A stretch of 33,991 nucleotides of DNA from Dehalococcoidia bacterium. Lineage in GTDB: Bacteria; Chloroflexota; Dehalococcoidia; DSTF01; JACRBR01. The stretch is from positions 1 to 33,991 of the forward strand of contig JBGQBE010000036.1 of NCBI GenBank assembly GCA_041494685.1. The letters are read 5' to 3'. The translations under genes were made by a program, and so were the position numbers. The notes beneath the pieces are model-generated. The model worked only from the letters and a program-made list of their open reading frames with translations, ran no database searches and was not told where the DNA came from. Positions 1 through 33,991 of this stretch are shown one piece after another (position 1 is the first letter of the stretch; each line of letters begins with the position of its first letter).

Positions 1-2
1 CG

Positions 3-500
3 ACGGCGACCGATACACCAACGCCGGTGCCGCCGACCGCGACCGACACGCCGGTACCGACCGCGACGGACACGCCGACACCGGTACCGCCGACCGCGAC
101 CGACACGCCGGTACCGACGGCGACGGATACGCCGACGCCGGTGCCGACGGCGACCGATACGCCCGCAGCGACGGCGACGAACACGCCAGTGCCGACGGCG
201 ACCGATACGCCCGCGGCGACCGCGACGAATACGCCGGTGCCGACGGCGACTGATACGCCGACGCCGGCGCCGCCGACGGCGACCGACACTTCGACACCGG
301 TTCCGCCGACCGCGACGGACACGTCAGTGCCGACGGCGACGGATACGGCCGTGGCGACGGCGACTGGCACGCCTGTGCCGACGGCGACGAATACGGCCGT
401 GGCGACGGCCACGAATACGCCTGCCGCGACGAACACGCCGACGGCGACGTTCACGGCGCTCAGCGTCACGAACACGCCGACGGCCACGGCGACGAACACG
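3..500 (+). repeat. Degenerate coding tandem repeat (about 8-aa PTAT[DN]TP units)
   Basis: 32-nt identical copies at 30-61 and 87-118 (57-nt period). Near-identical 48-nt copies at 141-188 and 189-236. All are in frame. Confidence 0.9.
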
Positions 501-1202
501 CCGTCTTCGTCGTCCGGTCCGAGCAGTACGCCGGCGCCGGCGACCGCGGAGCCGTCCGTGGCGCCGACGGTGGAGGGCCCTTCCGGTACGCCGGTGGCGA
601 CGGCGACGGCGACGCTCGGCGTGGACGGCGGCACGGTGGAAGTGACGACGGGAGAGTCCGTGACGTTCCCGCCCGGATCCGTGGACAGCGATACGAAGGT
701 GACGCTCTCCGTGTTCGACGAGCAGGCGCTGCCGACGCCGCCGGCGGGGCGGAAGACGGCGTCGCGCGGCATCGAGCTGCAGCCGTCCGGGGTCACGTTC
801 GACCCGCCGGCGCAGATCACCATCCCGTACGACCCCGCTGCGCTCGGCGGCGAGGATCCCGCGACGCTCGGCGTCTGGGTGTACCAGGGTGGCGCGTGGA
901 CGCTGCTGGGCGGCGTGGTGGACCCGGTGGCGCACACGGTGACGATCAGCGTCTCGCACTTCACGCTCTACGCGGTGATGGCGCACGGCGAGGCGCCGCC
1001 GCCGCAGAGCACCATGGAACCTGCCGCGCCTCCGACGCCGGGCCGATCGCAGCCGGCGACGGGCGTGACGGGCGTGCCGCACGCGGGCACGGGGCCGGAG
1101 CGCGGCGATGCGCTGCGGGCGCTGCTCTCCATCGCGGCGATGGTGGTGGCCCTGACGGGCGGCCTCTCGCTCGCGGTGGGCATGGGGCGCCGCGGCCGGT
1201 AG
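3..1202 (+). CDS. 5'-truncated Pro/Thr-rich repeat surface protein with ZU5-like beta domain and C-terminal sortase-type sorting signal
   Basis: Frame is open from position 3 with no upstream stop. It has about 160 aa of [14 protein letters not shown] repeats, then a domain [43 protein letters not shown] resembling ZU5-like modules. It ends VPHAG + hydrophobic helix + RRGR. Confidence 0.75.
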
Positions 1203-1225
1203 GTCTTCAGAGGCACGAATGGCGA

Positions 1226-1255
1226 GAAGAGGGGCGTCGTACGGCGCCCCTCTTC
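1226..1255 (+). terminator. Stem-loop, probable terminator after the surface protein gene
   Basis: GAAGAGGGGCG (1226-1236) and CGCCCCTCTTC (1245-1255) form a perfect 11-bp inverted repeat 23 nt after the stop. There is no strong U-tract. Confidence 0.6.
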
Positions 1256-1387
1256 CGTCGCCGACGGCCCGGCGTATGCGGGCGATGGCGCCCGCGGCCC
1301 CTGCGTCATCGGCGCCCTGGTGCGGGGCTGCGTCGGTGCGCCGGCAGGCATGGGAGCCGCCAGCTTCAGGCATGGGGGTTCGCACCT

Positions 1388-1415
1388 GAAAGGTGCGGGT
1401 TTCCCCTGCCGATAC
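1388..1415 (+). promoter_or_regulatory. Candidate sigma28 (FliA/WhiG-type) promoter for the HD-GYP gene
   Basis: GAAAG-N15-GCCGATAC versus consensus TAAAG-N14-GCCGATAA, about 30 nt before the ORF start. Confidence 0.4.
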
Positions 1416-1445
1416 TAGGCATAGACAACACACCGCAACCCGAGC

Positions 1446-2807
1446 GTGATTCTTGGAGCGTCCGTGGTTTCTGATAACACCCCACGCCGGCCAGTCCTGA
1501 CCCTTGACGACCTCGCGCGGCCGATGACGCGGCGGCCCGAGCGGTTGCACGCGCTCACGACCGCCGACCTCGCCATTGCCTTCAGCCTGGGGCTGGACCT
1601 GGGCGAGGGGAAGGTGGTCGGCCACGCGCAGCGTGTGTGCTACATCGCGACGATGCTCGCCGATGCCATGGAGCTGGAGGCGCAGCCGCGCTCCGGCGTC
1701 TTCTTCGGCGCGCTGATGCACGACATCGGCGTGACGCTTGCGGCGGCGGAGCTGTGCCGCGTGTCGGGTGTGGACGAGGAGACGATTTTCGGCCCGTCGC
1801 CGCTGAGGCTGCCGGACAGCGAGCGCGTGAGCTTCCAGGCGGAGCGCGGCGCGATCATGGAGGCGGTGTATCAGCACGGCCCGCTGGGCGGGGAGACCGT
1901 CCGCGCGCTGGAATTGCCGCCCGAGGCCGCGGCAGCCGTCGCGTCGCACCACGAGCAGTGGGACGGCGCGGGCTATCCGGAGGGGCTGCGCGGCGACGCG
2001 ATCCCCGTCGAGGCGCGCATCGTCGCGGCAGCCGACGTGGCGGAAGTACTGATCGGTGAGCAGTCGAGCTCGCTGGCGGCGCGCCGCCTCTTCGTGCAGT
2101 CGATCGGCCAGTACGCGGGCTCGCAGCTCGACCCGCAGATCGTGGGCGCGTTGCTGGACGTGGCGAAGTCGGACGAATTCTGGCTGGGCCTGTACTCGGA
2201 GAACATGGTGGAGACGCTGACGGCGGTCCGCGGCCCGATCGACGCGCGCAAGAGCCGCAAGCGCGTGCTGCGCTTCGCGGAGGTGTTCGCGGACCTGTCG
2301 GACGCGAAGGGCGGCCACACGGCGGGGCACGCACGCCGCACGGCGGAGGGCGCGGAGCGGCTGGCGGAGGCGCTGTCGCTGGACCCGGGCCACGTCGAGA
2401 TGATCAAGATCGCCGGCCTGCTGCACGACATCGGCCTGCTGGGCGTGCCGGCGCGGGTGATGACGAAGCCGGACATCCTCTCGGTCACCGAGATGCAGTT
2501 GATGCGCCAGCATCCGGGCAGCTCCGAGATGATCCTGCAGGAGTTGAACGGCTTCGAGGAGATCGCGATCTGGATCGCCCGGCACCACGAGCGGCCGGAC
2601 GGCAAGGGCTACCCGGAGATGCTGGTGGGCGACGACATCCCGCTGGAGTCGCGCATCCTGTCGGTGGCGGACGTCTACTCCGCGCTCACGTCGGACCGGC
2701 CGCACCGCGGCGCGGTCGCGCGGAAGGACGCGCGGCAGATCTTGATCGGCGCCGCCGGCACGCAGCTCGATCCGGAGCTGGTGCGGCTCTTCCTGACGCT
2801 GATCTAG
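1446..2807 (+). CDS. Tandem HD-GYP domain phosphodiesterase (cyclic dinucleotide phosphohydrolase)
   Basis: Domain 1: GHAQRV, MHDIG, HHEQWDGAGYPEGL. Domain 2: GHARRT, LHDIG, HHERPDGKGYP, ADVYSALTSDRPHR. The exact start codon is uncertain. Confidence 0.9.
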   Translation: MILGASVVSDNTPRRPVLTLDDLARPMTRRPERLHALTTADLAIAFSLGLDLGEGKVVGHAQRVCYIATMLADAMELEAQPRSGVFFGALMHDIGVTLAAAELCRVSGVDEETIFGPSPLRLPDSERVSFQAERGAIMEAVYQHGPLGGETVRALELPPEAAAAVASHHEQWDGAGYPEGLRGDAIPVEARIVAAADVAEVLIGEQSSSLAARRLFVQSIGQYAGSQLDPQIVGALLDVAKSDEFWLGLYSENMVETLTAVRGPIDARKSRKRVLRFAEVFADLSDAKGGHTAGHARRTAEGAERLAEALSLDPGHVEMIKIAGLLHDIGLLGVPARVMTKPDILSVTEMQLMRQHPGSSEMILQELNGFEEIAIWIARHHERPDGKGYPEMLVGDDIPLESRILSVADVYSALTSDRPHRGAVARKDARQILIGAAGTQLDPELVRLFLTLI

Positions 2808-3010
2808 CACGGCGCGCTAGCTCGACGCGCCGCGTCCCACATCGACCTACCTTCCGACTTCGCAGCACATGGCACTCACAGGGGTCGGCGATCGCCGCGG
2901 GCCAACGGCGAACCGGATCACGACGCGGGCTGTCCGCGGCCTCGGACGCGGCACAGCCTTGACAGGCTGGGTTACAATCGACTCCCAAGACCATCGTGGG
3001 AGGAGACGCC

Positions 3011-3307
3011 GTGGCTACATACATCTTGCTCAGCACCCTGACCGATGAAGGCCGGAAGACCCTGAAGGAGCGCCCCGAGCGCCTGCAGGAGGTCAACCGC
3101 GAGATCGAGGCGATGGGCGCGCGCGTCACGCACCAGTACGCCGTGCTCGGCGGCTACGACTTCATCAACATCCTGGAGGCGCCGGACAACGAGACCGTGG
3201 CGCGCATCTCGGTCGAGCTGGGTGCGCGCGGCACGGTGCAGCTGACGACGCTGCCGGCGATCCCGGTGGACGAGTTCACGAACATGCTCAAGGGCCGCAG
3301 CGTCTAG
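3011..3307 (+). CDS. GYD domain-containing protein
   Basis: GGAGGAG RBS before GTG at 3011. Sequence ATYILLSTLTDEGRKT..YAVLGGYDF..EAPDNET..GTVQLTTLPA is typical of the GYD family. Confidence 0.85.
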   Translation: MATYILLSTLTDEGRKTLKERPERLQEVNREIEAMGARVTHQYAVLGGYDFINILEAPDNETVARISVELGARGTVQLTTLPAIPVDEFTNMLKGRSV

Positions 3308-3319
3308 ATCGGGGCCGCC

Positions 3320-4336
3320 ATGTCGACCTACGTCGTCTTCACGAAGCTGCGCCCGCAGGCGCACAAGAACATCGACAGGAACCCCGACCGCCTGCCGGAG
3401 GTGGACGCGCAGGTGCGCCGGCTGGGCGGCAAGATCACGATGCAGTACGCGACGCTGGGCGAGTACGACTTCGTGACGTTCATCGAGGCCGCGGACAACG
3501 CGGCGATCGCCAGCATCGGCGCCGAGATCAGCACGCTGGGCACGATCAAGCACACGACGCTGCCGGCGATCGAGATGGGCCGTTTCGAGAAGCTGCTGAA
3601 GATGCAGCCGTACCGCACGGAGCCGCATCGCTGGCAGACGGCGCCGTGGGCGCGCGCGGTGCGCCGCGCGGGGCGCTACTGGGTGACGGACCGCCACGTG
3701 AAGCGCTACTGCCAGCCGTTCACGGTCGAGGGCGCCGAGAACCTGCGGGAGCACCGCGGCGCGGCGATCATCATCGCGAACCACAGCTCGCACTTCGACA
3801 CGCCAGTCGTGCTTTCGACGCTGCCGGAGCGGATCCGCGGCAAGATCGTCATTGCGGCGGCGGCGGACAAGTTCTACGGCAGTCGCAAGAAGCGCACGTG
3901 GTGGTACTCGCTGTTCCACGGCACGTTCCCGGTGGCGCGCGGCGGCGGTACGAAGCAGCTGGAGTACCCGCTGTCGCTGTTCAAGCGCGGCTGGTCGATC
4001 CTGATCTATCCGGAGGGCGGCCGCTCGAAGGGCGCGGTGCAGAAGTTCAAGCACGGCGTGGCGATCATGGCGATGCAGGCGGGCGTGCCGGTGATCCCCG
4101 TCTACATCGAGGGGCTGCGCAACGTGATGCCGAAGGGGCAGCGCGAGCCGCGCCCGGCGGCCGTCACCGCGCGCATCGGCAAGCCGGTATCGCTGCGCGG
4201 CGTGGCGTCGGTGCCGGAAGGCACGACGATGCTGGAGAACGCGATGCGGGAGCTGGCGGGCATGCCGCCGCACCGCGCCGCCGCGCCCGAGCAGGAGATG
4301 GCGATGGCTCCCGCTGGTGGCGGAAGTGGAAGTTAG
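3320..4336 (+). CDS. Fusion of N-terminal GYD domain with a PlsC-type lysophospholipid acyltransferase
   Basis: The N-terminal ~95 aa align by eye with the upstream GYD protein (YATLGEYDF, EAADN, TTLPAI). The C-terminal part has the NHSSHFD (HX4D), FPVAR, YPEGGRS and VPVIPV acyltransferase motifs. Confidence 0.85.
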   Translation: MSTYVVFTKLRPQAHKNIDRNPDRLPEVDAQVRRLGGKITMQYATLGEYDFVTFIEAADNAAIASIGAEISTLGTIKHTTLPAIEMGRFEKLLKMQPYRTEPHRWQTAPWARAVRRAGRYWVTDRHVKRYCQPFTVEGAENLREHRGAAIIIANHSSHFDTPVVLSTLPERIRGKIVIAAAADKFYGSRKKRTWWYSLFHGTFPVARGGGTKQLEYPLSLFKRGWSILIYPEGGRSKGAVQKFKHGVAIMAMQAGVPVIPVYIEGLRNVMPKGQREPRPAAVTARIGKPVSLRGVASVPEGTTMLENAMRELAGMPPHRAAAPEQEMAMAPAGGGSGS

Positions 4337-4356
4337 CATCTGAGTTCATAGACGTT

Positions 4357-4824
4357 ATGGGGACGAAGCTGCGCCAGGGCGATCCCTGGATGCCCGGGTT
4401 CCGGTACGGCGCGCTGCTGCCGCCGCTCTCGCTCAACCTGCTGGTTGCCGACACGGAGCGCTCGTGCGCGTTCTATCGCGACGTCCTCGGTGCCGAGATC
4501 CACTACCGCGACATCGACTTCGCGGCGGTGCGGGTGGGCGCGGCAGAGGTGATGCTGCACGCCGACCACACGCACGACACGCACCCCTGGCACGCCGACC
4601 TGCAGGGAGGCGCGAAGCGGGGCGTCGGGGCGCAAGTGCGGCTGCTGGGCATCGACCCGGACGAGGTGCAGCGGCGCGCGGAGGCCGCGGGCGCGCCGGT
4701 ACCGGTGCCAGCGGCCGACAAGGGCCACGGCTGGCGTGAGGTCTGCGTGCGCGATCCGGACGGCTACGAGTGGTCCGTGGGTGTGCTCATCCCGCCGGCG
4801 AAGGGGCCGCTGGGGCCGCACTGA
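4357..4824 (+). CDS. VOC/glyoxalase family protein
   Basis: ATG at 4357 lies in the frame of track ORF 3646..4824. Motifs LNLLVAD..FYRDVLG and HGWREVCVRDPDGYEW. Confidence 0.8.
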   Translation: MGTKLRQGDPWMPGFRYGALLPPLSLNLLVADTERSCAFYRDVLGAEIHYRDIDFAAVRVGAAEVMLHADHTHDTHPWHADLQGGAKRGVGAQVRLLGIDPDEVQRRAEAAGAPVPVPAADKGHGWREVCVRDPDGYEWSVGVLIPPAKGPLGPH

Positions 4825-4842
4825 TGGCGGTTACGCCGGACG

Positions 4843-5853
4843 CTACCCCAGGCGGCGGGTCATCAGGCGGGTGATCAGCTCGGGCTTCATCTTCTTTCTC
4901 GACGGGTCGTTGACGCCGTCGGAGAGGTAGTTGCCCTCGGTGAACACGCGCATGGCGTTGTCGTGGCCGATGACGCGCTCCATCTTGCCGAAGAGGCGGA
5001 CGAACGCGGCCTTCTTGTCGGCGAGCGTCGGGAACGCCGCGTCCTCCATGGCCGCGCGGCGCACGTCGTAGTTGTCGAGCAGGTAGGCGCCCGGCATGCC
5101 GAACTCCTTGAGCGCGTCGATGACGAGCGGCATGACGTCCGGGTCCGCCGCGAGGCAGTCCTTGACCTTGCCCTCGTAGAACATCTCGTGGCGCGCCTCG
5201 TCCTTCGCCAGCAGCATCTCCAGCTTCGCCAGCGTGGGCTCCTTGGTGTGGCGGGCGTGGTTGCGGTAGAAGTCGGCGGTCACGAACTCCTGGAACGTGG
5301 TGTTGGCGACGAGCTGGGCGGGCACGTAGTGGGAGGGGATGCCCCAGTTCTGGACGCTGGCCTCGCGCACGGCCTCGACGTCGTCGGTGAGGGCGTTGTG
5401 GACGGAAGCCTCGATGGCGGCGAGACGCTCATCATCCGCGGCGACGTCGCCGAGTTCGGCGCGGCGCGCCTCGACGGCGATGCGGACCTTCGAGAGGTAG
5501 TCGCGCAGGGCGTAGTAGTGCTTCCACTCCTCCATGCCCCACATCATGATGAAGTCGCAGACGTCCTGGTCGGCCTTGAAGTACTCGATGAGGTTGGCGA
5601 CGTAGTCGGGGCTGTTGGCCTCGACCAGCATCGTCGTCTCGACGACGTTGATGTCCGCGACGGTGAGCAGGTCGATGTCGATGTCGGTCCAGGGGATGTC
5701 GAGCAGTTCCGTGAGGTTCCAGCTGACGCGCTCGGAGGTGCGGTAGAAGGCGATGATGTCGTCCTGGCTGGGGACGGTGCGGCGCCCCGAGGGCGGGGTG
5801 GCGGGCTGGCCGCTGGTGAACGGGAAACTGGATGCCTTGTTGAGCTTGGACAA
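4843..5853 (-). CDS. Ferritin-like diiron protein, acyl-ACP desaturase family
   Basis: WGMEEWKH and KDEARHEMFY ExxH motifs, TFQE, and FGMPG as in soluble DesA-type desaturases. GGGAG RBS before the TTG start. Confidence 0.75.
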   Translation of the reverse strand: MSKLNKASSFPFTSGQPATPPSGRRTVPSQDDIIAFYRTSERVSWNLTELLDIPWTDIDIDLLTVADINVVETTMLVEANSPDYVANLIEYFKADQDVCDFIMMWGMEEWKHYYALRDYLSKVRIAVEARRAELGDVAADDERLAAIEASVHNALTDDVEAVREASVQNWGIPSHYVPAQLVANTTFQEFVTADFYRNHARHTKEPTLAKLEMLLAKDEARHEMFYEGKVKDCLAADPDVMPLVIDALKEFGMPGAYLLDNYDVRRAAMEDAAFPTLADKKAAFVRLFGKMERVIGHDNAMRVFTEGNYLSDGVNDPSRKKMKPELITRLMTRRLG

Positions 5854-6012
5854 AGAAACTAACTCCCGGGGCGCGCCGGCGCGCGCCTCGTGCGAATGTC
5901 GCCGCCATGAAGCGACGCGGTGTCCTGCGGCTGTGGGGTACGGGATCGTTCGCGCGGATGCGCGGAATGCGGGTGCGAGGCGGCGGGGTGCGTGGTTGCC
6001 AGTGGTTGTGCC

Positions 6013-8199
6013 TTACTGCCCCTTCACATTCTTGCGCTTGTTCTGGACGTAGTCGACAAGGATGTACTGACCAAGCTTGTCAGGTGTAGTGTAGAACACC
6101 CGGCCCTTGTTTATCTTGGCAACCTGGTTCACGAACTCCTTCAGGTAGTAATTCCGGTCCAGCATGAAGGTGTTGATGGTGATGCCCTTCTGCGTCGCCC
6201 GCTTCACTTCCTTGAGCGTCTCGCGGATGGTGATGGGGCTCGGCGGGTAGGCGAAGTACGACCGGCCGCGTTCGAGGTGTGCGGTCGGCTCGCCGTCGGA
6301 GATCATGATGATCTGCCGGGTGCCGCTCTTGTGCTTCGCGAGCAGGTTCTGGGCCATCATCAGCGCGTGGTGCATGTTCGTGCCCAGGACGGACTCGTCC
6401 CAGCGCACGTACGGCAGCTCCTCCGCCTTCAGTTCGCGCGCGTAGGCGGAGAAGCCGATGATGTAGAGGCTGTCGCGGCTGAACTGGCTGCGGATCAGGT
6501 TGTTGAGCGCCAGTGCGACCTTCTTGGCCGACTGGAATGAGCCGCGCAGCGCCATGGACCACGACAGGTCCACCATCATCACGGTGGCGGTCTGCGTGAG
6601 CTGCTCCGAGCGGTAGACCTCGAAGTCGTCCTTGTCGAGGCGCACGGGCAGCGACGGCCCCTCACGCTGCAGCGAGTTCATGATCGTCTTGTCCAGCGCC
6701 AGGTGGAACGGGTCGCCGAACTCGTACTTCTTGGTGTCGTCGGCGCGCTCGCCGCCGCGGCCGCTGTCGCGCACGGCGTGCTTGCCGAAGGTGTCCTTCT
6801 TGAGCTGGGAGTAGATCTCGCCGAGCGCCTTCTGGCCGATCTTGCGGGTGCCGCGGGGCGTCAGCTCGTAGTTGTTGCCCTTGCGGCGGATGTAGCCCTG
6901 CTCCTCCAGCACCTCCAGGAACTTCTTGAGCTGGTCCAGCGTCTCGCCGGCCTCTTCGCCCAGGAGCTCGCGGAGCTTGTCGGGGTCGATCTCGTCGACG
7001 TCGCCGCCGTACTGCGTGCGCTCGAGCTGGCGCTCCAGTTCGTCCATGGACTGCATGCGGTCCATCAGGCCCATCGCCTCGTTGAGGTCCAGCTCCTCGT
7101 CGCCGCGGAAGGGGTACTGGTTGCGCATGTCGCGCATGGGCGAAAGGAACTCGAGGTTCATCTGGAGCTCCTGCAGCTCGGCCTGCAGGTCGGGGTCGCC
7201 GATCTTGTCGCGCAGCAGGTCCTGAAGCTGCTGGCGCATGTCGCCGGGCAGGCTATCGAGCAGGTTCTGCATCTGGGCGGCCTGCGCCTGCATGCGCTCG
7301 ACCAGCTCGTCGAGCGACTGCGGCGGGTTGTCGCCGAAGAGGTCTCCGTACTGGTCCATGAACTTCTGGAAGTCCGGCTCGTTGCCGGCCAGCCGGTCGC
7401 TGAGCATCTGGTTGAGGTCTTTGACCATCTGCTTCATGCGCGCCATGTCTTCGGGCGACATGTTGGCGATCTGGTCGTGCATGTTCTTGAAGAAGGTGTC
7501 GGTCATCGCCTTCTTCAGCATGTCCATCAACTCGGTGAACTTGTGCTGCGCCTCCGGGTCCATGAACTCGTAGTTCTGCAGCTCCTTCACCGCGCCGGCC
7601 GGGTCGGGCGGCAAGTTGGAGAGGAAGTTCTTCTTGCGGTCGGCGATGTTCTTGAGCATCTGGGCGAACTGATCGTGGTCGGCGCCGCCCTGCTGCCCCT
7701 GCTGTCCGCCGCTCTGCTGGGCGCCGTCGTTCGGCCCACCCTGCTGCGGGGCGCCCGACGCCGATGGAGCGCCCTGTTGCGGCGAGCCGGCTTGCTGCCC
7801 CGCCTGCGGCTGCCCGCCGTCCTGCGGCTGCGGCGCTCCGGATTCGCCGGACGGGGGCTGCTGGCCGCCCGTCGCCTCGTCCAGGCGGCGGTCGATGGTG
7901 TTGCGCTCCATGCCCAGGATCTCGTCGAGGCGCTTCTTGATGTCGTCCATGACGGACGAGAGGTTGTACTTGTCGAGGGTGTTGCGGCGCTGCTGGCGGA
8001 GCTGCTGGAGCAGGTCGCGCAGGCCCTGCAGGCGGTTGCCCGTGTTGTCGCGCATGCCGCGCTGCAGCAGGTTGCGCATGGCGTGCTGGAGGTCGCCGAA
8101 GTTCATCAGGTCGTCCGTCAGCGCGTCGAGCACGTCATCGGCGTTGAGCGGCGGAATCTCCTGCGAGCCGTCCCATTCGCTATATCGGAACGCGACCAT
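6013..8199 (-). CDS. vWA domain-containing protein, partner of ChlI/MoxR-like ATPase (Rv0959-like)
   Basis: N-terminal FRYSEWDGSQ, long helical region and Q/G-rich linker. C-terminal MIDAS motifs DLSWS, GTN and SDGEPTAH. Confidence 0.85.
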   Translation of the reverse strand: MVAFRYSEWDGSQEIPPLNADDVLDALTDDLMNFGDLQHAMRNLLQRGMRDNTGNRLQGLRDLLQQLRQQRRNTLDKYNLSSVMDDIKKRLDEILGMERNTIDRRLDEATGGQQPPSGESGAPQPQDGGQPQAGQQAGSPQQGAPSASGAPQQGGPNDGAQQSGGQQGQQGGADHDQFAQMLKNIADRKKNFLSNLPPDPAGAVKELQNYEFMDPEAQHKFTELMDMLKKAMTDTFFKNMHDQIANMSPEDMARMKQMVKDLNQMLSDRLAGNEPDFQKFMDQYGDLFGDNPPQSLDELVERMQAQAAQMQNLLDSLPGDMRQQLQDLLRDKIGDPDLQAELQELQMNLEFLSPMRDMRNQYPFRGDEELDLNEAMGLMDRMQSMDELERQLERTQYGGDVDEIDPDKLRELLGEEAGETLDQLKKFLEVLEEQGYIRRKGNNYELTPRGTRKIGQKALGEIYSQLKKDTFGKHAVRDSGRGGERADDTKKYEFGDPFHLALDKTIMNSLQREGPSLPVRLDKDDFEVYRSEQLTQTATVMMVDLSWSMALRGSFQSAKKVALALNNLIRSQFSRDSLYIIGFSAYARELKAEELPYVRWDESVLGTNMHHALMMAQNLLAKHKSGTRQIIMISDGEPTAHLERGRSYFAYPPSPITIRETLKEVKRATQKGITINTFMLDRNYYLKEFVNQVAKINKGRVFYTTPDKLGQYILVDYVQNKRKNVKGQ

Positions 8200-8202
8200 G
8201 TG

Positions 8203-8607
8203 TCAGTCCTCTTCTGGGCGTGTGTCGTCCTCGCGCCATTCGTTTGTTGCTGAGATCCAACGCAACAGATGGCCGGGCCGGATGTCGCCTGTTCGCAGTC
8301 TATCCAAAACCACGGGTAGCCATTCAGCAGGGGTGAAGGTCTTTGTTGGTGTGGAAGTGACGACGCCCGAATGATCGGCGTGAGCGCTTCCGAGTATCAC
8401 AAGCGTTGTCCAAAGCTTGTGCAAGTATTCGAAATCGCGCCGGTTGAAGGTGATAAGGACTCGCTGTTGTTCTAGAGCTTGCCGGAAGTGCCAAGCGTCC
8501 GTGCGGCCAGCCCGACCCGCATCTCCGGCGAACACCACGTCGTGACCGGCTGCCGCCAGCGGGACTGCGAAGTGACCGAGTTGCTCATCGACGTACACGC
8601 GAGCCAA
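8203..8607 (-). CDS. DUF5615 family PIN-like protein, putative toxin
   Basis: RVYVDEQL..AAAGHDV..D..RVLITFNRRDF..LH..HSGVV pattern. TTG start 2 nt after the upstream gene's stop. Confidence 0.75.
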   Translation of the reverse strand: MARVYVDEQLGHFAVPLAAAGHDVVFAGDAGRAGRTDAWHFRQALEQQRVLITFNRRDFEYLHKLWTTLVILGSAHADHSGVVTSTPTKTFTPAEWLPVVLDRLRTGDIRPGHLLRWISATNEWREDDTRPEED

Positions 8608-8609
8608 AG

Positions 8610-8945
8610 TTACGCCGGCTGCATTTCTTCATCGATACGCTGATCGATCGGCGCCCGGTACCTATCGTAAAACCACACGGCACTCTGGACATCTTCCTCA
8701 GTCAGGACATTCCCGTAACGGCGCAGAAGGAGACCGCGATCATCATCGCTCAATTTGAGCCATTGGATGACCATCCACACGTTGATGCCGGACTTGCCGA
8801 CGCGGACGTCCAAAGGACTGGGAGAGTCCGGCGGCGCGTATCTGCCGCGCACCCAGACCTCTCCTGATCCGGGCAGCGGCCCCTCAGGCTGCGTACGGAC
8901 CTCTGAGCGGCCATCCGGGCGGTAGTAGGTAAACACCTGTGCCAT
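8610..8945 (-). CDS. DUF433 domain protein, putative antitoxin
   Basis: RVGKSGINVWMVI..YGNVLTEEDVQSAVWFYDRYRAPID matches the DUF433 helical pattern. It sits directly upstream of the PIN-like gene. Confidence 0.7.
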   Translation of the reverse strand: MAQVFTYYRPDGRSEVRTQPEGPLPGSGEVWVRGRYAPPDSPSPLDVRVGKSGINVWMVIQWLKLSDDDRGLLLRRYGNVLTEEDVQSAVWFYDRYRAPIDQRIDEEMQPA

Positions 8946-8949
8946 ATCG

Positions 8950-10353
8950 CTACCCTCGGTAGTGCGCCTTGCCGCCGACGCGGTCCTTGTTCAGCCGCTT
9001 GTTGAGGTGCAGCCCCTCCAGGATGAACTCCGTCGCGCTGGCGATCTGCGCCGGGTTCTCGCCGGGGTTCAGCTTGGCGACGGCGGCGCTCATGCCGTCG
9101 ATCGACCTCATCAGCTTCACGTAGTTGTCGGAGGGCATCTGGTCGCTGACCTCGGTGGCCAGGCCGGCCTTGAATCGCGTGACGACGTCCTCCAGGTCCA
9201 CGACGTTGAAGTAGCGGTTGAAGACGGCGACCACGGCGCCCTGGATCAGCTTCTCGATGATCTGCTCTTCCTTGCCGTCTTCGACCGTGTCGAACTCGAC
9301 CTTGCCGCTGAACGTCGGGATGACGTACGGCAGGTCGCTGATCCGCGGCACGACGTCGCCCTCGCCGAGACGGATCGAGCGCCGCATCGCGTTGGCGAGC
9401 AGGCTCTCGTAGTCGGCGATGGACGCGCGGACGGAGACGCCGGAGCGCTGGTTGACGTCCGGGCTGCGGCGCGCGAGCCGGGTCATCTCGACGACGATCT
9501 CCTTCATGTACGGCGGCAACTCCACCTTGAAGTCGGCGTCGTGGAAGACCGAGCGCTCCTGCTCCATGATGTCGATCTCGTGCTCGACGTTGCGCGGGTA
9601 GTGCGTGCGGATTTGCGCGCCGTAGCGGTCCTTCAGCGGCGTGATGATGCGGCCGCGGTTGGTGTAGTCCTCCGGGTTCGCGGACGCGACGACGACGACG
9701 TCGAGCGGCATGCGGATGCGGTAGCCGCGGATCTGGACGTCGCGCTCCTCGAGGATGTTGAGCAGGCCGACCTGGATGCGCTCGGCGAGGTCCGGCAGCT
9801 CGTTGATGCAGAAGATGCCGCGGTTCGTGCGGGCGATCAGGCCGTAGTGGATGGTCAGCTCGTCGGAGAGGTAGCGGCCCTCGGCCACCTTGATCGGGTC
9901 GACCTCGCCGATCAGGTCGGCGATGGTGATGTCGGGCGTCGCGAGCTTCTCGCCGTAGCGCCGGTCGCGGCCGATCCACTCGATCTCAAGGTTGTCGCCC
10001 TCCTGCTCGATGCGCATGCGGCTGGCGTGGGTGATCGGCTCGAACGGGTTCTCGTTCAGCTCGCTGCCGGCGATGATCGGCACGTACTCGTCGAGCAGGC
10101 CGGTGAGACTGCGGATCATGCGGGACTTCGCCTGGCCGCGCTCGCCCAGGAAGATGATGTCCTGGCCGGAGAGGATGGCGTTCTCGAGTTGCGGCACGAC
10201 GGAGTCCTCGTAGCCGAAGATCCCATCGAACATGGGCTTGCCGCTGCGGATGCGCTCGATCAGGTTGCGGCGCATCTCTTCCTTGACGGGGGACACCCTG
10301 TAGCCGGAACTCTTCAGTTCACCGAGCGTCCGTGGTCTTGCTTCCGACGTCAT
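8950..10353 (-). CDS. AAA+ ATPase, magnesium chelatase subunit I / MoxR-like family (Rv0958-like)
   Basis: PRTLGELKSSGY N-terminus, Walker A-like GERGQAKS, Walker B-like FCINELPDL, ANPEDYTNRGRIITPLKDR. Confidence 0.85.
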   Translation of the reverse strand: MTSEARPRTLGELKSSGYRVSPVKEEMRRNLIERIRSGKPMFDGIFGYEDSVVPQLENAILSGQDIIFLGERGQAKSRMIRSLTGLLDEYVPIIAGSELNENPFEPITHASRMRIEQEGDNLEIEWIGRDRRYGEKLATPDITIADLIGEVDPIKVAEGRYLSDELTIHYGLIARTNRGIFCINELPDLAERIQVGLLNILEERDVQIRGYRIRMPLDVVVVASANPEDYTNRGRIITPLKDRYGAQIRTHYPRNVEHEIDIMEQERSVFHDADFKVELPPYMKEIVVEMTRLARRSPDVNQRSGVSVRASIADYESLLANAMRRSIRLGEGDVVPRISDLPYVIPTFSGKVEFDTVEDGKEEQIIEKLIQGAVVAVFNRYFNVVDLEDVVTRFKAGLATEVSDQMPSDNYVKLMRSIDGMSAAVAKLNPGENPAQIASATEFILEGLHLNKRLNKDRVGGKAHYRG

Positions 10354-10380
10354 GCGTTCACGATCCTTCCGGGCTGTGCT

Positions 10381-11415
10381 TCATCCGCGATCGGCGCCCC
10401 CCGCGGTATCGAAGAACCGCGCCAGTTCATCTCGCGCGAACGTGGGGAGGGGTTGAGCGGAGTCTCTGGTCCCCATTATAACCACCGGCGGGCCTGATTC
10501 GATCGTCGCGAGGCGCCTGCACGGGATCTTCATCTCCGCGAGCCGCCGCTCGACGGCGGCGCATTCAGCTTCGCTGACGACCGCCAGCAGCGCGCCGGAC
10601 GCCAGCAGCCCCATCGGATCGAGATGCAGCGCCTCATAGATCGCGCGCGTCTCCGCGAACACGGGCACCGCGGCGGCATCGAAGCGCAGCGTGGCGCCCG
10701 CCGCCTCCGCGAGCTCGTAGAGCGCGGTCGCGAGGCCGCCCTCCGTGGGATCGTGCATCAGGCGCGGGCGGGCGACCTCGCAGATCGCGCGCGCCTCCGG
10801 CACGACGCTGATGCCGGGCTCGTACAGCATGCGCTTCGCCCGCGCGACGAGCGCCGGCTCGACGCCGGCCGCGGCGAGCGCGCCGCCAGCTTCGCGCGCG
10901 AGCAGGGCTGTGCCCTCGATCGCGATGCCCTTCGTGAGGAGTACGACGTCGCCGGGCGAAACGCTCTCTCCGGCCACGATCTCGTCGCGCGCGGCTTCGC
11001 CCAGCATCGCGCCGACGACGATCGGGCGGTCGAGCCCGATCGTCACCTCCGTGTGGCCGCCGACGAGCTCGACCTCCAACGCGGCGCAGGCGGCGGTGAT
11101 CTGGTCGAAGATGGCGCCGGGCAAGGTGTCCGGCGCGCCGGGCGGCAGCAGCGCCGTCGCCAGCATCCACGCCGGCCGCGCGCCCATGCAGGCGATGTCG
11201 TTGGCGTTGACGTTCACGGCGTACCAGCCGATGTGCTCGGCGGCGAAGGTGACCGGGTCCGTCTTCGCGACGAGCACCCGCCCGCCGCCCATGTCGATGA
11301 CGGCGGCGTCGCGTCCGATGCCGGGGCCGACGAGGACGCGCGGGTCGCTGCGCGTGATCCGCGCCAGCAGCGCCGCCAGCATGGGCGCGGGCAGCTTCCC
11401 CGGCCGGAGCGTCAC
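10381..11415 (-). CDS. AIR synthase-related (PurM/HypE superfamily) protein
   Basis: GKLP, GPGIGRDAAV, TDP, NANDIACMGARP, GGHTEV, HDPTEGG. GTG start overlaps the upstream stop. Confidence 0.85.
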   Translation of the reverse strand: MTLRPGKLPAPMLAALLARITRSDPRVLVGPGIGRDAAVIDMGGGRVLVAKTDPVTFAAEHIGWYAVNVNANDIACMGARPAWMLATALLPPGAPDTLPGAIFDQITAACAALEVELVGGHTEVTIGLDRPIVVGAMLGEAARDEIVAGESVSPGDVVLLTKGIAIEGTALLAREAGGALAAAGVEPALVARAKRMLYEPGISVVPEARAICEVARPRLMHDPTEGGLATALYELAEAAGATLRFDAAAVPVFAETRAIYEALHLDPMGLLASGALLAVVSEAECAAVERRLAEMKIPCRRLATIESGPPVVIMGTRDSAQPLPTFARDELARFFDTAGGADRG

Positions 11416-11882
11416 CGGTCCGCCGCGACGCGCCGCACGACGTGGCCGCTGAATGCGTCTACCAGTTCCGGCAGCATACGCCGCACGCCGGAGCCCAGGG
11501 TGACGCCGACGAAGAAGTCGCCGACGATGCCGTGGCCCTGGGCGCCGATCTCGACTTCCATCAGGCAGCCCTCGGCGTCATCGAACAGTTCGAACTGGAG
11601 GTAGGCGGCCTGTACCTGGCCCGCCATCGGCGCGTTGGAGTCGACGTGCTCGCAGACCAGGCGGCCGGGCGCGGACCACTCGACGATCTCCCAGCGGGTC
11701 CACGTGGTCCGGTCGTCGCCGATCGCGAGGAGGCGTGCGCCGGCGGCCGGGCGTGTGCCGTCCTCGAACTCGACGGCGGACACGTTGGGAAACCAGCGCG
11801 GCCACGACGCGAAGTCGGTGAGGATCGCCCAGATCAGCGCGGCTGGCGCGTCGTATGCCTGCGATGTGTAGTAGGCGGCCAT
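11412..11882 (-). CDS. SRPBCC (polyketide cyclase/START-like) family protein
   Basis: APAALIWAILTDFASWPRWFPNV and WEIVEWSAPGRL are typical SRPBCC motifs. Confidence 0.75.
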   Translation of the reverse strand: MAAYYTSQAYDAPAALIWAILTDFASWPRWFPNVSAVEFEDGTRPAAGARLLAIGDDRTTWTRWEIVEWSAPGRLVCEHVDSNAPMAGQVQAAYLQFELFDDAEGCLMEVEIGAQGHGIVGDFFVGVTLGSGVRRMLPELVDAFSGHVVRRVAADR

Positions 11883-11894
11883 GATCTGCGGGCA

Positions 11895-11903
11895 AGCATA
11901 GCA
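11895..11903 (-). promoter_or_regulatory. Candidate extended -10 promoter for the SRPBCC gene (near-leaderless)
   Basis: Minus strand TGC-TATGCT ends 12 nt before the ATG. No SD is present. Confidence 0.4.
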
Positions 11904-12167
11904 CCGGGCGGCGGTTCGATGGGATGGAGGAGGGGCGCCCTGCGCGAGAACGCCGCGTGTCGGTTCCGCGGAGGCGCGCGGACCAGCAGGGCCGGCGCGA
12001 GAAGGCGCGGACGTGTGCGAGGGGCTACGGGATGCGGTGCGGCGGACGATGCTGAAGAGAGAACTGGACCGGGCCGAGCCGCGGGAATGTCTGTTGGAAC
12101 GCAGACGTGTCCGACGACCGGGGGATCGACGGCGCGGGTTGCAGGCCCGCGGCTCGACCCGGCGGCG

Positions 12168-12431
12168 TCACACGGATCGCGGGCCCGAGCCGGCAATCTC
12201 GACGTGGGACGCCACTTCGCTTGGAAGAAGTGCACGCGCAGAGCGCGGGTCGGAGTCACGGGGGTCAGGGTCAGGGGTAGAGGGGTCGTGACGCCGGCCG
12301 ACTTCGCCAATGGAAGCGCTAGGTACTGGTGCGGAGGCTCGCGTGGCGGGCGTGGTGCGGTTGAGCAGGGCGAGGCTGGCAAGCCGCGCTTCGGCGCTCT
12401 TCGGTCCGCGTGTCGATGCGAACAATGCCAC
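12168..12431 (-). CDS. Hypothetical 87-aa small protein downstream of the c-di-GMP riboswitch
   Basis: GTG preceded by GGACGGAGAG, within the tail of track ORF 12168..12752. The product is low-complexity with no recognised family and may be non-coding. Confidence 0.3.
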   Translation of the reverse strand: MALFASTRGPKSAEARLASLALLNRTTPATRASAPVPSASIGEVGRRHDPSTPDPDPRDSDPRSARALLPSEVASHVEIAGSGPRSV

Positions 12432-12527
12432 GGCGATCTCTCCGTCCAAGGGACGGGACGGAGGGGCGTAACAATACCCTCGATCCGCAGCGGGATGAGG
12501 GCTGCAGACTCCGACCTGTCCAGGTGC

Positions 12528-12616
12528 CTTCGGCGGCCCGGCGGCCATATCCCGGGAGGGACTGTAGGCCCGTGGCTTTGCGTCGCCGCCTTTCGACGGG
12601 TTTGCCTTTGTCGGAG
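12528..12616 (-). ncRNA. Cyclic di-GMP-I (GEMM) riboswitch aptamer
   Basis: Minus strand reads CUCCGACAAAGGCAAACCCGUC-GAAA-GGCGGCGACGCAAAGCCACGGGCCUACAGUCCCUCCCGGGAUAUGGCCGCCGGGCCGCCGAAG. It has GGCAAAC, a GAAA tetraloop, GACGCAAAGC, a CCUA..AUGG receptor and a terminal GCCG. Confidence 0.92.
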
Positions 12617-12841
12617 CGATCTTCTGTTGTTGTACTCCATGAATCGGACGGCGCCCCGGGATCTGTTGGTCATGGGGAACTCTTTTTTCGCACGTCGGGC
12701 GAGCCTTGTGACGCGGCCCATCGCGCCGGTCAACAGACGTGCGACGGCGCATTGGACGCCCCTAACGGCTTCGAAACACCTGTCCTTTTCCGGGGTCGAT
12801 AGTATGGGTGCGGGACCAAGGGTGATGATGGGAGGATGTCT

Positions 12842-13609
12842 ATGAACAAGAAGAAGTGGATAGCGGCTATCGCGGGTGTCGCGGCAGTGCTGGTGATCGG
12901 CGCGGGCGCCGTCATGGCGCAGACCCCGGCGACGCCGTCGGCGACGCCGTCGTTCCTGGACCGCGTAGCGCAGAAGCTCGGCATCGATACGTCGAAGCTG
13001 AAGGACGCGATCACGGGCGCGCGCAACGACCAGGTCGATGAGGGCGTCAAGAACGGCGACCTGACGCAGAAGCAGGCCGACGCGCTGAAGCAGCGGATCG
13101 CGAACAGCCCCAACGGCGGCTTCGGCCCGGGCATGGGCGGCCGCGGCTTCAAGGGCGGATTTGGCGGTCCGGGATTCGGCCCGGGGCTGGCCGGCGCAGA
13201 GACGAAGCTCGCCGACTTCCTGGGGATCACCCCCGACCAGTTGAAGACGGAACTGCGGGCGGACAAGGCCACGCTGGCCACCGTCGCGGCGGCGCACGGC
13301 AAGTCGCGCGATGACCTGAAGAAGTTCGTCACCGACACGGCGAAGTCGTCGCTCGACACAGCGGTCAAGAACGGCGACCTGACGCAGAAGGTGGAGGACA
13401 CGATCCTCCAGAAGCTGAACGACAACCTGGACAAGATCGTCGACTCGGCGTTCGGCCACGGCTTCGGCATGGGCTTCCCCGGCGGGCGCGGTCACCACGG
13501 CGGCCCGTGGGGCGGCAACATGCCGGCTCCGGGCGCACCGTCGCAGGGCGGTCAGTCAACGCCGCAGCAGCAGAGCGGCAGCGGCATCGGCAGCTTCAAC
13601 CGCTCGTAA
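12842..13609 (+). CDS. Secreted Gly-rich helical hypothetical protein with internal repeat
   Basis: GGAGG RBS before ATG 12842. Signal peptide MNKKKWIAAIAGVAAVLVIGAGAVMA. VKNGDLTQK occurs twice (27-nt exact repeat at 13046-13072 and 13364-13390), with GGFGPG-rich linkers. Confidence 0.85.
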   Translation: MNKKKWIAAIAGVAAVLVIGAGAVMAQTPATPSATPSFLDRVAQKLGIDTSKLKDAITGARNDQVDEGVKNGDLTQKQADALKQRIANSPNGGFGPGMGGRGFKGGFGGPGFGPGLAGAETKLADFLGITPDQLKTELRADKATLATVAAAHGKSRDDLKKFVTDTAKSSLDTAVKNGDLTQKVEDTILQKLNDNLDKIVDSAFGHGFGMGFPGGRGHHGGPWGGNMPAPGAPSQGGQSTPQQQSGSGIGSFNRS

Positions 13610-13621
13610 GATTCAGGAGAT

Positions 13622-13655
13622 ACGGCAGGGGCGCCCGCCGCCCCTGCCGTTTTTT
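13622..13655 (+). terminator. Rho-independent terminator
   Basis: 12-bp stem ACGGCAGGGGCG / CGCCCCTGCCGT with a 5-nt loop, followed by a T-run. Confidence 0.85.
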
Positions 13656-13678
13656 CTCGCAGAGGAGCCGCAACAAGT

Positions 13679-14380
13679 ATGAATGACCACGCAGACCCCG
13701 CCCCGAAGATCCTGGTCGCGGACGACGACAGGCACATCGCGGACCTCGTCCAGATGTACCTGAAAAAGGCCGGGTACGACGTCACGATCGCCCGCACCGG
13801 CGACGAGACGCAGCGGCTGCTCAGGGATCAGCAGTTCGACCTGGCGGTGCTGGACATTATGATGCCAGGCCCGGACGGGCTGCAGATCGTCCGCAACCTG
13901 CGCAAGCGCAGCGAGCTGCCGGTGATCTTCCTCTCGGCGCGCTCGTCCGACGTGGACAAGGTGGCCGGGCTGCAGTACGGCGCCGACGACTACGTAACGA
14001 AGCCGTTCAACCCGACCGAGCTGGTGGCGCGCGTACAGTCTGTGCTGCGCCGCAGCCGGGCGACGGCCGAGCCGAGCGGCGAGCGGATCGCCATCGGCGA
14101 GCTGTTCATGGACGTGCGCAACCGCGTCGCCACGATCAAGGGCCAACCGATGACGCTGACGCCCAAGGAGTTTGACCTGCTGGCGACCTTCGCCCGGTTC
14201 GCGAACGTCACGTTGGACCGGGAGAAGCTGCTCGACCTCGTGTGGGGGACGTCGTTCTACGGCATGCGGACGGTGGACGTGCACATCGTGCGCCTCCGCA
14301 GCAAGCTCGATGGCTCCGGCCTCAAGATCGAGACGGTGTGGGGCAGCGGCTATCGGCTCGTGGAGGCAGTGCCAGCGTGA
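13679..14380 (+). CDS. OmpR/PhoB family response regulator
   Basis: ILVADDD, LDIMMPGPDG, GADDYVTKPF, LTPKEFDLL, RTVDVHIVRLRSKL, IETVWGSGY. Confidence 0.95.
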   Translation: MNDHADPAPKILVADDDRHIADLVQMYLKKAGYDVTIARTGDETQRLLRDQQFDLAVLDIMMPGPDGLQIVRNLRKRSELPVIFLSARSSDVDKVAGLQYGADDYVTKPFNPTELVARVQSVLRRSRATAEPSGERIAIGELFMDVRNRVATIKGQPMTLTPKEFDLLATFARFANVTLDREKLLDLVWGTSFYGMRTVDVHIVRLRSKLDGSGLKIETVWGSGYRLVEAVPA

Positions 14381-15819
14381 AATCGCGGCTGCGGGCCTTC
14401 GTCTTTAGCTTCCAGACGAAGCTGGTGCTGGCGCTGACCGCCGTCGTCCTGCTGGCCATGCTGCTGGCCGGAGTCGTCTTCGTGTACCGCACCCGCGCGG
14501 ACCGCCAGCAGAGCGCGCTCGACCGCGTGGCGGCGGCGTCGCCGGCGATCTACCAGCAGGCGTTCCTGGCGCTGCTCCCGGACGAGCAGAAGGAAGGCGT
14601 CACCTACTCGCAGCTGCTCGACTCACTCTCCGCACAGCAGCAGGTGCGCATCCTCGTCGTCTCGAACGACGGCGCGGTGCTGTACGACACGAGCGGCCAC
14701 CTCGCCGGCACCGCGATCGACGTGCCGCGTTCGTCGCTGGACGACCTGCGGCGCGGCTTCGTGGCGTGGCGTCCAGCGGAGGGGTTCGCGGAGCACGGGT
14801 TGACCCTGGTGTCGGCGTCTGGCCGCTTCACGGCGGGCGGACGGCAGCTGCCGTTCCGCATCGTCCTTGTCGTGCCGACCGCCACGATCAGCGGCGCCTG
14901 GCGGGGTGTGCTGCCCGGCCTCACGGTCGCCGCGGCGATCGCGGTCGTCATCGCGATGCTCGCGGGCACGCTGCTGGCGCGGCAGGTGGCGCAGCCGGTG
15001 CGCAGGTTAACGCAGGCCAGCGAGGCGCTCGCGGCGGGCGACTTCAGCCAGCGTGTGGAGTTGCACCGCAACGACGAGATGGGGCGCCTGGCGCGGGCGT
15101 TCACGTCGATGGTGCAACGCGTGGGGCAGCGGGACTCGCAGATGCGGGCGCTGCTTGCCAACGTGTCGCACGACCTGAAGACGCCGATGACGTCGATCAC
15201 CGGGTACGCGCAGGCGCTGACGGACGGCACGGCCGACCCGGCAGACGCCGCGCACATCGGTAGTGTGATCAAAGACGAGGCAGAGCACGTGAACGGACTG
15301 CTGGCCGATCTGCTGTACCTGGGCGAGATCGACGCGGGGCAGGTGATCACGCGGCAAGAGGATGTGCCGCTGGACGCGATCGTCGAGCGCTGCGTGCGGC
15401 GGATCGAGACTCAGGCGAAGGCGAAGGACATCGACATCACGCTCGACGTGGAGGACGAGCCGGTCCTCAGCGGTGTCGACCCGGACAAGGTGGAGCGGGC
15501 GCTGACGAACATCCTGGACAACGCCGCGAAGTTCACGCCGGAGCACGGGCGCATCGCGGTGCACGGCTGGCGCGAGAACGGCGCGACGCCGTCGCGGGCG
15601 GTCTGCGCGGTGACCAACAGCGGGTCGGCGATCGCCGAAGAGGACCTGCCGCGCGTATTCGACCGGTTCTTCCGCAGCGACCGTGCGCGGCAGACCGAAG
15701 CGGGAAATGGCCTCGGTTTGTCGATCACCCGCGAACTCGTAGAGCTGAACCGCGGCCACATCGCCGCCGCGTCCGGCGCCGAAGGCGTGACGTTCACGGT
15801 GACGCTGCCCGCCCGGTAA
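14377..15819 (+). CDS. HAMP-containing sensor histidine kinase
   Basis: GTGA overlap with the regulator stop. Two TM helices, HAMP, H-box NVSHDLKTP, N-box NILDNAAKF, FDRFFR and GNGLGL. Confidence 0.95.
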   Translation: MKSRLRAFVFSFQTKLVLALTAVVLLAMLLAGVVFVYRTRADRQQSALDRVAAASPAIYQQAFLALLPDEQKEGVTYSQLLDSLSAQQQVRILVVSNDGAVLYDTSGHLAGTAIDVPRSSLDDLRRGFVAWRPAEGFAEHGLTLVSASGRFTAGGRQLPFRIVLVVPTATISGAWRGVLPGLTVAAAIAVVIAMLAGTLLARQVAQPVRRLTQASEALAAGDFSQRVELHRNDEMGRLARAFTSMVQRVGQRDSQMRALLANVSHDLKTPMTSITGYAQALTDGTADPADAAHIGSVIKDEAEHVNGLLADLLYLGEIDAGQVITRQEDVPLDAIVERCVRRIETQAKAKDIDITLDVEDEPVLSGVDPDKVERALTNILDNAAKFTPEHGRIAVHGWRENGATPSRAVCAVTNSGSAIAEEDLPRVFDRFFRSDRARQTEAGNGLGLSITRELVELNRGHIAAASGAEGVTFTVTLPAR

Positions 15820-15873
15820 CCACACTCCTGTCAGATTTCGTCAGTAATGATGCGTCAACGGCACGGCAGGGCG

Positions 15874-15919
15874 TTGCCAGGCGGGCTACTTGTGGCGTAC
15901 AGTAAACGCAACGAGTTGC
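15874..15919 (+). promoter_or_regulatory. sigma70-type promoter with downstream palindromic operator candidate
   Basis: TTGCCA (15874-79) -N18- TACAGT (15898-903), then GCAAC-GA-GTTGC (15908-19) over the predicted start site of the Fur-family gene. Confidence 0.55.
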
Positions 15920-15935
15920 AACAAAGGCTTCTGGC

Positions 15936-16373
15936 ATGAGCTGTGAGTCCGAGACGATCGATGTCCTGCGCGAATCGGGACATAAGATGACGCCCCAGCG
16001 GATGATGATCTTGACGTCGCTGCGGCACGCGCCGGGCCATCTCAGCGCCGCCGACATCTTCGAACGCGTGCGCGCCTCGTACCCATACGTCGACATCTCG
16101 ACGGTGTACCGCACGCTGACGGTACTCAAGGACCTGCGGCTGATCTCCGAGACGCATATGGGCAGCGGCGACGCCACGTTCGAGTGGGTGGGCGTCGAGC
16201 GGCACCACCACCTGATCTGCCGCCGCTGCAATCACGTCACGTTGCTCGACCACCACTACCTCGAGGGCCTGGGATCGCGGATCGCGGCGGACCTGGGCTT
16301 TCGCGCGGACATGGACCATTTCGCGATCTTCGGCCTGTGCGCTGGCTGCCAGCGCGAGCTGGCCGCCGACTAG
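15936..16373 (+). CDS. zur: Fur family transcriptional regulator, probably Zur
   Basis: MTPQR, HLSA, STVYRTL, HHHLICRRC, GLCAGC. It heads a Zn/Mn ABC operon; Zur specificity is inferred from context. Confidence 0.8.
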   Translation: MSCESETIDVLRESGHKMTPQRMMILTSLRHAPGHLSAADIFERVRASYPYVDISTVYRTLTVLKDLRLISETHMGSGDATFEWVGVERHHHLICRRCNHVTLLDHHYLEGLGSRIAADLGFRADMDHFAIFGLCAGCQRELAAD

Positions 16374-16393
16374 CCCGGCCCGGAGGGACACGC

Positions 16394-17434
16394 ATGAAGC
16401 GAAATCAGGTCATCTCGGTCGCCGTCGCGTTCGCCGTGGCAACCGTCTTGCTGTCTGCGTGCGGCGGTGGCGGCAGCGGCACGAAGACGCCACCGGCGGG
16501 CGCCGGCACGGCGAGTGTCGGCGGGAAGAAGCTGAAGGTCGTCACGACGGTGGCGCCGCTGACGAACATCGTCCGAAACATCGGCGGCGACCGTATCGAC
16601 CTGGAGGGGATCATCCCGGACGGGGTGGATTCTCACACGTTCGAGCCGAGCCCGCAGAATGCGATCACGCTCTCGAAGGCCGACATCTTCATCATGAACG
16701 GCGCGCACCTGGAGGGTTCGACCGAGAAGATCGCGCAGGAGAACCTGAAGGACTCATCGAAGATCTACAAGCTCGCGGACAACACGTACTCGGGCGACGA
16801 CCCGCGGACGGGATTCCTCTACGACTTCTCGTTCCCGAAGAGCGGCGGCGACCCGAACCCGCACCTCTGGATGGATCCGCGGAATGCAGAGCGGTACGCC
16901 GTGCTGACCGACCAGTGGCTGGACGAGAACGACCCGGCGAACAAGGCGTACTATGACGCCAACCTCGCCGCGTTCCGCGCGGTCATCGACAAGCTCGACG
17001 CCGCGATCAGGACCGCGTCCGCGACGGTGCCGGCGGACCAGCGCAAGCTCGTCACGTACCACGACTCGTGGGCGTACTGGGCGCGCGAGTACGGGTGGAC
17101 GGTGATCGGGGCGATCCAGCCGTCCGACTTCAAGGAGCCGAGCGCGAAAGAGGTCGCCGGCCTGATCGACCAGATCAGGAAGGAGCACGTGCCGGCGATC
17201 TTCGGCTCGGAGGTGTATCCCAGCCCCGTGACCGAGCAGATCGCGCGCGAATCGGGCGCGAAGTTCATCGCCAGCCTGCGCGACGACGAGCCGCCAGGCG
17301 ACGAGAACGCGCCGGAGCACACGTACGTCGGCATGCTCGTGAAGGACATGCGCGACATGATCCCGGCCATGGGCGGCAGCGCGTCGGCGTTCGACAACTT
17401 CCCGGTCGAGAACACCTACAAGAAGGGACCGTAA
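16394..17434 (+). CDS. znuA: Zn/Mn ABC transporter substrate-binding lipoprotein (ZnuA/TroA family)
   Basis: GGAGG RBS, lipobox LSAC, DSHTFEPSP, NPHLWMDP, YHDSWAY. Confidence 0.88.
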   Translation: MKRNQVISVAVAFAVATVLLSACGGGGSGTKTPPAGAGTASVGGKKLKVVTTVAPLTNIVRNIGGDRIDLEGIIPDGVDSHTFEPSPQNAITLSKADIFIMNGAHLEGSTEKIAQENLKDSSKIYKLADNTYSGDDPRTGFLYDFSFPKSGGDPNPHLWMDPRNAERYAVLTDQWLDENDPANKAYYDANLAAFRAVIDKLDAAIRTASATVPADQRKLVTYHDSWAYWAREYGWTVIGAIQPSDFKEPSAKEVAGLIDQIRKEHVPAIFGSEVYPSPVTEQIARESGAKFIASLRDDEPPGDENAPEHTYVGMLVKDMRDMIPAMGGSASAFDNFPVENTYKKGP

Positions 17435-17438
17435 GACC

Positions 17439-18263
17439 GTGCCAGCGATCGTCAGCTTTCAGAACGTCTACGCCGGCTACGAGCGGCGCCCCGCGATCGA
17501 GGACGTCACGCTCGACATCGAGGCGGGCCAGTTCGTGGGTGTGCTCGGGCCGAGCGGGTCCGGGAAGACGACGCTGCTGCGGACGCTGCTCGGCACGGTG
17601 CCCCTGCAGCGCGGCGAGATCACGATCGACGGGCGGCGCGTGAGCGGTCCGGGCCGTACGCCCGCGGGCTACGTGCCGCAGTTGCAGACGGTGGACTGGA
17701 ACTTCCCCGTGACGGTGGAAGAAGTGGTGCTGATGGGCCGCGCGATGAGTTCCGGACTGCTGCCGTGGCCGCGAAAGCAGGACCGCGACCGGATGCACGA
17801 CATCCTGGAGCGCCTGGGCATCGGCGAGTTCGCGAAGCGGCACATCCGCGCGCTCTCCGGCGGCCAGCAGCAGCGCGTCTTCCTGGCGCGCGCACTGATG
17901 CGCGACTCCAAGCTGCTGCTGCTGGACGAGCCAACGACGGGCGTCGATATCGCGACGCGCGACGAGGTGCTGCACCTGCTGGGCGACCTCAACCGCGACG
18001 GCGTCACGATCATCCTGACGACGCACGAGTTGAACGCCGTCGCGGCGCACCTGCCCTCGATCATCTGCCTGAACCGGAAGATCATCGCGTACGGCGCGCC
18101 GGAGGACGTCTTCACGCCCGAGATCCTGGGCCGCACGTACAACGCCCCGATGCACGTCGTGATCCACGACGGCATGCGGTTGGTGGCGGAGAACCCGCAC
18201 CTGGCGGAAGCGCTGCGCGGCACCGGCGTCGGTGGGAGGCGGCACGTTGAGCACATTCACTGA
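17439..18263 (+). CDS. znuC: Zn/Mn ABC transporter ATP-binding protein
   Basis: GPSGSGKTT, GYVPQ, LSGGQQQRV, LLLDEP, TTH. Confidence 0.9.
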   Translation: MPAIVSFQNVYAGYERRPAIEDVTLDIEAGQFVGVLGPSGSGKTTLLRTLLGTVPLQRGEITIDGRRVSGPGRTPAGYVPQLQTVDWNFPVTVEEVVLMGRAMSSGLLPWPRKQDRDRMHDILERLGIGEFAKRHIRALSGGQQQRVFLARALMRDSKLLLLDEPTTGVDIATRDEVLHLLGDLNRDGVTIILTTHELNAVAAHLPSIICLNRKIIAYGAPEDVFTPEILGRTYNAPMHVVIHDGMRLVAENPHLAEALRGTGVGGRRHVEHIH

Positions 18264-19134
18264 TCCGCTGAGCTATGAGTTCATGCGCCATGCGCTGGTC
18301 GCGGCAACGCTGGTGGGCGGCCTGTGCGGCATGATCGGCGTGTACGTGGTGCTGCGCCGCATGTCGTACATCGGCCACGGCATGTCGCACGCGGTGTTCG
18401 GCGGGGCGGTGGTGGGCTACGTGTTGGGCTGGAACTTCTACCTCGTGGCGGGCGGCTGGGGCTTCATCTCGGCGCTGCTGATCAACCAGGTGACGCGGCG
18501 GCGCCAGATCGGCGCGGACGCGGCGATCGGCATCATCACGACAGCCAGCTTCGCGTTCGGCGTGGCGCTGATCAGCCGAGGCAAGCACTTCACGCGCAAC
18601 TTCGACGCGGCGCTGTTCGGCAACCTGCTCGGCATCTCGAACCAGGACCTGCTGTTGATCGCGGCGACCTGTGTGGTGATGGCCGTGGTCGTCTTCTTCC
18701 TCTACAAGCAACTGCTGTTCATCACGTTCGACCCGGAAGTCGCGCCGACCTACGGCGTGCCGTCGCAGTGGATCGACGTGGCGTTCGCGCTGATCCTGGC
18801 GGCGACGATCATCGTCTCGATCAAGATCATGGGCGTGACGTTGATCGCGGCGTCGCTGGTGATCCCGCCGGTGATCGCACGGCTGCTCACCAACAGCTTC
18901 GCGAAGATCCTGGCGCTCTCGACGTTGTTCGGCGCGCTGACGGGCTTCGCGGGTATCTACATCAGCTACTACCAGAACGTGGCGTCCGGGGCGACGATCG
19001 TCCTGCTCGCGGCGGCGCTGTTCGTGGTGGCGATGGCGATCAGCGTGATCAGGCAGTACCTGCCGGTGGCGTCCGCCACGCAGGAACGTCCGGGCCGGAT
19101 CGCGGTGCTGCCGCAGGACCTGGACGTGCACTAG
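18247..19134 (+). CDS. znuB: Zn/Mn ABC transporter permease
   Basis: GGGAGG RBS before TTG 18247. FMRHAL, LRRMSYIGHGMSH, LFGNLLGI, multiple TM helices. Confidence 0.9.
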   Translation: MSTFTDPLSYEFMRHALVAATLVGGLCGMIGVYVVLRRMSYIGHGMSHAVFGGAVVGYVLGWNFYLVAGGWGFISALLINQVTRRRQIGADAAIGIITTASFAFGVALISRGKHFTRNFDAALFGNLLGISNQDLLLIAATCVVMAVVVFFLYKQLLFITFDPEVAPTYGVPSQWIDVAFALILAATIIVSIKIMGVTLIAASLVIPPVIARLLTNSFAKILALSTLFGALTGFAGIYISYYQNVASGATIVLLAAALFVVAMAISVIRQYLPVASATQERPGRIAVLPQDLDVH

Positions 19135-19146
19135 CGGCGCCGCGCG

Positions 19147-21609
19147 CTACTCGGCGATCGCGTCCGCCGGCACGTTGAGGAAGTGGTGGTCTTCGTCCGC
19201 CCAGACGAGCAGGGGCGGCAGCAGGACGAGCGTGCTGAGCAGGCTGACGCCGATGTTCAGCGCCGTCACCTTGCCGAAGCTTTCGAGCAGCGGGAACTGG
19301 CTGAGGCCGAGCACCGCGAAGCCGCCCATCACCGTCAGCCCCGACGCCATGATGGCGCGGCCGATGCGCAGCGACGCCTTCGCCATCGCTTCGCGCGGCG
19401 CGACGCCGGCGGCCCGCTCCTCGAAGTAGCGCGACATCAGCAGCACGTTGAACTCGGTGCCCATGGCAATGATCAGCGGGCCGGAGATCGAGGTCAGCGG
19501 GCTGTACTCGATGCCGACGGCGTAGAGCAACATGGCCGACGCGCCGAGCGCCAGCACGACGGGGAACAGAGGCGCGAGCGCCTTCACCGGGTTGCGGAAG
19601 ACGGCGAGCAGCGTCAGGAAGATGGCCGTGAGCGCGACGAACGACATGAGGTCGCGGTTGGCGCTGAGGGCGTCCATGGCGGCGATGCCGATGACGGAGA
19701 TGCCCGCGGGCGCGACGGTGACGCCGGCGGGAGGGTGGGCGTCGCGCAGGATAGCGGCCGTGATGTCGCGCTGCTGCGCCAGCGTCGCGCGGTCGCTGAT
19801 CGCGAAGGTGATGTTCGCGGTAGTGCCGTCCGCCGCCACGACCATGTCAACGAGCGGCCTGGGTGACGTCGAGAGCACCTGCTGTACGTCGGCCGTGGTC
19901 GGCGGGGCGCCTGTGACGGACGTCGTGAACGAGGCGACGCTGTTTGACGTGCGCAGCTCCTCGTGCTGCGCGCGCTGCCGGTTCTCGAAGGCGGCCATCC
20001 AGTCGAGGAACGCCTGGTCCGTCACCTTGATGCCGCCGCTCGTCTCGACGAGCAGGTTCAGCTCGTTGGTGGTGCCGGCGACGTCCCGCATCACGTGCAG
20101 GTCCTTCAGCACGGCGCTGTCCGACGGCACGAACTTCTCCGGGTCGGTCTGCGTGGGGATGTTGCGGTTCACGAAGAGGCCGCCGACGGCGACGACCAGC
20201 GCCACGAGCGCGATCGGCGCGATGCGGCCGACCGTACGCGCGGTGATGCCGCCGACGATGCGCTCCACTTCGAACCGCGCGCGCACTGCCTCGGCCTCGC
20301 CGATGCGCGTGTGCTCGCGGAGGTAGACGACGCCGCTCACCAGCACGATGCTGACGATGAAGACGATAGCGGCGCCGACGGCGAGCATGGAGCCGAAGTC
20401 GCGGATCAGCGGAACGCTGGAGAGTCGCAGCACGAGGAAGCCGATGCAGGCAGCGGCGGCGGCGACCAGCAGGGCAGGGCCGAGCCGCACGAACGCCCGA
20501 TCGAGTCCGATGACCGCGGAGTCGGAGGCGAAGGTCTCCTCCTCGATACGGCTGTGCACCTGGATCGCGAAGTCGACGCCGAGGCCAAGCAGGATCGGCA
20601 GGCCGGAGATCGTCACCATCGTCAGGGGGATGCCGATGAAGCCCATGAGGCCGAACGCGGAGACGCAGCCCACCAGCACCGCCGGCAGCGAGAGCAGCCG
20701 CCAGCGCGCGCGGAACACGAGCGAGAGCACCAGGACCATGATGATGACCGCGAACACCGCCATCACGGCAAGCGCGCTCTTCATCTTGTCGTTGATCTCC
20801 TTGATCAGGAGCGGCGGACCGGCGACCAGCACGGTCGTGTCGCGGAACTGGTAGCGCGGCATGCGGTCTTTCACGTTGCCAGCGGCCGTCGACGCGGCGT
20901 CGAGCGTGACGTTGCCTTTCATCCGCACGACCATCAGGGCGTGGTGGGGGTCCGGGAAGATGCCGGCCAGCGCGGGGCGCGGCTTGCCGTCGGCGTCGTA
21001 GAGGATGAACCGGACGTAGTCCGGATTATTGAGGCTCTGCTCGCCCGCGTCGACGAAGCGCTTTGCGTCCGCGCCGTTCGCCGCGTTGAACGCGTCGGCG
21101 ACCTTCTGCGTTGCGGCCTGCGCGGCGGCGTCCTGCTGCGCGGGCGTCTCGCCGCGCGCTGCGGACGCCTGACGCGCCGCGTCGGCGGCGGCCTGCTCGT
21201 CCGCGGCGAGCTTCTGCGGCCGCGCGAGCATCTGCTGGCGCACCTGATCCGTCGCGAACTGGACGATCAACAACGGCGAGAGCACGCTCTGGTAGTCGCC
21301 GCTGGCGTTGAGGTCGTCCTGCAACCGCTGCATCGTCGCGCGGTTCTCTGGGGTGAAGAGCGCGGTGACGTCCTGGCCGCCGGTCATCGTGAAGAGCACG
21401 AGCAGCGGGTCGCCGCCGAAGTGCGACTGGAAGCGGGTGTTGTCGAGGGAGAGCTTGTCGGTGGAGCTGAGGAGCGAGTCCTGCCCCGTCTTGAACTGCA
21501 GGCGCGGGATGCCGACCGCCAGCACGGCGGCGGCGCACATCGCGATGGCGACCATCGCGACGGCATGGTCTCGGACGAGCGACGCGACGGCAAGCGCCGG
21601 GCGCTTCAT
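19147..21609 (-). CDS. RND superfamily transporter, HAE3/MMPL-like
   Basis: 820 aa with duplicated 1TM+loop+5TM architecture. GLGVDFAI and AMGTEFNV motifs. Confidence 0.85.
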   Translation of the reverse strand: MKRPALAVASLVRDHAVAMVAIAMCAAAVLAVGIPRLQFKTGQDSLLSSTDKLSLDNTRFQSHFGGDPLLVLFTMTGGQDVTALFTPENRATMQRLQDDLNASGDYQSVLSPLLIVQFATDQVRQQMLARPQKLAADEQAAADAARQASAARGETPAQQDAAAQAATQKVADAFNAANGADAKRFVDAGEQSLNNPDYVRFILYDADGKPRPALAGIFPDPHHALMVVRMKGNVTLDAASTAAGNVKDRMPRYQFRDTTVLVAGPPLLIKEINDKMKSALAVMAVFAVIIMVLVLSLVFRARWRLLSLPAVLVGCVSAFGLMGFIGIPLTMVTISGLPILLGLGVDFAIQVHSRIEEETFASDSAVIGLDRAFVRLGPALLVAAAAACIGFLVLRLSSVPLIRDFGSMLAVGAAIVFIVSIVLVSGVVYLREHTRIGEAEAVRARFEVERIVGGITARTVGRIAPIALVALVVAVGGLFVNRNIPTQTDPEKFVPSDSAVLKDLHVMRDVAGTTNELNLLVETSGGIKVTDQAFLDWMAAFENRQRAQHEELRTSNSVASFTTSVTGAPPTTADVQQVLSTSPRPLVDMVVAADGTTANITFAISDRATLAQQRDITAAILRDAHPPAGVTVAPAGISVIGIAAMDALSANRDLMSFVALTAIFLTLLAVFRNPVKALAPLFPVVLALGASAMLLYAVGIEYSPLTSISGPLIIAMGTEFNVLLMSRYFEERAAGVAPREAMAKASLRIGRAIMASGLTVMGGFAVLGLSQFPLLESFGKVTALNIGVSLLSTLVLLPPLLVWADEDHHFLNVPADAIAE

Positions 21610-21807
21610 TCCCTCTGCTCCCTCCTGCTTCGTTCACTCCAGCTTACACATCTCCGGGCCGCCGGAGGCGGAGACTATGTCAATGGCCGCGCGGGTGGCG
21701 GCGGGAGGGTAAACCTTCCCGGATCCTTCATCGAATCTTCAGCGCCCGGCGCCGCAGCCCCCATGTGAGGCCCGTACACTTATCGTGCTGACAAGGGAGG
21801 ACGTGGT

Positions 21808-23079
21808 GTGAGCGGACGGGAAACAGCGGCAGAGCGGCGGCTTCGGCTCGTTGATACGCACGGCTATAACGGCCTTGCGCTGCTCACCCTCTACGACGGC
21901 TGGCGCTACTTCGAGCCGACGGATGTCGATGGCTTCGTCGCGTTCGAGCTGCACCGCAAGACCGCCGTGGCCTGCGGCGACCCCGTCTGCGCCGAGGCCG
22001 ACGCGCCCGAGATGTTGCGCCGCTTCGCCGAGTACTGCGCCGGCCGCGGCTGGCGCTTCAGCTTCATCGGGGCCAGCGCGCGCATCGGCAAGCTCGCGAC
22101 GGAGCTGGGCCTCCGCGCCGTGAAAGTCGGCGAGGAGCCGTTCTTCGATCTCCACAAGTACAGCCTGAGCGGCAAGGCGGCCAAGAAGGCGCGCTCCGCT
22201 ATCAACCTCGCGCGCCGCACCGGCGTCACGGTCGAGGAGTACACGCGGCCGTCGCCCGCGATCGACTCGGAGATCGAGGAGATCGCGCGGGACTGGCTCG
22301 ATCACCGCGCCGCGCCGCCGATGGGCTTCATCCTGCGGTCGCGCCCGTTCGCGCAGCGCGCGCGCAAGCGCACCTTCATCGCCACGCACGAGGGGCGCGT
22401 CGTCGCCGCGATGACGTGCTCGCCCGCGCCGGCGCGGGGGCTGCTGTATGTCGAGGAGCAGCTGCGCCGCCACGACGCACCGTACGGTACCAGCGAGCTG
22501 CTGGTAGAGCAGGCGCGGCTCGTGGCGCGGGAGCAGGGATTCGCGTTGCTGAGCCTGGGCACGGCGCCGCTGCAGGGCGCGACCGAGCAGCCGTACGGCC
22601 GGCACCGCGCCATGACGTTGCTGTTCGGGGTGCTGTGCTCCAAGCTGAACTTCGCCTACAACGTCCGTTCGCTGAACCACTTCAAGAAGAAGTTCGCGCC
22701 GACGTTCTGGGAGGACAGTTTCTTCATCTACGCCGGCGGCGCGCTGCTTCCGGCGTTCGCCACGATCGCCGCCTTCGCGCCGGACGGCCTGCCGTCGCTG
22801 GTGCTGCCGAAGCGCATGCAGTGGCTGCGCTTCGTGCCGGCGGCGGCGCTCTGGACAGCGGCCGTTGCGGGCGTGTTCGCCACGGGATTCACGGCCTGGG
22901 CCTTCCCGGAGGTGATCGAGCCGTTGCGGCTGGGCCTGCACGCCACGGTACTGGCGTTCCGCCCGGCCGACTTCGCGTTCGATGCGGGCAGAACCGCTGC
23001 CGTCGGACACCGCCTGATCACGCTGGTGGTCGTGGTCGGCCTCGGCGCCGTCGCCTGGCGGCGGCGGGCGCGGGCGTAG
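21808..23079 (+). CDS. DUF2156 (aminoacyl-phosphatidylglycerol synthase catalytic-type) protein with C-terminal TM helices
   Basis: GGGAGG RBS. AVACGDPV, KVGEE, LSLGTAPL, YNVRSLNHFKKKFAP.WE, then hydrophobic segments ending WRRRARA. Confidence 0.8.
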   Translation: MSGRETAAERRLRLVDTHGYNGLALLTLYDGWRYFEPTDVDGFVAFELHRKTAVACGDPVCAEADAPEMLRRFAEYCAGRGWRFSFIGASARIGKLATELGLRAVKVGEEPFFDLHKYSLSGKAAKKARSAINLARRTGVTVEEYTRPSPAIDSEIEEIARDWLDHRAAPPMGFILRSRPFAQRARKRTFIATHEGRVVAAMTCSPAPARGLLYVEEQLRRHDAPYGTSELLVEQARLVAREQGFALLSLGTAPLQGATEQPYGRHRAMTLLFGVLCSKLNFAYNVRSLNHFKKKFAPTFWEDSFFIYAGGALLPAFATIAAFAPDGLPSLVLPKRMQWLRFVPAAALWTAAVAGVFATGFTAWAFPEVIEPLRLGLHATVLAFRPADFAFDAGRTAAVGHRLITLVVVVGLGAVAWRRRARA

Positions 23080-23087
23080 CCGGGCGC

Positions 23088-23116
23088 TTGTCCGCGGCCC
23101 CCGGCCGATCTATCAT
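23088..23116 (+). promoter_or_regulatory. sigma70-type promoter of the pyr operon
   Basis: TTGTCC-N17-TATCAT immediately upstream of the PyrR-binding leader. Confidence 0.7.
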
Positions 23117-23132
23117 CTCTGTAACGTCCTGA

Positions 23133-23164
23133 CCCTTTAATCCGGTCCAGTGAGGCCGGGAAGG
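23133..23164 (+). promoter_or_regulatory. PyrR-binding RNA stem-loop (pyr attenuator)
   Basis: CCCUUUAA-UCCGG-UCCAGUGAGG-CCGGG-AAGG matches the PyrR site (UUUAA and UCCNGNGAGGY), upstream of pyrR. Confidence 0.9.
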
Positions 23165-23216
23165 AACCCGAGATGCACAGCTCTTTGGCGCTTCGCGCCC
23201 CGATACCCGCGCACGC

Positions 23217-23251
23217 AACCTCCGACCGGGCCGCCGGACAGGAGGTTTTTT
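23217..23251 (+). terminator. Attenuator terminator that also sequesters the pyrR RBS
   Basis: AACCTCC..GGAGGTT stem plus T-run. The GGAGG arm is the SD for ATG 23253. Confidence 0.75.
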
Positions 23252-23252
23252 G

Positions 23253-23804
23253 ATGCGCGAATCCACCGTCATGTCGGCCGCCGACATCCGCCGCGCTGTC
23301 ACCCGCATCGCCCACGAGATTGTGGAGCACAACCGCGGCACGCAGGATCTCGTCTTCGTGGGCATGCTGACGCGCGGCGTGCCGCTGGCGCATCGCATCG
23401 CGCGCGCCATCGAGGAGTTCGAGCACGATGCCGTGCCCGTGGGCACGCTGGACGTGGGCCTCTACCGCGACGACCTGTCCGAGCGCGGCCACAGCGTCAG
23501 CATCCAGCCGAGCGAGCTGCCGGACATCCGGGGCAAGCGGGTGGTGCTGATCGACGACGTGCTCTACACCGGGCGCACCGTCCGCGCCGCGCTCGACGCC
23601 CTGATCGACTACGGCCGCCCGGAGCGCATCCAGCTCGCGGTGCTGGTGGATCGCGGCCACCGGGAACTGCCGATCCGTGCCGACTTCGTGGGGAAGAACA
23701 TCCCGACGTCGCGCGGAGACGACGTGCAGGTGCGGCTCGAAGAGTCCGACGGCGACGAGTACGTGCGCGTGGCCGCCGCCGAGGAAGCGGAGGTGCTGCG
23801 ATGA
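23253..23804 (+). CDS. pyrR: Bifunctional pyr operon regulator / uracil phosphoribosyltransferase
   Basis: [53 protein letters not shown]. Confidence 0.97.
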
Positions 23805-24850
23805 CGACGATTCGCGAGCAGGAGACGCGCGCCGAGACGCCCGCCCCGATCGCCGCGCCCGCCTCGGAGGAGAGCGCGTGGCGCCGCCGCCACCTGCTGG
23901 ACCTCGACGACTTCAGCATCGACGAGCTGGACCTGGTGATGCGGACGACGGACGCGATGAAGGAAGTGCTCTCGCGAGAGGTGCCGCGCGTGCCGGCGCT
24001 TCGCGGCACGACGATCGTCACGCTGTTCTACGAGAACAGCACGCGCACGCGCGCCTCGTTCGAGCTTGCGGGCAAGGTGCTGGGCGCGGACGTGATCAAC
24101 GTCTCGGCGTCGGGCAGCAGTGTGACGAAGGGCGAGTCGCTGATCGACACGGTGAAGACGCTGCAGGCCATCGGCGCGGACGTGCTGGTGATGCGGCACA
24201 ACCGCTCCGGCGCGCCGTACCTGGCCGCGCGCCACGCCGAAGCCTCGGTGGTGAACGCGGGCGACGGGCTGCACGCGCATCCGACCCAGGCGCTGCTGGA
24301 CCTGTACACGATCCGCGGCTCGCTGGGCGACGTGCGCGGCCGCAAGATCGTCATCGTCGGCGATGTGCTGCACAGCCGCGTCGCGCGCTCCAACATGTGG
24401 TCGCTGACGGCGCTGGGCGCGGAGGTCGTGCTCTGCGCGCCGCCGACACTGGTGCCGCCCGGCATGCGCGACGCGCCGGAGGGCGGCCTGCCGGCGGTGC
24501 GCGTCGAGACGGACCTGGACCGCGCGATCGAGGGCGCGGACGTCGTGATGGCGCTGCGGATGCAGCTGGAGCGGATGCACGGCGGCTTCGTGCCGGGGAT
24601 GCGCGAGTACTCGCGGCTCTACCAGGTGAACGCGAAGCGGCTGGCGTACGCGAAGCCCGGTGCGCTGGTGCTGCATCCCGGCCCGATGAACGAGGGCGTC
24701 GAGATCAGCCACGAGGTAGCGCACGGGCTGCAGTCGCACGTCGAAGAGCAGGTGGCGAACGGCGTCGCGGTGCGGATGGCGGTGCTCTGGCTGATCACGC
24801 GCAACACGCCGCGCGGCGGCCGCATGGCGTCGGCCAGGGGGTCGCTGTGA
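23801..24850 (+). CDS. pyrB: Aspartate carbamoyltransferase catalytic subunit
   Basis: ATGA overlap with pyr[37 protein letters not shown]. Confidence 0.97.
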
Positions 24851-26181
24851 GCGAGCGCATCATCATCCGAGGCGGGCGCGTCATCGACCCCGCGTCGGGG
24901 TACGACGCCGTGGCGGATCTGGTGATCGAAGACGGCCGTATCGCCGCGGTCGGCGCGGCGCTGGACGGCGCCGGTGCGCGCGAGATCGACGCGCGCGGGC
25001 TGGTGGTCGCGCCGGGCTTCGTGGACTTGCACGCGCACCTGCGCGACCCGGGGCTGGAGTACAAGGAAGACATCGAGTCGGGCACGCGGGCGGCGGCGCG
25101 CGGCGGCTTCACGACGATCTGCGCCATGCCGAACACCGAGCCGGCGATGGACACGCGCTCGGTGATCGAATACGTGCTGCGCGAGGCGGCGGCGCGCGCC
25201 AGCGTGCGGGTGCTGCCGATCGGCGCGGTGAGCAAGGGCCGCGCGGGCAAGGAGCTGGCCGAGTTGGGCGACCTCGCGGCGGCGGGCTGTGTCGCGTTCA
25301 GCGACGATGGCGCGCCGGTATACGACGCGACGCTCATGCGGCGGGCGCTGGAGTATGCCGGCGCGTTCGACCTGCCGATCATCGACCACTGCGAGGAGAA
25401 GTCGCTGGCGCAGGACGCGGTGATGCACGAGGGCTGGGTCGCGGCGCGGCTGGGCCTGCGCGGCGCGCCCGCCGCGGCCGAGGAGTCGCCCGTCGCGCGG
25501 GACATCGCGCTGGCGGAGACGACCGGCGCGCACGTACACATCGCGCACGTGAGCACGCGCGGCGCGGTCGAGGCGGTGCGCCGGGCGAAAGCGCGCGGCC
25601 TGCGCGTCACCGCCGAGGTGACGCCGCACCACCTGACGCTGACCGACGAGACGGTGGCGTTCGGCGCGGGCGGCGGTTCTGAGCTGCAGTACGACACGAA
25701 CGCGAAGGTGAACCCGCCGTTGCGCGCGCAGGACGACGTCGACGCCTGCGCCGCCGCACTCGCCGACGGCACGATCGACTGCGTGGCGACGGACCACGCG
25801 CCGCATGCGGCGACCGAGAAGCTGTGCGAGTTCGACGACGCGGCGTTCGGCATCAGCGGCCTGGAGACGGCGTTCGGGCTGTGCATGCGGCTGGTGCACG
25901 AGAAGAAGATCTCGCTGGAGACGCTGGTCGAACGCATGACGATCGGGCCGGTGCGCGCGCTCGGCCTCGACCGCCACGTGCATGGCATTGGCACGCTGGC
26001 GGTCGGCGCGCCGGCGGACGTGGTGGTGCTGGACCCCGGCGCGGAGTGGACGGTGGAACCGGAGCGGTTCGCGTCGAAGGGGAAGAACACACCGTTGGGC
26101 GGCGTGACGCTGCGGGGCGCCGTCGTGGCCACGGTGGCGTGCGGGCGCGTCGTGCACCACGCGGAGGTGCCCGTTGGCTAA
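24847..26181 (+). CDS. pyrC: Dihydroorotase (type I)
   Basis: GTGA overlap. DLHAHLRDPG, MPNT, SDDG, KVNPPLR, ATDHAPH, SKGKNTP. Confidence 0.96.
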   Translation: MSERIIIRGGRVIDPASGYDAVADLVIEDGRIAAVGAALDGAGAREIDARGLVVAPGFVDLHAHLRDPGLEYKEDIESGTRAAARGGFTTICAMPNTEPAMDTRSVIEYVLREAAARASVRVLPIGAVSKGRAGKELAELGDLAAAGCVAFSDDGAPVYDATLMRRALEYAGAFDLPIIDHCEEKSLAQDAVMHEGWVAARLGLRGAPAAAEESPVARDIALAETTGAHVHIAHVSTRGAVEAVRRAKARGLRVTAEVTPHHLTLTDETVAFGAGGGSELQYDTNAKVNPPLRAQDDVDACAAALADGTIDCVATDHAPHAATEKLCEFDDAAFGISGLETAFGLCMRLVHEKKISLETLVERMTIGPVRALGLDRHVHGIGTLAVGAPADVVVLDPGAEWTVEPERFASKGKNTPLGGVTLRGAVVATVACGRVVHHAEVPVG

Positions 26182-27262
26182 GGCGCTGCTGGTGCTGGAA
26201 GACGGCACGGTGTTCACCGGCACAGCGATCGGCTCGGAGGCGCGCTCGCACGGCGAGGTGGTCTTCTGCACGGCGATGACCGGCTACCAGGAGGCGCTGA
26301 CGGACCCGTCGTTCGCCGAGCAGGTGCTGGTGATGACCTACCCGCTACAGGGCAACTACGGCATCAACGAGTACGACATCGAGTCGCGGCGCATCCAGGT
26401 GCGCGCCTTCGTCGTGCGAGAGGACTGCCACCAGCCGAGCCACTGGCGCTCGAAGGGGACGCTGCACGACTACCTGGCCGAGAACGGCGTGCCTGGCATC
26501 GCCGGCGTGGATACGCGCGCGCTGACGCGCAAGCTGCGCATGGCCGGCGTGATGATGGGCACCGTCACCAGCGACGAGTCGCCGGAGCAGGCGCTGACCC
26601 GCCTGCGGGAGCTGCCGCGCTACGGCAGCACCGACCTGGTGCCGTGGGTGAGCACGCGCACGACGTACGAGTACCCGGGCGACGTCCCGGCAACGGGGCC
26701 GCGCATCGTCGTGCTGGACCTGGGAGTGAAGTACAATATCCTTCGCGTCCTGCACCATCTTGGCTGCGCGCCGATCGTCGTGCCGTGCCAGACGAGCGCC
26801 GAGGACATCCTGGCGATGCGGCCCGACGGCGTGCTGCTCTCGCCGGGACCCGGCGACCCGGTGCTGCTGGACTACGCGGTGCGGTGCGCGACCGGGCTGG
26901 TGGGCCGGGTGCCGATCATGGGTATCTGCCTGGGTCACCAGGTGCTGGGCGCGGTGTTCGGCGCGACGTCGTTCAAGCTCAAGTTCGGCCACCGCGGCGC
27001 CAACCACCCGGTGCGCGACGAGGCGACGGGCCGCGTCTACATCACGGCGCAGAACCACGGCTACGCCGTCGACGACGCGGGGCTGATCGCGGACGTCGAG
27101 GTGAGCCACCGCAACGTGAACGACGGCACCGTCGAGGGCCTGCGGCACCGCCGCGAGCCGGTGATGTCGATCCAGTACCACTCGGAGGCGTCGCCGGGGC
27201 CGCTGGACAACCTGTACCTGTTCGAGCGCTTCCTGGAGATGGTGAGCGCCGTCCGCACGTAG
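26174..27262 (+). CDS. carA: Carbamoyl-phosphate synthase small subunit
   Basis: LVLEDGT, MTGYQE.LTDPS, GPGDP, GICLGHQ, FGHRGANHPV, QYHSEASPGP. Confidence 0.97.
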   Translation: MAKALLVLEDGTVFTGTAIGSEARSHGEVVFCTAMTGYQEALTDPSFAEQVLVMTYPLQGNYGINEYDIESRRIQVRAFVVREDCHQPSHWRSKGTLHDYLAENGVPGIAGVDTRALTRKLRMAGVMMGTVTSDESPEQALTRLRELPRYGSTDLVPWVSTRTTYEYPGDVPATGPRIVVLDLGVKYNILRVLHHLGCAPIVVPCQTSAEDILAMRPDGVLLSPGPGDPVLLDYAVRCATGLVGRVPIMGICLGHQVLGAVFGATSFKLKFGHRGANHPVRDEATGRVYITAQNHGYAVDDAGLIADVEVSHRNVNDGTVEGLRHRREPVMSIQYHSEASPGPLDNLYLFERFLEMVSAVRT

Positions 27263-27301
27263 AGAGCGTCGTGGAGTGCGTAGCTCCGCAGGGAGGCCAG
27301 C

Positions 27302-27757
27302 ATGAGTGAACCGACGTACCGCCAGGCGAACATCAACGACGCCGAGGCGATCTCTCACGTCATCGAAGTGGTGTTCAAGGAGCCGAATCCGGTGGGGTTC
27401 GAGCGGCCGCTCACGCCCGACGACGTGCGCACGTGGTTGAGCCGCCTCGGCGGCGAGGGCGGTGTCTTCCTGGCGACGATCGACGGCAAGGTCGTCGGCT
27501 TCGGCGCGCTGGACTACAACACGATCGAGCCGGACACCGTGGTGCTGGGCGTGTGGATGATCCCGGAGGTACGCCGGCGCGGCATCGGCACGGCGCTGGC
27601 GGAGTACGCACTGGGCTTCGCGCGCGACAAGGGGTACAAGCGGATCCGCGGCCGCCTGCCGTCGGACAACGAGGTCGCGCTGACGTTTCTCAGCAGCATC
27701 GGGGCGCTGGTGCCCATCTACAACCCGGAAGCACGCTTTGAGTTGCCGCTGGTCTAG
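27302..27757 (+). CDS. GNAT family N-acetyltransferase
   Basis: GGGAGG RBS. VRRRGIGTAL acetyl-CoA motif, DGKVVGF, NEVALTF. Confidence 0.85.
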   Translation: MSEPTYRQANINDAEAISHVIEVVFKEPNPVGFERPLTPDDVRTWLSRLGGEGGVFLATIDGKVVGFGALDYNTIEPDTVVLGVWMIPEVRRRGIGTALAEYALGFARDKGYKRIRGRLPSDNEVALTFLSSIGALVPIYNPEARFELPLV

Positions 27758-27771
27758 CCGGCAGGACGCGC

Positions 27772-28263
27772 ATGAACGACCTTCGCCTGGACACCATGAT
27801 GAAGAGCATCGATGTGCTCGGCCGCCTCGCGTTCGGCGGGCAGTGCATCGCCGCGATGGCGATGATCGCCGGCCCGGCGATCTTCGTGACGGCCGCCGTC
27901 CTGCCGTTCTTCACGTGGGGTGACAACCGTGGCGAGGCGCTGGCGCTGTGGCTCGGCGGCTGGCTGGTCGCCGTGCTGGTGACGGCGGCGGGCATGGGAC
28001 TGGGCTTCTTCTGCTGGCGCTGGTCCGGCGATTGGATCACGGAGTGGTACGGCTACGCCATCGGATTCGGCATCGCGGGCGCGGCCAACCTGGTGCTGGC
28101 GTACCTGCTGACGCAGTCGCCGCTGCCGATCTACCTGTCGTTCCTCTCGATGATGGCGGTGGCGTTCGTGTTGGGCTTCCTCATCGCGGGACGGCTGGGC
28201 GGCATCAACGTGCTGCCCGAACAACGCGAACAACGCCAGCGTGAGCTTGCGAGGCGACGCTGA
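27772..28263 (+). CDS. Hypothetical membrane protein (about 4 TM helices)
   Basis: Four hydrophobic segments and a charged C-terminus, with host-like codon usage. Confidence 0.7.
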
Positions 28264-28303
28264 TGACTACCGGCAAGCGCTCAGTCCTGGAATCCCACAA
28301 CGC

Positions 28304-31300
28304 GTGACCAAACCATCAAAAGTCCTGATCATCGGCTCCGGCCCCATCGTCATCGGGCAGGCCGCCGAATTTGACTATGCCGGCACGCAGGCCTGCAAGG
28401 CCATGCGCGAAGAAGGCGTGATCTCGGTCCTCGTCAACTCGAACCCGGCGACGATCATGACCGACGAGGGCGTCGCCGACATCGTCTACATCGAGCCGAT
28501 CACGGTGGACGTGATCGCGCGCATCATCGAGCGCGAGCGGCCGGACGGGCTGCTGCCGACGCTGGGCGGGCAGACCGGCCTGAACATGGCCGTGGCGCTG
28601 CACGAGGCGGGCGTGCTGGACAAGTACAACGTGCGCCTGCTGGGCACGCCGCTGGAAGCGGTGCGGAAGGCGGAGGACCGCGAACTCTTCCGGCAGATGC
28701 TGGACGAGATCGGTGAGCCGACGCCGCCTTCGATGATCGTCACGAACGACGCGCAGGCCCGCGAGGCGCTGGAGCGCATCGGCCTGCCGGCGGTGATCCG
28801 GCCGGCGTACACGCTGGGCGGCACGGGCGGCGGCATCGCCTTCACGCGCGAGGAGTACGACCGCTACACGGCGTCCGGCATGGCGCTCAGCCCGATCCAC
28901 CAGGTGCTGGTGGAGCAGTCGCTGCTCGGCTGGAAAGAGATCGAGTACGAGGTGATGCGCGACGGCGCGGGCAACGTCATCACCGTCTGCAACATGGAGA
29001 ACTTCGACGCGATGGGCGTGCACACGGGCGACAGCATCGTCGTCGCGCCCAGCCAGACGCTGTCCGACAAGGAGTACCAGATGCTCCGGACGGCGTCGCT
29101 GAAGATCATCACCGCGCTCGGCATCGAGGGCGGCTGCAACGTGCAGCTCTGCCTTGCGCCGAACCCGGAGACGACGCCGTGGGCGGTGCCGCGCGGCGAC
29201 GCGCTGCCGCCGTACTACGTGATCGAGGTGAACCCGCGCGTGTCGCGCTCGTCGGCGCTGGCCAGCAAGGCGACGGGCTATCCGATCGCGCGCGTGGCGG
29301 CGAAGATCGCCATCGGCAAGACGCTGGACCAGATCCCGAACGCGGTGACGCAGAAGACGAGCGCGGCGTTCGAGCCGGCGCTGGACTACGTCGTGGTGAA
29401 GATCCCGCGCTGGCCGTTCGACAAGTTCCCCTTCGGCGACCGCACGCTCGGCACGCAGATGAAGGCGACGGGCGAGGTGATGGCGATCGACCGCACGTTC
29501 GAGGGCGCGCTGCAGAAGGCGGTACGGTCGCTGGAGTTCGGCGGCCGCTCGCTGCTGTGGGAGGACCCGACGTGGCGCGACAACCACGCCGAGCGCCCGC
29601 TGCACGCGACGGACGAGCGGCTCTGGTCGATCATGGCGGCGCTGCGGCGCCGCGCGGATCTGCCGGCGCTGTCGCGCGCGACGGGCGTGGACCAGTGGTT
29701 CCTGCACAAGCTGACGAACATCATCGACATGGAGAAGCGGCTGCTGTCCGAGCCGCTGGCGCCGGACCTGCTGCGCGCGGCGAAGCGCATGTCGTTCTCC
29801 GACCGCCAGGTCGCGACGCTGAGCGACCGCCTGCCCGAGCAGGTGCGCGACCTGCGCGAGCAGTGGGACATCCGGCCCGTGTACAAGATGGTCGACACGT
29901 GCGCGGCGGAGTTCGACGCGGCGACGCCGTACTTCTACAGCACCTACGAGCAGGAGAACGAAGCGCTGCCGCAGCCGGGCAAGAAGGCGCTCGTCATCGG
30001 CAGCGGACCGATCCGCATCGGCCAGGGGATCGAGTTCGACTACTGCTCGGTGCACGCGTCGTGGGCGCTGGAGCGCGCGGGCTACAAGTCGATCATGGCG
30101 AACTCCAACCCGGAGACCGTCTCGACGGACTTCGACACGAGCGACCGGCTGTACTTCGAGCCGCTGGACGAGGAGTCGATCCGCGACATCCTGGAGAACG
30201 AGGCCGGCGGCGGCGCGGAGGGCGGGGGCGACATGCCGCCCTCGATCGTGCAGTTCGGCGGGCAGACGGCGATCAACCTCGCGGGGCCGTTGCACAGCGC
30301 GGCCGCGCCGATCATCGGCTCGTCGTCCGACACGATCGACCTGGCCGAAGACCGGCGGCGCTTCGAGGGGTTCCTGAACGGCCTCGGCATACCGCAGCCG
30401 CCGGGCGCGACCGTGGTCCACGTCGAGGACGCGATCCACACCGCCGACGCGCTGGGCTATCCGGTGCTGGTGCGCCCCAGCTATGTGCTGGGCGGCCGCG
30501 CGATGGAGATCGTGCAGAACCCGACGGAACTGGCGCGCTTCGTCCAGCAGGCGGCCGAGGCGAGCGAGGGCAAGCCGATCCTCATCGACAAGTACCTCGA
30601 AGGCAAAGAGGTGGAGGTCGACGCGATCTGCGACGGCGAGCGCGTGCTCATCCCGGGCATCATGGAGCACATCGAACGCGCGGGCGTCCACTCGGGCGAC
30701 TCGATGGCGGTGTACCCGGCGATCCACCTGACGCAGGCCGAGGTGGACGCGATCGTCGACTACACGCAGCGCATCGGCCTGGGACTGGACGCGCGCGGGC
30801 TGATGAACGTGCAGTACGTGATCATGCCGTCGGAGGATGCGGCCCGCGCGGGTGAGTCGGACGTCTTCGTGCTGGAGGTGAACCCGCGCGGCTCGCGCAC
30901 CGTGCCGTTCTTGTCGAAGGTGACAGGCGTGCCGATGGTGCGGACCGCCGTCAACATCATGCTGGGCCAGTCGCTGAAGGAGCAGGGGTACGAGGGCGGG
31001 CTGTGGCCGCGCCAGAAGCTCGTCGCCGTGAAGGCGCCCGTGTTCTCGATGTCGAAGCTGATCGGCGTCGACACGTACCTGGGGCCGGAGATGAAGTCCA
31101 CCGGCGAGGTGATGGGCATCGACGCGACGTTCCCGGCGGCGCTGGCGAAGGCGCTGCTTGCGGCCGACATGGCGCTGCCGCCGGGCGGCGGCGTGCTGCT
31201 GAGCATCGCGGACCGGCACAAGACCCAGATGCTGCCGGTGATCCGGCGTCTGCACGACGCGGGCTACCGCCTGTACGCCACGGAGGGCACGGCCGGCATG

Positions 31301-31615
31301 ATCGCCGCGCTGGGGCTGCCGGTGGAGCAGGTGACGAAGCGCCTGAACGAGGGCCACCCGAACGTGCTGGACGTGATCAACGACGGCCTGGTGTCGTGCG
31401 TGATCAACACGCCGGAGGGGCGCTACACGGGCACGCTGCGCGACGGCTTCTACATCCGCCGCGCCGCGACCGAGAAGCGCATCCCGTGCTTCACGAGCAT
31501 CGACACCGCGCGCGCGGCGGTCGAGGCGCTGACGGCCAGTCAGCAGCAGCACGGCGAGCACGCCTACCAGGTGCGTCCGTTCCCCGAGTACCGCGACGGG
31601 TCGCCGACGCCGTGA
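28304..31615 (+). CDS. carB: Carbamoyl-phosphate synthase large subunit
   Basis: [22 protein letters not shown], two ATP-grasp halves ([21 protein letters not shown]) and a C-terminal MGS domain. GTG 28304 is preferred over 28241 by homology extent. Confidence 0.97.
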
Positions 31616-32793
31616 CGCTGCCCGCGCCGGGCAGCGGGCGGCGCGAGCGGCCGACGCCGGGCCGCATCGCGGAGCTGATACGGCTGTTCGGCAAGCTCGG
31701 CATCATCGGCTTCGGCGGGCCGACCGCGCACATCGCCCTGTTCGAGGACGAGATCGTCTCGAAGCGCGGCTGGATCTCGCGCGACCAGTTCGTCGATGCG
31801 CTCGCCGCGACCAACATCATCCCCGGCCCGAACTCGACCGAGATGGCGGTCCACGTCGGCTACCGGCGCGCGGGCGTGTTCGGCGCCATCGTGGCCGGCG
31901 CAATGTTCATCGCGCCCGCGTTCCTGATGATGATCGTGTTGAGCTGGGCGTACTTTCGCTGGAGCGGGGTGGCCGCGGTCAGCGACGTCTTCGACGGCAT
32001 CAAGCCGGCCGTGATCGCCGTGATCGTCGTGACGCTGTGGCGGCTGTTCAAGTCTTCGGTGCGCGACGTGCCGCAGCTTGGCGTGATGGCGGTGGCCGGC
32101 GGGCTTGCGTACGTGTTCACGGCGTGGGAGCCGCTGATCCTGATCGCGGCGGGGCTTGCGGGCGTGGCCCTGTACACCCGCCCGAGCGACTACCCGCGGC
32201 CGCCGCTGCGCGTCGTCGTCCCGTGGCCGCTGCTCGCGCTGCCGCTTGCGGCGGCGGCCTTCGCGTGGCGCCCGGGCGAACTCGTAAGTCTCACGCTCGT
32301 CTTCCTGCGAGCGGGTGGCCTGCTGTTCGGCGGCGGCTACGTCATGATCCCGCTGATCCAGGACAGCGTGACGAAGCAGCACGCCTGGCTGACGCAGCAG
32401 CAGTTCCTCGATGGCGTCGCGCTCGGGCAGGCGACGCCCGGGCCGATCGTGATCACGGCGACGTTCGTCGGGTACGCTGCCGGCGGCCTCGCCGGAGCGG
32501 TCGTCGCGACGGCCGCCGTGTTCGCTCCGGCGTTCGTCCTCGCGATCAGCGCCGGGAACTTCCTTGAGCGCGTCCGTTCGTGGAAGATGGCAGCGGCGTT
32601 CCTGAAGGGCGTTGGCCCGGCGGTGGTCGGCACGATCGCCGCGGTATCGGTAGAGCTGGGCCGCAACGCGATCACCGACGGCTGGACCGCCGCGATCGCC
32701 GTCGCGGGGCTCGCCCTCGCGTGGCGCTACGGCCCGCTGCCGGCGCTGGTGTTCGCGGGTGCGAGCGGCATCGCGATCGGACGACTGGGTTGA
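31612..32793 (+). CDS. chrA: Chromate ion transporter (CHR family, long-chain)
   Basis: GTGA overlap with the carB stop. Duplicated motifs GFGGP/PGPNSTE and FGGGY/TPGP. Confidence 0.88.
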
Positions 32794-32815
32794 AGCGAAG
32801 GAAGAGCGCACAGGC

Positions 32816-33631
32816 ATGAAGATGGCGTACGCGGAGGTCGTCGAGAGCGAACGGCTCTACGCGCGCACCTACGTGACGTGGTTCCGCTGCCCGGCGCTGG
32901 GCAACGGCGCCGTGCCCGGCCAGTTCCTCATGCTCCGCTGCACGGACGATGCCGCGTACGGCGACGCTACGCCGGGCCACGCCGACGACCCGCTGCTGCC
33001 CCGCCCGATGAGCTACTACCGCGTCCGCCAGGGCGCGCAAGGGCCGGAGTGGGCCATCCTTTACGACGTCGTCGGCCGCGGCACGGAGTGGCTGTCGCGC
33101 CGCAAGCCGGGCGACCGTGTATACGGCTGGGGGCCGCTGGGCAACGGCTACGAGATCGGCCACGGCTCGCGGAACCTGCTGCTGATCGCGGGCGGCATCG
33201 GCGTGGCGCCGCTGGTGTGGCTGGCGGACGAGGCGGTGGCGAAGGGGCTCAGCGTGACGATGATCGTCGGCGCCCGCGACGCCGAGCACGTCTACCCGGC
33301 GCGCCTGCTGCCGCCGGAGGTCGAGGTGGTCGTGACGACGGACGACGGCTCGGCCGGCCGCAAGGGCTTCGTCACCGAGCCGTTCGCGGAGCTGCTGGAG
33401 TGGTGCGACCAGGCGTTCACCTGCGGCCCGACGCCGATGTTCCGCGCGCTGGCGGAGGCGGCGCGGAAGTCGAAGACGCGCCGGCCGGTACAGGCGCTGC
33501 TGGAGGAGCGGATGGCCTGCGGCACCGGCATCTGCTACGGCTGCGCGGTGCAGGTGCGCGCGCGCGGCGGCACGCAGATGAAGCTGGTGTGCAAGGACGG
33601 CCCCCGGTTCGAGATCCGGGACGTGTACTAG
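32816..33631 (+). CDS. pyrK: Dihydroorotate dehydrogenase electron transfer subunit
   Basis: PGQFLML, LLPRPMS, GPLGNG, AGGIGVAP, TDDGSAG, CGPTPM and MACGTGICYGC..VCKDGP [2Fe-2S] motif. Confidence 0.92.
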   Translation: MKMAYAEVVESERLYARTYVTWFRCPALGNGAVPGQFLMLRCTDDAAYGDATPGHADDPLLPRPMSYYRVRQGAQGPEWAILYDVVGRGTEWLSRRKPGDRVYGWGPLGNGYEIGHGSRNLLLIAGGIGVAPLVWLADEAVAKGLSVTMIVGARDAEHVYPARLLPPEVEVVVTTDDGSAGRKGFVTEPFAELLEWCDQAFTCGPTPMFRALAEAARKSKTRRPVQALLEERMACGTGICYGCAVQVRARGGTQMKLVCKDGPRFEIRDVY

Positions 33632-33773
33632 CAGACAGGCGCGCGAGCACGCCCGTCCCCCCAAAGCCCGCGATCACGATCCCGCTACCCTGACGCCCGG
33701 CGCCGCGCTAAGGTTCCGGCACCGGCCGCCGCAGGGTGCGGCGCGGCGCGGTCAGCCACGCAAGGAGAACCTC

Positions 33774-33991
33774 ATGGCACGCTCCATCATCACTATCGCG
33801 CGGTCGCTGGGCGCGGGCGGCGACGAGATCGGCCGCGGCGTCGCGCAGGCGCTGGGCTACCGCTACGTCGATAACGAGATCATCGACCGCGCCGCCGAGC
33901 GGGCCGGCGTCTCCGCGGAGAGCGTCGCGAAGGCGGAGCGGCCGCCGGGGCTGCTGGCGCGGATCCTCGACGGCATGGCTATGACGGCAAC
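33774..33991 (+). CDS. Cytidylate kinase-like family protein (3'-truncated by window end)
   Basis: Absent from the ORF track because it has no stop. AAGGAG RBS and ATG 33774; translates MARSIITIARSLGAGGDEIGRGVAQALGYRYVDNEIIDRAAERAGVS. Confidence 0.85.
   Translation, partial: MARSIITIARSLGAGGDEIGRGVAQALGYRYVDNEIIDRAAERAGVSAESVAKAERPPGLLARILDGMAMTA

Follow-up and report, generated by a model that had tools for sequence, protein, structure and literature searches.

Background

In the EutX/Rli55 systems, an AdoCbl riboswitch and a downstream RNA domain make up one free-standing transcript that acts in trans (accessible text of PMC5821096). In the mgtL leader, drop-off of the ribosome at EPDP controls Rho termination (PMC11282234, partial text), and both DPDPEPE, from yagN, and EPDPTP are described as ribosome-destabilizing motifs (in the available part of PMC11162784). 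The 6C sRNA binds mRNAs through C-rich loops without chaperones (PMC6486639, excerpted text), and in Clostridioides difficile a c-di-GMP-I riboswitch lies upstream of the small ORFs of the CD1980.2 family, the products of which are near-identical, membrane-associated and repressed by termination (PMC13724677, in the portion available).

Here we analyze a locus that resembles each of these systems in part, in a 33,991-nt stretch of DNA from a Dehalococcoidia bacterium of the phylum Chloroflexota (hereafter, the window). Its aptamer scores above the cut-off of the c-di-GMP-I family (RF01051, Vc2 type) and contains G20, A47 and C92; it differs from the family, however, in that it heads no stable protein-coding target and would instead gate an ORF that runs into a structured RNA. 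As in EutX/Rli55, the riboswitch and the RNA domain are independent of their neighbors, the downstream gene being variable or convergent while the unit stays intact, but the ligand of EutX is a different one, its control is by termination and its RNA carries ANTAR-binding dual hairpins, whereas the output of the element, judging from its sequence, is apparently translation into the RNA domain. With the mgtL and yagN motifs the element shares alternating proline and acidic residues in a short ORF, along with the prevalence of the act of translation over its product; the motif of the element, in contrast to that of the mgtL leader, is located at about codons 36-65 rather than at the N-terminus, within a covarying hairpin loop and under a riboswitch, and the constant co-transcribed downstream gene expected of an mgtL-type leader is lacking, an SRPBCC gene being next in 17 of 27 genomes. 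The 6C/B11 sRNAs of high-GC Gram-positives resemble the element in their conserved, single-stranded loop rich in C and in the high GC content of the host, but the element has no Rfam match, contains a single long hexamer-repeat loop within a multibranch fold of about 270 nt, and is predicted to be both translated and riboswitch-gated. The likeness to the CD1980.2 family is limited to the position of a small ORF behind a c-di-GMP-I riboswitch, given that the ORF of the element is non-hydrophobic and near-neutral and overlaps the RNA structure. Finally, none of 40 copies of the element contains the small hydrophobic toxin ORF of type I toxin-antitoxin loci. The element lacks a defining property of mgtL-type leaders, of 6C, of type I toxin-antitoxin systems and of the C. 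difficile small-protein family. Our literature searches found no description of a unit composed of a riboswitch, an ORF and a structured RNA, an uncurated version of which could sit in the supplements of large ncRNA motif surveys, and found no paper that joins Dehalococcoidia, riboswitches and c-di-GMP.

Conservation and genomic neighborhood of the element

By DNA search of 61 genomes, the entire stretch 12670-12045 was found to be conserved within the family; this conservation, which includes a strongly covarying two-domain RNA of about 270 nt, had been overlooked in the preliminary description of the window. A covariance model of the element core yielded one strong match per genome, in a single copy, in 27 of the 36 genomes of the family. 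The target that the aptamer seemed to lack is the 480 bases that follow it, which stay conserved where the downstream gene is exchanged. Among the nine family genomes without a match, one (G004) has a contig that ends at this position, four are 61-76% complete, and four belong to the genera g9 and g7 (81-94% complete). At the level of the order, three weak matches (25-31 bits), all without the loop, were obtained, and at the level of the class there were three weak matches outside the family (23-26 bits); the model found no match in 150 other genomes of the phylum. In a species-wide pattern scan, 18 of the 24 matches came from Chloroflexota, all 18 with an aptamer 278-311 nt upstream. The six matches from outside Chloroflexota, as well as two viral matches, were rejected as signs of a wider range, having neither the aptamer nor the hairpin.

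Most of the counts given below refer to a working set of 40 copies that consists of 26 genome copies and 14 in-frame metagenome copies. The 25 stretches retrieved in the metagenome scan comprised 15 new copies with an aptamer, four duplicates, four without an aptamer in the fetched DNA and two that were not matched by the follow-up pattern; one new copy that is out of frame (L142) was excluded from the 40, and the copy in genome G001 was checked separately. One of the 27 genomes (G021) is unpublished; it is the source of copy L012 in the sets of 26 and 40 and of one of the 14 pairs used for dN/dS estimates.

The features of the element are as follows:

12641..12668, minus strand: candidate alternative-sigma promoter (-35 CAACAGAT at 12668-61, 12-nt spacer, -10 TCCGATTC at 12648-41), from motif conservation
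12528..12616, minus strand: c-di-GMP-I aptamer with G20 = 12606, A47 = 12579 and C92 = 12533 (RF01051, 74.3 bits; RF03167, 66.3 bits)
12509..12518, minus strand: switching strand (C/G)GGUCGGAG, with either 12616-10 (P0) or the pyrimidine-rich pre-SD segment as partner, from conserved alternative pairings
12476..12508, minus strand: two mutually exclusive helices, namely a terminator-like hairpin (12502-12476) and an alternative helix (12508-01/12491-84)
12440..12465, minus strand: anti-SD segment (12465-56) and SD-containing arm GGACGGAG (12447-40), forming an 8-bp hairpin in the window
12168..12431, minus strand: small ORF, 87 aa in the window, with start and frame conserved up to the loop, and N-terminal residues and stop not conserved
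12207..12323, minus strand: RNA domain I, with closing helices, a three-way junction and a 13-bp hairpin presenting the C-rich loop, from covariation
12261..12286, minus strand: C-rich loop of hexamer repeats, unpaired in 39 of 40 copies at a predicted probability above 0.7
12068..12213, minus strand: RNA domain II, with a variable hairpin (12213-12164) and a long helix (12163-46/12087-68) that closes a multiloop with CUGCA (12144-40)
12025..12052, plus strand: candidate convergent (antisense) promoter of the same type as that of the element, aimed into domain II, from motif conservation

The neighborhood downstream of the element is not stable. In the window, an SRPBCC gene lies about 646 nt away and has an extended -10 of its own at 11903-11895, in line with the preliminary description. 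This gene is directly next to the element in 17 of the 27 genomes; the other 10 have another or a convergent gene, or no co-directional ORF. The next gene is convergent in G032, with the element intact, and no co-directional downstream ORF passes the filter in G014; elsewhere, the next gene is one that we take, by recognition of its sequence, to be aspartase-like, DinB-like or nucleoside-diphosphate-kinase-like. In five genomes, it encodes a large protein that looks secreted; these proteins (L084, L088, L089, L091 and L094) are 780-830 aa long and have Thr-Pro linkers and tandem acidic DxDxDG repeats, and the two of their genes that were inspected have a near-consensus sigma-70 promoter. The downstream genes bear promoter-like motifs of their own. 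The earlier suggestion that read-through would place the SRPBCC-ATPase-vWA run under c-di-GMP control finds no support in these arrangements: the SRPBCC gene is next to the element in no more than 17 of 27 genomes, it has a promoter motif to itself, and one genome has a convergent neighbor. No intrinsic terminator was flagged at the 3' end of the element, so read-through into the downstream gene is possible.

The upstream divergent gene and a two-component pair are more constant neighbors than the downstream genes. In the window, the divergent gene (12836-13609, plus strand) encodes a 257-aa protein with a signal-like N-terminus and Gly-rich repeats that has no match in Pfam or NCBIfam and that, in most relatives, is syntenic with the element and with an OmpR-type regulator and a kinase.

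The aptamer and its candidate promoter

The c-di-GMP-I aptamer previously noticed on the minus strand is borne out by a match to RF01051 at 12529-12616 (74.3 bits against a cut-off of 35; E = 1.2e-14), and so is the G at 12606, which is equivalent to G20 of Vc2. G20 selects c-di-GMP over cGAMP. The remaining key positions, A47 (12579) and C92 (12533), are canonical as well; all three are named as ligand contacts in the available text of PMC11218506. Under clan competition in cmscan, the clan sister RF03167, the GGC variant, is the best match by E-value, at 66.3 bits. We rejected the GGC variant as the class of this aptamer: the window copy has an A, not the G of the GGC consensus, at the position equivalent to A47, and therefore the aptamer is canonical at G20/A47/C92 despite the top rank of RF03167 by E-value. 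The context CGCAAAG is invariant among 26 copies. By its sequence, the aptamer is an ordinary member of the c-di-GMP-I family, for which binding of c-di-GMP is predicted from its class. The genome of the window contains four matches to RF01051, including this aptamer.

Ahead of the element, a candidate promoter motif is found in 36 of 40 copies, with a 12-nt spacer in 34. Its -10 resembles the FliA/WhiG -10 consensus. The same motif precedes another c-di-GMP riboswitch in the genome of the window, and the promoter profile, which was trained on homologs of the element's promoter, matches 124 sites genome-wide compared to 31 in the reversed control.

Several related loci were observed in the genome G000. 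A c-di-GMP-I riboswitch is located directly ahead of a gene for a FliA/WhiG-like sigma factor (L004:667-1425, minus strand, contig C52), in a genome without flagellin; the sigma protein scores 182.5 bits, slightly below the family cut-off of 189.6. A second FliA/WhiG-like sigma factor, 37% identical, is encoded on contig C4. Membership of the element in a flagellar regulon was rejected given that no flagellin was found in the genome. On contig C5 (L001:1440-1640, plus strand), a further c-di-GMP-I riboswitch has the shared promoter motif and a P0-like CUCCGA/UCGGAG helix, and is followed by a U-tailed hairpin and then by a secreted-looking gene; the L002 riboswitch heads a similar gene.

A covarying RNA structure downstream of the riboswitch

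Downstream of the switch region, the RNA is predicted to fold into two domains. A hand-drawn structure of 51 pairs, scored on 26 copies from which it was itself drawn, has 90.6% of its cells paired and double changes at 30 pairs, the relatives being treated as independent in these covariation statistics although they are kin. None of 500 shuffles was as good, and slid registers were only 33-39% paired. RNAalifold independently predicted 40 pairs, with double changes at 24. In domain II, double changes occur at 19 of the 26 helix pairs, and the CUGCA of the multiloop is conserved in 39 of 40 copies. The domain I model (R1) scores 109.8 bits at the window copy, which is itself part of the model.

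The orientation of the structure was examined in several ways. Folding z-scores favor the riboswitch strand in 36 of 40 copies for domain I and in 35 of 40 for domain II; raw folding energies favor the opposite, G-rich strand. G-U outnumbers A-C at the paired positions (94 vs 46). Against Rfam, the 3' structure yielded only chance-level matches in the window (E <= 10), and in eight relatives the aptamer alone was matched (E <= 1). No housekeeping RNA was found at the locus; tmRNA and RNase P RNA are encoded elsewhere in the genome, and the 6S model (RF00013) finds nothing genome-wide, G000 being 97.6% complete.

The 5' strand of aptamer P3 (12563-12577) and the strand that enters the domain II multiloop (12140-12154) are identical at 13 of 15 nt, possibly as a result of an old duplication.

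The small ORF and the C-rich loop

As described previously, a GTG at 12431 opens an ORF of 87 codons that ends at 12168. What is conserved in this ORF is its start and its frame. Each of the 26 genome copies has an SD-led start in the frame of the loop, and all candidate starts with an SD score of at least 4 share that frame. In the 40 copies, the distance from the start to the loop takes 13 values between 108 and 189 nt (36-63 codons), all multiples of three; the lengths modulo 3 are distributed 18/13/9 for the leader, 40/0/0 from start to loop and 21/15/4 from the loop to domain II. Because the starts of the 14 metagenome copies were picked as in-frame, the unbiased count of in-frame copies is 41 of 42, that is, the 26 genome copies, G001 and 14 of the 15 new metagenome copies. 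The one exception, L142, has single-base indels even at invariant positions of the aptamer, so that its loss of frame is consistent with sequencing error. In the two other frames, the loop is preceded by stops in 22 and 11 of the 40 copies, respectively.

The encoded protein is not maintained in the same manner. The dN/dS ratio of the N-terminal part of the ORF is 0.80 (14 pairs), compared to 0.16 for the SRPBCC gene (six of those pairs), and even in the core of the ORF it is 0.69. The length of the ORF varies from 77 to 129 aa over the 40 copies, with an idiosyncratic stop position, and the reading frame is lost 3' of the loop. No hydrophobic segment was detected in any of the 40 copies (no 19-residue window with hydropathy of at least 1.6). 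A search with the ORF profile retrieved 34 predicted proteins in the loop frame from public data, none with a Pfam domain, whereas a protein search with the single ORF produced nothing at E <= 1 and no family match, and a search of the ESM Atlas produced only sub-threshold leads. The conserved core, GRxHxTPTPDPDP, has three invariant Pro columns, with R, H, P, T and D nearly so.

The near-invariant loop, ACCCCAACCCCUGACCCUGACCCC, is read in frame as TPTPDPDP, with (T/P)PTPDPDP in the relatives and PSTPDPDP in the window copy. It contains about 16 C and 2 G. Its wobble positions are frozen on non-preferred Pro codons: CCG occurs at one of the 160 codons at Pro positions of the loop, compared to 63% of Pro codons genome-wide. 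DPDP is present in 36 of 40 copies, and the Asp residues can be replaced by Ala, Asn, Tyr, His or Thr. Taken together, the kept frame, the near-neutral N-terminus, the wandering stop and the frozen wobble positions of the loop indicate that translation up to the loop, rather than the 87-aa protein, is under selection. A programmed frameshift at CCC-C was considered and rejected given that the other frames contain no conserved ORF after the loop.

The switch region

The complementarity between CUCCGAC (12616-10) and GUCGGAG (12515-09), noted before, is present, and its seven pairs are kept in 24-26 of 26 relatives; because P0 never varies, it has no covariation support. According to the Rfam structure line, P0 occupies bases of the aptamer helix P1, and hence it is best read as an anti-aptamer. 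The strand that provides GUCGGAG can alternatively pair with the pyrimidine-rich segment ahead of the SD. In 27 of 40 copies, this pairing beats shuffled sequences at p <= 0.05 (the window copy has p = 0.085); it is better than pairing with control ORF segments in 38 of 40 and shows compensated changes, for example, in L036 and L145. Since this conserved helix can free the SD, a switch in which c-di-GMP would turn translation on is favored, on mixed support. In ensemble folding, 12 of 39 copies have an SD that opens (by more than 0.1) and seven have one that closes; the SD of the window copy is unchanged.

The 8-bp hairpin 12463-56/12447-40, which was previously seen to bury an SD-like sequence before the GTG, is indeed present in the window, and is significant against shuffles in just nine of 40 copies. 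A terminator-like hairpin (12502-12476) that had gone unmentioned has a folding energy of -14.9 kcal/mol in the window and is present in all 40 copies, with at least five U in its 8-nt tail in only 17; in these 17, the U-tailed hairpin could instead provide a transcriptional OFF switch. The helix that excludes it (12508-01/12491-84) is an RNAalifold prediction, with three double changes at one pair.

A proposed regulatory RNA toggled by translation, and the alternatives

The combined evidence points away from a switch for a neighboring gene and toward a signal-controlled regulatory RNA of a kind not described before. Among the options offered in the preliminary description, a long leader or sRNA is the one that is supported; the switchable translation of a small ORF is supported likewise, inasmuch as the ORF lies behind an SD, shares its frame with a conserved motif in all but one of 42 copies and is adjoined by a helix that can free the SD, whereas the 87-aa protein as the product is not supported, considering the idiosyncratic stop (77-129 aa), the frame lost after the loop and the N-terminal dN/dS of 0.80. 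We tentatively favor, with confidence just short of an even chance, a riboswitch-controlled regulatory RNA that is toggled by its own translation.

Under this model, the element would be a free-standing transcription unit of about 590-620 nt in which the structured RNA is the working part and the ORF is a device for ribosome delivery. The unit would be transcribed with an alternative sigma factor of the FliA/WhiG type, and the aptamer would bind c-di-GMP, an activity that is established for the class and predicted here. As suggested by the conserved alternative pairings, without the ligand GUCGGAG would be paired with the 5' strand of the aptamer (P0), and the pyrimidine-rich segment could cover the SD; with the ligand bound, P1 would form, the freed strand would capture the pyrimidine-rich segment, and the SD would open, switching translation on. 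By conservation, ribosomes would then read 36-63 near-neutral codons in a single frame that leads into domain I and through the TPTPDPDP loop; past the loop, the reading frame would be irrelevant. Pausing or drop-off of the ribosome on the alternating, non-preferred Pro codons, DPDP being known as a destabilizing motif, might unwind or cover the C-rich loop, and the loop, when exposed, might be a site for a G-rich RNA or a protein acting in trans, so that c-di-GMP would toggle a regulatory RNA. A more specific version of this model, namely, a new class of RNA in which a riboswitch-gated, throw-away ORF parks or drops ribosomes on a loop of Pro codons and thereby toggles a trans-acting RNA, appears to us rather doubtful; within that version, the RNA may serve as a decoy of tRNA-Pro(GGG) or of G-rich messages. 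A search for a conserved trans target found none: the best candidate, a 13-nt complement located ahead of a gene on contig C3, was rejected, being present outside the element in just three of 36 genomes. A template RNA for a reverse transcriptase of the retron or DRT kind, considered on account of the hexamer repeats, was also rejected, with no match to PF00078 in the 97.6% complete genome.

The least remote of the alternatives, although one that we regard as unlikely, is a cis-acting attenuator resembling mgtL, in which stalling or drop-off at PDPDP, or coverage of a C-rich Rho-loading site by the ribosome, decides on read-through or RNA stability, integrating c-di-GMP with Pro-tRNA, EF-P or Mg2+ status. 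Such an arrangement has a precedent in mgtL, where EPDP drop-off controls Rho termination (PMC11282234, partial text), and it would account for the signature of an arrest leader, that is, a variable N-terminus of at least 36 codons and a frame kept up to the motif and lost thereafter; the loop with its roughly 16 C and 2 G, the Rho encoded in the genome and the lack of a flagged intrinsic terminator at the 3' end are also compatible with it. Nevertheless, 10 of 27 genomes have a different downstream gene, which in G032 is convergent although the element there is intact; the downstream gene also bears a promoter-like motif of its own, and a Rho site would presumably require neither an exact hexamer sequence nor a covarying second domain. 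The possibility that the small protein itself is the effector, a disordered polypeptide of 77-129 aa that acts via the GRxHxTPTPDPDP core while the RNA structure merely stabilizes the message, seems improbable to us. It draws on the conserved SD, start and frame, on the invariant or nearly invariant core residues, on the ORF being predicted by gene callers in 34 public proteins and on the precedent of riboswitch-controlled small proteins in C. difficile (PMC13724677, in the portion available); it has to contend with dN/dS ratios of 0.80 upstream and 0.69 even in the core, a stop and a C-terminal frame that are not kept, the absence of hydrophobic segments in 40 of 40 copies and of any family match, and synonymous positions in the core that are frozen on non-preferred codons, which selection at the protein level does not explain. 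Also improbable, and slightly more so, is a sense/antisense pair, in which the convergent promoter makes an antisense RNA over the structure, with mutual regulation of the two transcripts in the manner of type I toxin-antitoxin loci, the antisense of the loop being four G-tracts capable of forming a quadruplex. These tracts are present on the plus strand (12261-12284), and just past domain II the opposite strand carries a conserved -10-like motif, CGATG by a loose pattern in 34 of 39 copies, with a plausible -35; the promoter profile score exceeds both controls in 28 of 39 copies. The antisense site of the window, however, is weak (2.6, below one control), the structure statistics favor the sense strand, no hydrophobic toxin-like ORF is present, and 177 such four-tract motifs are scattered across the genome.

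Still less probable in our estimate is a decoy of tRNA-Pro(GGG), with the loop CCUGACCCCC pairing with the anticodon loop and the 3' stem strand; the RNA would thereby titrate or sense the very tRNA by which the CCU and CCC codons of the loop are decoded. A perfect 10-nt complement exists in 25 of 40 copies and one of at least 8 nt in 39, and only 0.3% of shuffled loops reach 10 nt with tRNA-Pro(GGG); yet a 10-nt match to some tRNA arises in 11% of shuffled loops, a match to tRNA-Pro(GGG) arises in 9% of synonymous recodings, and tRNA-Ala(GGC) fits the loop equally well. The tRNA arm is identical in 15 relatives outside g9, and one pair differs in g9 and in the family f2, where the element was not found; this difference is phylogenetically confounded, and in G009 the loop has changed while the tRNA has not. 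The complementarity of the loop to tRNA-Pro(GGG), as a match between sequences, may serve as a lead only. G000 has two tRNA-Pro(GGG) genes (C1:110557-110633 and C67:10141-10216), the second of which differs in the anticodon stem, the D-arm region and the T-arm and may be an integration-site remnant. The last reading, an orphan riboswitch left after the deletion of its target gene and followed by a non-functional spacer, was raised in the preliminary description and is contradicted by the data, to the extent that we consider it barely credible. The structured RNA is missing from genus g9, where a similar riboswitch, complete with P0 and hairpin (G008, L087:2600-5400, plus strand), directly heads two genes that we take, by recognition of their sequences, to be an ATPase-like gene and one with a GGDEF motif; because this riboswitch heads ordinary genes, riboswitch targets do change in the lineage, a point in favor of this reading. 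However, the supposed spacer shows conservation, covariation and a constrained frame in 27 of 36 genomes, and a remnant is thereby refuted.

Implications

The favored reading accounts for a c-di-GMP riboswitch that looked like an orphan, and brings to light a covarying RNA of about 270 nt that has no match in Rfam and is confined to one family. If the more specific version given above, a new class of RNA, is true, c-di-GMP signaling, the status of proline decoding and an alternative-sigma program would be joined in one molecule. A conserved frame without a conserved protein, together with frozen wobble positions in the loop and the absence of a fixed downstream gene, forms a clear evolutionary sign of translation that serves as a mechanical input on an RNA. 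If confirmed, the element would extend riboswitch-controlled sRNAs from the termination-gated type, as in EutX/Rli55, to a translation-gated type, and would provide a handle on c-di-GMP regulation in an unstudied lineage of Chloroflexota.
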